A program made the translations under genes and the position numbers. Of a stretch of DNA of 64,000 nucleotides, positions 1 to 64,000 are shown piece after piece. Positions within the stretch are counted from its first letter, which is position 1. Each line of letters starts with the position of its first letter. The notes under the pieces were generated by a model that saw only the letters and a list, made by a program, of their open reading frames with translations, searched no databases and was not told where the DNA came from. The stretch comes from a virus. The stretch lies in IMG/VR virus record IMGVR_UViG_3300034072_000578, positions 44,413 through 108,412 of that record; one strand, written 5' to 3'.

Positions 1-168
1 AGAGACTTCCCCGGCTACGTCTTTCAGGTAATTAGCAATAGAGCCATTGATACAGGTAATTCCTTCGATGACTTCTATAAAGGCCGGAACGATGGTATCA
101 TCATCAACGATGGTAGCTTAGATGACCTAAGAGACACCGTTGAAAGAGCGATTAGAAGATATCTTTAA
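1..168 (+). CDS. C-terminal fragment of a probable deoxynucleoside monophosphate kinase (truncated by window edge)
   Basis: Frame 1 is open to TAA at 166-168 and ends ...IIINDGSLDDLRDTVERAIRRYL, resembling the I-x-N-D-G-[ST]-L-x-D-L tail of phage dNMP kinases. Confidence 0.5.
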   Translation, partial: RDFPGYVFQVISNRAIDTGNSFDDFYKGRNDGIIINDGSLDDLRDTVERAIRRYL

Positions 169-179
169 GAAGGGTTTAC

Positions 180-461
180 ATGGGCGACGAAACTGATAAA
201 AAGCAACCACCAGAACGCAGCGCGGTCTTTTCCACGACTGACGGGAAGAAAGTAAGAATTGAGTTTGACAAGGTTTTCTCTTACGTAGGTAAGACCAAAA
301 ATCATAGCACAACTATTGAATATGGTTATAGTTACGAAAAAGAAAGTCGCGAGACATTCATTTTAGATATTGACTTTGATGAATTCGATGATAAACTCAC
401 AACTTATCAAAAAGAATTAAGAGATTATTACAGAGAGTTTGAAACAAGCTCTTCGTATTGA
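180..461 (+). CDS. hypothetical protein
   Basis: 93-aa ORF with an upstream purine-rich RBS. Confidence 0.6.
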   Translation: MGDETDKKQPPERSAVFSTTDGKKVRIEFDKVFSYVGKTKNHSTTIEYGYSYEKESRETFILDIDFDEFDDKLTTYQKELRDYYREFETSSSY

Positions 462-539
462 TGCGGGATAGTAGCAGTCTGGTAGCTCGCCACTCTCATA
501 AGGTGGAGGTCGAGGGTTCAAATCCCTCTCCCGCATCCA
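462..539 (+). tRNA. trnM: tRNA-Met(CAT), initiator-like scaffold
   Basis: TGCGGGA/TCCCGCA acceptor, loop CTCATAA, T-loop TTCAAAT, encoded CCA; lacks the three G-C pairs of a typical initiator anticodon stem. Confidence 0.85.
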
Positions 540-546
540 GATTTTC

Positions 547-622
547 GGGGAAGTAGCTCAGTTGGATAGAGCAAAGCCACTTTAGGGCTTGTGCGTTGGT
601 TCGAGTCCAACCTTCCCCACCA
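547..622 (+). tRNA. atypical tRNA, anticodon loop ACTTTAG (nominal Lys TTT; identity uncertain)
   Basis: Clean cloverleaf: GGGGAAG/CTTCCCC acceptor, AAGCC/GGCTT anticodon stem, TTCGAGT T-loop, CCA; has C instead of the invariant U33. Confidence 0.7.
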
Positions 623-654
623 CAGTTAAACAACTTAGTAACGACTAAAGTATA

Positions 655-836
655 TGCCCGTCTTGCTAAGGTATCTATGGACAACTGCTGATGCACGTTA
701 AATCCCTGAGGCAAGGGTTTGCAGAGGTCATAGGTTTATTTGTTTGTGACGGGAGATTACCACTCAGAAGCTACGGCTTGCTGCGGTAATGATACCACCG
801 GGTTTACGGTCATCCTGCTTATAGCAAAAACCGGCA
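655..836 (+). ncRNA. putative structured ncRNA (~180 nt) inside the tRNA cluster
   Basis: Nested helices TTGCTAAG/CTTATAGCAA, GTATC/GATAC, CTATGGAC/GTCATAG and ATTACC/GGTAAT, plus an AAGC-TACG-GCTT UNCG hairpin; no credible ORF. Confidence 0.6.
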
Positions 837-857
837 AGTTTTAGCCTTAAAGGCTTT

Positions 858-935
858 CGGGAATTAGCGCAGTCTGGTCAGCGTGTGCCCTTTGGAGGGG
901 TGAGGTCGTAGGTTCGAATCCTACATTCCCGACCA
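858..935 (+). tRNA. trnP: tRNA-Pro(TGG)
   Basis: Cloverleaf, loop TTTGGAG, CCA. Confidence 0.92.
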
Positions 936-1006
936 TTTACAGCTACGGCTGCTTGGGTGAGCAAAACAAATACCTTGGAACTTTGGCTAGTTCCTAAAAG
1001 CTCAAT

Positions 1007-1092
1007 GCGGGATTGGTGGAACTGGATATACACATATGCCTTAGAAGCATACGCCGAAAGGATTGAGAGTTCGAGTCTCTCATCCCGCACCA
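1007..1092 (+). tRNA. trnL: tRNA-Leu(TAG)
   Basis: Loop CTTAGAA, long variable arm, CCA. Confidence 0.93.
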
Positions 1093-1143
1093 GTTTATTT
1101 TAATAAGAAACTATGTTATTATCCTCACAAACGAGGTAATAAC

Positions 1144-1698
1144 ATGGACAGATCAAAATTCTATTCTACGGTAAGAGCTAAACTAGGCTCTCTTACACAA
1201 TCACAAATCAATGGCTTTGAGACAGTGCTAGATGCGCTAGAGGGTCAACCTCTTTCGCACAGAGCGTATTCGCTCGCAACTGCTTGGCATGAAACCAATA
1301 AAACTATGCTCCCTGTTGTCGAAGCCTATTGGCTTTCGGAAGCATGGCGTAAGAAGAACTTAAGATACTATCCTTGGCATGGTCGCGGTTATGTTCAATT
1401 AACATGGGAATATAACTACAAGAGAGCAGATAAAGAACTTGGTCTAAAAGGGACTTTACTTGCTAATCCTGATCGTGCTATGGAACCTAAGATTGCTGCT
1501 AAGGTTATGCGCCTAGGTATGGATGAGGGATGGTTTACTAACGTAAAGCTATCTGACTGCCTACCAATGAGAGGCGTAGCTACTAGAGCGCAATACATGA
1601 AAGCAAGAACAATCATCAATGGATCGGATAAAGCCGACCTAATTGAAGATTATGCGCAGGTGTTCGAAAGAGCGCTTCGTGATGGAGGTTTAGTATAA
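1144..1698 (+). CDS. endolysin, glycoside hydrolase family 19 (chitinase-like)
   Basis: LATAWHET and GRGYVQLTWEYNY motifs, AR.IING tail; GAGG RBS precedes the ATG at 1144. Confidence 0.85.
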   Translation: MDRSKFYSTVRAKLGSLTQSQINGFETVLDALEGQPLSHRAYSLATAWHETNKTMLPVVEAYWLSEAWRKKNLRYYPWHGRGYVQLTWEYNYKRADKELGLKGTLLANPDRAMEPKIAAKVMRLGMDEGWFTNVKLSDCLPMRGVATRAQYMKARTIINGSDKADLIEDYAQVFERALRDGGLV

Positions 1699-1755
1699 TG
1701 AGTAGTTGTAGAACAAGAGATATTCCAGACCAGCAATGGGGTGGATAATCTATAT

Positions 1756-1837
1756 CCCCTAGTAACAACGGCGGCTACGAACCGCTAGTAACGTAACTGG
1801 ATTGAAAATGCAGGTTCGAATCCTGTCTAGGGGTCCA
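1756..1837 (+). ncRNA. tRNA-like RNA with an Arg(ACG) anticodon arm but no D-arm
   Basis: CCCCTAG/CTAGGGG acceptor, 7-nt linker, GGCGG-CTACGAA-CCGCT, 23-nt extra region, GCAGG-TTCGAAT-CCTGT, CCA. Confidence 0.7.
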
Positions 1838-1846
1838 TTTTAATAA

Positions 1847-1921
1847 CGGCGTGTAGCATAACGGTTAGTGCATCCCACTGATAATGGGCAGATGGAAGTT
1901 CGATTCTTCCCTCGCCGACCA
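1847..1921 (+). tRNA. trnI: tRNA-Ile(GAT)
   Basis: Loop CTGATAA, T-loop TTCGATT, CCA. Confidence 0.9.
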
Positions 1922-1981
1922 ATTTAAACTGTCCTCATTTGGCCAGTTATGACGAATTACGGGACTTAATTGTCCATATAT

Positions 1982-2055
1982 GGCCGGTTACGTTAATAGT
2001 AAACTACCCTCCTTACAAGTGGGGATCAGCGGGGCAGAACCGCTACTGGCTACCA
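1982..2055 (+). tRNA. trnV: tRNA-Val(TAC) with non-canonical T-loop
   Basis: Loop CTTACAA; T-arm AGCGG-GGCAGAA-CCGCT; CCA. Confidence 0.8.
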
Positions 2056-2061
2056 TTTATT

Positions 2062-2469
2062 ATGACATACAAAATAACAAACTGTAATTATTGCAATGTA
2101 GAATTCAGATATTGTGATTCGAAAAGAACTGGTAAGTTTTGTTCTAACCAGTGTTTTCAAGATCATAGATATGAATTCGTTACTAGGCCGAATATTCTTT
2201 TAGGTTTGACGGACGCCAAACAATTAAGAGATAGACTTCTAAAAGATACTCCTTATTGCTCAGAGTGTGGAGTAGGAGAGTTTTGGGAAGGTAAGAAGTT
2301 ATCATTACAGATCGATCATTTTGATGGCGATAGTGATAACAACGCCCCTTATAACTTAAGAGTTTTGTGTCCTAATTGTCATTCTCAGACTGATAATTAT
2401 GGGATTAAAAATAAAGGATCGTCATCTAGACGTTCTAAATATCTAAAAGAATATAAATCTAATTACTAA
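2062..2469 (+). CDS. HNH endonuclease
   Basis: CxxC ... LQIDHFDGDSDNN..NLRVLCPNCHSQT. Confidence 0.88.
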   Translation: MTYKITNCNYCNVEFRYCDSKRTGKFCSNQCFQDHRYEFVTRPNILLGLTDAKQLRDRLLKDTPYCSECGVGEFWEGKKLSLQIDHFDGDSDNNAPYNLRVLCPNCHSQTDNYGIKNKGSSSRRSKYLKEYKSNY

Positions 2470-2542
2470 TTTCAGGGTGACTAGCTTAGGTTGGTTATAA
2501 AGAAGGCTAGTTTTAAAGTTCGCCTCCACCGATTAATTCATT

Positions 2543-2632
2543 GGATCATTGGGCGAGTGGTTTATGCCGTGTCCCTGCTAAGGACATGCACCTTAACCGG
2601 TGCCGTTGGTTCGAATCCAACATGATCCGCCA
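2543..2632 (+). tRNA. trnS: tRNA-Ser(GCT)
   Basis: Loop CTGCTAA, long variable arm, G73, CCA. Confidence 0.93.
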
Positions 2633-2659
2633 GTTTAACACTAATAAGAGTATCTAATA

Positions 2660-2911
2660 ATGCGTATCTATTTTGCCGCTAGCAACAATGGTGATGGTTC
2701 TTCAAGCGTCCATTTCTTCGAAAGTAAGAAGTGTATCGACCTTTTAGAAGAGCATGACCTAGAAGGATATGGCGGTTGCGAAGGTGGCGACTGGATGGAT
2801 ATTGACGGTTCTGTTACTGGAATTAATATCGAAACTTTAGAAGAAGTAGTTGACTACCTAGTTGACTACGGCTATATAGATGAAGAAGACGCAGAGCGTC
2901 TAAAAGCTTAA
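2660..2911 (+). CDS. hypothetical acidic protein
   Basis: 83-aa ORF between tRNAs with RBS. Confidence 0.6.
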   Translation: MRIYFAASNNGDGSSSVHFFESKKCIDLLEEHDLEGYGGCEGGDWMDIDGSVTGINIETLEEVVDYLVDYGYIDEEDAERLKA

Positions 2912-2918
2912 AAGACAT

Positions 2919-3001
2919 GCTAGTGTCGCATAGTGGTCCATTGCACCGATCTTGTAAGTCGGAATTCCAGATCGTGGGTTCGAATCCCACCACTAGCTCC
3001 A
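2919..3001 (+). tRNA. trnT: tRNA-Thr(TGT)
   Basis: Loop CTTGTAA, enlarged variable region, CCA. Confidence 0.88.
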
Positions 3002-3058
3002 TTAATAATTAAGGCCGGAACACTACGGTAAAGAGCTTCGATAGAAGCTTGCCTTAAT

Positions 3059-3135
3059 GGGGAATTAGCTCATTTGGGTAGAGCGTCGCACTTGCACTGC
3101 GAAGGCAAAGAGTTCGAACCTCTTATTCTCCACCA
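3059..3135 (+). tRNA. trnA: tRNA-Ala(TGC)
   Basis: G3:U70 pair, loop CTTGCAC, CCA. Confidence 0.94.
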
Positions 3136-3146
3136 GATTAAATAAC

Positions 3147-3243
3147 GGAAGTATGGCAGAGTCTGGTTTATCGCGCTCGCCTTGAAAGCGAGAGTGGGCC
3201 TTAAACAAGTCCACCGTGGGTTCGAATCCTACTGCTTCCTCCA
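3147..3243 (+). tRNA. trnS: tRNA-Ser(TGA)
   Basis: Loop CTTGAAA, long variable arm, CCA. Confidence 0.92.
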
Positions 3244-3249
3244 GAATAC

Positions 3250-3325
3250 GGGTCGGTAGCTCAGTTGGTAGAGCATGGGGCTGAAAATCTCAGTGTCGAG
3301 AGTTCAATTCTCTCCCCTCCCACCA
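3250..3325 (+). tRNA. trnF: tRNA-Phe(GAA)
   Basis: Loop CTGAAAA, CCA; two acceptor-stem mismatches. Confidence 0.88.
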
Positions 3326-3376
3326 TTTACAACTTCGGTTGCTCGGACTTGCCACAGTCCTTTCAAAATTCCTAAC

Positions 3377-3450
3377 GCGGGCTTGGCGTAGTGTTAGCGT
3401 GTCTGGCTTCCAACCAGAAGGCAAGAGTTAGATTCTCTTAGTCCGCACCA
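3377..3450 (+). tRNA. trnG: tRNA-Gly(TCC)
   Basis: GCGGGCT acceptor, loop CTTCCAA, T-loop TTAGATT, CCA. Confidence 0.87.
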
Positions 3451-3468
3451 TAATTAAATACGGCACTT

Positions 3469-3960
3469 ATGACAGAATTAGATAGGTTTTTATCTTATAT
3501 TTTAGTTTCTGAAACAAACTGTTGGGAATGGCAAGGCGCTTTAAGTGAAAAGGGCTATGGCGTTTTCAACATGGGTTCTAGAAAAGAAGGTAATAAAAGA
3601 ACTATAAGAGCGCACCGATATTCTTATATGAAATATAAAGGCGAATTGGGCGAACTTCTAGTCTGTCATAAGTGCGACAACAGAAAGTGTTGCAATCCAG
3701 ATCATCTTTTTTTAGGAACTGATGAGGATAACATTAGGGATATGTGGGCTAAGGGTAGGCAACCTCCACCTTTAGTCCAACTAGGGTCAGCAAATAATAA
3801 TGCCATCTTGGATGATGTTAAAGTCGCTAAAATCAAATCTCTACTAGATACTTTTAACAATAAAGAATTAGGCGCTATGTTTGGCGTCAAGCATTCAACT
3901 ATATCCAAAATAAGAACGGGTAGAACTTGGGTGCATGTTCAGGGATCGTCTAATGGGTAG
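3469..3960 (+). CDS. HNH homing endonuclease
   Basis: CWEWQG..GYG..AHR.SY..VCHKCDNRKCCNPDHL.LGT..DN..D plus a C-terminal HTH-like segment. Confidence 0.9.
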   Translation: MTELDRFLSYILVSETNCWEWQGALSEKGYGVFNMGSRKEGNKRTIRAHRYSYMKYKGELGELLVCHKCDNRKCCNPDHLFLGTDEDNIRDMWAKGRQPPPLVQLGSANNNAILDDVKVAKIKSLLDTFNNKELGAMFGVKHSTISKIRTGRTWVHVQGSSNG

Positions 3961-4013
3961 GACAACTGGTTTTGATCCAGTTAATAGGGGTTCGAGTCCC
4001 TTTCCCTGATCCA
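3939..4013 (+). tRNA. trnQ: tRNA-Gln(TTG)
   Basis: TCAGGGA/TCCCTGA acceptor, loop TTTTGAT, CCA; overlaps the end of the HNH ORF. Confidence 0.9.
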
Positions 4014-4023
4014 ATTCAAATAC

Positions 4024-4097
4024 GGGCTATTCGTTTAATGGTAGGACGCTGGATTGTCTATCCGGCAGCAGGGGTTCGATTCCCCTATAGCTCGCCA
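4024..4097 (+). tRNA. trnD: tRNA-Asp(GTC)
   Basis: Loop TTGTCTA, G73, CCA. Confidence 0.92.
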
Positions 4098-4218
4098 TTT
4101 GTCAGAAGGGGCGCTAATCCCTTCGCCGCTCCCTAACCGGTTATTAGGTGTTAGGGTGAGCTAGTGGAGTGAGTGGCGCTAGCAATAACTAAAGGAAGAC
4201 GTTCCTACCACAAACTAT

Positions 4219-4295
4219 CGATGGCGTAGTGTAAACGGTGAACATGGCGGATTGTGATTCCGCAGTTGAGGGTTCGAATCCCTCCGTCACGACCA
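4219..4295 (+). tRNA. trnH: tRNA-His(GTG)
   Basis: Loop TTGTGAT, TTCGAAT T-loop, discriminator A, CCA; irregular acceptor stem. Confidence 0.85.
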
Positions 4296-4310
4296 AATAC
4301 AGGATTAATT

Positions 4311-4718
4311 ATGAAGAGTTTTGACGAACTAAAGCAAGAACGTAACGAGCAACGATTAACAGGCTTACTAAACCAGCTTGTTTATTTCGATGAACGATTA
4401 GATGGTGCCATTAAAGCCCACGAAAAGAAGATGGATGAGCTTTATTTTCTCGAAGAAGAACTAAAGCAACTAACAGCTAACCCTTCTCTCCTAACGCAGG
4501 AGCAGGTCTCAGCTATTATTGAGAAGCTTAATAAGTTAATCTATGCCACAGGCGGGATCGTTTCTGGTAATCATATTATAGGTGGCTCTATTACCGCAGA
4601 CAAGATTGTAGCCCATTCTATTTGTGCAACGAATTTGTCGGATTGGCGTAACGCATCAAGCTCAGTAACAATTGCTGGCGGACAGGTAGCAAGTAACACT
4701 ATTTCAACTACTAGATAA
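4311..4718 (+). CDS. hypothetical protein (coiled coil plus a GSITADKI-type repeat)
   Basis: AGGA RBS before the ATG at 4311; C-terminal IIGGSITADKIVAHSI resembles tail-fibre repeat units. Confidence 0.55.
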   Translation: MKSFDELKQERNEQRLTGLLNQLVYFDERLDGAIKAHEKKMDELYFLEEELKQLTANPSLLTQEQVSAIIEKLNKLIYATGGIVSGNHIIGGSITADKIVAHSICATNLSDWRNASSSVTIAGGQVASNTISTTR

Positions 4719-4725
4719 TCAACTT

Positions 4726-4800
4726 AGGGGTGTAGTATAATGGCTATTACAGTCGACTCCAAATCCTCAGATCAGGGTTCGATTCCCTGCTCCCCTGCCA
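4726..4800 (+). tRNA. trnW: tRNA-Trp(CCA)
   Basis: AGGGG start, loop CTCCAAA, G73, CCA; two anticodon-stem mismatches. Confidence 0.85.
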
Positions 4801-4817
4801 TTTATAAGAGAATTTAA

Positions 4818-5123
4818 ATGAGCTTAGAAAAAGTATTAGAAATTTACAATGAAGACAGTTGGGGTCTAGAAGACTATATTGTCGATAAGACTGACTCCGA
4901 TTGGGTTCAGGATCATAAATACCAGTATCGTTCCTACATTATCAAGTATGAGGACGGCAAGTTTTACCAGATCAACGAAAGCCGTTCCGGCTCTTATCAT
5001 TCGGATTGGTATTACAACCCAGCAGAGATTTTCGAAGTCGAAAGACAAGAAAAAGTAGTTACTAAGACAGAAATCACTTGGCATATGGTCGGTGATCGTG
5101 TAGAGAGTAAAGATCGCTGGTAA
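4818..5123 (+). CDS. hypothetical protein
   Basis: 101-aa ORF with RBS. Confidence 0.65.
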   Translation: MSLEKVLEIYNEDSWGLEDYIVDKTDSDWVQDHKYQYRSYIIKYEDGKFYQINESRSGSYHSDWYYNPAEIFEVERQEKVVTKTEITWHMVGDRVESKDRW

Positions 5124-5133
5124 TAAGAATTTT

Positions 5134-5209
5134 TGGCTAGTAGCTTAACCGGTAAAGCCACTCACTGTTAATGAGTCAGATGCAGGTTCGACCCCTGCCT
5201 AGTCAGCCA
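5134..5209 (+). tRNA. trnN: tRNA-Asn(GTT)
   Basis: Loop CTGTTAA, G73, CCA. Confidence 0.92.
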
Positions 5210-5211
5210 GA

Positions 5212-5436
5212 ATTAGTAAGCGAAGAAGTAAACGCTAGTAGAAAGCATGTGACCTACAGCATGTTAGTAGATAGCGCGGGGCAACAGCCTTAGAGTTTAA
5301 TTAGTCAGTTCCTGAACCAAGAGCGTCGGAACTAAGTGGAAAGAAGCCTGTAGGAGGCGCATCGCCGCAATGCTAATTAAGACCCGTTGAACAGCCGACT
5401 ATATCGATTAGGCTTCGGCATTCTTCGCTTACTAAT
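5212..5436 (+). ncRNA. putative structured ncRNA (~225 nt)
   Basis: Perfect 16-bp terminal helix ATTAGTAAGCGAAGAA/TTCTTCGCTTACTAAT enclosing further stems (CGCTA/TAGCG, TTAATTAG/CTAATTAA, AGTTCC/GGAACT). Confidence 0.65.
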
Positions 5437-5465
5437 AACAATCCCTAATAAGGGTTTATTTAATC

Positions 5466-5542
5466 GGGGCCATCGTCTATGTGGCTAGGATAGTTGGTTT
5501 TCACCCAGCAGAACCGGGGTTCGATGCCCGGTGGCCCCACCA
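5466..5542 (+). tRNA. trnE: tRNA-Glu(TTC)
   Basis: Loop TTTTCAC, CCA. Confidence 0.9.
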
Positions 5543-5571
5543 TTCCCCACTAACAACATTGAGTAGCAAAC

Positions 5572-5745
5572 ATGGATACGAAGGCTTGCGATTACTGCGG
5601 ACGCCCTGTAGAGGATGGCGCGTTGCGTTACGGTCCCGCGATTCCCGGCCCCCGGCATTGGGAATGTAACAATGTCAAAAACGGTAAACCGTCAACCATC
5701 GAAGATATCATAGCTACTTTAATGAAGGATATGAAAAATGCGTAA
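5572..5745 (+). CDS. small putative Zn-binding protein (57 aa, below ORF-track cutoff)
   Basis: MDTKACDYCGRP...RHWEC (CxxC/HxxC); overlaps the start of the next gene. Confidence 0.5.
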   Translation: MDTKACDYCGRPVEDGALRYGPAIPGPRHWECNNVKNGKPSTIEDIIATLMKDMKNA

Positions 5746-6115
5746 ATCATTTGTTCTTTTTAGCGCAGCGCTCGCAACCCTAGTTGCTGGCTGCTCTTGC
5801 GCCCCATCCAATCAACCCCAACAGCAGGCGTATTACGATCAGCCTGTCCAGCAGCAGCAATACGCCCCTGCCCCTGTCCAGCAGGCACAGCCCGGTTTCC
5901 TTGATCGTCATGGCGATGCGATCCTAGCTGGCGGCGTCGGCTATCTCGCCGGTAAGGCCGCTTCCAAGCGGGAATACCGCAATGACCGGAACTATTCGCG
6001 TCCCCGCTATTACAGCCGTCCTTCCCGCCCAGCGGCGACCCGCTATTACTCTTCCTCGCCCTCGCGGTCAACCTTCCGTAGTTCAAGCCGTGGTTCCTTC
6101 CGAAGCCGCCGCTGA
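5738..6115 (+). CDS. putative lipoprotein with Arg/Ser-rich tail
   Basis: Signal peptide with lipobox LVAGC; Q-rich linker; basic C-terminus. Confidence 0.65.
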   Translation: MRKSFVLFSAALATLVAGCSCAPSNQPQQQAYYDQPVQQQQYAPAPVQQAQPGFLDRHGDAILAGGVGYLAGKAASKREYRNDRNYSRPRYYSRPSRPAATRYYSSSPSRSTFRSSSRGSFRSRR

Positions 6116-6131
6116 TTACAGCCATTTGAAA

Positions 6132-6284
6132 ATGGAGGGTTCCTTTACTAACGCTAAAGGTCAAGTGACCAAGTGGAAAAGGAATCCCGAAAAGCCATGG
6201 CTAGTTGAAGTCCTAGTAGATGATGAGCCTATCGACTGGCTCAAACTAGGTCAAGAAGCTCTAGAAGGTGGTAACAAGAAATGA
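6132..6284 (+). CDS. hypothetical small protein
   Basis: MEGSFTNAKG..., ATGA-coupled to the next gene. Confidence 0.45.
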   Translation: MEGSFTNAKGQVTKWKRNPEKPWLVEVLVDDEPIDWLKLGQEALEGGNKK

Positions 6285-6610
6285 ATATTTTCGCCAGCGA
6301 ACGCATTAAGCCCGCTAACATTAAGTTCCCTAAGGGAATGGATAAGTTGGAATGGGAGCATGTTGAAACTACTTCTAGTTTCGATGCTAATTTCGCTGCT
6401 ACCAAGGTTGGTCACGTAGTTATTGACTGCTTTCATGGCGAAAATATCAACGGTCTTAGAGTAGCTAAAGCCATTGTGGAACTTAGCATCGATAAGCACC
6501 AACCTCTTCCGACTCTTCTACTGGTAGGCCCAGATCAGAACATGCGGAAAGAGATAGAAACCTATATCTCCAACTCCAAAAGATGGATAGATATCGCAAC
6601 AGGTAAGTGA
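6281..6610 (+). CDS. hypothetical protein
   Basis: 109-aa ORF within the operon. Confidence 0.55.
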   Translation: MNIFASERIKPANIKFPKGMDKLEWEHVETTSSFDANFAATKVGHVVIDCFHGENINGLRVAKAIVELSIDKHQPLPTLLLVGPDQNMRKEIETYISNSKRWIDIATGK

Positions 6611-6614
6611 TTGT

Positions 6615-7175
6615 TTGTTAGATAAGTTAATTGAGGAAGGCCGAAAGTTCCCGGTCATCTACGCCGATCCGGCTTGGACATTCAAAACATACAGTGCCAA
6701 GGGTGAAGATAAATCCCCTTCGAAGCATTATAAAACAATGTCTATCGCAGACATTTGTGCGCTACCTGTTAAAGAGGTAGCTGCTAAAGACTCTATTCTT
6801 TTAATGTGGGTTTATCAGCCCCTTCTTCCAGAAGCGTTCGAAGTAATGGACGCTTGGGGCTTTGATTATAAGTCAATTGCTTTCGTTTGGGATAAGCTAA
6901 CCAAGCATGGCAAGAAACACATGTCCACCGGCTACTACACTAGGGCCGGTATGGAAATGGTTCTACTAGGGCGTCGAGGTAATCCGCCTAGAGTTAAAGA
7001 CCGTGGCGTTAGGCAGGTCTTCCAATCAACAGTAAGAGAGCATAGTCGTAAGCCTGATGAAGTCTATGACTTTATCGAGCGGCTTTATGACGGCCCTTAC
7101 CTAGAAATGTTCGCCCGCAATACCTACCGCAAGGATTGGACTAAGGTTGGCGACGAGGTAGGGAAGCTTGGCTAG
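6615..7175 (+). CDS. MT-A70 family N6-adenine methyltransferase
   Basis: IYADPAW catalytic motif, AWGF.Y, HSRKPDE, LEMFAR. Confidence 0.92.
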   Translation: MLDKLIEEGRKFPVIYADPAWTFKTYSAKGEDKSPSKHYKTMSIADICALPVKEVAAKDSILLMWVYQPLLPEAFEVMDAWGFDYKSIAFVWDKLTKHGKKHMSTGYYTRAGMEMVLLGRRGNPPRVKDRGVRQVFQSTVREHSRKPDEVYDFIERLYDGPYLEMFARNTYRKDWTKVGDEVGKLG

Positions 7176-7602
7176 CGCTCCAGTTCTGGAAGACCTTTGT
7201 AGGGAGCTTGCTAGAGAACTGCACCTTAAAGTCGACTCTTATGAAGATAAGCTAAACCAAGAAATCAACATAAGAGTTGTCGAGCAATACGCCTCTAGCA
7301 ACACCTACGGGTATCGCATCGATATGATGCGTGTAATGTTAAATGGTAGGGAGGAATATGAGCATTTCTTCCACCATATGCGTTCGGTAATTCTGGAAGC
7401 TCGAAAGAAAAGTGATCGATGCCTAGAGACAGGCAGAGTCGTATATCGATTTGAGCCAGAAAAGATTATCCCGGTATCATCCAGACCGGTCGATTGGGGT
7501 CAACGCCCACCGCCTAAGGCAGATAAGCTACCCGAACCACCACCCGACCCCAAATTAATTATGATGGAAAGAAAGCAACTCCATGAATACGGACGTTACT
7601 AA
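7168..7602 (+). CDS. hypothetical protein
   Basis: 144-aa ORF overlapping both neighbours. Confidence 0.5.
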   Translation: MASAPVLEDLCRELARELHLKVDSYEDKLNQEINIRVVEQYASSNTYGYRIDMMRVMLNGREEYEHFFHHMRSVILEARKKSDRCLETGRVVYRFEPEKIIPVSSRPVDWGQRPPPKADKLPEPPPDPKLIMMERKQLHEYGRY

Positions 7603-7981
7603 ACCGATCTTTGTTTTCGGTAGCAATTTAGCAGGAAGGCATGGCAAAGGTGCCGCTTCTATAGCTAGGCTTCAATATGGGGCGATTTACGGGCAGGGAG
7701 AGGGTCTACAGGGCCAATCCTACGCTGTCCCTACCAAGGATGCAGCTTTAAAGGTTTTGCCCCTCAGGACCATTAAAATGCACGTAGATAAGTTTCTCAA
7801 ATTCGCAGAGCGGAATTCTGATATAACTTTTAAAGTTACTGCGCTAGGAACTGGCCTAGCTGGTTACTCGCATGATGACATAGGGCCAATGTTCGCCTTG
7901 GCTAGCATGAACTGTGTTCTACCTATGGCTTGGAAGCCCTATGCCATGGATTGCGGTTATAGACAATGGTGGTGGAGTTAA
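7583..7981 (+). CDS. A1S_2505-family phage protein (macrodomain-like)
   Basis: IFVFGSNLAGRHGKGAA...GEGLQGQSYAVPTK...VTALGTGLAGY. Confidence 0.8.
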   Translation: MNTDVTKPIFVFGSNLAGRHGKGAASIARLQYGAIYGQGEGLQGQSYAVPTKDAALKVLPLRTIKMHVDKFLKFAERNSDITFKVTALGTGLAGYSHDDIGPMFALASMNCVLPMAWKPYAMDCGYRQWWWS

Positions 7982-8428
7982 TTACTCCGCTACCTTCACT
8001 TTAGTAGGCGTAACGGCCTCAAGTGCCCTAAGGCGATCAGAATACTTAGATAGTCTTCCATCAACTTCATTAAACTTGGAGGTTGTCTGCGTTTTGAAGT
8101 CATCTTGGCGATCCTTAACAGTCTGTAACGTAATACGCTGTTCGGTAGAAGCGACGGCAAGAGCTTGTGTAGCTTCCGTCATTGCTTTGAGGTTGGAGTC
8201 GGTTGCATTCATTCGCGTGGTGTAGATAGTCCCAAAAGAACCTACTACAGTCATGAAAATAGTAATGCCGATACCAATGGGTGTCCAGTTAATCTTCGAC
8301 TCGGTATCTAACTTGTTTTGAATCTTATCTAGAGTAGATGAAATGCTATCAATGATAGTCTCTAATCTAGAAAGCCTTGTGTCAACGTTCGTTCCGTGGT
8401 CATATCTAGGCTGTCTTTGGCTGCTCAT
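7982..8428 (-). CDS. single-TM coiled-coil membrane protein (possible holin/XhlA-like)
   Basis: Heptad N-terminus, one TM (WTPIGIGITIFMTVVGSFG), coiled-coil C-terminus; own AAGGA RBS; lone antisense gene. Confidence 0.5.
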   Translation of the reverse strand: MSSQRQPRYDHGTNVDTRLSRLETIIDSISSTLDKIQNKLDTESKINWTPIGIGITIFMTVVGSFGTIYTTRMNATDSNLKAMTEATQALAVASTEQRITLQTVKDRQDDFKTQTTSKFNEVDGRLSKYSDRLRALEAVTPTKVKVAE

Positions 8429-8482
8429 AGTTATTCCTTACTTTGTTGCGCCGAAGTATAACACAATTACAAAGGATTGCTA

Positions 8483-9052
8483 ATGATAACTCTATTAACA
8501 ACACCTGCAACACCTAGATTAGAAGGTTATATAGAAGACTTCCGCTCTTTTGCTATTAGACTTCATGGCGATCAGCGTTATGGTGACTTCCCTTATCCTT
8601 TCCACCTAGCCCATGTAGAAGAAACTCTAGTAGCAAATGGCTACGATGACTTTAAATATCGAGCTAGCGGATGGCTTCACGATGTCCTAGAAGACTGCGA
8701 TATGTCTATTAACAGGCTGGCCGAATGCTTCGGCTCTGAGATTGCTGCTATGGTGTTCGCTTGCACTGGCGAAGGGGCCAATCGTAAGGAACGCAATGCT
8801 AGCGTCTACAAAAAACTAGCAGCACTTCCCGCAGCAGCGCCGGTTAAAGTAGCTGATCGTATTGTTAATATGAAGTTCAGTGTAATCAATAAGAGCAAGC
8901 AACTAGGAATGTATATTAGAGAGTTCGGGGATTTTTCTAATAATGTCCGCCCTCTTATGACAAACACAACGAAAGACGCTCTTCTGTGGAATCGACTAGA
9001 AGACGTAGTAGGACTAGCGGTTAAAAGAATGTCAGAAACAAAGGTTGCGTGA
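8483..9052 (+). CDS. HD-domain hydrolase, RelA/SpoT small alarmone hydrolase (Mesh1)-like
   Basis: H.DQ.Y..PY..HL..V, LHDVLED, VKVADR..N. Confidence 0.8.
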   Translation: MITLLTTPATPRLEGYIEDFRSFAIRLHGDQRYGDFPYPFHLAHVEETLVANGYDDFKYRASGWLHDVLEDCDMSINRLAECFGSEIAAMVFACTGEGANRKERNASVYKKLAALPAAAPVKVADRIVNMKFSVINKSKQLGMYIREFGDFSNNVRPLMTNTTKDALLWNRLEDVVGLAVKRMSETKVA

Positions 9053-9073
9053 CGTTCCCGAATCGGCTATAGC
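9045..9073 (+). promoter_or_regulatory. sigma70-type promoter with GANTC in the spacer
   Basis: TTGCGT-17-TATAGC with CGAATCG at 9059-9065, just upstream of a tRNA. Confidence 0.6.
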
Positions 9074-9085
9074 CCTGAAAATCAA

Positions 9086-9162
9086 GCGCGTTTAGCTCAG
9101 TTGGTAGAGCAGTCGGCCCCTAATCCGACAGGCCACGGGTTCGATCCCTGTAACGCGCACCA
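9086..9162 (+). tRNA. atypical tRNA with 8-nt anticodon loop CCCCTAAT (Arg CCT or suppressor-like CTA)
   Basis: GCGCGTT/AACGCGC acceptor, GTCGG/CCGAC stem enclosing 8 nt, TTCGATC T-loop, CCA. Confidence 0.7.
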
Positions 9163-9296
9163 GTTTCTAAGGTGAGTATCCCTCTTAAAGCGAAGTTACG
9201 CCTACTCGGTCATAGTAGCCTTCCGCCTTATTAAGTAAGGAATTAAATATGAACTATATGGAGCATGATATTTCCCGAATATGAAGGGAGATATTC

Positions 9297-9635
9297 ATGA
9301 AGAAACAACACTACGAAATTAACAAAGTTCAAAACCGCCTTTGGGGACTTTCGGGCGTCCTCGCCTCTTATGGCCCTAGAGATATTGGCTGGTGGCGACG
9401 TAATTTTTACGCCCTCGAAAACTTCGGTGATCGTCACCGGGTTATGAACGAGAAGCGTCAAAATCGTAACGCTCGCAAAGACGAAGAAATCCAGCACTAC
9501 AAGGTCAAGCTTCGCAGCAGACGTATGAACGTCCCCACTAAATGGGACGATGAACATATCTCTAAGTGGGGCGGCAAGTCTTGGAAGCTTGGGACTAAGG
9601 CCCGCAAACAGTGGGCTAAGAACGTTCGCCACTAA
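9297..9635 (+). CDS. basic, Trp-rich hypothetical protein
   Basis: R.RR..VP.KWDD...KSWK..K.RKQW C-terminus; GGGAG RBS. Confidence 0.65.
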   Translation: MKKQHYEINKVQNRLWGLSGVLASYGPRDIGWWRRNFYALENFGDRHRVMNEKRQNRNARKDEEIQHYKVKLRSRRMNVPTKWDDEHISKWGGKSWKLGTKARKQWAKNVRH

Positions 9636-9712
9636 CTATAACTAGTGGCAAGGGTAATGTAGCATTGAAGGTCGCTTGTTTCGTGCCATTTCCGGGGTAG
9701 CAACCGGCCCGC

Positions 9713-9740
9713 TTGACAACTTAGAATTACGTGTTATATT
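9713..9740 (+). promoter_or_regulatory. strong sigma70 promoter of the leader/Pth2-like operon
   Basis: TTGACA-16-TATATT with extended -10 TG. Confidence 0.7.
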
Positions 9741-9767
9741 GAAAGCTCACTACAGAAGGAAAGTAGA

Positions 9768-9852
9768 ATGCACTAGCTGCCCCATCGTCCTCCTTAAAGT
9801 AGTCAGTATCTAACCCAAAGCGATTTACTGATTTATTTTAAGATTAAAGGAC
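9768..9852 (+). promoter_or_regulatory. putative translational attenuator: uORF M-H-(UAG)-L-P-H-R-P-P-(UAA) plus an RBS-sequestering hairpin
   Basis: AAGGA RBS; ATG CAC TAG CTG CCC CAT CGT CCT CCT TAA; 9787-9808 pairs with 9826-9852, including the downstream RBS. Confidence 0.6.
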
Positions 9853-9859
9853 AATACAC

Positions 9860-10186
9860 ATGACTAAGAACTATTTCGACCATTACAATACCCTAGCCAA
9901 CAACAAAGACGTTTCAAGAGCAGACGTTTATACTCGCTGCATCATCAAGGCCATTCGTGCTAAGAGCGAGGACAAGGTTGGCGTTGCAATCGCCCTACTA
10001 AAGAAGGCTTTCACTAAGCCCACAAACCCTACTAAGGTCGCCAACGGCGCTCTACAGTATTGGGGCATCAATCACGCTCGCTATGAAGCCAGCCTGAAAT
10101 ATCGTTATCTAACGAAAGAATATCTAACAGAAGCCGAACAAGGCGCTTGGGAAGTAATTTTCCAAGCCACCAAAGGCGTAGCATAA
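9860..10186 (+). CDS. hypothetical protein (first gene of the attenuated operon)
   Basis: 108-aa ORF, AAGGA RBS, TAATG-coupled to the next gene. Confidence 0.7.
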   Translation: MTKNYFDHYNTLANNKDVSRADVYTRCIIKAIRAKSEDKVGVAIALLKKAFTKPTNPTKVANGALQYWGINHARYEASLKYRYLTKEYLTEAEQGAWEVIFQATKGVA

Positions 10187-10509
10187 TGACTCCATATTAT
10201 TGCTATATCTTTGTGCGCCAAGATATAACACCGGAGCAGCAACTAATCCAATTTGGGCATGTTGCTGCTAAGGCAGGCGCTAAGAGTCCCGATAAGCTTT
10301 GGGAGTATGTTCATTTCGTTGGGATCGGAGTTAGAAACGAAAGGGAGCTTCACAAAGCTGCGCTCCTAATGGCTGACAATGACATTCCTTATTCTACCTT
10401 TAATGAAGGGGCCATGGACGATGAGCTAACAGCCGTCGCCTCAGTCCCGGTAAGAGGTCCGACTAGGGAAGTGTTCAAGAATTATAAGACGTTACGCTTC
10501 GGAAATTGA
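10186..10509 (+). CDS. peptidyl-tRNA hydrolase 2 (Pth2/PTRHD1)-like protein
   Basis: YIFVRQDI...IQ.GH.A....V.NE.EL.....F.E....ELTAVA..P....F..Y..L matches the Pth2 fold pattern. Confidence 0.7.
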   Translation: MTPYYCYIFVRQDITPEQQLIQFGHVAAKAGAKSPDKLWEYVHFVGIGVRNERELHKAALLMADNDIPYSTFNEGAMDDELTAVASVPVRGPTREVFKNYKTLRFGN

Positions 10510-10528
10510 AATTTTCCTCTTTCCTACA

Positions 10529-10577
10529 CGGGCGGGAATCGCTATCTGTTTCAATACAGGGCGATTCCCGCCCTTTT
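10529..10577 (+). terminator. intrinsic terminator
   Basis: GGGCGGGAATCGC/GCGATTCCCGCCC stem followed by TTTT. Confidence 0.8.
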
Positions 10578-10599
10578 CGTTTCTGGGGAGTTATGAGCG

Positions 10600-10773
10600 G
10601 TGGAAGTTTACGTAATTTTGTATGGGTGTGCTGCTAAGCCCGAATTATCCGATGAAGTGAAGGGCTACCTTTACAACCGGATCGACGCCCAAGAATATTG
10701 CGACCAGCAGAATGAAGAAGCGGAAGAAGGCTATGCTTACTGGTTTGAGACAGCCCCGCAACTGATGGTATGA
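10600..10773 (+). CDS. small acidic protein (57 aa, GTG start)
   Basis: GGGGAG RBS, ATGA-coupled to the next gene. Confidence 0.45.
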   Translation: MEVYVILYGCAAKPELSDEVKGYLYNRIDAQEYCDQQNEEAEEGYAYWFETAPQLMV

Positions 10774-11141
10774 TAATAACCTTGCTAGTATGCTTGGTAA
10801 TTAAGCATTTCATCTTCGATTTCGTTTATCAACCAGCCTATCAATGGCAGAACAAAGGAAGATACGGGCATTGGGGCGGACTAGTTCATTCCGCTCAACA
10901 TGGGATAGCTTCTGCCGTAATATTGCCATTCTTTATTGATGATAAGTCAGTAATAGCCTATCTGGTAGCGTTCGAATTCATCGTTCACTACCATATGGAC
11001 TACTTCAAGATGAAGTTGAATGCACATATGGGGTGGAAGTGTAACACCCATTATGAGTTTTGGGTTTGGACAGGTTTCGACCAACTAATCCATTCACTAA
11101 CTTACCTAGTAATGGCGGAAGTAGTTTACCGTTACAGCTAA
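10770..11141 (+). CDS. DUF3307-family membrane protein
   Basis: KH..FDF..Q, H...HG, HY..D..K, GFDQ..H. Confidence 0.8.
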   Translation: MIITLLVCLVIKHFIFDFVYQPAYQWQNKGRYGHWGGLVHSAQHGIASAVILPFFIDDKSVIAYLVAFEFIVHYHMDYFKMKLNAHMGWKCNTHYEFWVWTGFDQLIHSLTYLVMAEVVYRYS

Positions 11142-11175
11142 GGTAAGAAAAAGTTTCTCTCGCCAAACTTTTCTG

Positions 11176-11204
11176 TTGACGGGCGAATCTCAGGTCGCTA
11201 GACC
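11176..11204 (+). promoter_or_regulatory. sigma70 promoter with GANTC in the spacer
   Basis: TTGACG-17-TAGACC, GAATC at 11185. Confidence 0.65.
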
Positions 11205-11278
11205 GAAATCATCTACTGGCTATCGGGTGGTTTAGTTAGTAGGTTCCTTTTTTAACCGCTCTGGTAAGAGGTATTACC

Positions 11279-11878
11279 ATGACTCAGTTGAACGCCGAAA
11301 CGGCATCTGAATTCGATTTCGTTGCCCTGATCGACGCTTCGGGTTCGATGGGCAATCCGTCCGTCAAGATGCCGGGGAAGACCCGCTGGCAGGAAATGCA
11401 AGAGTCGCTGCTGGGCTTCATCCGCGCCATCGAACCGTTCGACGCTGACGGCATCGATGTCGGTGTGTTCGGCCCGAACTTCGAAGTCGAAGAAGGCGTT
11501 ACGTCCGCCACCATCGACAAGCTGTTCGCTTCGCGTGGTCCGCGTGGTTCGACCCCGCTGCATGATGCCATCGCGTGGACCATCGACAAGCAGAAGAAGA
11601 CCGGCAAGAAGACCTTCGCCGTCATCTTCACCGATGGCGAGCCGAACGATCAGGCGCTGGTCGCCAAGCTCATCACCGATGCTTCGAACAACATCGCGAA
11701 GGATGAAGACCTGACGTTCCTCTTCATCCAGATCGGCGACGACAAGGCGGCGCGGAACTATCTCGATCATCTGGACGACCAGTTGACCGGCAAGTTCGAC
11801 ATCGTGGACGTTGTGAGCGTCACCGAAGCGGACTCGATGGAACCGCTGGCCCTCATCAACAAGGCCATTGCCGACTAA
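11279..11878 (+). CDS. Ter-associated von Willebrand factor A domain protein
   Basis: MIDAS DASGSM, GSTPL, FTDGEP, FIQIGDD..A..YL..LDD. Confidence 0.88.
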   Translation: MTQLNAETASEFDFVALIDASGSMGNPSVKMPGKTRWQEMQESLLGFIRAIEPFDADGIDVGVFGPNFEVEEGVTSATIDKLFASRGPRGSTPLHDAIAWTIDKQKKTGKKTFAVIFTDGEPNDQALVAKLITDASNNIAKDEDLTFLFIQIGDDKAARNYLDHLDDQLTGKFDIVDVVSVTEADSMEPLALINKAIAD

Positions 11879-11989
11879 TCGCCGGCAATACATCACCAAC
11901 CTAGTTAGTTGGTATCGTTCTGAATAACCTTGGGGTAGTAGAAGTAGGAAGAAATGCTTCTACTACCCCTTTTAGTAGCGGGGTTTAAT

Positions 11990-12436
11990 ATGGGTTTCCT
12001 CGATAGCCTCAAAGGCATCGCCTCCAACTTCATGGCTGATGCTGAAAAGGCTCTTAGCCGCATGTCCGACAAGGCGACTTTCATTCGCACCGTCCAAGCT
12101 TCCTATCTGGTCGCTGCCGCTGATGGCAACGTATCGGATGAAGAGAAGGTGGTTCTTGGCCGCGTCATCGCCAAGAAACTTCCTTCCTTCAAGTCGTCGG
12201 AGGTTGCTAAGGCAATCGATGACTGCGCCGAAGAAATGTCCCTCTCTGCCGTAGCTGGTAAGGTTGCTCTTATGGAGAGCATCGAAAAGGCTGCTGGCAC
12301 TGATGGTGCAAAGGTCATCATGCTTGGCATGTTGGCCGTGGCCAATGCCGACAATGAGTTCCAACCCTCCGAACAGCAGGTGGCGCGGGCCATTTGCGTC
12401 AAGCTCGGTCTTCGCCCGCAGGAGTATGCGCTATAA
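11990..12436 (+). CDS. terB: TerB-family protein
   Basis: LVAAADGNVSDEEK and VANADNEFQPSE repeats. Confidence 0.8.
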   Translation: MGFLDSLKGIASNFMADAEKALSRMSDKATFIRTVQASYLVAAADGNVSDEEKVVLGRVIAKKLPSFKSSEVAKAIDDCAEEMSLSAVAGKVALMESIEKAAGTDGAKVIMLGMLAVANADNEFQPSEQQVARAICVKLGLRPQEYAL

Positions 12437-13035
12437 TGGAATGGTTACTTGCTAACCTGATGACGTTCGGTAGTATCGTTCTGCTGGACATCGTTCTCTC
12501 CGGTGATAACGCCGTTATTATCGGGGCAAAAGCCGCCAGCCTTCCCGCCGAACAGCGTAAGAAGGTCATCAAATACGGCATGTTCATGGCCGCAGGTTTC
12601 CGCATCGTTCTGCTGTTCCTCGCGACCTACCTGCTACAGATTCCCGGTATCCGACTCGCCGGTGGTCTTGCCCTGCTCTATGTGGCGTGGGGTATGTTCA
12701 AGGATATCAGGGACAATGGTATCGTTGATGGTAGCACGGAGAACGTAACGGCTGCTGCGAACTATCGTTCCGCACTCTTCGCCGTTGCTCTTGCCGATCT
12801 TTCGATGTCCATCGATAACATTCTTGCCGTTGCTGGTGCTGCCGGGGATCATTACTTCGCGCTCATCTTCGGTATCGTGTTGTCGATCTTCATCATGATC
12901 TTTGCTGCCAATGCGGTAGCGAGACTCATTGAGAAGTATCGTTGGCTGGCTTGGTTCGGCTTGCTGCTGGTCCTCTATATCGCGGGTCATCTGATCTATC
13001 AGGACGTTCCAGTCATCGTGTCTTGGACTTCCTAA
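12436..13035 (+). CDS. terC: TerC/YjbE-family membrane protein
   Basis: LDIVLSGDNAVII and ADLSMSIDNILAVAG, multiple TMs. Confidence 0.9.
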   Translation: MEWLLANLMTFGSIVLLDIVLSGDNAVIIGAKAASLPAEQRKKVIKYGMFMAAGFRIVLLFLATYLLQIPGIRLAGGLALLYVAWGMFKDIRDNGIVDGSTENVTAAANYRSALFAVALADLSMSIDNILAVAGAAGDHYFALIFGIVLSIFIMIFAANAVARLIEKYRWLAWFGLLLVLYIAGHLIYQDVPVIVSWTS

Positions 13036-13046
13036 TAAGCTAATAG

Positions 13047-13072
13047 AAACGGGGCTTAACGGCCCCGTTTTT
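13047..13072 (+). terminator. intrinsic terminator
   Basis: AAACGGGGC/GCCCCGTTT stem plus T-run. Confidence 0.8.
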
Positions 13073-13153
13073 ATTTGACCTTAATCAAATAATACTAGAT
13101 TAAATATAAGATCAGGGCCAAGAAAAAAAGTTTGGGCTTGGTGCATTTTTCTC

Positions 13154-13182
13154 TTGCACCGAATCGATTCGTCGCCTAGATA
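13154..13182 (+). promoter_or_regulatory. promoter of the large RNA operon, with two tandem GANTC sites
   Basis: TTGCAC-17-TAGATA with CGAATCGATTCG in the spacer; A/T-rich UP element. Confidence 0.7.
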
Positions 13183-13189
13183 GAGATCA

Positions 13190-14006
13190 CCGGCAAGGAA
13201 ACGAACCGGTCGCTGCTTGAAGCGGATAAGCTAGAGTAATCTGGTGAAAGGTTAGGAGCCAAACCAAGCCGCCTAGTAATAGGTCAACTTAAGCAACATG
13301 GAACTGACCGAAAGGTTCCTCTATACAAGTAGGGGATAGATTGAAGGATAAGGGTTTTAGGTCCGAAAGGATAACTAGCAGAGCTAATCGGTGAGCTAGT
13401 GAAGTCGCAAACACCTGCACCAAGCAAAACTTATTCGAAGTCGATAGTGAACCATAAGGGTAATAGTTCGACCATTAGCGTGGAAGAGCATTAGCCAGTT
13501 ACCAAAGGTGGAGACACTTTACGTAACCGTTGAGTAGCCCGCAAGGCGAAAGACATGAGGCGTGTGGCATGTTGTTCCCCAAAAGGGAATGATACCATTG
13601 GACAAGCACGTCTTAACTGGAAACAACTTAGCATAACGGTAATGCGATGGACTCTTAATCCATTGATTGTTGGTTCAAATCCAGCAGTTGATTCATCAAC
13701 GCAAAGCCTTGTCCAGCTATAAGTGAAAGGCACCTAAGCCCTACCTAGAGTGGGGGCATGAAGTCTCGCAAGGATGGATTGTTTGTAGTGGAAGAACTCA
13801 TTGCTCTTTAGCGGGAGCTTAATGGAGGTAAAACTTCAATGGGATTAAGATACTATGAGTAGCTTGTAGTGATATCGCAAATGCCAGCGATTAATAAAAT
13901 GGCGGTGTTGGTAGTTACTATGATACCTTGACCGGGTTATAGTGGAAAAGGCCCTAAACAATAAGGGGTTTAAGACTGCCCTTAGTAAGTGTATTCTCAG
14001 CTTGCT
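13190..14006 (+). ncRNA. GOLLD-like giant structured RNA
   Basis: About 800 nt without a credible ORF, many GNRA-capped hairpins, segment GTAACCGTTGAGTAGCCCGCAAGGC and 3' GTGTATTCTCAG that I recall from GOLLD RNAs, adjacent to tRNAs; boundaries approximate. Confidence 0.75.
13622..13693 (+). tRNA. trnK: tRNA-Lys(CTT) embedded in the GOLLD-like RNA, no encoded CCA
   Basis: CAACT/AGTTG acceptor core, ATGGA-CTCTTAA-TCCAT, GTTGG-TTCAAAT-CCAGC. Confidence 0.75.
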
Positions 14007-14016
14007 AATTACATAT

Positions 14017-14065
14017 GGGGATAATCGCGTAAAGTCATTGGTCTGACCGCTCGGTTTCCCCACCA
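14017..14065 (+). ncRNA. 49-nt minihelix-like RNA ending in ACCA
   Basis: GGGGA/TCCCC-A-CCA closing an irregular hairpin. Confidence 0.5.
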
Positions 14066-14066
14066 T

Positions 14067-14144
14067 GGCCTATGTAGCTCAGTCCGGTTAGAGCGTCCGA
14101 TAAATAAGGAAGGTCGTTGGTTCGAATCCAACCCTAAGGCCCCA
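14067..14144 (+). ncRNA. tRNA-like RNA with a shortened anticodon arm
   Basis: Canonical D-arm and T-arm, CCA; anticodon arm is TCC-GATAAATAA-GGA. Confidence 0.65.
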
Positions 14145-14145
14145 T

Positions 14146-14242
14146 AGCGCGGTAGTTTGAGTGTGCTTCTGGACAGAAGTATGCAGACAAAACAGCTTTC
14201 GGAGGATTGAAGACGGGGGTTTGAATCCCTCTCGCGCTTCCA
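14146..14242 (+). ncRNA. tRNA-like RNA with an expanded D-domain and no clear anticodon
   Basis: AGCGCGG/TCGCGCT-T-CCA, inserted hairpin GTGTGCTTCT-GGAC-AGAAGTATGC, T-loop TTTGAAT. Confidence 0.6.
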
Positions 14243-14244
14243 AC

Positions 14245-14354
14245 GGGACGGTAATTCAGCGGTAGAAGACGAAACCTTGTCTAAGCCCTTTGAGGGTGAT
14301 GGACCCCAAGACAAGGCCAGATAGTCGGAGGTTCGATCCCTCCCCGTCCCGCCA
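14245..14354 (+). ncRNA. tRNA-like RNA with a branched domain replacing the anticodon arm
   Basis: GGGACGG/CCGTCCC-G-CCA, D-like arm, CCTTGTCT/AGACAAGG helix enclosing a CCCT-TTG-AGGG hairpin, GGAGG-TTCGATC-CCTCC. Confidence 0.65.
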
Positions 14355-14570
14355 CTTAATAACATTGAAACATGATGGTCTGCACATTGTCATGTTTCAA
14401 CCTTGTTAAGTTTCACATTATCGGTGGGCTGAAATCCAGCGATAGAGGCAAGCCCCTAAGCAAGGCTCCTACGTGAACCTAATCCATAGTGTTAGGAGCG
14501 ATGATTTACGCTAGCTATGATTAGGGGAAGCTAGAAAGGTTATAGACCTGATAAACTTCCCCTTCTTAGT

Positions 14571-14647
14571 GGACCCTTAGCTCATTTGGTTAGAGCGACG
14601 GACTTTTAATCTGTAGGTGCTGGGTTCGAATCCCAGAGGGTCCACCA
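14571..14647 (+). tRNA. trnK: tRNA-Lys(TTT)
   Basis: Loop CTTTTAA, CCA. Confidence 0.93.
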
Positions 14648-14770
14648 CTTACTTAGTAGTGATAGAATACGGGTTGGTTCTTCAATTTGCTTTTGCCCAA
14701 AAGCTGTCGATCCGTATTCTTTCTTTATTAAGTGGGGTGTTATGTATTTTCTTACGTTATGACCTACCAA

Positions 14771-14854
14771 GCCCTCTTGGCGTAATTGGTAGGCGCAGCA
14801 GACTTAAAATCTGCCGGTTGATCCGTCTCGGTTCGAGTCCGAGAGAGGGCACCA
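14771..14854 (+). tRNA. trnL: tRNA-Leu(TAA)
   Basis: Loop CTTAAAA, variable arm, CCA. Confidence 0.93.
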
Positions 14855-15013
14855 AGTTTCAGAGCCAACTTCGCGGGCGTCTCCATCCGCGAGAAAACAC
14901 CTAGACATACCCTCTTGCATGTGGGTAGTTAATGGACGGTGGGGTAAAAGCCCTCAATATGCAGCGTTATATGACTGGCCTTCGGTGTCGCAACCTAGCC
15001 TTTCGACTAACCT

Positions 15014-15035
15014 AGGCCCTTCGGGGCCTTTTTTT
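15014..15035 (+). terminator. intrinsic terminator of the RNA operon
   Basis: AGGCCC-TTCG-GGGCCT followed by a T-run. Confidence 0.85.
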
Positions 15036-15048
15036 GGAGTCTTACTAA

Positions 15049-15588
15049 ATGGGTCTTTTGGGTAAGAAGAAGCAAGAGCTTCCCGTCAATGCCGGTGTCG
15101 AACTTGGCGACTACGTTAAGGACGTAGTTACCGGTTTTGAGGGCATTGCTTATGCTCGCGACTATCACCTTCACGGTTGCGACCGTATCGAGGTATCTCC
15201 GACCAGCTTGGATGATAACGGCAACCCCAAGGATGCTTTCGTTTTCGATATCCTGCGCCTGACGGTGATCGAAAAGGGGCGTATGGCTTGTATCGAGCCT
15301 AACGCCCACTTTAGCGCGTTCACCATGGGCGCGAAGGTCAAGGACACCATCACCGGCTTTGAAGGCATTATCGGCACCCGCACCGAAATCGTCACCGGCC
15401 TTACCCTCATCGGGATCATGCCGACTGTCCTTTCCAAGGAAGGCGCTCTCAAGGACGCTAAGGTCTTCCCGGCTGGCCGGGTGGAACTGATCGCGGAACA
15501 GCCTGTCCCGGTCGCTCCTGAGGCTCCAAAGGGCAAACCGGGCGGTCCTACCGAACGTCGCAGCGCTGCCAAGGCTCCGCCCCGCTAA
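15049..15588 (+). CDS. hypothetical protein with two internal repeats
   Basis: LGDYVKDVVTGFEGI and MGAKVKDTITGFEGI duplicated domain. Confidence 0.7.
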   Translation: MGLLGKKKQELPVNAGVELGDYVKDVVTGFEGIAYARDYHLHGCDRIEVSPTSLDDNGNPKDAFVFDILRLTVIEKGRMACIEPNAHFSAFTMGAKVKDTITGFEGIIGTRTEIVTGLTLIGIMPTVLSKEGALKDAKVFPAGRVELIAEQPVPVAPEAPKGKPGGPTERRSAAKAPPR

Positions 15589-15614
15589 CAGCTATATTAC
15601 TAGCCGTTTTAATT

Positions 15615-15654
15615 ACTCCCGTTCTTGCTATAAAGGCTCGAACGGGAGTTTTTT
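15615..15654 (+). terminator. intrinsic terminator
   Basis: ACTCCCGTTC/GAACGGGAGT plus T-run. Confidence 0.6.
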
Positions 15655-16185
15655 ATGCGATTAAGAGAACATTTAATACTACGTGGAATGAATCCTAGCC
15701 TATACCGACACGCTAAATGTTATTCCACTAACAAAATCACCTTCTATTTATACAATTTAAGTGGTCAGATGGTAGGTTATCAACACTACCGACCATTAAT
15801 AGAAGAAAAAGGGGTTAAAAATAACCCTAAATTAGGTCGATACTTCACTAAATTACCTAAGAACACTATTGGAGTGTTCGGATTAGACGTTTTAGATGAA
15901 ACTAGACCAGAATTATTCGTAGTTGAAGGCATTTTTAAAGCCGCCAAGCTCCATCGGCTAGGCTACAACGCCATCGCGGTCCTAGGGCCGACCCCCAAGC
16001 CCATGGCAGCATGGTTTCGCGCTCTACGAGGCTCCTACAAGCTCCTAGCGATCGGTGACAATGACCGGGCCGGTCAATATCTGGTCGATATTGTTGGCGC
16101 TGGCACCCTTTCCCCTGTAGATTTGGACGAAATGGACGACTCAGCGGTGGTGGAATTGGCAAATGAGCAAATACAGCGGTATTAA
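15655..16185 (+). CDS. TOPRIM-domain (primase-like) protein
   Basis: LFVVEGIF.A, NAIAVLG, IGDND.AG. Confidence 0.75.
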   Translation: MRLREHLILRGMNPSLYRHAKCYSTNKITFYLYNLSGQMVGYQHYRPLIEEKGVKNNPKLGRYFTKLPKNTIGVFGLDVLDETRPELFVVEGIFKAAKLHRLGYNAIAVLGPTPKPMAAWFRALRGSYKLLAIGDNDRAGQYLVDIVGAGTLSPVDLDEMDDSAVVELANEQIQRY

Positions 16186-16290
16186 ATGGAAGATTAAAGC
16201 TTACTTGATAGCTAAGTTTTGGAATCCCAAAAGAAATAGCAAAGAATATTGGGGTTTTATTAAGAACGCCAGCAAAAGGAAGATTAAGAA

Positions 16291-16608
16291 ATGACTAATA
16301 TTATAGTGTCAAACCAAGTAGAGTGCCTGTCATGTGGTGATAGGCCCTATTCCGCTCATAGACATGACTTTAAATACTGCAAATGCGGTAATGTAGCTGT
16401 CGATGGTGGCCAAGCTTACCTTCGCAGGGTGTATAATAACACTAACTGGAAGGAAATTTCGATAAAAATACCGGAAGAAGCCGTTAATAAGGCCATCGAA
16501 GAGGTCGAAGAAGCGATCAAGACAGGTCGCAACGCAAGAGGGCTGGTATATGCCGCCCTGCGTGGCCTAAGAGACGGTGGTTTCACCTTCCCCGACAACA
16601 ATATCTAA
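16291..16608 (+). CDS. Zn-ribbon protein
   Basis: C..C...H.HDF..C.CG.VAVDGG..YLRR. Confidence 0.7.
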   Translation: MTNIIVSNQVECLSCGDRPYSAHRHDFKYCKCGNVAVDGGQAYLRRVYNNTNWKEISIKIPEEAVNKAIEEVEEAIKTGRNARGLVYAALRGLRDGGFTFPDNNI

Positions 16609-16703
16609 GAAGGGTTGTTTTCTATCATGGGCTGTCTTAAAGCATTGCTCAACGGGATCGGTCTTCTGATCGCTCTTTCCTTCCTCATTATCTTTTGGAA
16701 CGT

Positions 16704-16910
16704 ATGAAACAGTTTATCATTCACAAAGTTACCAACGCACCCGACCATGTTAATGGGACTCCTAAGGGTCCGATTTGGAAGCGGGCTAAGAGCCTCCATA
16801 AATATAAGAAGTTCTATACGAACAAGATGGAGGCTCTTCTTATCGCCTTTTATCTCAACCAGTTTAGCAAGTTCGGCTTCGAAGTAAGCGAACGGATTGT
16901 GGAGGAATAA
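16704..16910 (+). CDS. hypothetical protein
   Basis: ORF within the operon. Confidence 0.45.
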   Translation: MKQFIIHKVTNAPDHVNGTPKGPIWKRAKSLHKYKKFYTNKMEALLIAFYLNQFSKFGFEVSERIVEE

Positions 16911-16914
16911 TCCC

Positions 16915-17268
16915 ATGGCTAATAAAGAGAACATGTTGAAGCTCGCGGAAGCCCTAGAGTCGGGCACCTATCCCCAAGCAAGAGGTAGCTGGGGCGCTGG
17001 AAGCTTCGAAGGCCACCAGACGCCAGCCCTTTATGGCCAAGAGGAAAAGGGCTTTTGCTGTATGCACGTTGCTCTAGCTCTCGCTACCAACACGGCTAGC
17101 TTGTCAGGTAATATGTTCACCCGCAGTCGCAACGCACGGGCTGATGCGACATCATGGCTGGGAATCGACGAAGGAGGCTTTGCTGATTTCGTCACGTTGA
17201 ACGACAAGGAAGGCAAGACCTTCCCCGAAATCGCCCAATATATCCGCGATACATATTTAGCCGACTAA
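16915..17268 (+). CDS. hypothetical protein (paralog of 35667-36059)
   Basis: AEALESG.YPQAR..WG...GFCC.HV...ND...F.EIA; GGAGG RBS. Confidence 0.7.
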   Translation: MANKENMLKLAEALESGTYPQARGSWGAGSFEGHQTPALYGQEEKGFCCMHVALALATNTASLSGNMFTRSRNARADATSWLGIDEGGFADFVTLNDKEGKTFPEIAQYIRDTYLAD

Positions 17269-17282
17269 TCTCCGGGGGAATA

Positions 17283-17690
17283 ATGGAACTGCTATTAATT
17301 AACAAGCTAAGCCCATTAATCACTAAAAGAGATAAAAATAGAAAACCGGGTAGATACCGTTCCCTAGAATATAAATATATGATCGGGGAGAAGTCCAATC
17401 ACCGCTGCGTTCATTGCGGCGTTGATATGGTCTATGAAGGCCCACAAGTCCCTACCAGCTTCACCTATGAGCATGTCATTCCCATCTGCTACGGCTCTAC
17501 GTGGGAACTAGACAACCTTTATGGGGCCTGTCTGGAATGTAACCATCGCGGCGGCACACAAAGCGGTCAAGAGGCAACCCGACGCCTTTTGCTGGAACAC
17601 GGCATCTGCCTGTGCTACAACGAGGAATCGGATATCGCAAGAGCAGACGCGATGTATCGGCTTCATTTCGAGGACAGAATCGCGGCGTAG
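17283..17690 (+). CDS. HNH endonuclease (McrA-like)
   Basis: CVHC...TYEHVIP...G....DNL..ACLECN. Confidence 0.8.
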   Translation: MELLLINKLSPLITKRDKNRKPGRYRSLEYKYMIGEKSNHRCVHCGVDMVYEGPQVPTSFTYEHVIPICYGSTWELDNLYGACLECNHRGGTQSGQEATRRLLLEHGICLCYNEESDIARADAMYRLHFEDRIAA

Positions 17691-17699
17691 TGAGGTTTT

Positions 17700-17900
17700 A
17701 TGGTTGTTATCGAGATTATTGTAGTATTCTTTTGGATACTTAGTGCCTTCACTTTCGTATGGAGCTTGCTGGACCTGTTTCTTGGCAGCTACTACGACAA
17801 AGAGAAAGCCCTTCCTAGGGTGATAGTATCTAGCATCCTGCTAGTTATCCTCTACAACCTCCCCTATGAATATTGGGGTCTAGCGGAGACGATGAACTAA
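17700..17900 (+). CDS. small membrane protein
   Basis: Two hydrophobic segments. Confidence 0.5.
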   Translation: MVVIEIIVVFFWILSAFTFVWSLLDLFLGSYYDKEKALPRVIVSSILLVILYNLPYEYWGLAETMN

Positions 17901-18100
17901 TGTGGTCTTTCATAGGCTTCTTTCTAGTCCTCGCTCTTGGGACGTATCTCACGGTAGCGGGTGGACTGTTGGTATGGGTAAACCATGCTTTTGGAGGAAG
18001 GTTTGAGAAAGCCGTCCTGATACCCCCAGCAATAGGATTTGTGATGCTAGCTTTTTGCTGGTATTTTAATCCTGTGAGCCTTGATGTAAATATAAGGTAA
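17900..18100 (+). CDS. small membrane protein
   Basis: Two hydrophobic segments, TAATG-coupled. Confidence 0.5.
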   Translation: MWSFIGFFLVLALGTYLTVAGGLLVWVNHAFGGRFEKAVLIPPAIGFVMLAFCWYFNPVSLDVNIR

Positions 18101-18106
18101 TAATAT

Positions 18107-18289
18107 ATGCAAGTAGGTGATTTAGTAACCCGCGTTAACCCATCCGTAACCTGTGCGGTAGGCAAGGTAACTGCCATCCTAGAAGATGGTAAGTTCCTAA
18201 TTAATTTCGGGCGTAAAAATAGTCTTCGGATGGTGGAAGACTATGTGCCTTTCGTTCCATGGCATAAGCGGAAGAGGGGGCTGGGATGA
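18107..18289 (+). CDS. hypothetical protein
   Basis: MQVGDLV.. start typical of small phage beta-barrel proteins. Confidence 0.5.
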   Translation: MQVGDLVTRVNPSVTCAVGKVTAILEDGKFLINFGRKNSLRMVEDYVPFVPWHKRKRGLG

Positions 18290-18495
18290 CAAGACGTATT
18301 GAAAACCTAGATTGGCTTCCTATAGAGCTTGCTAGCAGGGATTTGAAGGTTGGTAGCGGGCAAGTGGTGGTTCTTTACCGACCACATGTTCATGGTAGCT
18401 GTTTGCTGGAATATACTACCAGCAACCCCGACTATGCTATGACCAATGCGGCTAAGCATGGCTACACTGAGTTTGCTTTGTTGGTGGATGGGTGA
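18286..18495 (+). CDS. hypothetical protein
   Basis: ATGA-coupled ORF. Confidence 0.5.
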   Translation: MTRRIENLDWLPIELASRDLKVGSGQVVVLYRPHVHGSCLLEYTTSNPDYAMTNAAKHGYTEFALLVDG

Positions 18496-18857
18496 TGTCT
18501 TATTCTAGGAAAGTTTTCTACAGGGCTAGTGTTAAGGGTATTAACCGCCTTGGGAAAGAGCAAACCTTCTGGCTTAATAGCCTGCCGGTGTCTGGTTGCG
18601 ATCCTGTCACTTGGGCGGATTGGTCGGGTCAATGGGCCGACCTAGAAGAGTTCAAGGCTGACGTTAAGCGTCTGTCGGTGGAAGGTTTTAGCAACTGGTC
18701 TATCCGGTCAATTGACCTTAGCACCTTGCAGTGTTTGGAAGTTGTGGTAGTAACCACGACTGATACGAGCTACAGGGTTATTGGACTTGAGCCTACTATT
18801 ACCGACGAGGATCATCCTTGCGGTTGTGGGCAAAGATTGTGTTCTAGCTGTAACTAG
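18492..18857 (+). CDS. hypothetical protein (last gene of the + strand arm)
   Basis: Coupled ORF with a Cys-rich C-terminus. Confidence 0.55.
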   Translation: MMSYSRKVFYRASVKGINRLGKEQTFWLNSLPVSGCDPVTWADWSGQWADLEEFKADVKRLSVEGFSNWSIRSIDLSTLQCLEVVVVTTTDTSYRVIGLEPTITDEDHPCGCGQRLCSSCN

Positions 18858-18949
18858 TTTGGGGCTTAAGGGGGTTGTGAGGTTTAGGTAATTTTGGGGT
18901 TAAATTTGTGAATGGTATGGAGCGGCCAAAGCCGTAACTTTCTAGGACA

Positions 18950-18978
18950 TCCTACCCCCTCGACTCGCAACAGGTCAA
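18950..18978 (-). promoter_or_regulatory. leftward promoter-like element with GANTC sites
   Basis: TTGACC-18-TAGGAT, GAGTC in the spacer, second GANTC at 18985. Confidence 0.4.
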
Positions 18979-19095
18979 TAGGGCGAATCACTCTTTTTCA
19001 CATTCTTTTTTAATGCGCTTCCAAAAAACAAAACAAACAATGTCAACACATATAATCACATCACATAGTAATGTGATATAGTAGGGCCTACTCAT

Positions 19096-19204
19096 ATAGC
19101 CCCATATAAGCCCCATACAGTAGGGCCAGCCCTGCTAGGCTACCCTAGTAGCGCAAGCCCCTAGAAAGGCGCTCTAAGGGGCTTCCTAGGGGCTTGTATG
19201 GGGT
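19096..19204. repeat. periodic (~11-bp) quasi-palindromic element, copy A
   Basis: AGCCCC/GGGGCT units around a CTAGGCTACCC core. Confidence 0.6.
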
Positions 19205-19212
19205 AATGCATA

Positions 19213-19422
19213 TCAGCAAGGGCCTACCCTGTAACGCGGTTCATTATCCGGCCCCTTATAGAGGTTCATGCATTCATCACTAGTAGCAGGGTCCGCTACA
19301 GTAATGGGCTTAGCCTCCATAGTAGGGGCGGGTTGTATGTAAGTATTAACCGCCACCATAGCAGACAGTGCAATACAGGCCATGCTAATGGCGATGACAA
19401 ACAGAAGACAATTCTTAAACAT
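19213..19422 (-). CDS. small secreted/membrane protein
   Basis: Hydrophobic N-terminus. Confidence 0.5.
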   Translation of the reverse strand: MFKNCLLFVIAISMACIALSAMVAVNTYIQPAPTMEAKPITVADPATSDECMNLYKGPDNEPRYRVGPC

Positions 19423-20092
19423 TGCTCAAACCCCATGTTTCATTGAGAAAGATAATAAGCGGATTAGTAAGGTCAATATGAACCCCTAGGGAGTAATCAT
19501 CTTCCCCTACCTCTTCCCTGCTATAGGTATAAAGCCCCATATTGGCATAGGTAGTGCGCCATTCACAGGAATGCGGCCTTGATCCCCCCTCTATAGTCAT
19601 GCGCTTAGACTGGAATTCATGAATAGTCTTAGCAATGTCTTTAGGAAGCGAATTAATGCTTTCCGAAGAAAGGATAAATTCTTGTTCGCTACTGCTAATC
19701 CATTCAATCCCTTTATTAGCCGCAATAATAGTTGCGGCAAATAGGGCGGTTGAGTCCATGTCTAGGGTTGGTTTGTTCCCCATCACGTAATCAACCAAAC
19801 GGCGGACCTTTTGAAGCCCCTTAAGGTTAGTCCGCCATCCATTCTTGCGGACCTTATTAAACATGATCCAAGGATCAACATTAAGGGCAATGAAGAAAGC
19901 CGCAACATTACGGCTATCGGCGAATTGAGCCGCTACCCTACGCAATTCAACATGGCTTTTATGAGGGGCCTTTTCCCGCTCAAAGTTAGCGCGTTCCAGT
20001 AGGGCGGAATTGATACGCTTTACCATTGAGTCGACTTCGCGACTCTCACTGGCTTTGATATCTAGTATCAGGTCCAAAAGGGCGGACTGCAT
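19415..20092 (-). CDS. hypothetical protein
   Basis: 225-aa ORF with AGGAG RBS. Confidence 0.7.
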   Translation of the reverse strand: MQSALLDLILDIKASESREVDSMVKRINSALLERANFEREKAPHKSHVELRRVAAQFADSRNVAAFFIALNVDPWIMFNKVRKNGWRTNLKGLQKVRRLVDYVMGNKPTLDMDSTALFAATIIAANKGIEWISSSEQEFILSSESINSLPKDIAKTIHEFQSKRMTIEGGSRPHSCEWRTTYANMGLYTYSREEVGEDDYSLGVHIDLTNPLIIFLNETWGLSNV

Positions 20093-20102
20093 AGTCTGAC
20101 TC

Positions 20103-20315
20103 CTAGTTGTAAATCCGTTGGATTAGCTTTCGCTTCCCATCGGCGCGGATTCCCCATTTGGAACCCCTCCAAACGTTAATGCAGCTAATGTGAAACCAGT
20201 TAGGGGAAGTAATGCGAAAGCGCTTTCCGTTGCGGTCGACTCCCGTCGCCACAAAAGAAACGTAATCGACTCCGTTAACATTTTGCATGGCTGTTACTCC
20301 ATCGGCTTGTATCAT
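20103..20315 (-). CDS. hypothetical protein
   Basis: ATGVDRNGKRFRI...WRGS.W small phage protein. Confidence 0.55.
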   Translation of the reverse strand: MIQADGVTAMQNVNGVDYVSFVATGVDRNGKRFRITSPNWFHISCINVWRGSKWGIRADGKRKLIQRIYN

Positions 20316-20644
20316 TGTTCGTTCTCCATATATTCCAGATACTCAGCGCGGGATGAATGAGCTATCATAATCCCATAGGGCCGATAACTACCCCGACTCA
20401 TCCCGTAGGGAACGACAAAAGGATAAGGCGATTTAACCTTAGCCTTTAGATTGCGCCAAGCATCGGTGACAGTCGCCGTCACTTCACGCTTGTTAGCGCC
20501 ATAAAAACCAGCGTCACGAATGGACTCCGCTTCGCTTTCAATAATGGCTTTCAATTCGCGCCGACTATCAACCTTAACAATATAGCTATTGTCAGGCATA
20601 TATGCGCCGCGCATTCCCGTTGCTATGTGGAAATATTCAGCCAT
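20312..20644 (-). CDS. hypothetical protein
   Basis: GGAG RBS; G.RG.YMPD motif. Confidence 0.6.
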   Translation of the reverse strand: MAEYFHIATGMRGAYMPDNSYIVKVDSRRELKAIIESEAESIRDAGFYGANKREVTATVTDAWRNLKAKVKSPYPFVVPYGMSRGSYRPYGIMIAHSSRAEYLEYMENEQ

Positions 20645-20707
20645 CTTTTTTACTCCATCTAAATTCATAGTAAGGGCGGACTATTGCTAGCCCGCCCCTA
20701 TTAGAAG

Positions 20708-21757
20708 TTAGAGCATTTCAAGCGCCAGCGACATTGCCGCATCTTTCGCCCGATTGCCGTTGCCGATAGTGGCGCTTTCCCACCGCTTGCCTTCCTTAGT
20801 GCGGGCAACGTGATCCTGATAGAAGGTGACGGCATTAAGAGCGCCCCAAAGCGTGCCATCTGCTGCTGCCTTATCCGCACCCGGACTATCGGTGAAAAGG
20901 CGGACCATTTGCGCAACGTTATTGCGCTGGTTACTTGTCACGCCTTCCCGATCAAAATCGAGTTCAGTGCGAAGCCAATCGGAGTCATCCTTAAGGGCTT
21001 TCGGACTGTAAAGCTTCGCGAAGAAACGCGAAAGCTTGTCATCAGTCATACGGACCTTGCTCATTGCCTTTACGGCTTGAACATATTCCGCGAAAGCCGA
21101 GTCGAATTCGCCCAATTGAGTAAACAGCTTATCAGCGTCGAATTCGCCGCTATTGCGTTGTTTCGCCGTTGTTTGGGCGTTCATCACCGCCGAAAGACTG
21201 ACAGTGTTTTGACAAACAACCCGCACCGACGTTGCACGGGCAGTCCGCGCATAGGTTCCGTCGTAGGAAGTCAGCAGCAGGATATAGGGAAGGATGATAT
21301 CGCCAGCGATGTCGCCTTGCCCCTCTTCACGCTTGGCAAGCCCCCATACAACGCGACCGCCCTTTAGAGCGCCCGCAACGTCCATCTTAAAGCCGTTACC
21401 CTTAACAAGGCTCATAAGCCCCTCTAGCAGGTCAAGGGGTTGCGCGGGGTCATAGTGCGACTCCGACATCACCGAAAGGGGATCGCCGGTGTCAGTGCGA
21501 TACATGACTGCGCGGTTTTCATAGGAACGAGTCAGCATGGCCAGCGATTCATCATCCCCTTCCTTGAAATTGGGGTTAGGGATCGAATAGAAGGCAGGGG
21601 CCTTTGCGACCTGATAGTCAAGGCCAGCAACCTGCGCGATTTGTGCGGCGTCCATATCATCGGTGATATGATTGCCAAAGCCATGCCATGGCTTACCCTC
21701 CGAAGCGCGGTAAGCGATAGCGGCCTTGCCAAGGGTGAAGTCAAGTGCGTGGGACAT
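20708..21757 (-). CDS. DUF932/DUF945 (TIGR03299-like) phage/plasmid protein
   Basis: PWHG.G, AGLD..V.K, AGALKGGRVVW, YILL.TSYDG, VRVVCQNT, GTLWGALNAVT.Y.DH. Confidence 0.88.
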   Translation of the reverse strand: MSHALDFTLGKAAIAYRASEGKPWHGFGNHITDDMDAAQIAQVAGLDYQVAKAPAFYSIPNPNFKEGDDESLAMLTRSYENRAVMYRTDTGDPLSVMSESHYDPAQPLDLLEGLMSLVKGNGFKMDVAGALKGGRVVWGLAKREEGQGDIAGDIILPYILLLTSYDGTYARTARATSVRVVCQNTVSLSAVMNAQTTAKQRNSGEFDADKLFTQLGEFDSAFAEYVQAVKAMSKVRMTDDKLSRFFAKLYSPKALKDDSDWLRTELDFDREGVTSNQRNNVAQMVRLFTDSPGADKAAADGTLWGALNAVTFYQDHVARTKEGKRWESATIGNGNRAKDAAMSLALEML

Positions 21758-21816
21758 AAATAAAGCCTTTCTAAATGTTGCGGAGTCTTTCGCTCCCAAA
21801 GCTAGTGGCGCATTAA

Positions 21817-22017
21817 TTAATATCCGAATATTTCCGTATGCCGTTCGGCCCATGCAAGGGCAATTTCCCGCATCTGGTCGGGAGTATAGAGCCGCGTCAC
21901 ATTGGACGCCCACAAACTACCGTAGGCAGTAGCGTAAAAGTTATCTTTATTAACGGCGATATCCTCAATGCCCTTAATTGCCTGTTTCATTGTTTCATCG
22001 CTAATAAATTGTTTCAT
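21817..22017 (-). CDS. hypothetical protein
   Basis: 66-aa coupled ORF. Confidence 0.5.
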   Translation of the reverse strand: MKQFISDETMKQAIKGIEDIAVNKDNFYATAYGSLWASNVTRLYTPDQMREIALAWAERHTEIFGY

Positions 22018-22163
22018 GCGTAAATCGCCTTTCTTGTCGTGATATATGCACCATAGGCGTTATCCGCCTTATCCATGGCGCGGCTTGCACCAGCGCTTGT
22101 CTTATAGCGCTTTGTTTTTCCGGTGACTTTGTTAGTCACTTCATAGCGAATTGGCTTATTCAC
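22014..22163 (-). CDS. small basic hypothetical protein
   Basis: YEVTNK.TG...YKT...A..A.DK.DN.YG. Confidence 0.5.
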   Translation of the reverse strand: MNKPIRYEVTNKVTGKTKRYKTSAGASRAMDKADNAYGAYITTRKAIYA

Positions 22164-22505
22164 TTGTGACAAACCCAAAGAGGAAAGCCGCGATAACAGC
22201 CAAGAAAAGAAGATTGGCAATTACCAAAGCGATATCGAGATAAAGATTATTCGTCATGGTTCCGACTCCAGATTGGTTAGTTTATTCCACTAGCTTTAGG
22301 AACGGCGGTTAATTGCTTAACCGCTTTCCTAATGGCTCAATCGTTAGTGTCTGATTGAGTAAGCCCCATTGTGGGTTGCTAGGTAAAGCGGATGACATAA
22401 CGGCCCAACCTAGCCCCTAAGGGGAACGCCTAACCATTAGGCGATTAACCTAGGGGCTTACCGTCATCGGGCCTAGGTGGCGGGGCTTGTTCCCGCCGAT
22501 GTCCC

Positions 22506-22535
22506 TATCTAGGGGCGGATTCGTGATTCGGTCAA
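22506..22535 (-). promoter_or_regulatory. pre-early promoter with two GANTC sites
   Basis: TTGACC-GAATC-AC-GAATC-CGCCCC-TAGATA. Confidence 0.7.
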
Positions 22536-22642
22536 GCGCTAAAATGAAATTATTTTTGCCCCTAATCTAAGCTCATCGGACGGCTAGCTTAGATTAGCGG
22601 ATTCCTTGCTCTAATACCAAACAGACACCCGTGCGCGTATGT

Positions 22643-22659
22643 TGCAAGAGCCATGCCAA
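22643..22659 (-). promoter_or_regulatory. sigma54 (-24/-12) site
   Basis: TTGGCATGGCTCTTGCA versus consensus TGGCACG-N4-TTGCW. Confidence 0.55.
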
Positions 22660-22664
22660 ACCTA

Positions 22665-22765
22665 ATAGCCCCTATAAGGCGTTTTAAGCCCCTTACAGGG
22701 CCTTTAGGGGGCCTAAGCTACCCTAACACCTAAAAGAGGTGATTCGGCCCTGTATGAGCGTTTCA
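22665..22765. repeat. periodic element, copy B
   Basis: Same architecture, CTAAGCTACCC core at 22713. Confidence 0.6.
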
Positions 22766-22863
22766 AGAGTGCGACTCGTAAGAAGGTCGGAAATAAGCAA
22801 ATAAAGTTATTTCAAGTGAAAAGTGATTTTTTTAATCTCATTCCAGAAAAGTGATTTTTAGGT

Positions 22864-22893
22864 TTGACATTAAATGCCGAATCGCCCTAAGAG
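22864..22893 (+). promoter_or_regulatory. rightward promoter with GANTC
   Basis: TTGACA...CGAATCG-CCC-TAAGAG; upstream AAAAGTGATTTTT direct repeats. Confidence 0.6.
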
Positions 22894-23035
22894 GGAGTCA
22901 CCGGACGGGGCAACCCAGACGGTCCAGCCTCCCCTAGAGGCAACTGGCTCTTTCTCATTGTTGGACTAATGCCCTTCGCTAGGCGGCACAAAAACCTAGG
23001 AAGGAAATTAAATAGAACCCCATTAAAAAAGGGGC

Positions 23036-23064
23036 TTGCGAATCACTAAATAATTCGCCATTAA
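23036..23064 (+). promoter_or_regulatory. promoter with GANTC overlapping the -35
   Basis: TTGCGAATC...GCCATTAA upstream of the 23094 ORF. Confidence 0.5.
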
Positions 23065-23093
23065 ATAATCACACCGAACGAAAGGAACCTACC

Positions 23094-23246
23094 ATGAAAA
23101 AATTCTGGATCGAATGGCTTGACGGTAGCTTGATTGGGGAAGTAGAAGCGGAAAGCGAAAGACAAGCCCGCAACATATGCGAGAACCACGCTACGGGGTG
23201 GGGGCTGGAGCCGGGAACCTACCAGCTACGGGAGAAGCCGGAGTGA
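23094..23246 (+). CDS. small hypothetical protein (50 aa)
   Basis: AAGGA RBS; MKKFWIEWLDG... Confidence 0.55.
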   Translation: MKKFWIEWLDGSLIGEVEAESERQARNICENHATGWGLEPGTYQLREKPE

Positions 23247-23299
23247 CCGGGAGGGGGCCGCGAGGCTCCCACCCCACCCCAAGGGGCTTCTGGCTAGTC

Positions 23300-23824
23300 C
23301 TATGGTGAAAGTTGGCCGGTTCCCGGTTTCAAAGTTGATTTCCAGCCAGTTCCCAATTTTATCTTTGATATTTGGGATTTATGCACACCAAATAGTTTAG
23401 CTATATCTTTATGATACATTCCGGTATCCAATAGCTTTCTAATTTCTTCTACTTTTGTTTCTGTCAATTTAGAATTAGGCTTTTCAGAGCCTTTTAATGC
23501 TTTGGAATAATCTATCTTACCATTCCTAACCGCATCATCCGCATTATCTTGGTAAGTTCCCCAAGCTAAATTAGTCCAAACATTATTAGACTTATCATCA
23601 TCTAAGTGCCTACAGACAAATTTACCGTCTGTGGGCTTAGGTCCGTTAAATAAAGTGCATACCCATATATGGATATTATAATCTTTGCCACCACTTATAA
23701 TATTTAGATAACCGGGTGTGGTAACTTGCGGCTTCCTAAATCTATTAGTAGTCGGATTAAATACCCTACCTAAGTTGGATATTAATAAGGGTGTTTCTGG
23801 TATGGGGAGGAATGTTTCTTTCAT
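23300..23824 (-). CDS. HNH homing endonuclease
   Basis: ISNLGRV, H..V...F.GP, RHLDDDKSNN..NLAWGT..DN..D, C-terminal HTH; GGAG RBS. Confidence 0.88.
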   Translation of the reverse strand: MKETFLPIPETPLLISNLGRVFNPTTNRFRKPQVTTPGYLNIISGGKDYNIHIWVCTLFNGPKPTDGKFVCRHLDDDKSNNVWTNLAWGTYQDNADDAVRNGKIDYSKALKGSEKPNSKLTETKVEEIRKLLDTGMYHKDIAKLFGVHKSQISKIKLGTGWKSTLKPGTGQLSP

Positions 23825-24113
23825 TTCTCCCGCGTAAGATACAAAATGCCAAAAATCAATAGACAGTAGTATCCCAAAATGCCAATTAATGAGAAACCTA
23901 AAATGCCCATATCTCATTAACTCCATAATGCCAGAATATAAGAAACCCCATTAGAAACGAAAATAGGAGAGGTTGACCCGAAGCCAACGCTCTCCTACTG
24001 ATTCGCTGTCGCTTCACGAATCATGCTCCCTATTTACGGGCATAAGGGAGATTGCCCTATCATAATAAACTGTTGGTCATTACCTATACCTCCAATTAGA
24101 GTGGAAATAAGTG

Positions 24114-24347
24114 TTAAGCTGCCCTTGCCGTCTCAATCTTGATCTTCCTTCCCTGATGGTGGAAGGTCAAGGAGTCAAAGCCAAGTCGCTTCAATGACTG
24201 GAAGCCCTTAAGGGCCTTGGCGGAAGCCTCTTCATCGACCAATTGGCCCAGCTTCCGCACTCCCTGCTGCGGGGTGACGCCTAGAACCGTAAAGTCAGCC
24301 TTTTTGGAATGAGGCTTAAAAACCTTTATGACGTTCTGTTTCGGCAT
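24114..24347 (-). CDS. hypothetical basic protein
   Basis: GGAG RBS, own promoter. Confidence 0.6.
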   Translation of the reverse strand: MPKQNVIKVFKPHSKKADFTVLGVTPQQGVRKLGQLVDEEASAKALKGFQSLKRLGFDSLTFHHQGRKIKIETARAA

Positions 24348-24456
24348 TTGATGTTACTCCAAGGATAGCAGGTTCATAGTTAAAACCGCAGACCCTTAAT
24401 TTGGTTCCAACAATCACCTTTCGTTTCTGCGTTCTCAGGCTTTCTCACCTGTTCCC

Positions 24457-24485
24457 GGTCTATAGACGATTCGGGGGTTTGGCAA
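24457..24485 (-). promoter_or_regulatory. promoter with GANTC in the spacer
   Basis: TTGCCA-17 (contains CGAATCG)-TAGACC. Confidence 0.65.
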
Positions 24486-24487
24486 GC

Positions 24488-24517
24488 AAAAAAAAGGCAG
24501 GGCGTCAACCCTGCCTT
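24488..24517 (-). terminator. intrinsic terminator
   Basis: AAGGCAGGG/CCCTGCCTT stem with a U-run on the - strand. Confidence 0.75.
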
Positions 24518-24551
24518 AAGTTGTTTAGAAAGGTGGTAAGAGGCACTTTTA

Positions 24552-25166
24552 TTAGTGCGTCAAAACCGTTGCCTCTTCGCTCGCTTCGCCGCCTTCCTGC
24601 TGGCCCTCTTCCTTGTTTTCTTCGGAGTTGCCCGAAAGATGCTGACGGGCACCAGCCAGCGCTTCGGCGAGATTGTTGCTGGAATTCGCCGCAGCCGCAC
24701 CAGACCGCGAGGTCGGAGTCTTGCGAACATGAGGCTCACCATCCGGCAGACGGGTGATATAGGCGAATTCGCCATCCTCATCCGAAAGCGTGTCGAACTT
24801 GCGTCCTGCCCATTCCCGGCCTGCCTGCGTCACGTTGTTGAGCTTCGTAACCACGCCCATCATGAACGAACGGAGGGGGTTCTTGCCGCCCTCGGCAGTC
24901 TTGGGGATCGCCACCTTGGCGGTCATGCCGACGTTCAGCAGAGCGATATCGGGGCTGATGGCGTTGAGGGCTTCCACAAGGCTCTTGCCACCCTGTGCGG
25001 CCTTATTGACCTTCTTACGGCGGAGTTCGTTGGGATCGAAGTTGGCGATGATGCCACCACGGGCAGCAGCTTCTGCCACTTCTGCCTTCACCAGCTTGCC
25101 ACCGACACGGACCTTGCCGGCCTGATCGACGGTGAAACCGGCCTGTTCGATTGCTTCCTTGTTCAT
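24552..25166 (-). CDS. hypothetical pre-early protein with GC-rich, host-like codon usage
   Basis: 204 aa, own promoter, AAGGAAG RBS and terminator. Confidence 0.75.
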   Translation of the reverse strand: MNKEAIEQAGFTVDQAGKVRVGGKLVKAEVAEAAARGGIIANFDPNELRRKKVNKAAQGGKSLVEALNAISPDIALLNVGMTAKVAIPKTAEGGKNPLRSFMMGVVTKLNNVTQAGREWAGRKFDTLSDEDGEFAYITRLPDGEPHVRKTPTSRSGAAAANSSNNLAEALAGARQHLSGNSEENKEEGQQEGGEASEEATVLTH

Positions 25167-25222
25167 GTTGTCTTCCTTCCGACTGATGTTTGTGTTTTCG
25201 CCTTCTCAGTGGCGATGACTAT

Positions 25223-25251
25223 TAGCTAATGGCCTTAGATGATTCGTGCAA
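25223..25251 (-). promoter_or_regulatory. promoter with GANTC next to the -35
   Basis: TTGCAC-GAATC...-TAGCTA. Confidence 0.6.
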
Positions 25252-25334
25252 GAGCTTTTTTCACTCTTACCAACTTTTTTTGTCGAAACTTGTTCTCAGG
25301 GCTTCCCACCAGCATTTAATCTTAGATTATATCC

Positions 25335-25432
25335 TAGAATGCGTTTTAAGCCCTTCTCAGAGCTTTTTAAGGGCTTTAGGGTAGTTGGGTAGCCTAGAAC
25401 GCACAAAAGCCCTCTAAGGGGCTTTAAATCGG
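25335..25432. repeat. periodic element, copy C (reverse orientation)
   Basis: GGGTAGCCTAG core at 25387 with AAGCCC/GGGCTT arms. Confidence 0.6.
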
Positions 25433-25451
25433 CTAATAATGAAAGATGGGT

Positions 25452-25539
25452 GTTGACCGGGCAGCTAGGTTTTCGGGTGGGGGTGGATAACCCAGCTATG
25501 AGGGGGCTTCATTGCGTCGGAAGGACACACCCGGTCAAC
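25452..25539 (-). ncRNA. putative small RNA
   Basis: 10-bp closing stem GTTGACCGGG/CCCGGTCAAC directly downstream of the 25575 promoter; no ORF. Confidence 0.45.
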
Positions 25540-25546
25540 GCTTATG

Positions 25547-25575
25547 TCTATGGGGTGATTCGCTGATTCGGTCAA
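25547..25575 (-). promoter_or_regulatory. promoter with two GANTC sites
   Basis: TTGACC-GAATC-AGC-GAATC-ACCC-CATAGA; near-copy of the 22535 promoter. Confidence 0.65.
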
Positions 25576-25632
25576 GCGATATCTTTGAACCAGAATAAAA
25601 CGAAACCAGAAAGCCCGCTAACCTTATCTAAA

Positions 25633-25648
25633 TGTTTCACGTGGAACA
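25633..25648. promoter_or_regulatory. parS: parS-like ParB binding site
   Basis: TGTTTCACGTGGAACA (reverse complement TGTTCCACGTGAAACA) matches the parS consensus TGTTNCACGTGAAACA. Confidence 0.75.
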
Positions 25649-25765
25649 CTCTAAGGTTAGATTAGGGAACCTTTAGAAGGCAAAATAAAAGCCCCGCATC
25701 CTTAGACGCGGGGCAACCTAATAACCATTCCTTAAGCTTCTTGATGATCCGCTTTAGCTTGCGCT

Positions 25766-26464
25766 TCATTCCAGATATCCTTTCACTTCCGACTCAACCC
25801 CCTTGCTGAGCTTCACCTTAGAACCTTCTTCATAGCCATGTCCAGCTATTTCTTGGCTTCCGGTGTAAAGGGCAATATCTTTCTTGCTGGTCTTTTGCCC
25901 TTTGGCTTTGGGCATTTCCCTAAGAATGATATCTTGTTTCAGCACAATAAGAGCGTTACCAGCTACTTCCTTTTCTGCAATCATTTTAACTAGGGATTCA
26001 TGAACCGCCACAAGGAACCCCAATTTAAAGTTATGCTTGATTTCATCACCCTTAACCCCATTGTTAATGAGCCGGTGATAAGCAACAGTCATGGGAAGCT
26101 TATGATAGCCGGTGATAAGGCTATCTGAAATGAGGTCATAAAGCCAGTTGGCATATTGAAGGTCTACGGGAAGACCGTAAAAGATGATGTTTTTATTGTC
26201 TTCGCTTTTAACCGCATATGTATCGGTAAGCTTAGCAATGGCCTTACAGATAAGCTCCATCTTATCCGTCTCTTTGCGGGGCTTCTTAGTAAAGCTTTCA
26301 ACCTTACTGGACTTAACTTCTAGGTCAGTCTCAGTGAGGCGATACTTTGCCATCATCTTTTCGAAAGCATTAGCAAACGCCATTGCCTCTTCGGGAGTTC
26401 CAGCGTTATTAGCCTTCGCTTTAATTGCGTTCAGCTTGCGGATGATGTCGTCCCGGTTGGTCAT
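25766..26464 (-). CDS. DUF2786-domain protein
   Basis: N-terminal II.KL..I.A.A....T.EEA..F...MMAKY.L; YG...D...A..L; F..GF. Confidence 0.8.
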   Translation of the reverse strand: MTNRDDIIRKLNAIKAKANNAGTPEEAMAFANAFEKMMAKYRLTETDLEVKSSKVESFTKKPRKETDKMELICKAIAKLTDTYAVKSEDNKNIIFYGLPVDLQYANWLYDLISDSLITGYHKLPMTVAYHRLINNGVKGDEIKHNFKLGFLVAVHESLVKMIAEKEVAGNALIVLKQDIILREMPKAKGQKTSKKDIALYTGSQEIAGHGYEEGSKVKLSKGVESEVKGYLE

Positions 26465-26499
26465 GTTTGCTTCCTAGGTGATTCGTTGCTGTTGAGACT

Positions 26500-26528
26500 G
26501 GTTTAGGGGGTTATTGGGGTTAGTGCAA
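26500..26528 (-). promoter_or_regulatory. promoter
   Basis: A-rich UP element, TTGCAC-17-TAAACC, GANTC at 26480. Confidence 0.55.
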
Positions 26529-26619
26529 GTTTTTTCTTTTTGGTGTTGGATTGTGTGTGTCGCTAATCTAACCTAAGTGAGCTTTAAATTTTTTAATCTT
26601 AACTTATAAAATCCTGCCG

Positions 26620-26776
26620 ATCCAACCAACTCAAAAAACAAACTCAACTCTCCCTATCTATCCCTTTCCCTATATACAACCAAACCAAATCAACTACCCT
26701 CAACTACCAAAACCCTCCCCTCTTCCCCTACCTTCTCCCTTTCCCTTTCTCTCCCCTATATACAACCCTTCCTTAT
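26620..26776. other. 157-nt tract with no G on the + strand
   Basis: Direct inspection; contains the direct repeat CCCTATATACAACC twice. Confidence 0.8.
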
Positions 26777-27128
26777 GCTCTTCACGTATGTAAAGCTTTA
26801 TCCTATCGGCTCCTTACTTCCTTCACTATATCGACGGATACAAACCGGACCTTATTAGGTTGACCGTCTATATATCTGTCTATTGCTTCTATTAGTTCCT
26901 TTCTTGCTTCTTCCCTTGTTTCGGCTTTCATCGTTACCGTGAATTTATGTTCGTTCATTAGAAAGGCCCTTCCTCAATGAGTTTCTTAATCTTATACCTA
27001 TGCAGTCTTGTTCGTGCTGCATTATGTTTTGCTTGGGCGATTTCGTTATCCCTATGTGTAACAACGACTCCGGCAATAAGTTTGCTTTCTTCGTTGTTCA
27101 TATGTTTTGGGATTATTGGCATTGTCAT

Positions 27129-27350
27129 TTAATCTTGTCCTATTTGTTCATAGGGGATTTGGTTATCCGTAAAGAACTGTTTTATATATTCCCTTGCTTC
27201 TTCGTCTTTCATGTGGAAGAGTTCGCTGGGGCTTTTGAAATAGTCAGGATAGCGATTGACGATTGCCTGCCCTAGCCTTTCATGGGGGCGGTTAGCAGGG
27301 TTAGCAAGCGCATAGATATCCTTGCGATACATTTGCTTTCTTATTGTCAT
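27129..27350 (-). CDS. hypothetical protein
   Basis: ERLGQAI.N..P....LF motif. Confidence 0.55.
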   Translation of the reverse strand: MTIRKQMYRKDIYALANPANRPHERLGQAIVNRYPDYFKSPSELFHMKDEEAREYIKQFFTDNQIPYEQIGQD

Positions 27351-27613
27351 TTGTTTTGCCCTGCTGCTACGGCTTCTTTTGCTACGGACTTACATGCTTC
27401 GATGTTCCAGATTTCTTCCCTGCATATCTGGAACGCTTTCATATAATCATCATAGCCGGGTTTTCTGGCTTCGATGATTTTGTGTTCGATGATCCGGTTG
27501 ACGGTGATTTCCCTTTCGGAGGGGATGACAGAGCCGACCAGCGAGCCAAAGACAGCCGATAGACCTACGCAGCTAACAAAGAGGGTCTTTTCCTTCATGT
27601 CTACCTCACTCAC
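27347..27613 (-). CDS. hypothetical membrane-anchored protein
   Basis: Hydrophobic N-terminus. Confidence 0.5.
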   Translation of the reverse strand: MSEVDMKEKTLFVSCVGLSAVFGSLVGSVIPSEREITVNRIIEHKIIEARKPGYDDYMKAFQICREEIWNIEACKSVAKEAVAAGQNK

Positions 27614-27640
27614 AACGTTCTCTTGCTATTAGAACCAGCA

Positions 27641-27847
27641 TTATTTATCTTCCGGCTGGAGGAATTCCAAAAACTCTTCTTCGTAATCGTTCCCTACATT
27701 CTCCGCCGTTAGGAACCAATCGTCATAAGCTTTGACGATATCCTCATCCGCATAGTTGCTCAGTTGCGGGAACTTAAAGCGAAGGTTATTTACTAGGGCT
27801 TTATCCCTCACCTTCCGCTGTTCTTCCGTCAAAATACCGTCTACCAT
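27641..27847 (-). CDS. hypothetical protein
   Basis: ORF with GGAG RBS. Confidence 0.55.
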   Translation of the reverse strand: MVDGILTEEQRKVRDKALVNNLRFKFPQLSNYADEDIVKAYDDWFLTAENVGNDYEEEFLEFLQPEDK

Positions 27848-27852
27848 AGCTG

Positions 27853-28170
27853 CTACTCCCTAAAGAGCTTCTTAAAGAAACTATAAAAGAACGGGTAATT
27901 GATTGCTTGCGTTACCCCTTCATCTTTTAGTTTCTTATCTAGGATTTTCTGTTCGATGGCTTCATATCTGTTATGGGCTTTCCTACGCCAGATATCCGCA
28001 TGATCCCTATCAATCTTACCCTCTTTTAGAAGCAATTCTATTGACTGGATATCTTCGCGGTAATCTCTTAGGTGCTTTGTGTCAGCATCATAACGCGACT
28101 CAAGCCTAGCAGCTATGCGCTCTAGGCTCTTGTCTGATCTGACATTATTGGGGATGATACTACGGGCCAT
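27853..28170 (-). CDS. hypothetical protein
   Basis: ORF within the operon. Confidence 0.55.
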   Translation of the reverse strand: MARSIIPNNVRSDKSLERIAARLESRYDADTKHLRDYREDIQSIELLLKEGKIDRDHADIWRRKAHNRYEAIEQKILDKKLKDEGVTQAINYPFFYSFFKKLFRE

Positions 28171-28171
28171 C

Positions 28172-28360
28172 TTATTTCCGGTAGCGTTCCTTGATCTGGT
28201 CGATAAGCTCAGGGTGATTGAGCCTAAAGTCTAGAACCTTCTGGATCAAGGCATTGTTCCGGCTTTGATGGAAAATGGGCTTTTCCGGGATGGGTGGGAA
28301 CATGTTAGCCCGAACCCTCTTGCTGTTGTCGATGCGCAACGCTGGACCTGCATTAGCCAT
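28172..28360 (-). CDS. hypothetical protein
   Basis: ORF within the operon. Confidence 0.5.
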   Translation of the reverse strand: MANAGPALRIDNSKRVRANMFPPIPEKPIFHQSRNNALIQKVLDFRLNHPELIDQIKERYRK

Positions 28361-28516
28361 GACTTTAACCCTTCTTCTTTTTGATTATGTTGTCAAATAC
28401 GTGGTCGAATATTATCCAACCAATACAGGCAACAAATACAATGCTAACAATGTCGTCGGCATTGTAACCGATAACCTTAAGCAATAGGATAAGACCTATT
28501 ATCTCGAAATACTGTT

Positions 28517-28879
28517 TCATACCACAAGTGTCTTAGCGGTAAGGAACATGCTTTCGATTGCTTCCCTTTTTGGAAGGGTATTAAAGAAATCCACTACCGA
28601 AGCGTTGCGGCTGTCAGAACCCAAAGCAATGGCGGAAGCTTCTGCCATGGCATTATATGCCTTGTTATTAGCTTCGCTAATGACGTAATCATTAACGACC
28701 ATTCCCTTCTGGTAATAGTCCTTAGCGACTCCCAAAGCATAGATGCCACAGCATCCAACCAGCTTGTCGCCCTCGAAAACACAAAAGCGAGTCGATGGGC
28801 GGACATTATCAAAGACCTTATTTGCCTGTTCAAGCAATGTCTTTGCGATAGCGCTGGTAAGGTTGCTAATATCGTCCAT
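28517..28879 (-). CDS. hypothetical protein
   Basis: GAGGA RBS before MDDISN. Confidence 0.55.
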   Translation of the reverse strand: MDDISNLTSAIAKTLLEQANKVFDNVRPSTRFCVFEGDKLVGCCGIYALGVAKDYYQKGMVVNDYVISEANNKAYNAMAEASAIALGSDSRNASVVDFFNTLPKREAIESMFLTAKTLVV

Positions 28880-28880
28880 G

Positions 28881-29069
28881 TTAACCGTTCCTCTTACGCA
28901 TGATGAATCGGGCTTCCACATAGGAAGCGAAGCGCTGGACAATGAAAGGGCGTTCCCCTTCCAGTTCCAAAGCCAGACAGTAAGGCTTGTTGTTAGCCTC
29001 TTCCGTCGTCACCGGATAAGCTGCGTAGCCGCTAATGTCGGTTACTTCGCTGTCTACTACGTGGAACAT
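28881..29069 (-). CDS. hypothetical protein
   Basis: ORF within the operon. Confidence 0.5.
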   Translation of the reverse strand: MFHVVDSEVTDISGYAAYPVTTEEANNKPYCLALELEGERPFIVQRFASYVEARFIMRKRNG

Positions 29070-29070
29070 A

Positions 29071-29529
29071 TTAGCCTTCCTTTAGAATTAGCCCGATTCG
29101 ATCGCCCTTTGCGTGGGCTTCGCTGATCCTTCTAAGCTTTTCCTGCAACCTGTCAAGCTCCTTACAAGCTCTTTCTACCGCTTCTAGTGATAGAATGTTG
29201 TGCGGGTTGTTCCTGTCAAAGCCCCTAAATATGTTATTAATATATGCCGGATGCTTTAGGCGCTTGCATCCTTTAATGAAGTTCCTAGGATCAGGCGGCA
29301 TGGAATGAGTGCCAGTAACCCGGCCTACGTCATATTCCCCTTCCGGCCTGTCATAGCGCCAGATACCATCATCCCCTTTGACGCACTCATAATAAGGCGT
29401 CCTGTTTTCTGCGATGATAGTAACTAGGTTTCCTTCTATCGTATGATAGGATTCGCCGACAATAAACATCGGCTCATATTTGCGTTCTTCTGTCACAGGC
29501 GAACCTTCACTAGAGTTATAATAAGCCAC
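29071..29529 (-). CDS. hypothetical protein
   Basis: 152-aa ORF. Confidence 0.6.
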   Translation of the reverse strand: MAYYNSSEGSPVTEERKYEPMFIVGESYHTIEGNLVTIIAENRTPYYECVKGDDGIWRYDRPEGEYDVGRVTGTHSMPPDPRNFIKGCKRLKHPAYINNIFRGFDRNNPHNILSLEAVERACKELDRLQEKLRRISEAHAKGDRIGLILKEG

Positions 29530-29554
29530 CCTTTATTAGATGGCTTATCGAATT

Positions 29555-30001
29555 CTAGATTTGGTAATATTGGGTCTTAAGTTCTTCCGGCACTTCGCCC
29601 TTTAGAAGTGCTTCCAATTGTTGTTGAGTTATCTTAGTGGGGCCACCATCCCAATCGTTTTTAAGATTAAGAACTACCACGCCGCCGCCAGTGGAAACAA
29701 TATAGTCACCCCTAGTAATGTGATACGTCATCCCGTTCCAAACAGTCTGATCGCTGTAAGTCGAGAAATGATAATAAGGGAACCGTTCTTTAAGTTCCTT
29801 ATATTTATCGATGGTCGCTTGAGTTTGTTTCACCTCAATTCGAACGGTGCCCTCATTCTTCCATTCGACTCGCCACTCCCATTCTTTCTTGACGGTAGCG
29901 TAAGCTTCTTTCGCCGCTGCGGTTTCTTCTGCCTCAGCGCGGGCAAGCTCCAGCTTCAAGACGCTGATTTGATTTTTGATCTGTTCGCTAGACTTGGGCA
30001 T
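29555..30001 (-). CDS. hypothetical protein
   Basis: 148-aa ORF, AAGGAAG RBS. Confidence 0.65.
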   Translation of the reverse strand: MPKSSEQIKNQISVLKLELARAEAEETAAAKEAYATVKKEWEWRVEWKNEGTVRIEVKQTQATIDKYKELKERFPYYHFSTYSDQTVWNGMTYHITRGDYIVSTGGGVVVLNLKNDWDGGPTKITQQQLEALLKGEVPEELKTQYYQI

Positions 30002-30193
30002 TTTTACTTCCTTATTCCCGCTTTAGAAAATGGGTTAAGCTGGATGGGGCAATTACCATGCTTCCATATGATGTTGCGCCATTGCTTACCGGCTTTCAGC
30101 CATTGTTCGTAGGGGATATAACTAGCGTAGTCAATCCACAACTTACCGCCAATTAGCAGATAAGTTATTCCGCCATGAAATACCAGCATCTAT

Positions 30194-30231
30194 TTAACCC
30201 CACATTAAATAACGCGAATCACCCCGATTCG
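30194..30231. promoter_or_regulatory. CtrA-type box plus an inverted GANTC pair
   Basis: TTAA-CCCCACA-TTAA (30194-30208), then GCGAATC-ACCCC-GATTCGC. Confidence 0.45.
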
Positions 30232-30557
30232 CTGCCCTTACGGGGTAACATAATCAGGGCCATATCGCGAACTATTTATTTTCTAGGAACGGGATTAAAT
30301 AGGGCACTAACCTTATCTGCCGACCCTCCCCGCCATGAACAGGGTCAGTTCACCCGGCTTGAAAAGTCTATATTGATTTCCAGCCGGTTCCCAAAATTGG
30401 AAGTCAGCCGGTTCCCAAAAGTAGCGGTTCTCAAGTCCCAATTTCCAGCGATCCAAAGTCACAACCTTGCCGGTTCTAAAGTGATGATACTGGAATGCTA
30501 GGACATAGCCTATCCGTTCGGGTAGAGCTTGCCGGATAACGCTACAACCCGCTGCTA

Positions 30558-30830
30558 CTACGCTGTAGGGGAGAGTGATGATTTCACAGCCAAACCCACA
30601 TGCCACTTGATCTTGGAAGATAATGTTGCAGTAGACGGTTCTTTCAGCTTGGCTATTGCTTCTTCTATCTTCCATTGTTCTACCTCGTCAGCATGGGTAT
30701 AACTGCTGTCATGGCCTTTGTCGTAGAAAGCTACACTGCCGATCTTGTGGCGGTTTTTACTGTCTCTATAGAAAGTGTATTCGGCACCGGGCCATTTATT
30801 TACGTCATCTTCGTATATCTTAAAGGCCAT
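30558..30830 (-). CDS. hypothetical protein
   Basis: MAFKIYEDD..., GAGG RBS. Confidence 0.5.
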   Translation of the reverse strand: MAFKIYEDDVNKWPGAEYTFYRDSKNRHKIGSVAFYDKGHDSSYTHADEVEQWKIEEAIAKLKEPSTATLSSKIKWHVGLAVKSSLSPTA

Positions 30831-30995
30831 GAAATCATCGCCTCTAAGAAAGTCTATCACCTTATATAGTTCACGGTTAGTTGGCACCCATGACTTGCCT
30901 TCCGCTATTAGCCTAATTAATGCTAAATTATGTAGATCGTGCGAAACCAAAATGCCAACTTTCCATTAACTATAATGCCAGAATATCATTGACTA

Positions 30996-31436
30996 TCAGT
31001 CAAAGAACAGGTGCTGGTTATTGTCTGGTGATGTAGGGGGCGACCAACCGTGTCTTACTTCTACAGGACTCATCGTGATAGTTGGCTGCGGACCATCGAA
31101 GGTTACGACGGCATTGGCGATCTGCTCTGCCTCATTAAGGGCTGCTCTTGTGGCCTTGCTCTTATAATCATCTTCTAGCTCTGGCTTGTAGAAACCCTCA
31201 CCGGTCATTTCTTCTAGAAGCTGGTTTGAGAAGGGGTCTTTGTAGATTTCGCCTTCCCGTGAGTTCTCTAGATTTTTGTAATAGGTGGCAGCAGTGCGAA
31301 TCAGCCTGATTTGTTTGTCGATCAAGGTTTCGCCGCTACTAAAAATGACCATAGATGCGGGGTTGAAGCCGAAACTATGGTCATAACGCTTTGCCATGCT
31401 GATTAATAATCCAGCAGTTAACGGTAAAATATTCAT
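30996..31436 (-). CDS. hypothetical protein
   Basis: SMA.RYDHSFG...EE..G.GFY. Confidence 0.55.
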   Translation of the reverse strand: MNILPLTAGLLISMAKRYDHSFGFNPASMVIFSSGETLIDKQIRLIRTAATYYKNLENSREGEIYKDPFSNQLLEEMTGEGFYKPELEDDYKSKATRAALNEAEQIANAVVTFDGPQPTITMSPVEVRHGWSPPTSPDNNQHLFFD

Positions 31437-31517
31437 ATTCCATAAACCTTTCATATATTTAACTTAACATTATATCGCTAAGTGTTTGTTTTATAACGAT
31501 TTTATTATGTTAAGAAG

Positions 31518-32096
31518 TTAAGCCTTCTTCTTGGCCCACTTCTTATGAAGTTTACCGTCAGGCTTATACCATTCCACCTGAACGATAATGCCACGGTTTA
31601 CCATACTCACCCCGCGCTGATATTGGAACGTAGCGGCGGACAATGTCTGCCGCGCTTCGATGAAAGTCTTGTTGGGGTTCTCATGGATGAACTTGACATG
31701 GTGAAGGCGCTCCTGCGCTTCCAGATGCTCCATAGCGTAGGCTTCAAGGCACATAGTTCGTTTTCCTTTCGTGTCTTTGTAGGCTGCAACTTTGTCGGGA
31801 TTAGCATCGCGCCATTCCTTGGACTTATCGCGAGAAGTTGCTACGTCTTTATGATAATAACGCATTCTCGCTTTACCCCTATTCTTCTTACCATTAGGGG
31901 TTTTATAGTAATCCTTAGCGTATTTTGCGATCTTATCTTTATTGCGTTGCCTATAAGCTCGGTCAACCTCTGCCTTATTCTTACGCTTTATTAGTTGTTC
32001 TACTCTATCAAGCTCTTCTTTTGTTAGCGCCCTAGTTTTGTTGATGACATTATATACTTCTATCATGCCATCATAATCTATAGCTTTACCTGCCAT
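31518..32096 (-). CDS. basic hypothetical protein with Y/K-rich helical repeats
   Basis: AYRQRNKDKIAKYAKDYY-type repeats as seen in homing endonuclease linkers; no catalytic motif seen. Confidence 0.55.
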   Translation of the reverse strand: MAGKAIDYDGMIEVYNVINKTRALTKEELDRVEQLIKRKNKAEVDRAYRQRNKDKIAKYAKDYYKTPNGKKNRGKARMRYYHKDVATSRDKSKEWRDANPDKVAAYKDTKGKRTMCLEAYAMEHLEAQERLHHVKFIHENPNKTFIEARQTLSAATFQYQRGVSMVNRGIIVQVEWYKPDGKLHKKWAKKKA

Positions 32097-32157
32097 TCAC
32101 TCCGAACCCCATCGTGGATATCAGCGATCATATGCAGATGGACGTGGAAATCAAGGG

Positions 32158-32604
32158 TTAATCTTCGATTCGCAGCAGCTTCACCCCAGATTCGGCGAAA
32201 AGCTGTTCCGAAAGGGCAATCTCATCCGCCCATCGCGTCAAAAGATCGTCAGATGCCGGGATTGTATAGACCGTCTTGATGCCATTAGATATGATCTTTA
32301 ATGCACACTTAGAACAAGGTGGATGCGTTACAACCATTCCATATCCGAAAGTGCATTCTCTCTTATGGTCTAATGCGTTGGCTTCTGCGTGGACGATACG
32401 GTCATATTTCCACTGGCGATCAGCTATCATTCTCTCTAGGTTATCTGGGATGCCCCTAGGAAGCCCGTTAAAGCCGCATGAGACGATGCTTTTGTCTGGG
32501 CGGTATATGATAGCACCGACTTTCGTAGAAGGGTCTAGGGAGCCTCTGGCGACCGCCAAGGCCACATTTGCGAAATAGTTCTGCCATTTACTATTCAACA
32601 ACAT
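32158..32604 (-). CDS. dCMP deaminase
   Basis: S.DPSTKVGA, GFNG.P, HAEANA, PCSKC. Confidence 0.92.
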   Translation of the reverse strand: MLLNSKWQNYFANVALAVARGSLDPSTKVGAIIYRPDKSIVSCGFNGLPRGIPDNLERMIADRQWKYDRIVHAEANALDHKRECTFGYGMVVTHPPCSKCALKIISNGIKTVYTIPASDDLLTRWADEIALSEQLFAESGVKLLRIED

Positions 32605-33049
32605 TTAATACCGCGAATTCTCCATGATGCTCTATGGCTGCAAGGTTGTATGCTTTTGCTGCATCCTTTGGGTCCGAATAATAACCCAGATGCTTTGTTT
32701 TCTTGTTATAAGTGATTTTAGCGCACCATCTATTGCGCTTCTTATCGAAATGGACACCCTTAAAGCCGCTAGTGTTCCTACTCGTTATCCTAGTATTGTA
32801 GGCATTTTGGCCTATACTTGCGTTTCTAAGATTGGATAATCTATTATCTAGTCGGTTTCCGTTCTTATGGTCCGCCACACCCTTGTCTAAATTCAGAATG
32901 AAACGCTGCATCGTGATACGGCGTCCACATATTGTAGTCTGTGCGTAGCCATTCTCATCTATCCACCAAGAATAATAGGATAATAACGGATATAGCTCTT
33001 CATCAATTAGAATCGGTGTCCCATTAGTTGCCAGAATCTCATTCGTCAT
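32591..33049 (-). CDS. HNH-AP2 homing endonuclease
   Basis: DHKNGNRLDNRLSNLR and NTSGFKGV...W.A.I...HLG...AA.AYN.AA..HGEFA. Confidence 0.92.
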   Translation of the reverse strand: MTNEILATNGTPILIDEELYPLLSYYSWWIDENGYAQTTICGRRITMQRFILNLDKGVADHKNGNRLDNRLSNLRNASIGQNAYNTRITSRNTSGFKGVHFDKKRNRWCAKITYNKKTKHLGYYSDPKDAAKAYNLAAIEHHGEFAVLNVVE

Positions 33050-33123
33050 AGGAGGGTTTCTCTTCTTTCTTCTTATTAGGGATAACTTGCTTCCTTTTGA
33101 AGCGGACTTCTACCGCAAAGGGA

Positions 33124-33414
33124 TTACGGGTCTTTCTTTTTGGTTCTTTCTTCATTGTAAACTCTTAGTCTTTCCATTCCTGCGGGTGCAATGAGCATGG
33201 AACCCCGGATATATACTTCCTTGTCCCAAACTCTTTCCGATCCAGATATCATTCTGATGTTCTCCACGCCGATGATTTCGGTTAGTAGCTTGTTCCATAG
33301 ATCGCTACGGGTCCAAGTGATGTCCCTATAGACCCAACCGGGAGCTTCTAGTTGCTCTTGCATGGCTTCTTCGATGGCATTGTGCATACTCATCATTAGT
33401 TCTTTATCATTCAT
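33124..33414 (-). CDS. hypothetical protein
   Basis: ORF from MNDKELMM. Confidence 0.5.
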   Translation of the reverse strand: MNDKELMMSMHNAIEEAMQEQLEAPGWVYRDITWTRSDLWNKLLTEIIGVENIRMISGSERVWDKEVYIRGSMLIAPAGMERLRVYNEERTKKKDP

Positions 33415-33481
33415 TCTACACCTGTGAGGCTGATAGTTTCGACAAGAGTTTTTAGCGACTCTGAAATTTAGAGCCATTTCT

Positions 33482-33553
33482 TAAAAACAGCCCAAATTAC
33501 CCTTATTTAGCGTTTATTTGTAAACATTTATAAGGACGTTTGGGCTGTTTTTA
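33482..33553. repeat. inverted repeat in an AT-rich intergenic region
   Basis: TAAAAACAGCCCAAA/TTTGGGCTGTTTTTA. Confidence 0.65.
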
Positions 33554-33637
33554 TTATAGTTGTATAAATGCGTTTTTAACGGATATTAACTTTCTTCCTC
33601 GTCTTCGGGAAGCCAATCAACCCATTCTTCCGGCCAT

Positions 33638-34054
33638 TTATAGGACGGTGACGTTAGATAACTTGCCATTTACAAAGTCTACCTTGATTAAGCCAGCGTG
33701 ATTATCTTTACCGGCGTTTCTTTTGGCATCCTCTGGAGTGTCATAATATGCCCCGGTAATATCGGTGTAAACGTTGGTATATTTGCTCATCATCACCGGT
33801 GGTTCTACTAGGTCTAGCGGATGCTGCGAATGTTCATACTTGCCGGTAGTGGCGTTGTAGGCGGTAATAGCACCGCAATAATGACCTTCGTTATTGTAAG
33901 AGTAAGCAATCTCTTCATGGGCTTCATCACTGCCCCACTTCTTGCCGCTTTCTACTAGAGCGACAATTGGATAATCGCCTTTCTTAGTAGTGCAGATGAT
34001 GCGGGCATTATGGCCGCTTACAGTTACATATTTCTTAGATGGATCAATCTTCAT
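33638..34054 (-). CDS. hypothetical protein
   Basis: K.Y.T.SG..ARIICT...YPIVAL...DLV. Confidence 0.65.
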   Translation of the reverse strand: MKIDPSKKYVTVSGHNARIICTTKKGDYPIVALVESGKKWGSDEAHEEIAYSYNNEGHYCGAITAYNATTGKYEHSQHPLDLVEPPVMMSKYTNVYTDITGAYYDTPEDAKRNAGKDNHAGLIKVDFVNGKLSNVTVL

Positions 34055-34057
34055 ATA

Positions 34058-34543
34058 TTACCTTTCGTAAACGCGAAACTTCTGTGAAGCGAAATCCCAA
34101 GCAATGATCCGGCCCCCGCATGACAGATGGCTCTTACAAGCCTCGCGGACGGCCTCTACAGCCTCAACGCCGTTGTTTAGGTAGTGCTGGGCTATGTGCT
34201 GGCCCGATCCCCACGCAGCAGGCTCTGTGACCGTCGCAAACAGGCCGGTAGTCTCTAGCTCGATGCACCTGCCAGCTTTGTTAACCAGAATAGCGGTGGT
34301 GTCATACATACCCGGATAGTTGCTATCGTCGGGCGTTTCAAACGGCTCAAAACCGTTCTGCTCGATATGGGCGATCCATGGTTCGATAACCATTACTGCC
34401 CCGCAAAATGCCCCTATGAACTTCCCTAGGGTTGGGTGGTTTACTTCTCTTAGTTTCCATTCCTTATCTGAAACTAAATTATCACCGATAGTAGACCGAC
34501 CATCGGCTACTAATAAGGTCTTATCCCAAGCAATTACTGTCAT
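34058..34543 (-). CDS. Ntn-hydrolase/HslV-like peptidase
   Basis: N-terminal MTVIAWD...ADG, A.GSG...A, GG.I. Confidence 0.7.
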   Translation of the reverse strand: MTVIAWDKTLLVADGRSTIGDNLVSDKEWKLREVNHPTLGKFIGAFCGAVMVIEPWIAHIEQNGFEPFETPDDSNYPGMYDTTAILVNKAGRCIELETTGLFATVTEPAAWGSGQHIAQHYLNNGVEAVEAVREACKSHLSCGGRIIAWDFASQKFRVYER

Positions 34544-34911
34544 TAATTCATTCCGTGTTTATCTGTAGTCCAAAAGGCTTGGCTAATTCCATATGCCTTT
34601 AAAGCCTTTCTACAACCATCACACGGTTTAGCAAGCGCTGGTGCCCCGTTTCTTGCCACTCTTGCTACAAAGATTGTCGATCCTCTTAGCTCATGTCTTT
34701 TCTTCGCTTTAAGAGCATTCTTAATAGCGTCTATTTCCGCATGTTTGCAGATGGCTAAAGGATGCGGGGAAAAGCGAGACTGTAAAGGATCGGTCTTAAA
34801 CGAATTTAGCCCGACGCTTATTACCTTTTTGCGTCGGGCTATAACCGCTGCCATTTTAGGCAGGTTTTCTACAGGATTAGCTCTGGCGACCGCCAAGGCC
34901 ATGTCGATCAT
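34543..34911 (-). CDS. cytidine/deoxycytidylate deaminase-like protein
   Basis: HAEIDAI...AKPCDGC. Confidence 0.85.
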   Translation of the reverse strand: MIDMALAVARANPVENLPKMAAVIARRKKVISVGLNSFKTDPLQSRFSPHPLAICKHAEIDAIKNALKAKKRHELRGSTIFVARVARNGAPALAKPCDGCRKALKAYGISQAFWTTDKHGMN

Positions 34912-35098
34912 GAACGCCCTCGTAAATGTCTGGGATATCGAAGGGAGCCAGCTTTACAGCGGCCCGATAAATCCAGTCATACAGCGCCCATGAACGAATA
35001 TAAATAGCTTGTGGCAATAGTCTTACCAAGATTACTTCCAGAAGGAAGTAAGTATTAAGCAGCAAGCTTGCTACCGCCATCATTATTAAGTCTGTCAT
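34877..35098 (-). CDS. small membrane protein
   Basis: Hydrophobic N-terminus. Confidence 0.4.
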   Translation of the reverse strand: MTDLIMMAVASLLLNTYFLLEVILVRLLPQAIYIRSWALYDWIYRAAVKLAPFDIPDIYEGVHDRHGLGGRQS

Positions 35099-35372
35099 TC
35101 ACTCTAGTTACCCGTCCGTTTCTTGCCGTCCAGCTAGAGATAAACACTTGCTGGCTTTCGGTCTTTATTTCCCACATTACTTCCGGGTGTTGTTTACTAA
35201 GTCTCTCTAGTCTCAGCGCCAGATTGTGCTTGTTTACGTATTTCATATGATCGTCGGTAATATTACCGCTGCTATCGACATATGGTAGTTCCGCACGAAA
35301 CATAAGATGGTAATATCTGTCCATCGTGGTAACGCTAGCAGGAACTGTTAATTTGTATTCTAGCAAACGCAT
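35055..35372 (-). CDS. hypothetical protein
   Basis: GAGG RBS. Confidence 0.55.
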   Translation of the reverse strand: MRLLEYKLTVPASVTTMDRYYHLMFRAELPYVDSSGNITDDHMKYVNKHNLALRLERLSKQHPEVMWEIKTESQQVFISSWTARNGRVTRVNDRLNNDGGSKLAA

Positions 35373-35384
35373 TGTAAAACCTCA

Positions 35385-35413
35385 ATAAAAAAGCCCGCCA
35401 TTGAGGCGGGCTT
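35385..35413 (-). terminator. intrinsic terminator after the tRNA
   Basis: AAGCCCGCC/GGCGGGCTT stem with a U-run on the - strand. Confidence 0.8.
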
Positions 35414-35418
35414 ATTGT

Positions 35419-35494
35419 TGGTGGGCGTGGTAGGGATCGAACCTACGACCTAGCCGTTATGAGCGACCAGCTACTACCACTGAGCTACACGCCC
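35419..35494 (-). tRNA. tRNA(CAT): elongator Met or Ile2
   Basis: GGGCGTG/CACGCCC acceptor, loop CTCATAA, CCA. Confidence 0.88.
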
Positions 35495-35666
35495 ACTAAT
35501 TAATAAGCCGCTACGCCGTAATTGGCTTCACCGGGACGGTTCGCACTGCGGTTGACCTGCTGGACGATGCAGTTATCACCGGAGCCTGCGACCTCATAAT
35601 AGAGGTTGGGGTTGCCACGAACAAGGTTGTTCAGCCCATTTGCCCGCTTACGTGCCTTCTCTTCGG

Positions 35667-36059
35667 TCATGCTTCCGTTGCCTCTTCTGTGGTTGCTAGT
35701 TTGCGCATTTCTGCTGCGATTTCGGGGAAGCTTTTGTAGCCGCCATCGTTCATGGAAACGAATTCGCTGATCTGCGGATGACTTAGGCCGGATATGCCAG
35801 CGACATATAACGACCGATCAAAGATGCCACCGCTATCCCCATGATACCGGTCATCGGCTTGGATGATGCGGGACATTGCGTCCTGTTCCCGATCTGTGGT
35901 TTCCGTATGAACCGCGATCATCACATGAAGGCAACAAAAGCCACCTTTCTGGACGTGGGGGCTGAATTCTCCACCGCCCCAAGTATGTCGCGCTTGTGGG
36001 AACTTACCGCTTTCAAGGGCTTCTGCGGTCTTAAGAAGCAACTCTTTATTAAGAGCCAT
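35667..36059 (-). CDS. hypothetical protein (paralog of 16915-17268)
   Basis: AEALESGKFPQAR..WG...GFCCLHV...MND...SFPEIA. Confidence 0.7.
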   Translation of the reverse strand: MALNKELLLKTAEALESGKFPQARHTWGGGEFSPHVQKGGFCCLHVMIAVHTETTDREQDAMSRIIQADDRYHGDSGGIFDRSLYVAGISGLSHPQISEFVSMNDGGYKSFPEIAAEMRKLATTEEATEA

Positions 36060-36074
36060 ATTAAATACCTTGTT

Positions 36075-36150
36075 TGGAACCCCGGACGGGAATCGAACCC
36101 GCGCTATACCTCTTTTGCAGGGAGGCGCATTTCCACTTTGCTACCGGGAT
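36075..36150 (-). tRNA. trnC: tRNA-Cys(GCA)
   Basis: Loop CTGCAAA, U73, CCA. Confidence 0.88.
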
Positions 36151-36316
36151 TACAGGTTAGCGAAGAAGCTCTTTACCGGCGAGGTAGGGAGCGCGAAGGA
36201 CAGCAATGAAGCTATCGAAGTTGAAGCCGGTTAGATCGCCTTCGCTATTGGCGAGGAAGTAACCGAGGGTAAGATAAGCGATAAGAAAGTATAACATAAA
36301 AGCTTTCTGTGAAAGA

Positions 36317-36394
36317 TGGTGATCCCGGTTGGACTCGAACCAACAACCTGTCGCTTAGAAGGCGACCGCTCTTTTCCAGTTGAGCTACGGGACC
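36317..36394 (-). tRNA. trnR: tRNA-Arg(TCT)
   Basis: Loop CTTCTAA, CCA. Confidence 0.93.
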
Positions 36395-36436
36395 ATGTGG
36401 GGTAGCTTTTACACTACCCCGTTGAAATGTCAACCG

Positions 36437-37180
36437 TTATTTGCGGGCGACGGCGGGAGTGAAATAGCACTTGATGCTGTCGATGATGTCCTTGGAATGG
36501 ATCACCGGCAACGTTACCGTCCGACCAGCAAGGAAGTTGGTGATGGCGGTTGCCGTTCCCTTCTTCTTGTTGAAGTTATCGGAGGGGTGACATACCGAGG
36601 TTGCTACCTCGAAAGTCTGGGCATCCCGTTCATTCCCGTTGAAGCCTTCCGGCGTCTTGTAAACGACGGTCAAACCGACATTGGGAATATCTTGGGAATA
36701 AATATGGACCACCTTGAGTCCATGATGCTGGAGAATGACGCCGTTGTCCTGCGTCTCGAAAGGCTTCATGGCCTTCTTATGGGCGTCCAGCATCGGGGCG
36801 ACGATATCGGAAAGGGTTTCACCTTCCGGCTTCTCCGAAGCTTCCTTGGCCAGCGCTTCGACCGCGCCGATGATCGCATCGCCGATCACATCACCGAGCG
36901 TCAAAGGCTGCTCGCTACCTTTCTCGCGAAGACCGGTGAGAATGTCACTGAGCGTCTTGCCAGCGGGAGGAACATGATTGCGAAGATGGTCCTTCGCCGA
37001 CTCTTTCAGTTCGGCGAGCTTTTCGGCCGGAACACCGGGCTTGGGCGAATAGAGAACGCCGCCCATTTCGAACGAACCATCTTCATATTCGGTGAAGGAA
37101 TGCCCGTTAATGATTTCGGTCTTCCCCTCACCAGTAATTGCGCCCAAGATCAGCGGAAGAATATCACTAAGACCGTTCAT
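36437..37180 (-). CDS. hypothetical protein
   Basis: Repeated LSDIL/LGDVI motifs; C-terminal ATSVCHPSDNFNKKKG...A domain. Confidence 0.7.
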   Translation of the reverse strand: MNGLSDILPLILGAITGEGKTEIINGHSFTEYEDGSFEMGGVLYSPKPGVPAEKLAELKESAKDHLRNHVPPAGKTLSDILTGLREKGSEQPLTLGDVIGDAIIGAVEALAKEASEKPEGETLSDIVAPMLDAHKKAMKPFETQDNGVILQHHGLKVVHIYSQDIPNVGLTVVYKTPEGFNGNERDAQTFEVATSVCHPSDNFNKKKGTATAITNFLAGRTVTLPVIHSKDIIDSIKCYFTPAVARK

Positions 37181-37198
37181 AAAGAATGCTTTCTAATA

Positions 37199-37286
37199 TG
37201 GTGGGGAAGGTGGGATTCGAACCCACTCAAGGTTTCCCTAGCAGATTTACAGTCTGCCCCAAGCTCTCCAACTCTGGCGCTTCCCC
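37199..37286 (-). tRNA. trnY: tRNA-Tyr(GTA)
   Basis: Loop CTGTAAA, variable arm, CCA. Confidence 0.92.
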
Positions 37287-37327
37287 ACGATTGGACGGGA
37301 GCCGATTCCCCCGTCCGTGATGCCCTT

Positions 37328-38353
37328 TTACACGGTCGCAAGAGTGCCGTCAACTGGCCAACCTTGCGAAAGAGCAAATCTTTCTAGCTCTGACTTCTTA
37401 AGCGACTGACACCCCATTCTTACGCCACCCTTGTTATCGAGTCCTACATCATATCCACGAATAGAACCTACGTTAACGTGGTAGCCTTCGTTATACCGAT
37501 TACGGTAATAATCGTTAGCCATTTCCTGATTACCGAACGCATAAGGTGCAAGCTTATTGAAGCCTTGGCGGATCAGGTTCAGGCTAGTGCGCTGACCGTC
37601 CGAACCAATAACATCATCGCGGGAACCTGACCGAATTACGCGGAGTCGCTGGCCACCGCCCTGACCTTTGACATATCGAATGTCTTTGTCGGTCATCTTT
37701 TCGCCGTTATCCCATTTTTCAATGGCTTCTCTGGTAGTGGCGTCAAGTGCTGCAAGTTCTAGCTTCTTCCTTGCATCCTGTTCTTCCCGGCGCTTTTCAT
37801 CGAAGAAAGTAACAATTTCGGTTTCGGTTTCATCGATTTCATCCCTGATCGGATCAAGGGTAAGCCGCCATGTGGAACGTAGAGTGCCAAGCTCTGCCTC
37901 ATGCTGCTCGCGAAGCGCTCTTTCAGCATCAGCGAAGCGCTTGTTAACCACATCGATCTGAGCGTTATATTCCGATTCGGCTTTATCCTTCTTAGCGATC
38001 AGATTATATGCCGCCAGCGAAAAAGTCTTGCCGAAAGTCTTGCCGATTTCGATTAGCTTATCCAGCCGACCTTGACGGAAATCTTCGAGTCTTTTGGTGG
38101 GACTTAGAAGATCACTGAAACTCCCTACTCGAAGGAAGTTCTTACCTTCCTTGACGGTCGAAACCAAGAGCGCATCATTGACTTCATCCGTCAGGTTATT
38201 AGCTACCAGAATAGCAGCATCGGACTTCTTAGCGATTAGTCGCTTGTCCATGTAAAGATTTTCATCTTTGAAAGATAAAGAACCGTATAAACCTTCTTCT
38301 TCGCCATTGAGATATGCGGCGACGATATTCGAAACGTTATCATAGGTCTTCAT
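37328..38353 (-). CDS. hypothetical coiled-coil protein
   Basis: Long ORF, start at MKTYDN. Confidence 0.65.
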   Translation of the reverse strand: MKTYDNVSNIVAAYLNGEEEGLYGSLSFKDENLYMDKRLIAKKSDAAILVANNLTDEVNDALLVSTVKEGKNFLRVGSFSDLLSPTKRLEDFRQGRLDKLIEIGKTFGKTFSLAAYNLIAKKDKAESEYNAQIDVVNKRFADAERALREQHEAELGTLRSTWRLTLDPIRDEIDETETEIVTFFDEKRREEQDARKKLELAALDATTREAIEKWDNGEKMTDKDIRYVKGQGGGQRLRVIRSGSRDDVIGSDGQRTSLNLIRQGFNKLAPYAFGNQEMANDYYRNRYNEGYHVNVGSIRGYDVGLDNKGGVRMGCQSLKKSELERFALSQGWPVDGTLATV

Positions 38354-38444
38354 ATATAATATGCTTTCTAATGGAGAAATGGACGCACGAACCCTAGGGA
38401 AGCGTTCTGAATTGAACATGGGGGATGCTTCCCTAGGGAAACTG

Positions 38445-38681
38445 TTAGGAAAGGAGGTTGGCTAGGTTGCCACCGATACGACGGGCTTTATCAGCTTCCG
38501 TCTCTGCTGCCTCAGCAGCCTTCGCAGCAGCTTCTGCTACGGCCTTGGCCTTCTCTGCCTTGTTGACCTGATGGACAACTGCCTTGTCTAGCTTGGCAAC
38601 GGCCTTATTGATCGACTTGACCGCCTTAGCGGCATTTGGTTCACCGAAAATGATGTAGAAAATACGTAATAAGCTATTCAT
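38445..38681 (-). CDS. small Ala-rich coiled-coil protein
   Basis: 78-aa ORF. Confidence 0.6.
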   Translation of the reverse strand: MNSLLRIFYIIFGEPNAAKAVKSINKAVAKLDKAVVHQVNKAEKAKAVAEAAAKAAEAAETEADKARRIGGNLANLLS

Positions 38682-38698
38682 GTCTTACTTTCCGTTGT

Positions 38699-38785
38699 TG
38701 GTAGGGGTAATGGGACTCGAACCCATACGGCCTTTCGGCCACTGCATTTTGAGTGCAGCGCGTCTACCAGTTCCGCCATACCCCC
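38699..38785 (-). tRNA. trnL: tRNA-Leu(CAA)
   Basis: Loop CTCAAAA, GGCC-GAAA-GGCC variable arm, CCA. Confidence 0.93.
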
Positions 38786-38791
38786 GTGGTG

Positions 38792-39130
38792 TTAGGGCAA
38801 AAGCCCCGAACGTCTTAGCCGATAGTCCCGGTTAATGGACTCGACATCGTTATTGAAATCTTCTCTGGCCTTCCACTTATCGAATTGATACTGCTGCCAG
38901 ATAGGATCATCTTCATAAGAGGGCTTCGTGCGGGGCATATCCTTGTAGGGCTGTCCCGAAGCCTTCTCATAGCAGTAAGCTACCGCCTGCTGCTGTTGCT
39001 GGTAGGTGGCCCTCTTGTTGTTCAGGGTCGGCTCATAGCATTCCCTGAAAATATCCCCGCCAGACTTCTGGGCCATGGCCGGAGCGGAAACCGAGAGCAA
39101 AGCGGCAACGATAGCTAGATTGATTCGCAT
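38792..39130 (-). CDS. secreted protein
   Basis: Signal peptide ending in AMA; AGGAGG RBS. Confidence 0.65.
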   Translation of the reverse strand: MRINLAIVAALLSVSAPAMAQKSGGDIFRECYEPTLNNKRATYQQQQQAVAYCYEKASGQPYKDMPRTKPSYEDDPIWQQYQFDKWKAREDFNNDVESINRDYRLRRSGLLP

Positions 39131-39183
39131 GATTCATTCCTCCTATCGTCCCACTTTACAGCGGTTTACCGCCCAATCAAGCC

Positions 39184-39435
39184 TTAATCGATGGGGACCA
39201 GCTTAAAACCCTGCGATGCGAAATAAGATAGCATTGCAAAAGCGGCGCTATAAAGAGAGCCACGAAATTCATGGGGAAGGTCTTGGAAGGACACGTTAGA
39301 ATGCAAGCTTTTTACTTCCTGCATAAAGGCGTTGTCTACCCCGTTAAACTTACGGCGAGCGTTGACCACATCGACATAAGAGCGAAAGATAGCTTCCTGT
39401 AGGAGGCTAACTGAGCCGTGCTGTTTCTGGATCAT
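39184..39435 (-). CDS. hypothetical protein
   Basis: Coupled ORF. Confidence 0.55.
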   Translation of the reverse strand: MIQKQHGSVSLLQEAIFRSYVDVVNARRKFNGVDNAFMQEVKSLHSNVSFQDLPHEFRGSLYSAAFAMLSYFASQGFKLVPID

Positions 39436-39792
39436 TTAGCCGTGCCTTTCTGCCAGTTCGTTAAACTCTTCCGGCGAAAGCATCTGTTCCCCTTCGGTCG
39501 GTTCTACCACGACTTCTTCGTTGTCGTTGGTAGGAAAATAAATTGGTATCAGTTCTTCGATACGGGCGATAACCTGCTGGAGGTTATAAAGCCGTTCCAT
39601 ATGAAACGGCGTCTTGGTTTTCAGCAGTAGCGACTTCATATGAGCCGCTTTAAGCGCTGTCAAGATGGTTTCGTGATTGTCAGCCCCTAGTTCGATGAGC
39701 AATCCCCGGTTCTTGTAGGTGATTTTAGCCTTGGTAAGAACCGCTTCATAATGAGGGAATTGCTCGGCGGTTAAACGCATTTCGATAGGCAT
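39436..39792 (-). CDS. hypothetical protein
   Basis: GGAG RBS. Confidence 0.6.
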   Translation of the reverse strand: MPIEMRLTAEQFPHYEAVLTKAKITYKNRGLLIELGADNHETILTALKAAHMKSLLLKTKTPFHMERLYNLQQVIARIEELIPIYFPTNDNEEVVVEPTEGEQMLSPEEFNELAERHG

Positions 39793-39813
39793 ATGTGATA
39801 ACTCCGGTAATAA

Positions 39814-40365
39814 TTAGACGATGAACCAGCCGTGACGAACACCCTTGAAGAATGCCTGTGCGTTCACTTCCGTATCGTAGTCCCCCTTATGGGCGAGTCG
39901 CGAATCATAATCAACGTCTAGTGCAAAGCATAGTTCTTCAAGTCTTGGCGACTTTCCTAAGTCGGTTGCGAACGTTCCTTCTACCATAGTATCGAACCAC
40001 TTAGTGTCAGGTAGTTCGAAACCGTTTCTTTCTGCTTCCATTTTAAGGAACGGGTAGTCAAACCCGCCCTCATAATCTGGACCGCCGCCGTTGTGGGCCA
40101 CGATTAAATGGCTTTCTTTCAGCACCTTAATGATTTGAGGGAAGCATTTCGCAATGACCGGCTTCGTCTTCAATTCATCGAGGGCGATGCCATGCACGGC
40201 AAAAGCCTTGGCGTCAATGTTACGCTCTGGGTTAAAACGTAGTAGTAAGTTCCTCTTCTCTTCCTCGGTATCTAAATCGAACTGCCGTAAAGACAGTTCG
40301 ATAATACGATGGTCAGGATGGAGCTTACCAGTGGTTTCTTCGTCTAAGAATGTTACTAAGCGCAT
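39814..40365 (-). CDS. DEDDh 3'-5' exonuclease (DnaQ-like)
   Basis: FLDEETTG, VHGI, VAHN..FD..FL, DT, AH...D. Confidence 0.9.
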   Translation of the reverse strand: MRLVTFLDEETTGKLHPDHRIIELSLRQFDLDTEEEKRNLLLRFNPERNIDAKAFAVHGIALDELKTKPVIAKCFPQIIKVLKESHLIVAHNGGGPDYEGGFDYPFLKMEAERNGFELPDTKWFDTMVEGTFATDLGKSPRLEELCFALDVDYDSRLAHKGDYDTEVNAQAFFKGVRHGWFIV

Positions 40366-40499
40366 TGTTCACTTATAGGATAATAATTAAAATAATAAAG
40401 AGCATTAGATAGAAAAATGCTAGGTCGCCCATTTGATGGCCTTTCTAATAATGGTGGTTAGACCGTAAATTGCTAGCAATTCTACGATGCAAAATAAAC

Positions 40500-41543
40500 C
40501 TATAGGGTGCATGTCGTTGATACCTTCTGTTTATACCAGATAGCAGCACGGGCGGCGACTACCTTGCTAAGTTCGTTCCAAGGAGTTTCATTCTCGGCCC
40601 GCTCAGTTTCGGACTCCTTAAATACGTCGGAGCATACCCACTTGATAAAGTTGGGCGTTTCCTTCATGCTGCGGATGGTCGATTCGTCTGCGAACGCCTG
40701 CCAGCCCTGTTCCATGCGCTGTTCAGTGCAGAATGCATCGGCGAAACGGTTCTTGTTCGCGAACTTCTCTGGATCGAAGTTAACAGCAGCCTTTGTCTTG
40801 TTGACTCGGTGATGCTCTGACTTCGCTTTGAAGTTGAAATGGCTGAAATGCTCTATCTCATTGCCAAGATATGCCACACCCGGTTTCGATCCTAGGAACG
40901 GGTAGCAAACGAATCCTTCGCCATGGCCTTCTACGTCGAAAAGCTCTTTGATGAAAGGGTCTACTAGACCGACTTCTTCGGTTGCTTTGTTAAGCGCACT
41001 TAGAGTCTTTTCAGTCTCAGTCTTGCTAACAAAGTCAATGGTGACGGTATCGTGCCATGGAATAACGATAACAGTGTCAGGAGCTTCTAGTCCTAGAACT
41101 GCCTCGATATGATCTGGACAAATAAGACGACAATATTCGCCGTTGTCCTTATGGCTGTCTAGAGCGAAAACAAAGAAGTGCTTGGTAGGAATGGAGCTAA
41201 CAGCTACATTCGATTGGACACCGGGACCAGCCCACTCGCCATAGACGATAATAGTAGCGTCCGACTTCGATAAGCCGCTGAAATAGCTCTCATTGGCTTC
41301 AACCCAAGCGCGGAAGCCTGCGTTATCGCTGTTACCGGGAATGTCGCTGGAGCGCTTCTGCGCTGTTACACGCCCATCGGGGTCTACCCTTACGGCAGCA
41401 TTTGTTCCGTGAAGTTTAATCTTTAAACCATATTTGATACGGTAATCGTTGGCTACAATTACCTGATGTAATCGGTTGTGACCTAACGACTTTACCACTT
41501 CATGGAAGGAATTGAGGTCATTCCATTTAACAAACTTACTCAT
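40500..41543 (-). CDS. RNA ligase, Rnl2-like
   Basis: KLHGTN motif I, YGEWAG.GVQ, FFVF, EGFV, FKAK. Confidence 0.8.
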   Translation of the reverse strand: MSKFVKWNDLNSFHEVVKSLGHNRLHQVIVANDYRIKYGLKIKLHGTNAAVRVDPDGRVTAQKRSSDIPGNSDNAGFRAWVEANESYFSGLSKSDATIIVYGEWAGPGVQSNVAVSSIPTKHFFVFALDSHKDNGEYCRLICPDHIEAVLGLEAPDTVIVIPWHDTVTIDFVSKTETEKTLSALNKATEEVGLVDPFIKELFDVEGHGEGFVCYPFLGSKPGVAYLGNEIEHFSHFNFKAKSEHHRVNKTKAAVNFDPEKFANKNRFADAFCTEQRMEQGWQAFADESTIRSMKETPNFIKWVCSDVFKESETERAENETPWNELSKVVAARAAIWYKQKVSTTCTL

Positions 41544-41941
41544 TTCGAATGTTTCACTTTCGCTAGTGCTTCATCTATAGTATAGCCAACTCTCAACCTA
41601 CTACGCAGGGTTTCTACGTGTATTCCTGATCGTCTAGCTATTTCGGAAATTGTTAACTCTTCACCTTCGTATAGGAATTTCCTATTACGTCTTGTGTTTG
41701 AAGAATTTTCTTTAGGAGAAACCCAACGGCAATTATCCTTGTAATAGCCGTCTTCGTTATTGATCCTATCTAATTGATACTCAGGGAATGGCGGATCGCC
41801 CATATCTGCTAGAAACCTAGCATATGAGTTCATCCACTCTGGGCAAACCCATATTCCTCTGCCGCCATAAAACCCATAATTGTCAGCGTTAACATTATAA
41901 CACCTTTGTTTCATGGCGTTATAACTGTTATACGCCGTCAC
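41540..41941 (-). CDS. HNH-type homing endonuclease
   Basis: MKQRC.N...YGGRGI.VC.EW...DMG...LDRINN..GY...NCRW. Confidence 0.88.
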   Translation of the reverse strand: MTAYNSYNAMKQRCYNVNADNYGFYGGRGIWVCPEWMNSYARFLADMGDPPFPEYQLDRINNEDGYYKDNCRWVSPKENSSNTRRNRKFLYEGEELTISEIARRSGIHVETLRSRLRVGYTIDEALAKVKHSK

Positions 41942-41943
41942 TT

Positions 41944-42144
41944 TTAACGTTCCTTCGGTAATTCTAAATTGTTGATGAGGTTTGCTAGCGCTAGGCCAGC
42001 TTTGATAGAATAGATTGAACGGTAGACGGTGCCGTTATTAGCTTGATCGCTAATAACAATACACTTAATACCGCCATGTTCTTCTATTGATGCGTCTAGT
42101 TTTACCGTGCCTAGACGCGGGCACTTAATGATGGCACTAGCCAT
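41944..42144 (-). CDS. hypothetical protein
   Basis: Coupled ORF. Confidence 0.5.
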   Translation of the reverse strand: MASAIIKCPRLGTVKLDASIEEHGGIKCIVISDQANNGTVYRSIYSIKAGLALANLINNLELPKER

Positions 42145-42548
42145 TAATTATCATTTCCTGTTATGGGTAGTAGGCCCATGAATTCCCTTACTTCGTTTCT
42201 GGTGCGTTTTAAGGGCGCTGGAAGCGTATCTGGGAAAGGATGGGTAAAGGCTAGGGAAAGACCGTTTAGGCGCTCTAGGAGGGTCGCCCGTTCGATTTTG
42301 GCCTTCTGTAGTGCGATAGCTCGCCCAAAGCCTGCCGGTTCAGGTGGAGCTAGGAACTGATCTTCGGTTCCTTCTTCTCTACCTACCCTAATACGGCGTC
42401 TTATAGCGTCTTCTGCATCATACTTCTGACGATACATATCGATTTGCTTGGAAAGGTCATGAATACGATTCATGATTTCTTCCTGCGTATCGTAGTCTTT
42501 GCTCTCTACTTCGGTGTTTTCACCAGTTAAGTCGCTTCCAGCGCTCAT
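42144..42548 (-). CDS. hypothetical protein
   Basis: Coupled ORF. Confidence 0.55.
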   Translation of the reverse strand: MSAGSDLTGENTEVESKDYDTQEEIMNRIHDLSKQIDMYRQKYDAEDAIRRRIRVGREEGTEDQFLAPPEPAGFGRAIALQKAKIERATLLERLNGLSLAFTHPFPDTLPAPLKRTRNEVREFMGLLPITGNDN

Positions 42549-43108
42549 TATATCCTCTTTAAGATATAGTTGACCCGTTCATCATACTGATATTCCTTAG
42601 GAACATCGATGACCTTTACTTTGTTCGAATGGAGTTGACTTACATAGTAGTCAATTCGATGGTCGAACGCCTCTCTGTCATAGGCTTTTGGCCTATTGTA
42701 TTTATCTTCCATCTGTTCCGTTAAATCGGCTTCTGGATAGATTAGAATGTCGCAATATTCGCGGGTTGCTAGGATGCAACGTTTAGCGAAGTCTGCTACT
42801 CTTTCCGAATACCGCCAGTGAGGTAGACCCATTGCCATATAGGCCGCTAGGTCGATTGGGGATCGGTCATAGATAGTGTCTACACTTGCAGTCATCTTGT
42901 AGGATTCTAGAAAGACTTCTAAAACCCTTTCTTGATATTCGATTAGCTGTTCTGGCGTATGGGGCTTGTTTAGATCGAACCCCATACGCTTAGCAACCGG
43001 GCCTGCAAATGAAGGAATATACAGATAATGAGGACGGGCCTTGTTTAACTTCATGCAAGTTTGTGACTTGCCGATACCGTGAGGGCCTGTAAACATTACC
43101 CGCGTCAT
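42548..43108 (-). CDS. P-loop nucleotide kinase-like protein (AAA_28/NadR-like)
   Basis: FTGPHGIGKS Walker A, DRSPID. Confidence 0.78.
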   Translation of the reverse strand: MTRVMFTGPHGIGKSQTCMKLNKARPHYLYIPSFAGPVAKRMGFDLNKPHTPEQLIEYQERVLEVFLESYKMTASVDTIYDRSPIDLAAYMAMGLPHWRYSERVADFAKRCILATREYCDILIYPEADLTEQMEDKYNRPKAYDREAFDHRIDYYVSQLHSNKVKVIDVPKEYQYDERVNYILKRI

Positions 43109-43110
43109 TA

Positions 43111-43353
43111 TTAGCTTCCTTTTGACTTATTGAATTCTGCTGGTTCTTCCAGTAGATATTTGGTGTTGAGGGTAGTAGCGAGCTTCCTACCATCTTCTAG
43201 GTCTTCAATGGTCTGGACCAAAGAAGTGCGGACTCTTGCGCCATCCCACCAGCGTTGCTTTTTGTCTTCGTGGATGGTGCCGATAATAACCGACCGCCCC
43301 TTACCCATACCGACAATCATGTAACCGCGAATGATGGCATCAAAATCAGGCAT
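43111..43353 (-). CDS. hypothetical protein
   Basis: G.I..D...R..DG..VRTS.V......T.NT.Y.L. Confidence 0.65.
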   Translation of the reverse strand: MPDFDAIIRGYMIVGMGKGRSVIIGTIHEDKKQRWWDGARVRTSLVQTIEDLEDGRKLATTLNTKYLLEEPAEFNKSKGS

Positions 43354-43757
43354 TAAAGTTCCTTTATAGCGCTAACTTCTTTGAAGATACGAACTTCACC
43401 AAGGATCGCTTCGATTTCGCAGCCGTCCTCCGTGTCCTCGATTGCATAACCACGATTCGCTAGCTCGGTAAAGAGGCTCTTAAATCGTGCAGCACTAACC
43501 CTTAGTTGCTTGGCTAGCTGTTCGTCTGTTAGCTTATCTACTGGACGGATATTGGTAACGTAGAAGTTGTGCTTGAAGTTAGCATCATCCTTCTTATAAA
43601 CGCCACCACTGCAAAGCCAGACGGTTTCGTTAAATTCGCTACCTTTCACCGGCTTTAGAGTGTGGTATTCTGCCCTTGGATTATAAGGGTGAAGTAGTTC
43701 CCATTCCTTGCCGTTCTTGTCGTATAAGGGTAGCTCCCAATCAACGCTGTTTTTCAT
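43353..43757 (-). CDS. hypothetical protein
   Basis: Coupled ORF. Confidence 0.55.
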   Translation of the reverse strand: MKNSVDWELPLYDKNGKEWELLHPYNPRAEYHTLKPVKGSEFNETVWLCSGGVYKKDDANFKHNFYVTNIRPVDKLTDEQLAKQLRVSAARFKSLFTELANRGYAIEDTEDGCEIEAILGEVRIFKEVSAIKEL

Positions 43758-44178
43758 CTAGCTTCCGTGCCTCTTCAATTGACATTACAGTTAGGGTTGA
43801 TAAATCGCCGTTCTTAAGGACGACTACCTTAGAACCCGGCTTGGCATGGTCATGGGCCTTTAGGCTGTCATACCAGCTATCATCATAATGCCCTGTCTGA
43901 GGATAATCCTCAGCTTTATAGTGGACCATGAACTTGTAAGCGTCCTTCGGCTTATTCTTGAAGTTAATACCTTCGCTAGGGCTAGTCCCCGCTAGGTGCA
44001 TTGGATGGTTGGTAGCAAGGAAGATACCGTTCTTACCATAAACCCACTTATATGGGGCGTCATTGTAAGAACAGATATACATGGTGGTCAAAACATCGAC
44101 CACTTTCATGTTTACATATTTCATTTCGGTTTCTACTACGTCACCGACCTTGTAGTTTGCATGTTCGCTCTCTGACAT
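43741..44178 (-). CDS. hypothetical protein
   Basis: Coupled ORF. Confidence 0.55.
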   Translation of the reverse strand: MSESEHANYKVGDVVETEMKYVNMKVVDVLTTMYICSYNDAPYKWVYGKNGIFLATNHPMHLAGTSPSEGINFKNKPKDAYKFMVHYKAEDYPQTGHYDDSWYDSLKAHDHAKPGSKVVVLKNGDLSTLTVMSIEEARKLDEKQR

Positions 44179-44519
44179 TATAGCGAAACTCCCTTTTCAT
44201 AGGTTTCCTGTAGTGATAGCCAGTAATCGCTACCATTGCCGTAGAAGTCGCCTAGGCTCTTAGCCATCTTGGCATCGATCCGGTCTTCCCCGCGAATTAG
44301 AAGCTGGAGGCGGCGGAAAGGAATACGTGCCCGCTTGGAAAGGTCCGAAAGCTGCGCAGGGAAGTAAGGAACTAGGAATTCCTCTACTAGAACGTGGCCG
44401 GGGTTACGGCGGTAGTTCTTAATCGACGCAAGAGTCTTTAGCTCTGCCGCTGCGGTGATTTCGAAGGCGATCTGTTCGGGGGTTGCTGCACCTGACTGGA
44501 TGCGATCATACTGTGTCAT
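44178..44519 (-). CDS. HigA-family antitoxin-like HTH protein (orphan)
   Basis: NPGHVLVEEFLVP...L..G..RI...MA..L..FYG....YWLSLQ..YE. Confidence 0.8.
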   Translation of the reverse strand: MTQYDRIQSGAATPEQIAFEITAAAELKTLASIKNYRRNPGHVLVEEFLVPYFPAQLSDLSKRARIPFRRLQLLIRGEDRIDAKMAKSLGDFYGNGSDYWLSLQETYEKGVSL

Positions 44520-44543
44520 ATTTAATATACCAATTATTAGGGG

Positions 44544-44744
44544 TTAGTCGAAAGAGATATCGCCAATTGCTTCTGCGATACCAGCGAGGGCTTCGCCGCC
44601 ACCAGCGGCGATAACCCAACCTGAGAGATAAAGTAGCGTTGGGGTTAGGAACCACCAAGACCAACTAAAGACACCTATAGCAGCCAGCGTAATTAAAACA
44701 ACCGTTAGTGCGTTAGGTAGTATGTGGATTAGTTTTTCAGTCAC
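44544..44744 (-). CDS. small membrane protein
   Basis: Two TMs, WSWW motif. Confidence 0.55.
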   Translation of the reverse strand: MTEKLIHILPNALTVVLITLAAIGVFSWSWWFLTPTLLYLSGWVIAAGGGEALAGIAEAIGDISFD

Positions 44745-44806
44745 GATATCCGATTACAAATTCCTTAAAGAGCATCATTAGTCCGAGACTTGCTACCATA
44801 ATTATC

Positions 44807-45295
44807 TCAGCCATACATTTGTCTTTTTACCTCAGCTTCTAGTAGCGGCTCTGGAGCCTGCCAGCCTTCCGGCTTCTTAGTTTTGCCGTCTGGATGATAT
44901 AAAGGCTTTCCATCTGGCCCAAGCTTCGCCATATTAGCGCCTTGAACGATTTCCCATAGCTTGCCGGGACGAATGCCTAGCTCTACTAAAGTGCCTACAG
45001 CGAAGTAAATCTGGTCGATACAAGCGTCCGCCTGATCCACAATCGTCTTAGCGTCCCGCATTTCCTGTGTCTCTTCATCGATCCACTTGGCCCGCTTGTT
45101 AATGCGGTCTTCCGTTAGAAGGACAGGTGAGTCAGGAGCGGCGTGGCCGAAAGCCTTATGGAACTTGCGAACGTCCTCGAATAGGGCGTCTAGCGGCTTA
45201 ATATCTTCCCGCTTATAGATTGCTCCAGCTACCGTCCAGTTCTCTGGTAAGTAGCTGTAACGTGCTTCAATCTTCATTGGTAATTCAGTCTTCAT
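44807..45295 (-). CDS. MazG-like nucleoside triphosphate pyrophosphohydrolase
   Basis: V.KFH.AF, EE..E, DA..D..YF..G, ANM.K, DGK..KP.GW..PE. Confidence 0.85.
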   Translation of the reverse strand: MKTELPMKIEARYSYLPENWTVAGAIYKREDIKPLDALFEDVRKFHKAFGHAAPDSPVLLTEDRINKRAKWIDEETQEMRDAKTIVDQADACIDQIYFAVGTLVELGIRPGKLWEIVQGANMAKLGPDGKPLYHPDGKTKKPEGWQAPEPLLEAEVKRQMYG

Positions 45296-46215
45296 TATCT
45301 ATCCTCGATAGTGTTGTAAGGGATTTGTTTGCGGAATTGACGCCAACCGTAGAAGTTGCCATGTTCTTTAGGATTGGCCCAACCAATATCTTCTTTATAT
45401 TCTACGCCACCGACACCGCTATCGTGATACTCGTATTTCTTAGTATCTGGCGTAGCAACATGTTCTGCCGGTGAAGCATGAACGGGACGGCTTACCATTA
45501 GTAGTTCGTAGCGCTTTAATTCCTTTTCAAAAGAACCATCGCCGTCGAACGGCTTAATTGTTAGCCGTGCGCAACGTGCTACCGAAATCTTCTTAAGAAT
45601 ATCAATAGTTTCTAGCTCGGTAGGCTGGACGCCATTCTTATCAAGAAAGTATTGCCAAGCTAGAGTAGTATCGCCGGAAGCAATATAGGGCATATGCCAG
45701 TCACCGGGCTTGATGGCTTCTGGTGTGCTATTATCCATAGCTAGCTTCATTTGCTTAGCTAGTTCGTCAATCTCTGGCTGCGCCCCTACTTCATCGCGTA
45801 GTTCGAAGAAGTTTGCCCAATCGGTAGAGCTTACTAGAACGTCAATATAACCAAACCATTCTAGCGGACGGTTAGCCCATTGCTTATGAACTTTTAGGTT
45901 ATTAAGCTGTCTTACAGCGCCCTTAGTAAAGTCCACAAGAGATAGCCAAATATCTTCGGCTGTTTTGCGATCCTCATCGCTCATTTCCTGCGAAGCAACC
46001 ATTCCGGGTTGGTTCATCATGAAATGTGGAACATAGGGAGCTTCTTCTAGAAGCGTTGCTACGGGAACTGCTCTAGAGCTTCTACCGTTGCGACTGAATA
46101 CCCGGTGTGTCATGAACTCTGAGTGGATCATGCGGGGGTATCGTAGGTGGAGGGTGGTTAATCGAACGCCCTCTGGTGAAATACTATCACAAATAACTTT
46201 AGCTGTTATAGCCAT
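45295..46215 (-). CDS. thyX: FAD-dependent thymidylate synthase
   Basis: YPR.IHSEFMTHRVFSRN..SSRA, HKQ.ANR.LE, AQPEI, HASP.EH. Confidence 0.88.
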   Translation of the reverse strand: MAITAKVICDSISPEGVRLTTLHLRYPRMIHSEFMTHRVFSRNGRSSRAVPVATLLEEAPYVPHFMMNQPGMVASQEMSDEDRKTAEDIWLSLVDFTKGAVRQLNNLKVHKQWANRPLEWFGYIDVLVSSTDWANFFELRDEVGAQPEIDELAKQMKLAMDNSTPEAIKPGDWHMPYIASGDTTLAWQYFLDKNGVQPTELETIDILKKISVARCARLTIKPFDGDGSFEKELKRYELLMVSRPVHASPAEHVATPDTKKYEYHDSGVGGVEYKEDIGWANPKEHGNFYGWRQFRKQIPYNTIEDR

Positions 46216-46502
46216 ATTAACTTTCGTTCTTTATGGTTCCAGTTAGGAACTAGTTTCTTAGGCTCTTCTGCTAGAATTGCCTTATGGATTTCGTGGACTG
46301 CTGCCGCTACTAGAGTATCTTTATTGCGGTGAGACAGAACGAACTCTGCCCCACCTTCACCCATAGCTCTTACAGCATAATACAAGCTACCATCGGTAAA
46401 CAGCGAGAAGTCATCACTTACCTGTTCCGTTTCTGGTAGCGCTTTGAATTTAGAAATCATATGCGTTATCGTCCCATTCGCCTTCCGTAGAGGCTTTAGC
46501 AT
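46206..46502 (-). CDS. hypothetical protein
   Basis: ORF between nrdB and thyX; true start probably about 46460. Confidence 0.45.
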   Translation of the reverse strand: MLKPLRKANGTITHMISKFKALPETEQVSDDFSLFTDGSLYYAVRAMGEGGAEFVLSHRNKDTLVAAAVHEIHKAILAEEPKKLVPNWNHKERKLIWL

Positions 46503-47418
46503 ACTCTGTTACGCGGGTTTCGAAGAAGTTGCCATGTTCCGCAGCATTAAGCATACCCGGAATCCAAGGTAGCGGCATGACATCGATTTCGAAGAGCTTA
46601 CCGTCAAAGCCTAGCTGATTAAACCGCAGGTTGGCGATCCACATCATATAATCTTTAACCTCTTGCGCCTCAAGCCCTTCTACCGGTCCCATTTCAAACA
46701 CTAGGTCAATGAACTTGAATTCATTTGTTACCGCTTGTCTGATGACCTTTTCTACTTTGGGTCTTAAGATACGCTTATCTAGGTTCTTTTCCGCTACAAA
46801 GGTCTGGAATAGCTTGGCCATTCCTTCGCAGTGCATGGATTCGTCACGAACCGACCAAGCGATAATATCGCCCATTCCCTTAAGCTTGTTATGGCGGGGG
46901 AAGTTTAGTAGGATCGCGAAGGAAGCAAACAGGCTGATGCCTTCGGTTGCTGCGCTGAAAGCTGCGATAGCTTCGGCTAGCTCCATGTCCGTTTCGGGAT
47001 CGAAGCTATGGATGAAGTCAAGCTTAGCTTGCATTTCCTCATACTGCTGGAATGCGCTAAATTCAACCTCTGGTAGCCCAAGTGTTTGAAGTAAATGTGC
47101 ATAAGCTACTAAGTGAACTGTTTCCATGTTCTCAAATGCTGTTAGCATCATACTTACTTCGGTTCTTTTGAAGAACTTCTTATACTTTTCTGCGTAGCAG
47201 TTCTTAATCTCTTCGTCTGACTTAGTAAAGAGGCGGAATACCTGCGTTACTACGTTCTTCTCAGGAATGGTTAGTTTGTTCTCCCAATCCTTTACATCGT
47301 CACCCATTGTTGCCTCTTTAGGCATCCAATGGTTATTTTGTTGCTTTTCCCAATAATCAAAAGCCCATGGGTAGGCTAGCGGATATAACGCACCGCCGCT
47401 TTCTGTTACTGATACCAT
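46450..47418 (-). CDS. nrdB: ribonucleotide reductase class I, beta subunit
   Basis: ETVH..AY, EG..LF.SF, RDESMH, NFFE.RVTEY. Confidence 0.95.
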   Translation of the reverse strand: MVSVTESGGALYPLAYPWAFDYWEKQQNNHWMPKEATMGDDVKDWENKLTIPEKNVVTQVFRLFTKSDEEIKNCYAEKYKKFFKRTEVSMMLTAFENMETVHLVAYAHLLQTLGLPEVEFSAFQQYEEMQAKLDFIHSFDPETDMELAEAIAAFSAATEGISLFASFAILLNFPRHNKLKGMGDIIAWSVRDESMHCEGMAKLFQTFVAEKNLDKRILRPKVEKVIRQAVTNEFKFIDLVFEMGPVEGLEAQEVKDYMMWIANLRFNQLGFDGKLFEIDVMPLPWIPGMLNAAEHGNFFETRVTEYAKASTEGEWDDNAYDF

Positions 47419-47419
47419 A

Positions 47420-47716
47420 TTACCTATCTAGTTTATCGTTGATCTGTAGGAGAATTCTTGCTGCTGCTGCTCTACCAGATTCACCAGTGAACGCAACCGG
47501 TAGTAGTTTACCTTGTGGGTTGCCTCTATATAGAGCGTTAGCCCTATGATGGTCTATCCCCGATCTTAGTAGGCTCTCTACATTAGAACCTTCTATAATA
47601 ATGGTGCAAGCAGGCTTATTTTTAGTTGCTGCTACTGGAATGGTGGTCCACGGTGCATTTCCATACACCGTAAACTCTTGACCATCAATCTCAATCCGTC
47701 TTGTTAATACTGGCAA
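47420..47716 (-). CDS. hypothetical protein
   Basis: ORF between the RNR genes. Confidence 0.4.
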   Translation of the reverse strand: MPVLTRRIEIDGQEFTVYGNAPWTTIPVAATKNKPACTIIIEGSNVESLLRSGIDHHRANALYRGNPQGKLLPVAFTGESGRAAAARILLQINDKLDR

Positions 47717-47833
47717 TGTATTTCCGTTTCTCGATTTCGCTAAATGCTTCGTTGAATTTATCTAAAGCCCCAACAGCAAGCTTACGTAGATATTCTACGT
47801 AAGCTTCTAGATGGGCATCACTCATATTCTCAA

Positions 47834-49774
47834 TTACTGACATGCCATGCAACCTTCATCTTCTTCAAAGTCCATATCAGCTACCGGCTCTTCAAGGTGC
47901 GTTACTTCCTTTAGAACTAGATCAGGCTGTTTGATCGCTTGTGGCATTTCGCCTACTACGTTCGTTGCTACTAGGGTAGAGCGGCTACGATTGTAGTAAA
48001 GTCCCTTAAGACCTAGTGACCATGCCTTAAAGTGTAGCTTGTTAATATCGCTCTTCTTAGCCGTAGCATAAACAAAGATATTAACTGACTGACCCTGACA
48101 GATATATTCCTGTCTGTCGGCGGCATGTTCGATGATCCAATTCTGATCGATTTCAAAGGCGGTCTTAAATACTTCCTTTTCTAATTCGTCCAGATATGGA
48201 AGGCCCTGCACCGATCCCTTACCATGTTCGTTGTCCATGATATAGGCCCACTGCGCTTCAACCCAAGCCTTTTGCTTCTTATCATAGTCAGGGTCCATAT
48301 CGTCATAGCCGTGAAGCTTTACGTATTTAACCTGTAGACAAGCGTTTAACCACTTGTTACGGACAATGAACTGACCGCTTAGTGTCTTCTGTTTGAAGAT
48401 ATTAGCGGTAAATGGCTCGATGCCGGGGCTTGCTTCGCCGCAAATGATGCTGATCGATGCTGTAGGAGCTACGGCAAACATATGGCTGAAACGGACGTTT
48501 AGGCCCACTCTAGCGGCATCTGGGCAAGGGCCACGCTCGGTAGCTAGCTTGTCGTTTACCTCGTCGGCGGTTTCCTTTAGCCATTTGTGGATTTTCTTAT
48601 TCCACACCTTAGCCATAACGCCTTCAAACGGAATCTTGTTCTTCTGTAGGAAGCTATGGAAGCCCATAACGCCTAGACCAATAGAACGCTCCATTCTAGC
48701 TGAGTAGTTAGGACGCTCGAAACCGGGAACACCATGCGTATTTTCGATGAAGTTCTGCATGTTGTTATCTAGGAAACGTAATACGTCTTCTAGGAACTGC
48801 TTGTTATCCTGCCACTGGTCATAGGTTTCTAGGTTAACACTTGAAAGGCAACATACAGCGGTTCTACGGCGACCATTGTAATCGATACCAGTTGTTAAAG
48901 TAATCTCACTGCAAAGATTGCTAGTGCTATTTAATAGACCGTTCTTCTTATAGACTAGAGGGCGCTTTTCATTAACGGTATCTACGAACCATAGATAAGG
49001 CTCACCAGTATTAATACGACGTTCTAGAATCTGTTCCCAAAGCTTACGCGCTTTAATTGTCTTAATAACTGCCTTAGTCTTAGGTGATACTAAGTCCCAA
49101 TCGGCATTTACTTTAACAGCTTCCATGAAAGCATTGGTAATAACAACACCGTGATGAGCATGGAGAGCCTTACGCTCTGGCGCTCCCTTGTGCGGGTTAC
49201 GTAGCTCTACGAACTCTTCGATTTCAGGGTGGTTTACGTCCAGATAGAAGGCCGCTGAGCCTCTACGTAGGTTCCCTTGGCTGATCGCTAGGCAATCTGC
49301 TGCTGTTGATACGACGAAAGGAATTGCGCCGCTGGTTTCGCCGACTCTGCCGGTTTCATCTTCGCCACCTACAGGCTCGCCAATTGAGCGGATTTCGGAT
49401 AGGTTAGTGCCGATCCCACCGCCACGGCTTGCTAGCCATTTATTTTCTAATTGGGTTTCAAAGATTTCAGATAGGGAGTCGCCCATCTGATTAAGGAAGC
49501 AGCTAATTGTTAGGTTTTTCTTGCTACCGGAGTTGCTTAGAACCGGAGTAGCTGGCATGAACCATAGGTTGCTGATGTAATCGTATAGACGCTGGGCGTG
49601 TGCGTCATCATCACTGTTTACGGCTGCTACACGGGCGAACATTTGCTGGAATGTTTCGTCGGTCCATAAGTAGCGGTCTTTTAGGGTTTGCTTAGCAAAG
49701 CGAGTTAGTTTGCGATCCCGCTCATTATCAATTGTGATTGTTCTATTAAAATTATTATAAATTTCTGTTGTCAT
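47834..49774 (-). CDS. nrdA: ribonucleotide reductase class I, alpha subunit
   Basis: ATPVLSN, SCF, GGGIG, SNLCSEI, APTASIS, CQGQS, GLYY, C-terminal CMAC. Confidence 0.96.
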   Translation of the reverse strand: MTTEIYNNFNRTITIDNERDRKLTRFAKQTLKDRYLWTDETFQQMFARVAAVNSDDDAHAQRLYDYISNLWFMPATPVLSNSGSKKNLTISCFLNQMGDSLSEIFETQLENKWLASRGGGIGTNLSEIRSIGEPVGGEDETGRVGETSGAIPFVVSTAADCLAISQGNLRRGSAAFYLDVNHPEIEEFVELRNPHKGAPERKALHAHHGVVITNAFMEAVKVNADWDLVSPKTKAVIKTIKARKLWEQILERRINTGEPYLWFVDTVNEKRPLVYKKNGLLNSTSNLCSEITLTTGIDYNGRRRTAVCCLSSVNLETYDQWQDNKQFLEDVLRFLDNNMQNFIENTHGVPGFERPNYSARMERSIGLGVMGFHSFLQKNKIPFEGVMAKVWNKKIHKWLKETADEVNDKLATERGPCPDAARVGLNVRFSHMFAVAPTASISIICGEASPGIEPFTANIFKQKTLSGQFIVRNKWLNACLQVKYVKLHGYDDMDPDYDKKQKAWVEAQWAYIMDNEHGKGSVQGLPYLDELEKEVFKTAFEIDQNWIIEHAADRQEYICQGQSVNIFVYATAKKSDINKLHFKAWSLGLKGLYYNRSRSTLVATNVVGEMPQAIKQPDLVLKEVTHLEEPVADMDFEEDEGCMACQ

Positions 49775-49841
49775 TCTTACCTCTAAAACTTGGCTGGCTA
49801 TTATACATTCATCTTTATTTTAAACGAGTCCTTGACAGCCA

Positions 49842-50372
49842 TTATCGCCAAGTATTATTCAAATTAATTTGCGTGATCGTTGTCCTATTAACACCGAAAA
49901 GTTTAGCTATGTCTTTGTGGTATATACCATCATTCAGCATAGCCCTTATTCTTACCACTTCTTCTGCGGATAGTTTAGCTAAATGCGATTTCTCACCCCG
50001 GCTATCCGTCCCATGATCGAGCCTATCCGCTTGGTTAGCTTTCTTAGTATCCCATCTTAAGTTCGACAGGATATTGTTAGATTTGTTACCATCGTTATGG
50101 CAGCAATCATGTAAATCACTTGGGCGCTGGCCGATAAAAGATTCTAATACCAATTTATGTATCGAGAATGTCTTAGATAAATCACCTACCGTTAGGTCGC
50201 AGTAAGCATAACCTTTATGCTCCCTAGGCTTAATTGGCTTGCCTTTAAATAGACGCATATGAGGTCTAGAACCACGAACTTGAACGACTCTATCTAAAGA
50301 ACGCACCCTACCTAAATTAGAGACTTCGTAATACAATTCCCAACCTACTACAGGCTTCCATTCTTCTATCAT
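49842..50372 (-). CDS. NUMOD4 + HNH homing endonuclease
   Basis: EEWKPVVG..YEVSNLGRVRS, H.LV...F, HNDGNK.NN..NLRW.T...N..D. Confidence 0.92.
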   Translation of the reverse strand: MIEEWKPVVGWELYYEVSNLGRVRSLDRVVQVRGSRPHMRLFKGKPIKPREHKGYAYCDLTVGDLSKTFSIHKLVLESFIGQRPSDLHDCCHNDGNKSNNILSNLRWDTKKANQADRLDHGTDSRGEKSHLAKLSAEEVVRIRAMLNDGIYHKDIAKLFGVNRTTITQINLNNTWR

Positions 50373-50938
50373 TTAAAAACCATACTTGACTTAAAATATT
50401 TAATACCTGCGAAGCCTACCGCTACAGCATCCGCTAGGTGTTCGTTTTCGTTCTTAAGATATAGACCTTCCTTGGTCTTAATATCCATCTTATTAGAGCG
50501 CTTACTAGTAAGCCATCCCGCATCGGGGAACTTCTTATAGCCCCACTCGATCATATCTTCCTTGTCGGCGTGTTTAAAGCCTGTAGCGGCTTCCTTGACT
50601 TCTAAGGGATATACCGGGATGAATGGGATTGGAAGGCAAGCATACATGGCTGTAACCCCTCCAAAAGCGAACGCTGCTCTAGCGTCCTGCGCCCCGCTTG
50701 GGACTTCTCCGAAAGCAACTTCGCAGTTGAATTCTTCTATCGTATTTCGGAGACAAAGCCAATGGCTCTGAAAACGCGCTAGATCGTCATAGGACTTACG
50801 CATTTTCTTATCGGTCGTAGGGGTGGTTTTATTAAGGTGTAAATTGACAACCCCCGTAATCTTGGGGGTGTCAATATCTAAAGTAACTACAGCTAAACCT
50901 AAATTCTGTAAACTACCGTCTATACAAATTGCTTTCAT
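50369..50938 (-). CDS. RuvC-like Holliday junction resolvase
   Basis: IDGSL.N.G, E.P.G.Q, P.EVK...G...A.K..MI, EHLADA. Confidence 0.8.
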   Translation of the reverse strand: MKAICIDGSLQNLGLAVVTLDIDTPKITGVVNLHLNKTTPTTDKKMRKSYDDLARFQSHWLCLRNTIEEFNCEVAFGEVPSGAQDARAAFAFGGVTAMYACLPIPFIPVYPLEVKEAATGFKHADKEDMIEWGYKKFPDAGWLTSKRSNKMDIKTKEGLYLKNENEHLADAVAVGFAGIKYFKSSMVFK

Positions 50939-51477
50939 TAATAAATGCCGTAACTCTTCAATCTACTGTAAGCGCTTTCTCTTACTTCTTTCTTTTCCGC
51001 TTCTTCTAGGAATGTAGCGCTCTCATTTAGAACAGTTCCTAATGCGGGGTTATTTCGGATCATAGCTTGTAGCGCCTTGATCGAATTAACTTTGGCTTCC
51101 GCGAAGGCTTTGTTGAACTGTTCGTCAATAAGGACGCGGAAGTCTTGCCTTGTTTCCCCTTCGTCAGAAGGGGTATAGACTGTGATTAGTTCCGCATCAT
51201 CTACAAAGAAAATTTTATCTTTCGCCCCATAGACCGTAGTGAAACCGATCTTGGAGGTTCCTTTAACGACTGTAACGCCACTAACTGTAACTAGTTCGTC
51301 TTGTGCGAAGCTATAATGTGTCTTCGCATCAAGAGAGCTTTCAAAGGGAAGGTCTACAATAGCCCTGTCAGCACTATCGCTAACAAATTGTATCCCATCC
51401 CTAAATGCTTCGAATGCAGTTACTATCGCTTTTACATCAATATCTTTATCGATACTTTCTAGTAACTTAGGGTTCAT
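50938..51477 (-). CDS. hypothetical protein
   Basis: Coupled ORF. Confidence 0.6.
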   Translation of the reverse strand: MNPKLLESIDKDIDVKAIVTAFEAFRDGIQFVSDSADRAIVDLPFESSLDAKTHYSFAQDELVTVSGVTVVKGTSKIGFTTVYGAKDKIFFVDDAELITVYTPSDEGETRQDFRVLIDEQFNKAFAEAKVNSIKALQAMIRNNPALGTVLNESATFLEEAEKKEVRESAYSRLKSYGIY

Positions 51478-53290
51478 TTAAATATCCTGTGATAATACTG
51501 TCTCCATTCTCTTTATAAACTTTCGTATAGTTAGGAATCCAACTGCGAAGTTCGTTATGAGAGATAACAAGGATGGTTCCCTTGGAAGCAACCTTTTCGT
51601 GAAGTAGCGACATTAGCCGCTCTAGCCCGCTGCTGTCAAGTGCGTGGTCGATTTCATCCCCACACCATAACTTAATGTCTTTAGTAGCGCGGCTAGCAAT
51701 AAGGTCTTGTAGAGCAAAGAAGCAAGCGAGCTTTACCTTCCTCTTCTCACCGCCACTTAAGCTACCATAACCGTTAATGTTGTCACCCAACACTTCGATT
51801 GAGAACGCTTCCTTATATTCACCCGACTTAAGCTTAGCTACAGTTGACCACTTAGCAGTCAAAGTGCCATCCGTTAGTATCTTGAGATACTTGTTCGTGC
51901 TGTTGTTTAGGTTGGGCGTTACCGTTTCTAGGAAATGATAGCGTAGACCCTTAGGCGAAAGCGTTTCAGCCGTAGCTTTGGCAATCTCTAGGTTGTGCTT
52001 TTCGGTCATTAGATTAGAGTCGATGATGAAAGACAATTCCTCATACCGCTCTGTTTCCTTCGCTAAGCGCTCTAGAGCCTCAATATGAGGGTTTGGCTTA
52101 GTAACTGTCTTATCATGCTCTAGCGCGTCTCTACGGGCCTCTAAACGGGCAATTTGAGGGGCGATAGACTTGTTCTTGCGATCAAGCTGCTGTAGCTGGA
52201 TGAGCTTGTTGTTATTTTCGCTCATTTGTGCCTTAGCTAGTTCGTTCTCATTGAACTTTAGCTTAGCTTCACGATACGCTCTTTCCGCTCCGTCTCGTAT
52301 TCTTGTAAGCTCTCTGAGTAGGCTTTCTTTGTCGCCGATTCCTTGACCGCATTTATCACAAGTGACAAGGTGGTCGATATCGCGTAGCTCAGTAGTTGCT
52401 TTCCTAAGGTTCCGGCTAGCTTCTTCATATTCATGAGTGATCCTTCCTGATAGCGCGTGATCGAACGATTGGACTAGCTTGCTATACTTCTCAATAGCAG
52501 CATCGATCTTATCTTGCGGCTTAATAGATAGTTGTAGTGTTTCGATTTCGTCATTAAGCTGGCAGATATCATTTTCGATTTCATAAAGCATATCTTCCTG
52601 ATCCGTATCCCAACTATCTAGTCGTTCGCGGGTCCGGTAATATTCGGCTCTACTCATTTCCCACTTGACGCGGTTATCGGAAATGTCTTTTTCTAGGTCT
52701 GCTACTGTCTTAGCGATAGCATCACGCTCTTTACAAGCCTGCTGATATTCCGCGCTGATATCTTCGAACGGTAGGACGTTCTCTAGAAGCTCTTTAAGCT
52801 TCGTGTCGGTCATGCCGGGGATATCTGGTGCGTCGTCCTGTCTCGCCAGACAGGCAGCTTCGAAAGTGCCTTGATCCGCACCTAGGATTTCGTTAATCAC
52901 TAGCTGCGATTCCCTGTCGGTGCCTTTTGACAGGTCTACGCCTGTTTCATCGCGGATAACAACACTGTTTTTGTAAGTTTTGTGTTTGCGATAGCGACCT
53001 ACGGAATAGCGCTTATCAGTCTGCTCATCATACCAGATACAGATTACAGCGCAGTCTTTACCAGCCTTCTTGTTGACGACATGATCGACGCTCTTAAGCT
53101 TCTTTCCTGCGTCACCATAGTTACACCATAAAATGGCATTAATTAAGGTGGACTTGCCGGAACCGTTGCTGTCGGCTCCCATGCCGTCTAGGTTCACGCC
53201 TTCAATAGAAGAAAGGCCACGGTCCTTTAGTAGGACAGTAGCCTTAGCAATCGATTGAAAGTTTTCAATGATTAATTCTTCTAAGATCAT
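51467..53290 (-). CDS. SbcC/Rad50-like recombination ATPase
   Basis: NGSGKST Walker A, CDKC zinc hook, coiled coils, LSGGEK, DE, ISH. Confidence 0.93.
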   Translation of the reverse strand: MILEELIIENFQSIAKATVLLKDRGLSSIEGVNLDGMGADSNGSGKSTLINAILWCNYGDAGKKLKSVDHVVNKKAGKDCAVICIWYDEQTDKRYSVGRYRKHKTYKNSVVIRDETGVDLSKGTDRESQLVINEILGADQGTFEAACLARQDDAPDIPGMTDTKLKELLENVLPFEDISAEYQQACKERDAIAKTVADLEKDISDNRVKWEMSRAEYYRTRERLDSWDTDQEDMLYEIENDICQLNDEIETLQLSIKPQDKIDAAIEKYSKLVQSFDHALSGRITHEYEEASRNLRKATTELRDIDHLVTCDKCGQGIGDKESLLRELTRIRDGAERAYREAKLKFNENELAKAQMSENNNKLIQLQQLDRKNKSIAPQIARLEARRDALEHDKTVTKPNPHIEALERLAKETERYEELSFIIDSNLMTEKHNLEIAKATAETLSPKGLRYHFLETVTPNLNNSTNKYLKILTDGTLTAKWSTVAKLKSGEYKEAFSIEVLGDNINGYGSLSGGEKRKVKLACFFALQDLIASRATKDIKLWCGDEIDHALDSSGLERLMSLLHEKVASKGTILVISHNELRSWIPNYTKVYKENGDSIITGYLNEP

Positions 53291-53565
53291 TATCTTTGAT
53301 CTACTTTCTTTACATAGTCTGGAATTCTGATAGCGATGTAAATTAGGTCATTGCCTAGCTTCTCTACCGCTTCTGCATCTGCCGGGTTTAGTAGAATATT
53401 ACCTAGCCGCACCATGATACCATTGGGGCCGAAATATTCCATATTGGTGATAACCTGATGAGCAATCGCCCGTCTTAGTTCTTCACCGATCACCGGTAGG
53501 GCGTCTTTAAAACGCCCTTGTTTGACTAAGCTACCGGCAAGCTCGTCTATCTTAAACATTGTCAA
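53290..53565 (-). CDS. hypothetical protein
   Basis: Coupled ORF between the nuclease subunits. Confidence 0.55.
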   Translation of the reverse strand: MTMFKIDELAGSLVKQGRFKDALPVIGEELRRAIAHQVITNMEYFGPNGIMVRLGNILLNPADAEAVEKLGNDLIYIAIRIPDYVKKVDQR

Positions 53566-54559
53566 GTCGGATTCTCCTGCAATTTGCTAGGACAGCTTCA
53601 TAATTGTCGCCATATTTAAGCTTGGTATAGCTTTCTAGCGCATGATCGAAACTAAGGTCAACCCTTACCGCTGTAGTGGAGTGAGAGGTTTCTTTAAGCG
53701 TTGGTCTAGTGCTTAAATCTTGAACGTATAAAGCCCCTTCCTTTTGAAGGCTTTCTTTAATTTCCTCCGCTTCTTGTTCCGTATACTCGCCTTGGATACG
53801 AACAATGTTACCAGCGATATGTAGAGAAGAATGATTGACGAACTTAGGCGCTTTAGTTTCAACCTGAGTTACCTTATCTTCTTCCACAATGAGGTAGCCT
53901 GCTCTAGAACCAACATCACCGAAACCGTGATGTGTAAGCGCGCCCACTGAATATATCCCATTTCCAAGGGCTTTGTGGTTATGATAGTCGCCAGAAAAAA
54001 CATATTTAAAACCTTTATCTAATACCGCTTTACCTACCTTTCCCGCCACCTGATCTAGGACGCCATCAATACCGATATGGCAGAACACAACCTTATCGGC
54101 GGGGTCTACGATATCATTGATGATTCGGGTAAAATCGTCTTTATGTTCGATCCATGGGATGAAGATGAAGTTATCCACTTGGGATACTTCATCGAATATC
54201 CTAAAGAACGGGATTGCTTCGAACGGATGAATCGCGTTACCAATTGTATCACTTTCTTTCCCTTCTAAATCATGGTTGCCCGGTAAGCACCATACGTTAA
54301 TGCCCGACCTACAAATGGTCTGGAAAGCGTCATAGACCGGGTTGTAGACGCTTGGCTTGATCTTGCCGCGAGTATGGAACAAGTCACCGGTAATGATTAG
54401 GTCTTTACCGCCTAATCTACGCAAGTGACCTACTGCCTCCCATACCGCTTCTATTGTTTCATATAAACGACTGTTGACCTTATCCTCTCTGATGTAGGAA
54501 AACTGGCTCCAGTCGTTCATATGAACGTCACTAATAATTGCGAATGGATACTGGATCAA
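53552..54559 (-). CDS. SbcD/Mre11-like metallophosphoesterase nuclease
   Basis: SDVH, GDLFH, PGNHD, GDYH. Confidence 0.92.
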   Translation of the reverse strand: MIQYPFAIISDVHMNDWSQFSYIREDKVNSRLYETIEAVWEAVGHLRRLGGKDLIITGDLFHTRGKIKPSVYNPVYDAFQTICRSGINVWCLPGNHDLEGKESDTIGNAIHPFEAIPFFRIFDEVSQVDNFIFIPWIEHKDDFTRIINDIVDPADKVVFCHIGIDGVLDQVAGKVGKAVLDKGFKYVFSGDYHNHKALGNGIYSVGALTHHGFGDVGSRAGYLIVEEDKVTQVETKAPKFVNHSSLHIAGNIVRIQGEYTEQEAEEIKESLQKEGALYVQDLSTRPTLKETSHSTTAVRVDLSFDHALESYTKLKYGDNYEAVLANCRRIRLDNV

Positions 54560-54789
54560 AGGGACTCAACCTCATCCGCGTTAGGGCTTGGTTCTGGGAT
54601 CGGTCGAACGTCGGTAACGTCAATCTCTTCCCATGATAGAACTGCGTAGCAACAGCCGTCAAAGATTTCGTCGGGCATATGCTCTTCGATTATTGCTAGC
54701 TGTTCTCCCCAATTTTCAGGGGCGCGTTCATATAGACCGATCACCCCATCATCACCGCTTTCTGTATTATATGTAATTAACACCGCCAT
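54556..54789 (-). CDS. hypothetical acidic protein
   Basis: Coupled ORF. Confidence 0.55.
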   Translation of the reverse strand: MAVLITYNTESGDDGVIGLYERAPENWGEQLAIIEEHMPDEIFDGCCYAVLSWEEIDVTDVRPIPEPSPNADEVESL

Positions 54790-55931
54790 ACTGGTAAGCT
54801 CAATTCCTCGAATAAGTTTTCTAAATCTGCTTCCTTATTGTAACGACGCTTTACAGCGTTCTTTAGCTCTTGGAAGCCGTCACCGCTCTTACGGGTAGCG
54901 AATAGAAGTCGCTGCGTTGCTGCGGGATAATGGTCTTGGATATGAAGGGCGAATTCCTTCTGTTCCATGTCTTTAGTTAAAGACAGGATATGACGCAACC
55001 CTTCATGGATCGAACTTAATCGAGTTAGTAGGCCCGCTCTATAATCCTCTAGTGCCTCTTGTAGTGCTGGCTCTACTTGCGGGATTACATCGTCCATCGT
55101 TTCATCGATTACTAGCTGGACTACTCCCTTGAAGCTCTCCGTGATTTCCTTGGATTTGTGCTTAAGGACGTAGATAGCTGACTTCATTTTAACCATTGCG
55201 CCAGTGTCGAAACGGACAATCGCCCCTTCCTTCTCATCGTCATGGCGAATAAGCTCTGCAAGGCCGTCTACAGGGGCGTTCCAAGCCGAATAGGACTGGA
55301 CCACCGGAAGATCATAGCGGCCCGCTAGAGCGGCCATAATGCCCATAGTCGTATATTCGCCAGTGTGGATATCGCGGATACCGGTCATGATAAGCTGTTC
55401 CTCTGCATATGGGATAACGATGCGGTTGTTTGGACCAACATACTCAAAAATGAAAGTCTTAGTAGGGTTGTCAAATACAAGCTCTGCTAACTTATGACCT
55501 AAGCCATTTCCATCAGGGGTCATCCTATCTACAAATGCTTCTGCCTGTAGTGCCTGCGGACTTAACCCCATTCGGGTCATTAACCGTAATTGACCCGATT
55601 CAGGGTCAACGCAAGTATGCACCATGCTACCATCTAGCTTATCTAGAATGACATGGGGATTGTTAAGATCAACATCAGCAGTGAAGTAACCAGCGCACTC
55701 GCCCAGATTGTGAAACTTATGGTAGGGTCGGGCAATGACATTCCCGGTTCTAGCGCAGAACTTAAAACCACGGCATTCCCTACTAAAATCATTAGTAAAA
55801 GTATCGCGGTGCATATAAACATAGTCGATTACCTTATACCACCCCTTATCAACTACGATAAAAGCGGGGTTGCCTTCGATATGAGGTAAGACTTCTTCAA
55901 TGTTGTTGATTAGGGGTGGATTGAACTTCAT
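54777..55931 (-). CDS. RNA ligase 1 (T4 Rnl1-like)
   Basis: ECRG..F, RPYHKFHN, KLDGS, FEY..P.NRIV..Y, EG...VK.K..Y. Confidence 0.92.
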   Translation of the reverse strand: MKFNPPLINNIEEVLPHIEGNPAFIVVDKGWYKVIDYVYMHRDTFTNDFSRECRGFKFCARTGNVIARPYHKFHNLGECAGYFTADVDLNNPHVILDKLDGSMVHTCVDPESGQLRLMTRMGLSPQALQAEAFVDRMTPDGNGLGHKLAELVFDNPTKTFIFEYVGPNNRIVIPYAEEQLIMTGIRDIHTGEYTTMGIMAALAGRYDLPVVQSYSAWNAPVDGLAELIRHDDEKEGAIVRFDTGAMVKMKSAIYVLKHKSKEITESFKGVVQLVIDETMDDVIPQVEPALQEALEDYRAGLLTRLSSIHEGLRHILSLTKDMEQKEFALHIQDHYPAATQRLLFATRKSGDGFQELKNAVKRRYNKEADLENLFEELSLPVWRC

Positions 55932-56233
55932 AATACTTTATCTAACTCCGCGCTAGTTACATTCTTCATGGGTCGGCAAGAGAAAAAGTCGCCATGAGAA
56001 GGGTTGTCTTTGATGAATTTCCGCGAATAAATTGAGATATAGTCGTTGGGAACCTTGTAGGTATCCGTCTTAGTGATTGAAATAAGACTCTCCCAACGAA
56101 TTCTATTAGCGATCAGCCATGGAGAAAGCTTCTTATGCCCAGCTTCTATCGCCTCGTAAGCGTATCTGCTAAACATCACATAGAAATCGGGGTTTTTAGC
56201 GTGATACTTCGACCACTTTTCAATTAATCTCAC
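55928..56233 (-). CDS. hypothetical protein
   Basis: YH..NP..Y..F...RIRWE...N.Y...Y.R. Confidence 0.6.
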   Translation of the reverse strand: MRLIEKWSKYHAKNPDFYVMFSRYAYEAIEAGHKKLSPWLIANRIRWESLISITKTDTYKVPNDYISIYSRKFIKDNPSHGDFFSCRPMKNVTSAELDKVL

Positions 56234-56772
56234 TTGAATTCCTCCGTTACATTCTTGATTTCGCCGGGGACTAGGAAGACTTCGAACTTCTCAAAGACCC
56301 GCCAGTAGTCCCCATCGCACCACTTACCTACTAAGTCATAGAGGACATCGTTGAAGAAGTCCCTAAAGTCTTTGTAAGAAACTGGAGCCTTGCCCCATTT
56401 TGGGTTGTCATATTCGTAATACTCTGGGACCGAACCATATTCGGCCTTATGGGCATCAATTACTTCCTTAGCACGTAGAGGAAGCATCATGTCATCCCTA
56501 CGGCGGTATCGTTCGCCGCTACGGTCTGGATAGGGGCCTTCAATAGGGAAGTCCTCGATATCCCAAGTGCGGAAGACATCTGAGTTGCCGAACGCATAAT
56601 TTTCTTTTGCATCACGATTGTTGCAGCTTATGAATAGCTTAGCGACCTTGATGTAGAAGATAGTATCTTCCTTAGTTAAACCGGTCTTGGTAAGCGTATT
56701 GTAATTATCGGCATCATTCTCCCAAGTAGTAATCTTGAGCATGTAGCCGGGTTCAATATTAGCCATCTTCAT
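56230..56772 (-). CDS. hypothetical protein
   Basis: GY...ITTWENDADNY motif. Confidence 0.65.
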   Translation of the reverse strand: MKMANIEPGYMLKITTWENDADNYNTLTKTGLTKEDTIFYIKVAKLFISCNNRDAKENYAFGNSDVFRTWDIEDFPIEGPYPDRSGERYRRRDDMMLPLRAKEVIDAHKAEYGSVPEYYEYDNPKWGKAPVSYKDFRDFFNDVLYDLVGKWCDGDYWRVFEKFEVFLVPGEIKNVTEEFK

Positions 56773-57080
56773 CCTTCGTATAATCGATTTTTGAACTGCC
56801 AGATTTCGTTACCGAAAATGCCAGTCATTAGTGCTTCATAGGCGTAGTGGTTATTGTCACTGTCCCACCATAGATAACCTTTATTCTGGTCGATCCATGC
56901 TGGCTCGCTGGTGAACATGTCGATCAAGCCTTCTGCAAGCTGATCGAAGATCAACACTTTCTCGATGTCCTTCTTAAGATAGACACTTTCTAGGTGCGGT
57001 TTAATTGCTTCGCAGAACTGACGGGAATTAATCTTCCCGTCTTTATAGTCCTGCCTAATATCCATTAGGTGATTATACAT
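56769..57080 (-). CDS. hypothetical protein
   Basis: Coupled ORF. Confidence 0.55.
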   Translation of the reverse strand: MYNHLMDIRQDYKDGKINSRQFCEAIKPHLESVYLKKDIEKVLIFDQLAEGLIDMFTSEPAWIDQNKGYLWWDSDNNHYAYEALMTGIFGNEIWQFKNRLYEG

Positions 57081-58486
57081 TAAGCTCTTACTAGCTCCCT
57101 GATTTGTTCCATGGTCTGCTCTCTTGCTAGAACGCCACGCATACGCTGTTTGTCGTAATAATAGACCGTTTCTAGCAGCCTAGTAGGATAGGTAGTTGCT
57201 AGGGTCCAATCTACGGTATGGACTTCGCCATCCTTACCAATTACGGTTTCTAGTTTACCGGCCTTTGACTTCTTGCCCGGATCGGTGATGGGGTCTTTGC
57301 GGATCGGAACCCAGCCATTGCTCTGGACAACGGCAGACGCCTTGAAAGCCCACTTCATGGTATCGCGGTTAACCTTCTGCATTAGACCGCCACCTGATCC
57401 TACGATAAGATTCTCTACCCCGTAACCAAGCCTAGGCATGATCGTAAGCACTTCTAGATAGTTGCTTTCATCGATACCATCACCCCAAAGTAGCTTTAGG
57501 TTATCGAAAACCCATAGCCCCTTATCATTCTTGTGACGGGGGAAGCCTTTCTCTAGAATGGAAATCATCTTAGGAATGACTTCGGTTGGTTCGCCGCTAT
57601 CTGGACGAATTACTAGGCTGACATTCTTCTCTTTCACTCGATCAGCGAGCTTATTCCAATAAGAACAAGCACGATAAATATCCCAAGCATCCGAGACAAC
57701 AGAAAGAACCGAACCATCGGGCGTTTCTTCAAGGATTTTACCAAAGCTTTCTTCTTCCCTTAGTTCCGACCAGCTACACATGACACTGTGTTCGGTTGCC
57801 GCTACTGAATAACCTGTTACCTGACCGCCATAATAATCATAGACGTAAGCGACACCAGCGACAGTATCAGTGCCAAGGAAGCTAGTGAGAAAGCCAGCAG
57901 TCCCGATTTCGCTTGCATCCTGCGATTCAACCCCGCGAGCGCTAAAATCAAGGAAAGAAAAATCTGCGTTAGCGCTACTATCAGCATAGCGAGCGTATAG
58001 AGCATCAATGTTCTTCCTGATCTGATAGACGCGGCTAGCAATCGTGGTAGGGAACCAGACAGCACGTAGAAGGGCGGTTTCGACATAACCTACTAAGCTG
58101 TATAGCCGCTTGTCAGTGCATTCCACCGTTACTACGGCATTCTTGTAAGGAAGCTTAAGCCCTTCCTTGACCGCTTTAATTGTTACTGGAATATAGCCAT
58201 AATATTCATCAACAACAATGTCCCAAGCAGAGCGATCAAACTTGATGCCCATAGCTGAAATGATGAAGTCGGCATAGTCAACGTCCTCTTTAGTAACTGG
58301 AGTTAGTAACTTTTCCTTGATGAAACCCTGTAGTCCAAAAAGGACTACAGTTTCATAGATGCCACCACGACTTTCAGCATAGGAAAAGATGCCGGTAACG
58401 TCGGGCGCATACATACGGGGCTGAGTGGTCTTGTAATAGTCGGTGTCAATAACACGCGACTTACGTAAAGCGGGCTTAATTACCAT
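57080..58486 (-). CDS. nadV: nicotinamide phosphoribosyltransferase
   Basis: DTD.YK, FGLQ, DF.ARG, SV.ATEHS, IRPDSG, GDG, GSGGGL, KDPITDPGKKSK.G. Confidence 0.95.
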   Translation of the reverse strand: MVIKPALRKSRVIDTDYYKTTQPRMYAPDVTGIFSYAESRGGIYETVVLFGLQGFIKEKLLTPVTKEDVDYADFIISAMGIKFDRSAWDIVVDEYYGYIPVTIKAVKEGLKLPYKNAVVTVECTDKRLYSLVGYVETALLRAVWFPTTIASRVYQIRKNIDALYARYADSSANADFSFLDFSARGVESQDASEIGTAGFLTSFLGTDTVAGVAYVYDYYGGQVTGYSVAATEHSVMCSWSELREEESFGKILEETPDGSVLSVVSDAWDIYRACSYWNKLADRVKEKNVSLVIRPDSGEPTEVIPKMISILEKGFPRHKNDKGLWVFDNLKLLWGDGIDESNYLEVLTIMPRLGYGVENLIVGSGGGLMQKVNRDTMKWAFKASAVVQSNGWVPIRKDPITDPGKKSKAGKLETVIGKDGEVHTVDWTLATTYPTRLLETVYYYDKQRMRGVLAREQTMEQIRELVRA

Positions 58487-58587
58487 CTTTAATCCTTATT
58501 TGCTTTTAACAGCGTCGGCTAACTTATTGATAGCTTCTGCGATGGCTAGAAGCGCTCTTGCGAGTTGGTCTACTTTAAAACCTTCCA

Positions 58588-59748
58588 TTAGTGTAACAGT
58601 CCTTCGGCTTCTGGTAGGTTTTCTACCATTGGTAGGATTTTAGCGATGATTGCGTAATGATCGCTAAAGAACAGTTTCTTGTTCTTGGCGATAAGATCAA
58701 TCGGCATCCAGAAAGCTTCGGTCAGGTCATCACCCGCCTTTACCTCTGGCGCTTCGTAGTCGTAGACGTTCCAGTGATGGACATGGGTTATCATGCGGCC
58801 ACGCATCGAACGGTTCGGAGCATCGAATACATACACCTTATCAAGGATGAAACGATCATCAACCTTTAGTGACGTTTCTTCTAGTAGCTCTCTTTTGGCG
58901 CTTTCTAGTAGGGTTTCTTCGACTTCTAGATAACCACCGGGAATTGCTAGTTTGCCTGCGCCTGCTGGACCTTTACGAACACCCACTAGGATATGGGGCC
59001 GCTTCCAACGGTCTTTCCAGACGCAAAGAGCATCTACAGCGACGAAATGAGGCGGGAAAGGTGCGACTTCCCACGACTTCTTATATTCGTCAATGAACTT
59101 CTTTTCTTTTGCTAGCTCTTCATATTCTGGAGTAGCGCGGAACTCAACGAGTCGCTTGAAGGTTGAAGTGGGGACACCAGTTACCCCGATCATTGGACCG
59201 GTGAAGAATTGATTACGGATTTCGGTAGCGTCGATATTCCATACAGCTTTGTGTAGGATTTTATCGTAGCGGACGCCGTTGATATATTCCTTGGTGGATT
59301 TGTCCTTATCGTAGGTATAGTAATAAGGCTTACTACCTACTTCGGCTTGACTCCAAGGGAAGTTCTTAACGATGGTCTTGCCTAATTCAGAATACCACTT
59401 ACCGTCCCGGTAAGTATAGTCTGCTAAACCGTCAATGATGATGCGGCCATTAGCGATATCTTCTGCGAACCAATCTTCGATCATTTGCTTGCGCTGTTCG
59501 TAGGTGAAGGGGTTCTTTAGCGACTGGCCTTCATCTGCGCTGCCAATGATGATGAGAACATTCTCCGCAACCTTTAGAGCGCCCTCGATCATGTCGATAT
59601 GGCCCAAATGGAGGGGCTGGAAGCGTCCTAGGAGGAAGGCCCGCTTATACAGATACTTGGGGGGTGCCCAAGTCGCTACGGAAGCTACAGCGCCCCAACC
59701 GAATGGCTGGGGCGTTGCTGCGATCTTGGGTAGATCAATCATGGTCAT
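58588..59748 (-). CDS. bifunctional NMN adenylyltransferase / Nudix ADP-ribose pyrophosphatase (NadM-Nudix, NatV-like)
   Basis: GRFQPLHLGH, NPFT..R, Nudix box PGG....ET....A.RELLEET, AGDD. Confidence 0.94.
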   Translation of the reverse strand: MTMIDLPKIAATPQPFGWGAVASVATWAPPKYLYKRAFLLGRFQPLHLGHIDMIEGALKVAENVLIIIGSADEGQSLKNPFTYEQRKQMIEDWFAEDIANGRIIIDGLADYTYRDGKWYSELGKTIVKNFPWSQAEVGSKPYYYTYDKDKSTKEYINGVRYDKILHKAVWNIDATEIRNQFFTGPMIGVTGVPTSTFKRLVEFRATPEYEELAKEKKFIDEYKKSWEVAPFPPHFVAVDALCVWKDRWKRPHILVGVRKGPAGAGKLAIPGGYLEVEETLLESAKRELLEETSLKVDDRFILDKVYVFDAPNRSMRGRMITHVHHWNVYDYEAPEVKAGDDLTEAFWMPIDLIAKNKKLFFSDHYAIIAKILPMVENLPEAEGLLH

Positions 59749-60448
59749 ATTCTCTTACTTCCACTCCATCTAGAGTAATAACAACTTTAATGTGGTCGCC
59801 GAAAAGCTGCAAAATAATGTCGTCAGGAATGCGACTAAAGAGTTTCCGAATTTCGCTGAAATCCCGATCCCGTTCGGCCCGTGCCTGTAGCTCTTCTAGA
59901 GACAGGTCCATAACATCGGCATGTTTCGAAAGAAACCACTTCTCATAGCTCTGCTCGCCGAACTTAGTAACATGCTTTCTTAACCCATAATCATACCCCT
60001 GATACGAAACCTGATTATGCCAGTTGTCGTAGGCATCCGTGCCTTCTTTAGGGAGGACGCCAGTTGCTTTATACGCTGCTACATCAGCTAGGGTGCCGTA
60101 ATAGCTGCCGTAGGTTGACTCTTCCGATTCAAAGTAATCTTCCTGTAGGTCTTCTAGGTCTACGCCATTCTCATCCGCTTCTTCCTGCGTTGCTCTAGGA
60201 ATGAGCCAAAGGTCATGGACGTTGTATTCGCAAGGTTCGCCGTCATTAAAATAAGGCGTATAAGCTGAGAAGATAAAGCCGTAAGCATCCTTATGCTTGG
60301 TTAGGAAAGGCTTGAAGATATCCGCGAAAGCTGGTTCTAGCTTTGCTACTAGCTCTTTACGCTTCTCTTCAAATGAAGACATAAGAGCTTCTACTTCTTT
60401 TAGAATGCCGTCTGCTTGATTTAATACTGTGTCTACTTTGTCTGTCAT
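59735..60448 (-). CDS. hypothetical protein
   Basis: YTPYFNDGEPC and FGDH..V........EYDHD motifs. Confidence 0.7.
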   Translation of the reverse strand: MTDKVDTVLNQADGILKEVEALMSSFEEKRKELVAKLEPAFADIFKPFLTKHKDAYGFIFSAYTPYFNDGEPCEYNVHDLWLIPRATQEEADENGVDLEDLQEDYFESEESTYGSYYGTLADVAAYKATGVLPKEGTDAYDNWHNQVSYQGYDYGLRKHVTKFGEQSYEKWFLSKHADVMDLSLEELQARAERDRDFSEIRKLFSRIPDDIILQLFGDHIKVVITLDGVEVREYDHD

Positions 60449-60903
60449 TAATCACCTGTTACTTTTAAAGATTTTTTGTATTCACTAACCGCGCAATACT
60501 CTTCCACTTCTTTAGTGGCTTCTTGCGACTTTACTATCTGGTAGTGAGGGATTTTAGGGAAGTGCGGGATAACTTTGGTCTTTTTAACCGTTCCGCTCAT
60601 CCACTTACGGATAGGAAGTTCCCCAAGCCAATGTTCGACTGTGGGGATAAATCCTAGATCATCTATAATATGTTCTTCCGCCAAGATTCTGGTAGGAATT
60701 TGCTTACCAGCACTGTTAGTAATCGTATGACCAAATACACGCTCACAAAGAAAAATACCAAAGGTAGAATGTAAAATAGCACGATGACGAACATCGCCAA
60801 GAGACTGCTTAGAAGAGTCAATAAAGTCATATATCTCGTAATAATCCTCAGGAATACCACCATGTTTCTTGGCGGCGATTACAGCATGGTAATGTGTGTT
60901 CAT
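60448..60903 (-). CDS. DUF6915-like protein
   Basis: HA...AKK.GG..EDY....F.DSSK....D.RHRA..H..FG...E.H...DLG.IPT. Confidence 0.75.
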   Translation of the reverse strand: MNTHYHAVIAAKKHGGIPEDYYEIYDFIDSSKQSLGDVRHRAILHSTFGIFLCERVFGHTITNSAGKQIPTRILAEEHIIDDLGFIPTVEHWLGELPIRKWMSGTVKKTKVIPHFPKIPHYQIVKSQEATKEVEEYCAVSEYKKSLKVTGD

Positions 60904-62033
60904 TATTCGTAATCTCTTACGCCGTGGAAGATTGGAAACAGGGGGACGCCTGCCGCCGTCTCATCGAAGTAGACAACCGTTCCAAGTTTGCCGATAACCT
61001 CGTATCGCTTAGCTAGGAGGGCCGCGCCTTCTTCCTTGGTGCCTTTGAAGCCAGCCCCGAACGTATCGTCGCCCTTGGCTGTTAAAACGCCTGCGGGAAG
61101 CTTTAGGGTGATGATTTTGGCTGCGGTGGACCAATTGCCCTTGCCCGGTTCGATATTGACGATTTCGAACTCCGCGTCCTTGAAATCCTTATATTTCATA
61201 AGGGAGTAAGTGCGCTTGTTCTCGTAGTCCGCATCTAGACGGATCATGGTGCCTTCATAACCTAGCTTTAGGTTACGCTGGTGAAGGCCAATAATGGTCT
61301 TGATATCAGTTGAAGCCCAAGTAGGACTGCGACGGATGATTTTGTTTTCTGGAATTAAGGCTGCGAACTCTTCTTCAAGAGCCTGCCAGCGCTTAGAGAA
61401 TGAAGCATCATATGATGGGTAATCATAGATATGTAACTCTACCACCGATGCCGCTAGAGCAATGGTTTCTTCGGTAGGCTTTTGCTTCTTAATTGAGCTA
61501 ATTAGCTTTTCGAAATCCGACTTGAAATCATGGTTATATAATTCGCCATCTAATATCGCATCTGGATTCTTAGCGAAGAAAGGCTTTAGCTCTTCTTCAA
61601 TATGCGGACAGTTGACGAACTTCTTACCCTTACGTGACCACAAACCATCCTTATTAGCGATACAGCGAACGCCGTTATGTTTGGGCTGGATATAGAAGGT
61701 TTCGCCTGCAATAAGCCGGTCTGGCTCAAACGGCTTTGCTAGCATTGGCTCAAAGAACCCGCGATCATCATCGACTGCTGCTAGCTTCTCAAAGTAGCCT
61801 GACTGTTCAAGCTTCTTCTTATATTTAGCTAGCATTTCTAGCTCTGCCTGTTCTTGGGCAGTAGTCTCGTTGGCTTTACCAACGTTCTTAGGCTTTGCTA
61901 CGGTCCATTCTGAGACGACTAATTTACCGTCTTGTTGGCCGGAAGTGGTGCGGTATTTACCGCCTTCCACTTCCATAAACCAAATCTGAACCGCTCCTGT
62001 TGATGTTCTTTTATAGAGCGTCTTAAACTTCAT
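60903..62033 (-). CDS. ATP-dependent DNA ligase
   Basis: PMLA, QPKHNGVRC, LDGELY, EGTMIR, KR...L.KYK. Confidence 0.93.
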   Translation of the reverse strand: MKFKTLYKRTSTGAVQIWFMEVEGGKYRTTSGQQDGKLVVSEWTVAKPKNVGKANETTAQEQAELEMLAKYKKKLEQSGYFEKLAAVDDDRGFFEPMLAKPFEPDRLIAGETFYIQPKHNGVRCIANKDGLWSRKGKKFVNCPHIEEELKPFFAKNPDAILDGELYNHDFKSDFEKLISSIKKQKPTEETIALAASVVELHIYDYPSYDASFSKRWQALEEEFAALIPENKIIRRSPTWASTDIKTIIGLHQRNLKLGYEGTMIRLDADYENKRTYSLMKYKDFKDAEFEIVNIEPGKGNWSTAAKIITLKLPAGVLTAKGDDTFGAGFKGTKEEGAALLAKRYEVIGKLGTVVYFDETAAGVPLFPIFHGVRDYE

Positions 62034-62195
62034 TAAGCAACTTCTTCCTCGATAATTTCGGCTAACTCGCCTAGATCGAATTCACCCCGGATACGGGCAA
62101 TGCCGTCAGTGTCGATAACTACCGACTGGTTATTGTCACTGGCATAGTTTAGGAACCAGTTGCCGATGATGTCTAGAATGTCGTTATAGCTCATG

Positions 62196-63152
62196 TTAAA
62201 TCTCTCTAATGTCGTTTACTGATACGTTCGGAAGACCATCGCCGTTAAGGATGGCTTTTAGGTTCGACTTCATGATGTTGTCGTGATACTCGATTAAGGT
62301 TTTGTCCTTAACGATGGTTTCATTACGCCAACCACCATGCGCAATCTTGGTCTGTAGAGGACGGTCGATTACGACGTAGCGAACCTTATATTCGGGCGGA
62401 AGCAACTTAGCTGCCTTAACCCTGTCCGCTGTCTTAACATGCGTGGCGTCAAGCACAACCGGTAGTCCCAACCTTAGTCTTTCTTTTGCTAGCTGGTGCA
62501 TAGCTTCGAAGACTCTTTCATTCTGCGATTGGTCCCTCATGTCGCCTGTTAGGGTTTCTCTTAGGACATCGCTTGAGATTACCATCTGCCCAAATGCTGG
62601 TAGAGCATTAATGAACTTGTTTAGGTAAGTGGTCTTACCCGCACCTGATGGGCCTACTAGGATGGTTAGTGGATGCTCAACTTCTGGATGGAAGTTATAC
62701 TGGTCTAGGAAAGTTTCTTTTGCGTCGCACTGTAGGACAAATAGCCCTTCCTTGCGCCACATATCGACAACCGACTGCCGGTCATCAAAGACCAACCAAG
62801 GCTCTCTGCCGTCCGCTCGCATCTGGTCGAGCATTTCACGCTTTACAACGTAATCGGCTCTCATATCGCCTGCTGGACGCATATACAGCTTGTCATACTT
62901 GACACCGTATTTAGCCATCCACTCTTCGGTATCTTTACGCTCGTTTTCGGAGCGACCGGAGCTTAGAACGATGTCGAAAGCTTTTGAGTGGGCTAGTAGA
63001 CCATTTAGGAATATGGTCTGTTCGATTGGCAGGTCATCTTTGCAACCTGCTAGAAACTTTTCCCAATTCTTAGGGAAGCTATTAACGTAGTGTAGACGAT
63101 GGTTTAAATCTGCTAACGTGCCGTCAATGTCGAAAATGATTGTTTTCTTCAC
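62196..63152 (-). CDS. polynucleotide 3'-phosphatase/5'-kinase with the phosphatase domain N-terminal
   Basis: DIDGTLA, SGR, LYMR..D.R.D..VK, FDDR..VV..WR; then GPSGAGKT, SSD..R, DAT. Confidence 0.88.
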   Translation of the reverse strand: MKKTIIFDIDGTLADLNHRLHYVNSFPKNWEKFLAGCKDDLPIEQTIFLNGLLAHSKAFDIVLSSGRSENERKDTEEWMAKYGVKYDKLYMRPAGDMRADYVVKREMLDQMRADGREPWLVFDDRQSVVDMWRKEGLFVLQCDAKETFLDQYNFHPEVEHPLTILVGPSGAGKTTYLNKFINALPAFGQMVISSDVLRETLTGDMRDQSQNERVFEAMHQLAKERLRLGLPVVLDATHVKTADRVKAAKLLPPEYKVRYVVIDRPLQTKIAHGGWRNETIVKDKTLIEYHDNIMKSNLKAILNGDGLPNVSVNDIREI

Positions 63153-63334
63153 TTAAATACCTTTGATAAAATGTATGCCGAAATTGGGAACATCAATAGC
63201 GCCCAACCAACGCTAATGCTGACAAATGGGAGGAAATTAATTAGGAAGACGATAGCTACCGCCGCAAGCGTGATGAAGCTGGCTAGCATTATTGCCACGA
63301 AACCCTCTAGACCTTCAAACATATTAGTCCTCAT
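63149..63334 (-). CDS. small membrane protein
   Basis: Two TMs. Confidence 0.5.
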   Translation of the reverse strand: MRTNMFEGLEGFVAIMLASFITLAAVAIVFLINFLPFVSISVGWALLMFPISAYILSKVFK

Positions 63335-63430
63335 CGTAATACCAGTGATTGTGTAGTAGTTCGCGGCGGACTTCCGCTAGCTCTTTCTTAAGCTGCTGTA
63401 ATCGTGCGAACAGGTATTTGAAGCGTTCGT

Positions 63431-63637
63431 TCATTCGTCACCTACTGTAATGGTTACTGTGGTCGGCTCTTGACTTACTAGCTGGGTGCTTCCCCAATGG
63501 ATATAACCAGCAAAACCACCCACCATCACCACAACGTAAGCTATCGCAGTTAATTCCCACCCCGCATCAAGAAAGAAAATAAGTGGCATAACTATCAATA
63601 AAAGAACAACAGCGCCTATAATAATTGAACTAACCAT
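63431..63637 (-). CDS. small membrane protein
   Basis: Two TMs. Confidence 0.5.
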   Translation of the reverse strand: MVSSIIIGAVVLLLIVMPLIFFLDAGWELTAIAYVVVMVGGFAGYIHWGSTQLVSQEPTTVTITVGDE

Positions 63638-64000
63638 AGGGAACCTCTATAACTCGAATGCCAGCTTTCTTTGATCGCTGGATCATGTCCTTTGTGCCAG
63701 AACCACCGGGAAACGCAATGACTAGTGTAGGTTTGTCTTCATCTAGCATCTGCTGGTTTCTTATTGGCCCTGCTCTGTTACCGTCTCTCTTCCAGTTAGC
63801 GGGCTTAGCTGATACGGTAATGCCTTTGGCTTCTGCCCATTGCCCCGCCAGCCTATCAGCGCCTCTTGCTGCACCATGGATGATACATTCTATTTCATAC
63901 TTCTTAGCGGCAGCGTCTAGAACTTTCTTTAGAAAAGCTGCTTGCTTGGCCGCTAGTAGTTTTGCAGCCTCGTATCCGCTATACGGTGGATCGAAGGGGA
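63630..64000 (-). CDS. SLOG/YspA-like (DUF2493) protein, N-terminus outside the window
   Basis: IIHGAARGAD.LA..WA...A.W...G..AGPIRNQQML....AFPGG.GT.DM. Confidence 0.85.
   Translation of the reverse strand, partial: PFDPPYSGYEAAKLLAAKQAAFLKKVLDAAAKKYEIECIIHGAARGADRLAGQWAEAKGITVSAKPANWKRDGNRAGPIRNQQMLDEDKPTLVIAFPGGSGTKDMIQRSKKAGIRVIEVPYG

What the first reader, a model, noticed from the sequence alone, without database searches (positions are those of the whole stretch)
14017..14354. Tandem array of four CCA-ended tRNA mimics without usable anticodons
Seen: directly after the GOLLD-like RNA, four units spaced by only 1-2 nt each end in an acceptor-type stem plus NCCA. They are a 49-nt minihelix (14017), a tRNA with a shrunken anticodon arm (14067), one with a long hairpin inserted in the D-domain (14146), and one with a branched domain in place of the anticodon arm (14245). 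The last three keep T-arms, and the inserts are well paired, so this does not look like random decay. Inference: a family of processed tRNA-scaffold RNAs. They could be decoys for CCA-end or elbow-recognising toxins and sensors, aminoacyl donors outside the ribosome, or natural tRNA-scaffolded aptamers, co-expressed with GOLLD as one RNA system.
Basis: partly seen in the sequence, partly recalled or inferred. Interest (0 to 1): 0.85.

Follow-up and report, generated by a model that had tools for sequence, protein, structure and literature searches.

The report
Anticodon-less tRNA look-alikes after phage GOLLD
Right after a giant phage RNA (GOLLD) sit four small tRNA-derived genes that keep a tRNA's ends and CCA tail but cannot read codons; they are new examples of the "tRNA-like stable RNAs" known from phages T4 and T5, whose job is still unknown.

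Summary
At 14017-14354, 13 nt after a bona fide GOLLD RNA (Rfam 183.6 bits), four modules each end in an acceptor-type stem plus NCCA and lie 1-2 nt apart. Units 2 and 4 pass the Rfam tRNA threshold on their acceptor, D and T arms alone. Unit 3 has a perfect acceptor stem and T arm. Unit 1 is a 49-nt hairpin with ACCA. None has a normal anticodon arm.

In this 108-kb phage, 25 of 26 tRNA genes encode CCA, so the units carry the mark of its free-standing tRNA genes.

One promoter (13154-13182) and one terminator (15014-15035) bracket GOLLD, the four units, tRNA-Lys and tRNA-Leu.

I found only one relative that covers the locus. It keeps a unit-4-like RNA (stems kept by compensating changes) with an unrelated insert, and has no GOLLD or units 1-3 there. 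So the frame is conserved, the insert is not, and the tie to GOLLD is not obligatory.

The closest known things are T5 RNAI/RNAIII/RNA1/RNA2/RNA3 and T4 species 1/2 RNAs. These too are tandem, partly CCA-ended and of unknown function; I checked them in the GenBank records.

This scan has already noted anticodon-less tRNA-shaped phage RNAs in over 100 other genomes, though not these sequences. Processing and function remain untested.

The parts
13154..13182 (+). Sigma-70-type promoter TTGCAC-N17-TAGATA that drives the RNA operon
   Evidence: Read from the sequence. The same TTGACG-N17-TAGATA layout, followed by a 5' hairpin, stands after TerC in the relative (L125 about 6643-6672). The consensus scan did not flag it. 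It is an inferred promoter.
13190..14003 (+). GOLLD RNA (the 5' half is inferred; the conserved 3' domain is 13555-14003), with tRNA-Lys(CUU) embedded at 13622-13694
   Evidence: Rfam RF02032 183.6 bits, E 1.5e-51. ARAGORN and Rfam both call the embedded tRNA. It is the only one of the 26 tRNAs without an encoded CCA.
14004..14016 (+). AU-rich single-stranded linker (GCUAAUUACAUAU) between GOLLD and unit 1
   Evidence: A TAATTA-containing linker of 9-13 nt also precedes an ordinary tRNA in GOLLD loci L121 and L123/L124.
14017..14065 (+). Unit 1: 49-nt extended hairpin (minihelix-like) ending in ACCA
   Evidence: MFE -18.4 kcal/mol, z -2.9, 3 of 200 shuffles fold as well. It folds as an independent module in the 409-nt context fold. 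No Rfam match.
14067..14144 (+). Unit 2: tRNA-Lys-like body with a shrunken anticodon arm, an imperfect acceptor stem and a C-CCA end
   Evidence: Rfam tRNA 33.4 bits at 14068-14140. Among this phage's tRNAs it aligns best with the two tRNA-Lys(UUU) genes; the T arm is 17/18 identical to the one at 547-622. 3-bp stem with 9-nt loop.
14146..14242 (+). Unit 3: perfect acceptor stem and T arm with a UCCA end; a long hairpin in the D-arm position; no 7-nt anticodon loop
   Evidence: Strict scan hit with 0 mismatches. Constrained fold. The T loop reads UUUGAAU, with U where C56 normally pairs with the D loop (read from the sequence).
14245..14354 (+). Unit 4: tRNA frame (acceptor, D arm with GG, T arm, G-CCA) carrying a 53-56-nt structured insert in place of the anticodon arm
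   Evidence: Rfam tRNA 36.9 bits, with 53 nt in place of 17. Strict scan hit. Constrained fold. Frame conserved with compensating changes in L125:6801-6918 and L129:5591-5688.
14355..14410 (+). 23-bp hairpin directly after unit 4
   Evidence: MFE -21.6 kcal/mol, z -5.05, 0 of 200 shuffles. No U tract follows, so it is not a typical terminator.
14571..14647 (+). Ordinary tRNA-Lys(UUU) in the same operon
   Evidence: ARAGORN; Rfam 68.8 bits.
14771..14854 (+). Ordinary tRNA-Leu(UAA) in the same operon
   Evidence: ARAGORN; Rfam 58.2 bits.
15014..15035 (+). Intrinsic terminator that closes the RNA operon
   Evidence: Terminator scan: 6-bp GC-rich stem followed by TTTTTTT. The only other terminator-like hit after the promoter (13645-13665) lies in the anticodon arm of the GOLLD-embedded tRNA.

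Best explanation
The four units are tRNA-derived small RNA genes of the same kind as the 'tRNA-like stable RNAs' of phages T4 (species 1 and 2) and T5 (RNAI, RNAIII, RNA1, RNA2, RNA3).

How they are probably made (inferred, not shown):
1. One transcript of about 1.85 kb starts near 13190 and ends at the terminator at 15014-15035. It carries GOLLD, units 1-4, tRNA-Lys and tRNA-Leu.
2. Host RNase P recognises each acceptor/T-stem stack together with its NCCA and cuts at the 5' end of each unit.
3. The cut before unit 1 also creates the 3' end of GOLLD.
4. The 1-2-nt trailers left after each CCA are trimmed by 3' exonucleases.
5. The products would be discrete RNAs of about 49, 77-78, 97 and 110 nt with CCA ends.

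What they can and cannot do: the tRNA 'top half' (acceptor stem, T arm and, in units 2 and 4, the D/T elbow) is kept as a frame for processing and stability. The anticodon arm is shrunken (unit 2) or replaced by other folded RNA (units 3 and 4), so they cannot decode.

Likely role (the weakest step): they engage proteins that read a tRNA's acceptor end or elbow rather than its anticodon, acting as sponges or decoys in the tRNA-centred conflict between phage and host.
For: Structure and chance:
- Rfam tRNA scores above threshold for units 2 and 4, carried by the frame alone.
- Perfect acceptor stem and T arm for units 3 and 4. The strict scan gives 23 hits against 0 in 200 shuffles.
- The units fold as separate modules in context.

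CCA as the mark of free tRNA genes: 25 of 26 tRNAs encode CCA. The only exception is the tRNA embedded in GOLLD.

One operon: there is one promoter and one terminator, with no plausible internal terminator.

Unit 1 stands where other GOLLD loci have an ordinary tRNA, behind a TAATTA linker. RNase P is known to cut hairpin substrates such as pre-4.5S RNA and phage M3 RNA, to process dimeric T4 precursors, and to be affected by loss of the 3' CCA (PMC11143913).

Selection on the frame:
- The unit-4-like RNA of the relative, at the same place after TerC, keeps all 15 predicted pairs, 8 of them through changes on both sides.
- Its frame is 66% identical to unit 4, within the 52-76% range of true tRNA pairs of the two phages.
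- G15-C48 in unit 4 corresponds to A15-U48 in the relative (read from the sequences).
- The relative also has a cloverleaf with a GCAA tetraloop in place of the anticodon loop and an ACCA end. That is hard to explain as decay.

Known analogues, checked in the records:
- T5 has RNA1-RNAI-RNAIII-tRNA-His in tandem with 0-4-nt spacers. RNAI ends in GCCA and RNA3 in ACCA. They are annotated '(tRNA-like) stable RNA with unknown functions'.
- T4 has tRNA-Arg-rnaD-rnaC in tandem.

Context: the phage has 26 tRNAs, a PNKP-like kinase-phosphatase, an Rnl1-like ligase and an Rnl2-type ligase, so it invests in tRNA supply and repair.
Against: - No expression or end-mapping data could be obtained.
- Unit 2 looks partly decayed: two acceptor mismatches and an anticodon arm 2 nt shorter than normal.
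- The folding z-scores of units 2-4 are unremarkable (-0.8 to -1.9).
- The inserts are not conserved and do not recur anywhere I could search.
- Only one relative covers the locus, so the covariation rests on three sequences that may be paralogues.
- Nothing ties the units to any particular host protein. A decoy without an anticodon loop would not be expected to bind nucleases that recognise the anticodon loop, such as PrrC (from general knowledge).
Confidence: 0.5

Rival explanations
1. The units are debris of tRNA gene turnover. They would be duplicated phage tRNA genes (unit 2 from tRNA-Lys, unit 3 perhaps from the tRNA-Met-like gene at 462-539) that lost their anticodon arms through deletions and insertions. 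They may still be transcribed and perhaps trimmed, but they would have no function of their own.
For: - Unit 2 has two acceptor mismatches and an anticodon arm of 15 nt instead of 17, and it is closest to the phage's own tRNA-Lys genes.
- The relative G100 has 11 Rfam tRNA matches but only 6 ARAGORN tRNAs, so this lineage holds many aberrant tRNA-like genes.
- The inserts are not conserved between relatives.
- Units 1-3 have no counterpart at the relative's locus.
- An HNH endonuclease gene lies nearby at 17283-17690. From general knowledge, such genes accompany tRNA cluster shuffling in T4 and T5.
Against: - Units 3 and 4 keep 7/7 acceptor pairs, 5/5 T-stem pairs and NCCA.
- The inserted parts are well-paired helices (8 bp; 5 + 8 bp), not random sequence.
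- The unit-4 frame keeps its pairs through compensating changes, at a divergence equal to that of real tRNAs.
- A GNRA-capped 'anticodon' stem in the relative looks built rather than decayed.
- Unit 1 is a clean hairpin with ACCA, not a broken cloverleaf.
Confidence: 0.22
2. The tRNA frame is only a carrier, and the inserts are the working parts. Units 3 and 4, and their counterparts in the relative, would be natural tRNA-scaffolded RNAs whose inserted domains bind a protein, a small molecule or another RNA. The frame would supply RNase P processing and nuclease resistance.
For: - A conserved frame with unrelated, well-folded inserts in unit 4, L125:6801-6918 and L129:5591-5688.
- Other agents of this scan report the same pattern for a large leucine-tRNA-framed phage RNA family. 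Those are unchecked notes, a lead only.
Against: - No insert matches any Rfam family or recurs in any sequence searched.
- Units 1 and 2 carry no cargo.
- There is no covariation evidence for the insert structures.
Confidence: 0.13
3. The units are not cut off. They stay attached as a 3' tail of GOLLD, so that each protomer of the GOLLD cage carries tRNA-shaped appendages in addition to the embedded tRNA-Lys.
For: - GOLLD RNAs are known to carry covalently linked tRNAs in their linker and to form 14-mer cages (10.1101/2024.12.08.627333).
- The array begins only 13 nt after GOLLD, with no terminator between them.
Against: - The tRNA that is truly embedded in this GOLLD lacks CCA, whereas all four units have it, like the free-standing tRNA genes.
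- Most GOLLD loci end in a terminator right after the conserved 3' hairpin (also phage BL57).
- The relative has the unit-4-like RNA without GOLLD at that locus.
Confidence: 0.08
4. One or more units are unusual but working tRNAs: unit 2 reading with AAA in a 7-nt loop, unit 3 with CGG in a weak arm, or unit 4 with CUA after removal of an intron.
For: With thresholds relaxed and introns allowed, ARAGORN calls unit 2 tRNA-Phe(aaa), unit 3 tRNA-Cys(gca) with a 9-nt intron and unit 4 a CUA tRNA with a 27-nt intron. The phage has RNA ligases.
Against: - None is called at default thresholds.
- The proposed anticodon stems contain mismatches, or cut through an 8-bp continuous helix.
- From general knowledge, unmodified A34 and a pyrimidine at position 37 are abnormal, and no protein-dependent tRNA intron splicing of this type is known in bacteria or their phages.
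- No self-splicing intron family matched.
Confidence: 0.04

Closest known systems
Phage T5 stable RNAs RNAI, RNAIII, RNA1, RNA2, RNA3, RNAIV, RNA2H (GenBank AY543070 and AY692264, misc_RNA features)
   Same: - They lie inside the phage tRNA gene region, head to tail with each other and with tRNAs. RNA1-RNAI-RNAIII-tRNA-His have 0-4-nt spacers.
- They are 73-172 nt long.
- Several keep an acceptor-type stem and T arm (RNA1, RNA2), or a stem plus NCCA (RNAI ends in GCCA, RNA3 in ACCA).
- None has an anticodon arm.
- They are annotated as '(tRNA-like) stable RNA with unknown functions'.
   Different: - No sequence similarity to units 1-4.
- T5 RNA1 uses a leucine-tRNA-type D arm, which the units lack.
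- No GOLLD shows in the two T5 tRNA-region stretches fetched; T5 was not scanned for GOLLD.
- The T5 RNAs are annotated in GenBank as stable RNAs; the units here are predictions.
Phage T4 species 1 and species 2 RNAs (rnaC, rnaD; NC_000866 misc_RNA)
   Same: - Two small stable RNAs of unknown function in tandem directly after tRNA-Arg, with 1-nt and 6-nt spacers.
- rnaC has a canonical T arm (CCGGGUUCGAAUCCCGG).
- rnaD ends in ...GCGCACC, followed by A.
- T4, like this phage, also encodes Rnl1 and Pnk tRNA repair enzymes (general knowledge for T4; for this phage).
   Different: No sequence similarity. They are longer (119 and 139 nt). There are two rather than four. They are not next to a large structured RNA.
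tRNAs and pseudo-tRNAs in and beside GOLLD RNA (Rfam RF02032)
   Same: GOLLD is described as lying in or near tRNA islands and sometimes holding a tRNA or pseudo-tRNA in its linker (10.1101/2024.12.08.627333; PMC6582537). Here it holds tRNA-Lys(CUU) and is followed by tRNA-shaped units.
   Different: - The units lie outside the GOLLD model, encode CCA and lack anticodon arms.
- In the 22 other viral GOLLD loci plus phage BL57 that I read, GOLLD is followed by a terminator or by ordinary tRNAs. None has such an array.
Leucine-tRNA-framed anticodon-less phage RNA family
   Same: The same idea: a tRNA upper body kept, with the anticodon arm replaced by variable folded inserts, inside phage tRNA clusters.
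   Different: The leucine-type D arm (GGAANNGGTAGAC) occurs in the window only in the true tRNA-Leu(CAA) gene, plus one unrelated one-mismatch site at 40047. Units 2 and 4 have ordinary class-I D arms. They are therefore not members, only parallels.
mascRNA / MALAT1 3'-end processing (recalled from memory; Rfam RF01684)
   Same: It works like what I propose for unit 1: a tRNA-like element directly downstream of a long non-coding RNA is cut by RNase P. That cut makes the long RNA's 3' end and releases a small CCA-ended RNA.
   Different: It is a eukaryotic system with no homology. Rfam's mascRNA model does not match the units. Cleavage here is untested.

Membership tests
Canonical tRNA (Rfam RF00005) | Cloverleaf frame: 7-bp acceptor stem, D arm, T arm with the T-loop consensus | tested here: met
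   Met for units 2 and 4 (33.4 and 36.9 bits against a threshold of 29). Unit 3 meets the acceptor and T-arm part only. Unit 1 does not meet it (no Rfam match).
Canonical tRNA (Rfam RF00005) | Anticodon arm of 5 bp with a 7-nt loop that carries U33 and a purine at position 37 | tested here: not met
   - Unit 2: a 3-bp stem with a 9-nt loop.
- Unit 3: a 5-bp hairpin with a 6-nt loop.
- Unit 4: 53 nt in place of 17.
- Unit 1: no such arm at all.
Default ARAGORN calls none of them.
Phage tRNA-like stable RNAs (T4 species 1/2; T5 RNAI/III/1/2/3) | Encoded within the phage tRNA gene region, in tandem with tRNAs or each other, with spacers of a few nt | tested here: met
   Spacers of 1-2 nt. The units share an operon with tRNA-Lys and tRNA-Leu. 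The T4 and T5 layouts were checked.
Phage tRNA-like stable RNAs (T4 species 1/2; T5 RNAI/III/1/2/3) | Partial tRNA features (acceptor-type stem, often a T arm, often an NCCA end) without a decoding arm | tested here: met
   for the units; for the T5 and T4 RNAs.
Phage tRNA-like stable RNAs (T4 species 1/2; T5 RNAI/III/1/2/3) | Accumulate as discrete stable RNAs in infected cells, released by tRNA-processing enzymes | not testable with these tools
No cultured host or isolate is known.
Phage tRNA-like stable RNAs (T4 species 1/2; T5 RNAI/III/1/2/3) | Sequence homology to the T4 or T5 RNAs | tested here: not met
   A short-word BLAST of the unit parts against the fetched T5 and T4 loci (L219, L220) found nothing. 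The class is defined by kind, not by homology.
Leucine-tRNA-framed anticodon-less phage RNAs | Leucine-type D arm (GGAANNGGTAGAC-like) and upper body | tested here: not met
   The motif occurs only in the true tRNA-Leu(CAA) gene at 38762-38774, plus one unrelated one-mismatch site at 40047.
GOLLD RNA (RF02032) | Covered by the GOLLD covariance model | tested here: not met
   The model match ends at 14003. The units lie outside it.
tmRNA (one-piece or two-piece) | tRNA-like domain together with a tag reading frame and pseudoknots | tested here: not met
   ARAGORN finds no tmRNA, even with relaxed thresholds. Rfam tmRNA scores 7.1 bits, E = 4.
YrlA / bacterial Y RNA-like | tRNA-like module joined to a Ro-binding helix; match to Rfam RF02553 | tested here: not met
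   No match in 13050-15050 at E up to 10. The only weak hit is elsewhere: 23.3 bits at 496-597.

The most novel reading that the evidence does not exclude
The promoter-to-terminator block 13154-15035 may be a dedicated RNA-only counter-defence operon. In this reading, RNase P releases CCA-ended mimics derived from tRNA-Lys and other tRNAs next to the GOLLD cage. The mimics would titrate host effectors that recognise a tRNA's acceptor end or elbow.

One specific version: unit 2 is a tRNA-Lys body whose loop, AUAAAUA, carries AAA, which is complementary to the UUU anticodon. It could mask tRNA-Lys(UUU) from anticodon nucleases.

This would fit a phage that also carries two tRNA-Lys(UUU) genes, a GOLLD-embedded tRNA-Lys(CUU), PNKP and Rnl1.
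Probability: 0.08. Interest if true: 0.85.

Novelty: new variant of a known kind. Interest (0 to 1): 0.45.

Why it matters
Small tRNA-like stable RNAs have been known in T4 and T5 for about fifty years, and no function has been found for them. GOLLD has a solved cage structure but no known job either.

This locus puts both in one compact, protein-free operon. That gives a simple set of testable predictions:
- four RNase P cuts;
- a GOLLD 3' end made by the first of those cuts;
- four CCA-ended products.

The comparison with the one relative suggests a conserved tRNA frame with an exchangeable middle. This points to a general way in which phages could build stable small RNAs.

The value is as a clean test case, not as a new class.

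Tried and rejected
Homologue searches that gave nothing usable for covariation of the inserts:
- blastn of 13100-14900 against 50,697 phage genomes hit only ordinary tRNAs and one GOLLD piece.
- The plasmid collection gave only a tRNA-like hit to unit 2.
- The flanking protein at 15049-15588 has no relatives in viral contigs.
- TerC gave one relative in viral contigs and none in metagenome contigs.
- A 35-base degenerate pattern for the unit-4 frame plus a long insert found only that same relative in viral contigs.
- A looser pattern in metagenomes found 20 stretches. All were unrelated tRNA-cluster elements or pattern artefacts, with almost no protein similarity to this phage.

Relatives found by terminase:
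- Cultured relatives (Rhizobium phages B1VFA, RHph_X66, RHph_Y2_11, RHEph10; Pseudomonas phage hairong) have no GOLLD and only 0-4 tRNAs.
- 40 uncultured relatives have 0-4 ordinary tRNAs and no tRNA matches longer than 86 nt.
- The three next-closest contigs do not reach the locus.

Ideas considered and dropped:
- tmRNA, Y RNA-like, small ribozymes and riboswitches: no Rfam match.
- attP-type tRNA 3' fragments: each unit has both acceptor strands.
- tRNA introns: the ARAGORN intron calls cut through continuous helices.
- AlaRS-type G3:U70 identity: absent in all four units (read from the sequence).
- Repeats of the inserts elsewhere in the genome: none.
Full report
**What is there**

The window is the last 64 kb of a 108,412-bp IMG/VR virus record with direct terminal repeats. 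Rfam places a GOLLD RNA at 13555-14003 (183.6 bits against a threshold of 150). A tRNA-Lys(CUU) is embedded in it at 13622-13694.

After a 13-nt AU-rich linker come four modules. Each ends in a stem plus NCCA, and they are separated by 1-2 nt.

- **Unit 1 (14017-14065)** is a 49-nt extended hairpin ending in ACCA (MFE -18.4 kcal/mol, z -2.9).
- **Unit 2 (14067/14068-14144)** scores 33.4 bits on the Rfam tRNA model.
  - The D and T arms are intact.
  - The anticodon arm is only a 3-bp stem with a 9-nt loop.
  - The acceptor stem has two mismatches.
- **Unit 3 (14146-14242)** has a 7/7 acceptor stem, a 5/5 T stem and a UCCA end.
  - A 35-nt hairpin stands in the D-arm position.
  - Only a 5-bp hairpin with a 6-nt loop stands where the anticodon arm should be.
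- **Unit 4 (14245-14354)** scores 36.9 bits. It has 53 nt where the model expects the 17-nt anticodon arm, including an 8-bp helix.

Default ARAGORN calls none of the four. With relaxed thresholds and introns allowed it makes forced calls. Those calls cut through continuous helices.

**More than chance**

A strict scan required a 7/7 acceptor stem, a 5/5 T stem with G53-C61, the T-loop consensus and NCCA. It gives 23 hits in the window and none in 200 shuffles. The hits are the real tRNAs, units 3 and 4, and a fifth tRNA-like at 1756-1837.

25 of the phage's 26 tRNA genes encode CCA. The exception is the tRNA inside GOLLD. Encoded CCA is therefore the mark of this phage's free-standing tRNA genes, and all four units carry it.

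In a 409-nt context fold, units 1, 2 and 4 fold as separate modules.

**Transcription unit**

- TerC ends at 13035 and is followed by a hairpin and a T-run.
- A TTGCAC-N17-TAGATA promoter lies at 13154-13182 (read).
- The only convincing terminator after that promoter is at 15014-15035. The other hit of that scan, at 13645-13665, lies in the anticodon arm of the GOLLD-embedded tRNA.
- Between promoter and terminator lie:
  - GOLLD and the four units;
  - a 23-bp hairpin (14355-14410, z -5.05);
  - about 160 nt of further folded RNA;
  - tRNA-Lys(UUU);
  - another long hairpin (z -6.2);
  - tRNA-Leu(UAA).

Co-transcription is inferred from this layout. It has not been shown.

**Relatives**

By terminase the phage is 50-55% identical to Rhizobium phages B1VFA and RHEph10, Pseudomonas phage hairong and Salmonella phage SSU5. 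The cultured relatives I checked (SSU5 was not checked) have no GOLLD and 0-4 tRNAs. Forty uncultured relatives likewise have 0-4 ordinary tRNAs.

Only one close relative reaches the locus: IMGVR_UViG_3300034069_000130, here called G100 (terminase 86% identical, TerC 66%). After its TerC it has the same type of promoter and 5' hairpin. A 118-nt tRNA-shaped RNA with a G-CCA end follows (L125:6801-6918; Rfam tRNA 45 bits). After that come large hairpins. It has no GOLLD and no counterparts of units 1-3 there. No GOLLD was found in the 58% of that genome that is held.

Unit 4, this RNA and a third one (L129:5591-5688) align only in the tRNA frame.
- All 15 frame pairs are kept, 8 of them through changes on both sides.
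- The inserts cannot be aligned.
- The frame identity of 66% is in the range of true tRNA pairs of the two phages, 52-76%.

G100 holds further mimics. One is a cloverleaf whose anticodon loop is replaced by a GCAA tetraloop, with an ACCA end (L129:4726-4799, z -3.07). The G100 unit-4-like RNA has the same acceptor and D stems as the window's tRNA-Lys(UUU) at 547-622. Unit 2 is also closest to the phage's tRNA-Lys genes. At least some of these RNAs therefore come from duplicated phage tRNA genes.

**GOLLD context**

I collected 22 GOLLD loci from viral contigs and read them alongside Caulobacter phage BL57.
- In most of them the conserved 3' hairpin is followed by a terminator.
- In three or four lineages an ordinary tRNA follows after a short linker that contains TAATTA.
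- In the window, unit 1 stands in exactly that place.
- None of these loci has an array like this one.
- One locus (L121) has what looks like a leucine-tRNA-shaped RNA with a large insert further downstream (read, not followed up).

That GOLLD lies near tRNA islands and can hold a tRNA or pseudo-tRNA is already published.

**Known analogues**

- The T5 record AY543070 annotates RNA1, RNAI and RNAIII in tandem, directly before tRNA-His.
- It also annotates RNA2, RNA3, RNAIV and RNA2H. All seven are labelled '(tRNA-like) stable RNA with unknown functions' or 'putative tRNA-like RNA'.
- RNAI ends in GCCA and RNA3 in ACCA. RNA1 and RNA2 have T arms.
- T4 has species 2 and species 1 RNAs in tandem after tRNA-Arg.

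The units here show no sequence similarity to any of these. They also lack the leucine-type D arm of the large family that other agents of this scan describe.

**How it most likely works**

RNase P cuts hairpin substrates and processes multimeric phage tRNA precursors, and its action is affected by the 3' CCA (PMC11143913). By analogy with this and with the T4 and T5 RNAs, I infer the following:
1. RNase P cuts at the 5' end of each unit.
2. The cut before unit 1 makes the 3' end of GOLLD.
3. Exonucleases trim the 1-2-nt trailers back to CCA.

The products would be four stable small RNAs that cannot decode.

The role is the weak step. The phage carries 26 tRNAs, a PNKP-like enzyme, an Rnl1-like ligase and an Rnl2-type ligase. 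It therefore appears invested in tRNA supply and repair. A sponge or decoy role towards proteins that read the acceptor end or elbow is the reading I favour, but nothing here tests it.

The main rival is neutral debris of tRNA gene turnover. That fits unit 2 best and units 3 and 4 worst.

**Verdict**

The thing is a new variant of a known kind whose function has never been found. Its tie to GOLLD is one of layout, not an obligatory one.

Noticed in passing
window 1756-1837 (+): A fifth anticodon-less tRNA-like gene. It has a 7/7 acceptor stem, a canonical T arm (UUCGAAU) and a UCCA end, but an irregular D/anticodon region. Rfam tRNA scores 27.4 bits, just under threshold. ARAGORN finds nothing even with relaxed thresholds. 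It lies 9 nt before tRNA-Ile.
   Followed up: partly
window 9086-9162 (+): A tRNA with an 8-nt anticodon loop, CCCCUAAU (ARAGORN reports the anticodon as 'ccta'; Rfam 57.3 bits). It could read amber or a four-base codon. It lies just upstream of a small operon that another first-reader note of this scan reads as Pth2-like; Pfam gave no match for that ORF here.
   Followed up: no
window 547-622 (+): This tRNA-Lys(UUU) has C instead of the near-universal U at position 33 (loop ACUUUAG). The second tRNA-Lys(UUU), at 14571-14647, has the normal loop CUUUUAA.
   Followed up: no
window 62196-63152 (-), 54777-55931 (-), 40500-41543 (-): A tRNA/RNA repair gene set: a PNKP-like kinase-phosphatase (HAD_PNKP plus a P-loop kinase domain), a T4 Rnl1-type RNA ligase and a second, Rnl2-type RNA ligase.
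   Followed up: partly
window 11279-13035 (+): A tellurite-resistance-type gene cluster (vWA, TerB, TerC) lies directly upstream of the RNA operon. NAMPT and NMNAT-Nudix genes for NAD salvage lie at 57080-59748.
   Followed up: no
window 14355-14410 and 14650-14734 (+): Two long, nearly perfect hairpins (z -5.05 and -6.2) flank the ordinary tRNAs of the operon. The relative has three even larger ones after its unit-4-like RNA (L125 about 6930-7372). They may be RNase III-type processing sites.
   Followed up: no
L129:4726-4799 (relative G100): A cloverleaf-shaped RNA with an ACCA end. Its anticodon loop is replaced by a GCAA tetraloop on a 4-bp stem, and its T loop is non-canonical (z -3.07). 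Neither Rfam nor ARAGORN detects it.
   Followed up: partly
L121 (the strand that carries GOLLD), about 180-350 nt after the GOLLD 3' hairpin: A tRNA-Leu-shaped element (D arm GCGGAAUAGGUAGACGC, acceptor GUGUUUG/CAAGCAC) with an insert of about 110 nt in place of the anticodon arm. It lies in an unrelated viral contig whose GOLLD is followed directly by tRNA-Leu.
   Followed up: no
window 13160-13171 and other promoters: The promoter spacer of the RNA operon contains the palindrome CGAATCGATTCG, which holds GANTC sites. The relative's promoter has CGAATCGATC. Together with the GOLLD match to Caulobacter phage BL57 and the Rhizobium phage relatives, this hints at an alphaproteobacterial host.
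   Followed up: no

Follow-up and report, generated by a model that had tools for sequence, protein, structure and literature searches.

The phage record analysed here, IMGVR_UViG_3300034072_000578, comprises 108,412 bp, and the window, i.e. the whole stretch of DNA under study, is 64,000 nucleotides long and corresponds to bases 44413-108412 of that record. Within this window, a parS-like 16-mer lies between genes at the boundary of two transcription units, where the minus strand is the coding strand. Read along this strand, a gene encoding a DUF2786/DUF7168 protein is followed by its terminator, 30 nt of spacer, the parS element, approximately 45 nt of further sequence, a promoter-like site, a leader and, finally, the gene for a protein of 204 amino acids (table 1). 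The 16-mer agrees with the chromosomal-type parS consensus TGTTNCACGTGNAACA in 16 out of 16 positions, i.e. with 0 mismatches, and it is the single match found when the whole 108,412-bp genome is searched with up to one mismatch allowed; from base composition, 4.4e-4 matches to the consensus family are expected per genome. The original prediction of a consensus chromosomal-type parS at this place is thus borne out by an exact, intergenic and unique match. Half-sites of parS are not enriched across the genome according to a composition-based count.

Table 1. Features at and around the parS site, in window coordinates.
Feature	Position	Strand	Remarks
parS 16-mer TGTTTCACGTGGAACA	25633-25648 (genome 70045-70060)	.	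chromosomal-type consensus match, single copy in genome
left arm CTAACCTTA of inverted repeat enclosing parS	25618-25626	.	perfect 9-bp arm
right arm TAAGGTTAG of inverted repeat enclosing parS	25652-25660	.	perfect 9-bp arm
intrinsic terminator of upstream gene	25714-25691	-	10-pair G+C-rich stem and T run; kept in L208 relative
upstream gene, DUF2786/DUF7168 protein (phrog_421, function unknown)	25766-26464	-	precedes the terminator
promoter-like TTGACC-N19-TAGACA	25575-25545	-	two GAATC in spacer; directly downstream of parS element
leader inverted repeat GTTGACCGGG / CCCGGTCAAC	25452-25539	-	perfect 10-bp arms, 68 nt apart
downstream gene, 204-aa protein, function unknown	24552-25166	-	G+C 60% versus 46% for the genome

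The two arms that enclose parS are 100% complementary to each other. The site had been described as centred in this larger inverted repeat, and the repeat is indeed perfect, but its spacers to parS measure 6 nt on one side and 3 nt on the other, which places the two centres 1.5 bp apart. As RNA, the 43-nt parS element folds at -16.4 kcal/mol with a z of about -3 on either strand, and a search of window positions 21-29 kb against Rfam yielded nothing significant. A megablast search with the parS region against cultured phages found no match.

The neighbourhood of the site can be compared with that in L208, a 1.9-kb metagenome contig which carries relatives of the flanking genes, with the upstream gene at 40% identity. 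In this contig, the conserved terminator is followed by a hairpin with 17-bp arms and a 19-nt loop at the aligned position and then by the conserved promoter part TTGnCCGAATC, i.e. the -35 and CGAATC part of the promoter-like site is kept, and no parS is found in it at up to three mismatches. Since L208 thus has a different hairpin at the position of parS and no parS, a hairpin may be a requirement of this slot in its own right. The downstream gene is real, because L208 has an ORF in the corresponding position whose product shares 47% identity with the 204-aa protein. This protein has no match in Pfam, PHROG or the Atlas, and a search for relatives of its gene among viral contigs gave nothing; the upstream gene found two distant matches (22-26%) in viral contigs and none in genome contigs. 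The gene for the 204-aa protein is preceded by a structured leader of about 450 nt with promoter-like sites, and a second TTGACC is included in an arm of the leader inverted repeat. The arm of the genome that contains parS is variable. It harbours two genes for HNH homing-type endonucleases, one at 23300-23926 (-) with a C-terminal HTH and another at 32591-33049 (-), and is flanked by a DUF932 gene (20708-21913, -) and by the DUF2786/DUF7168 gene, both of which belong to families that are common on plasmids and integrative elements. The landing pad that parS was proposed to form with sigma54, gyrase-like and GANTC sites is not supported. Genome-wide, GANTC is rarer than expected, with 262 sites as compared with 414 predicted from composition.

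Phage lineage and lifestyle

TerL of this phage is 50-55% identical to its counterparts in the Rhizobium phages B1VFA and RHEph10, in Pseudomonas Nickievirus and the Stenotrophomonas phages BUCTxx99 and ANB28, and in SSU5-like phage-plasmids of Salmonella, E. coli and Klebsiella. The genes follow one another in the same order as in SSU5 and BUCTxx99, with 28 proteins common to the phage and BUCTxx99. The phage is a member of an SSU5-like supergroup which takes in phage-plasmids. Further kin appear as contigs of approximately 96-113 kb in isolate assemblies, among others of Faunimonas, Magnetospirillum and Roseospira, and all kin that were identified infect or reside in Proteobacteria.

With respect to lifestyle, the genome encodes RNR, ThyA, SbcCD, ligases, PNK, NAD-salvage genes, a portal protein and TerL, no tyrosine or serine recombinase or integrase was found in it, and 26 tRNAs lie within the window. 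Such a number of tRNAs, together with many nucleotide-metabolism genes, is typical of virulent phages and counts against a role of parS in partition, as does the description of the related phage ANB28 as a lytic siphovirus that has no integrase, forms pinpoint plaques, shows a latent period of approximately 90 min with a multi-phase growth curve and is a candidate for phage cocktails (PMC11881566). The original prediction had simply taken the phage to be lytic. This is not established, because the SSU5-like supergroup includes phage-plasmids and because kin occur as contigs of about 100 kb in isolate assemblies; the phage may be virulent, and a carrier or plasmid-like state is a family trait. 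There is also no basis for assigning the site to a first-injected segment of the genome, as had been assumed, since the exact terminal repeat of the record, which is 127 bp long, is most simply explained as an assembly overlap, with the true ends of the genome probably not given by the record. One of the tRNAs, called by ARAGORN at window 9086-9162 (+), has a four-base anticodon call (ccta), i.e. an anticodon loop of 8 nt.

Partition-type genes and parS in relatives

It had been stated that parA and parB are absent from the window. This is literally true, but a gene for a protein with a ParB_N domain is located 1.8 kb before the window start and 27.4 kb from parS (genome 41961-42608, -; an ORF of 215 amino acids, or 203 from the likely start). 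Its product matches PF02195 (44.6 bits) and phrog_723, ‘ParB-like partition protein’. Matches to Noc and ParB/Spo0J in PDB and Foldseek searches end at about residue 125, and neither HTH_ParB nor any other HTH family matches the protein. An AlphaFold (AF2) model built with 46 homologues (pLDDT 83) consists of a ParB/Srx N-domain, a disordered linker and two helices, and again resembles Noc and ParB over approximately 126 columns, i.e. in the N-domain, while the C-terminal half of the protein contains 36 acidic versus 12 basic residues. The gene was present in 13 out of 13 relatives tested, including phages of E. coli, Klebsiella, Rhizobium and Pseudomonas, and it occurs in relatives with as well as without parS. 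Owing to the missing HTH, the acidic C-terminal half and its nature as a core gene that is found also in parS-less relatives, this protein is unlikely to be the partner of parS. A phage-encoded ParB elsewhere in the genome, which the original prediction had itself named as the counter-case, hence comes down to a ParB_N-only protein without HTH whose gene does not co-vary with parS. In relatives, this gene usually comes as a tandem pair; the phage has one copy, and two ORFs of 51 and 84 amino acids, the latter winged-helix-like, follow instead.

A ParA was not found in the phage genome either, with no match to PF13614 at E<=1. A RecA-like protein, gp175-1230, gave a weak match to PF01656 (CbiA), the only one to this family, and was rejected as a ParA candidate. 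Thus, neither a ParA-type ATPase nor an HTH-containing ParB, as expected of a self-encoded parABS system, is present, and in contrast to the centromeres of such systems, which lie by the par genes and are usually iterated, the parS described here is a single site at a distance of 27.4 kb from the ParB_N gene.

Conservation of the site in related phages had been proposed as a check. A total of 59 genomes or genome fragments (50 from IMG/VR and nine from cultured phages; approximately 5.7 Mb, in which about 0.02 chance matches are expected) revealed one further lineage with parS, i.e. the Stenotrophomonas phages BUCTxx99 and ANB28 with one site each (TGTTCCACGTGGAACA at 19276-19291 and TGTTTCACGTGGAACA at 2565-2580, respectively), which differ from one another solely at a degenerate position of the consensus. 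In BUCTxx99, a terminator hairpin is followed after 4 nt by parS and then by approximately 640 nt of non-coding sequence inside a block of small genes, with the next promoter-like sequence about 600 nt away from parS. ANB28 has the same layout and is about 90% identical to BUCTxx99 from the terminator onward, with a different gene upstream. In BUCTxx99, parS resides in the same variable arm as in our phage, between the exonuclease/RNR and the helicase/ParB_N/TerL blocks. Both Stenotrophomonas phages keep the 16-mer without the outer inverted repeat, which suggests that selection acts on the 16-mer as such. Approximately 75 nt downstream of parS, BUCTxx99 (L218 5368-5395) and, at the matching place, ANB28 (L220) share the identical sequence CGCGTGAAACACATATCGTGGAACA, which consists of two direct parS half-sites 6 nt apart.

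Conservation thus extends to these two phages, in the same arm and with a common layout, but not to some 60 other related genomes or fragments, some of them from phages of Rhizobium and Pseudomonas, i.e. of hosts in which ParB is to be expected. At up to one or two mismatches, parS was absent from the 50 IMG/VR relatives, from five Rhizobium and two Pseudomonas phages and from four Caulobacter/Brevundimonas phages that were also searched. A Caulobacter-type host, as envisaged in the original prediction, is not supported. The four closest IMG/VR fragments (TerL 75-86%) stop before the parS region, and G004, the IMG/VR copy of the closest full relative (a fragment of 63.8 kb), ends about 11 kb short of it. 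In five isolate genomes, parS was not found on the phage contigs, save for one possible match with one mismatch in an Acinetobacter genome. Isolate genomes that harbour related elements have between one and ten consensus or near-consensus parS sites each on other contigs, and the chromosomes of Faunimonas, Magnetospirillum and Roseospira carry consensus parS. Apparent parS sites near the ParB_N genes of Acinetobacter and Oxalobacter elements were rejected, as these matches fall on other contigs, which differ in length.

The distribution of parS can be set against that of a ParA/MinD-like gene (PF13614), which is found in 18 out of 20 near-complete IMG/VR relatives and in about 20 out of 25 relatives overall, where it lies near the ParB_N gene. 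The RHEph10 copy, which lies beside the helicase and ParB-like genes, carries the annotation of a partition ParA-like protein; B1VFA has a sub-threshold match. Our phage, BUCTxx99, ANB28, nickie and two IMG/VR relatives do not have a ParA-like gene. The three genomes with parS are thus all among those without a ParA-like gene, and parS is missing from each of the 20 genomes that carry one, while nickie and the two IMG/VR relatives have neither. This complementarity is statistically weak (p of about 0.03), with only two independent parS lineages behind it. The pattern is suggestive, though not proof, of a host-type parS that could substitute for a self-encoded partition function.

Outside of this family, the exact 16-mer TGTTTCACGTGGAACA is found in at least 119 IMG/VR contigs, whereas a reversed and equally palindromic control occurs in 2, which corresponds to an enrichment of at least 60-fold. 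A ParB_N domain was detected in 4 of the 50 parS-bearing IMG/VR records examined among the matches listed; of the parS-bearing viral genomes that are at least 90% complete, again among the matches listed, 3/22 encode ParB_N, 4/22 a tyrosine integrase and 1/22 ParA. Among the matches listed, parS sites are outside of open frames in 26% of cases, as compared with 6% for random positions. None of the loci listed for these at least 119 contigs is related to our phage or to BUCTxx99.

Probable loading of host ParB and its possible consequences

An important question is what a host-type parS might do on this genome. The best reading is that the phage DNA would load host ParB, as the original prediction had proposed, because the site is a real and non-random host-type parS and the phage encodes neither a ParA nor a full ParB to go with it. 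From the known biochemistry of ParB, which recognizes parS with its HTH domain, closes into a clamp in a CTP-dependent manner and then slides, we consider that host chromosomal ParB probably loads at the phage parS. With the phage DNA in the cell, a dimer of host chromosomal ParB would recognize parS through its HTH domain, bind CTP, close into a clamp and slide onto the flanking phage DNA, such that clamps would build up a partition complex on each copy of the phage genome. In the step that is the least certain, host ParA and perhaps SMC would then position or segregate the unintegrated genomes in a plasmid-like, carrier or delayed-infection state. That the predicted loading serves to position or partition unintegrated phage DNA via host ParA is the leading, though tentative, proposal, which we regard as possible without being quite probable. 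If so, parS would in this lineage replace the ParA-like gene carried by most relatives. It seems rather doubtful to us that this can be generalized to the SSU5-like supergroup, i.e. that a single host-type parS functionally replaced a ParA-type partition gene of the element itself and that the lineages without the ParA-like gene, namely this phage, BUCTxx99 and ANB28, are segregated as unintegrated replicons by host chromosomal ParABS.

The presence of a host-type parS on a phage is not new in principle, with the precedent being phi29: according to PMC2731898, which summarizes Meijer et al. 2005, host-type parS is carried by phi29 and Nf, both of which are virulent phages of Bacillus; the genome of phi29 has five such sites, which are described as bound by host Spo0J, and this protein is implicated in segregating the phi29 genome into the prespore. 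Common to phi29, Nf and the phage studied here is a host-consensus parS on a phage without a functional ParB of its own, by which host ParB (Spo0J) could act on the phage DNA and the segregation machinery of the host could move it. In phi29, however, there are five sites, a sporulating Gram-positive host and entrapment in spores, whereas here a single site is carried by a 108-kb siphophage; since the relatives of this phage infect non-sporulating Proteobacteria, the downstream use of the site must differ from that in phi29. Our search of the literature turned up no report of chromosomal parS occurring naturally in phages that infect Gram-negative bacteria, which does not prove that none exists. 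A second parallel comes from B. subtilis, where, in work by Lin and Grossman in 1998, a single chromosomal parS reportedly stabilized an unstable plasmid. As would be the case here, a lone consensus site in cis sufficed for a foreign replicon to be partitioned by host Spo0J/Soj, although that replicon was an engineered plasmid rather than a natural phage genome. Finally, there are the partition cassettes that phage-plasmids encode themselves, such as parABS of P1, sopAB of N15 and those of SSU5-like elements, all of which exemplify the need of extrachromosomal phage genomes for active partition, and with SSU5 our phage also shares collinearity and a TerL of about 50% identity. Each of these elements encodes a ParA as well as a protein that binds a centromere private to the element, in contrast to our phage, which has a host-type site and no ParA or HTH-containing ParB.

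If host ParB does load, phages of non-sporulating Proteobacteria would exploit the segregation machinery of their hosts with 16 bp and no protein of their own, and the phi29 case would be extended well beyond spore entrapment. Within this SSU5/nickie-like, proteobacterial lineage, a single parS is linked to two cultured phages as well as to an absent ParA-like gene. The main value of the finding may lie in these cultured phages, as ANB28 and BUCTxx99 both carry parS and so open the idea to a direct test in culture, with a bearing on phage therapy. A ParB-dependent carrier state could, for instance, explain the 90-minute latent period and the multi-phase growth curve of ANB28. Should the generalization to the supergroup be true, apparently ‘lytic’ phages that are therapeutic candidates would have a hidden heritable carrier state, and phages of hosts that do not form spores would widely rely on an orphan host-type parS.

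Host ParB may also load for purposes other than partition, i.e. for titrating ParB, ParA or SMC, for having the phage DNA organized by SMC, or for insulating or repressing the adjacent promoter, although we consider this set of functions unlikely. All of the evidence for a genuine parS would apply equally. In addition, the appearance of the phage as virulent, with no integrase, many tRNAs and nucleotide-metabolism genes, would fit such functions, but they offer no account of why the parS-bearing phages are precisely those without a ParA-like gene. In the titration variant, arrays of ParB clamps on replicating phage genomes would deplete the host origin of ParB (and of ParA or SMC) and thereby interfere with segregation and division; a single site, however, could sequester little ParB before the phage has reached a high copy number. 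In the promoter variant, ParB spreading would insulate or repress the promoter 60-90 bp downstream, in line with the location of parS between a terminator and a promoter, or directly after a terminator in the Stenotrophomonas phages. A study on the repression by P. aeruginosa ParB of promoters adjacent to parS3 and parS4 (10.1101/151340) counts in its favour. In BUCTxx99, however, some 600 nt separate parS from the next promoter-like sequence, which speaks against control of a promoter.

Quite improbable in our view is that the hairpin or palindrome represents the functional unit, either as an RNA structure (a second terminator or an element for processing or stability) or as an operator for a phage-encoded regulator, with the parS identity being incidental or secondary. 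The stable fold of the 43-nt element and the hairpin without parS that takes the aligned position between the conserved terminator and promoter part in L208 would be consistent with it, but constraint on a hairpin alone would not produce an exact 16/16 match to the parS family, the Stenotrophomonas phages keep the 16-mer without the outer repeat, and an enrichment of 60-fold or more among viral contigs speaks for the letters of the 16-mer being what is selected.

A chance occurrence without function is very unlikely because of this enrichment, the recurrence in relatives and the common layout. It is true that there is only one site, that most relatives have no parS and that a very large search is bound to meet some chance 16-mers; yet 4.4e-4 occurrences are expected per genome, at least 119 viral contigs with parS stand against 2 with the control, and a second lineage shows the same layout where about 0.02 chance matches would be expected over the approximately 5.7 Mb of relatives. 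Least probable of all is that parS serves as the centromere of a partition system of the phage itself with the ParB_N protein as its ParB, since the matches of this protein to PF02195 and phrog_723 and the ParA-like gene near ParB_N in relatives are outweighed by an N-terminal ParB/Srx domain that stands alone without HTH_ParB, the acidic C-terminal half, the gene's presence in all 13 relatives tested including parS-less phages, its distance from the site and the lack of ParA in the phage.

Beyond this lineage, the viral contigs in which the 16-mer is enriched at least 60-fold, and which mostly have no ParB, hint at host-mimic sites acting in cis as a class that is general and has received little description. 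Other parS arrangements were observed in the same collection of viral contigs. L139 (IMGVR_UViG_3300037518_000322; 116,662 bp) has at least 11 exact parS copies within approximately 4 kb along with a strong ParA match (PF13614, E 6e-63) and an integrase, and no match to ParB_N. A family of small viral contigs carries, at one end, exact parS sites in pairs with a distance of 42 bp, i.e. L092, L107, L121, L129, L142, L143 and L153, which come from sample 3300045988 and are approximately 11 kb long, as well as L161, which comes from another sample and is 6.7 kb long. In L121, L142, L143 and L153, parS is found at both ends in inverted orientation, as if it were part of terminal inverted repeats.
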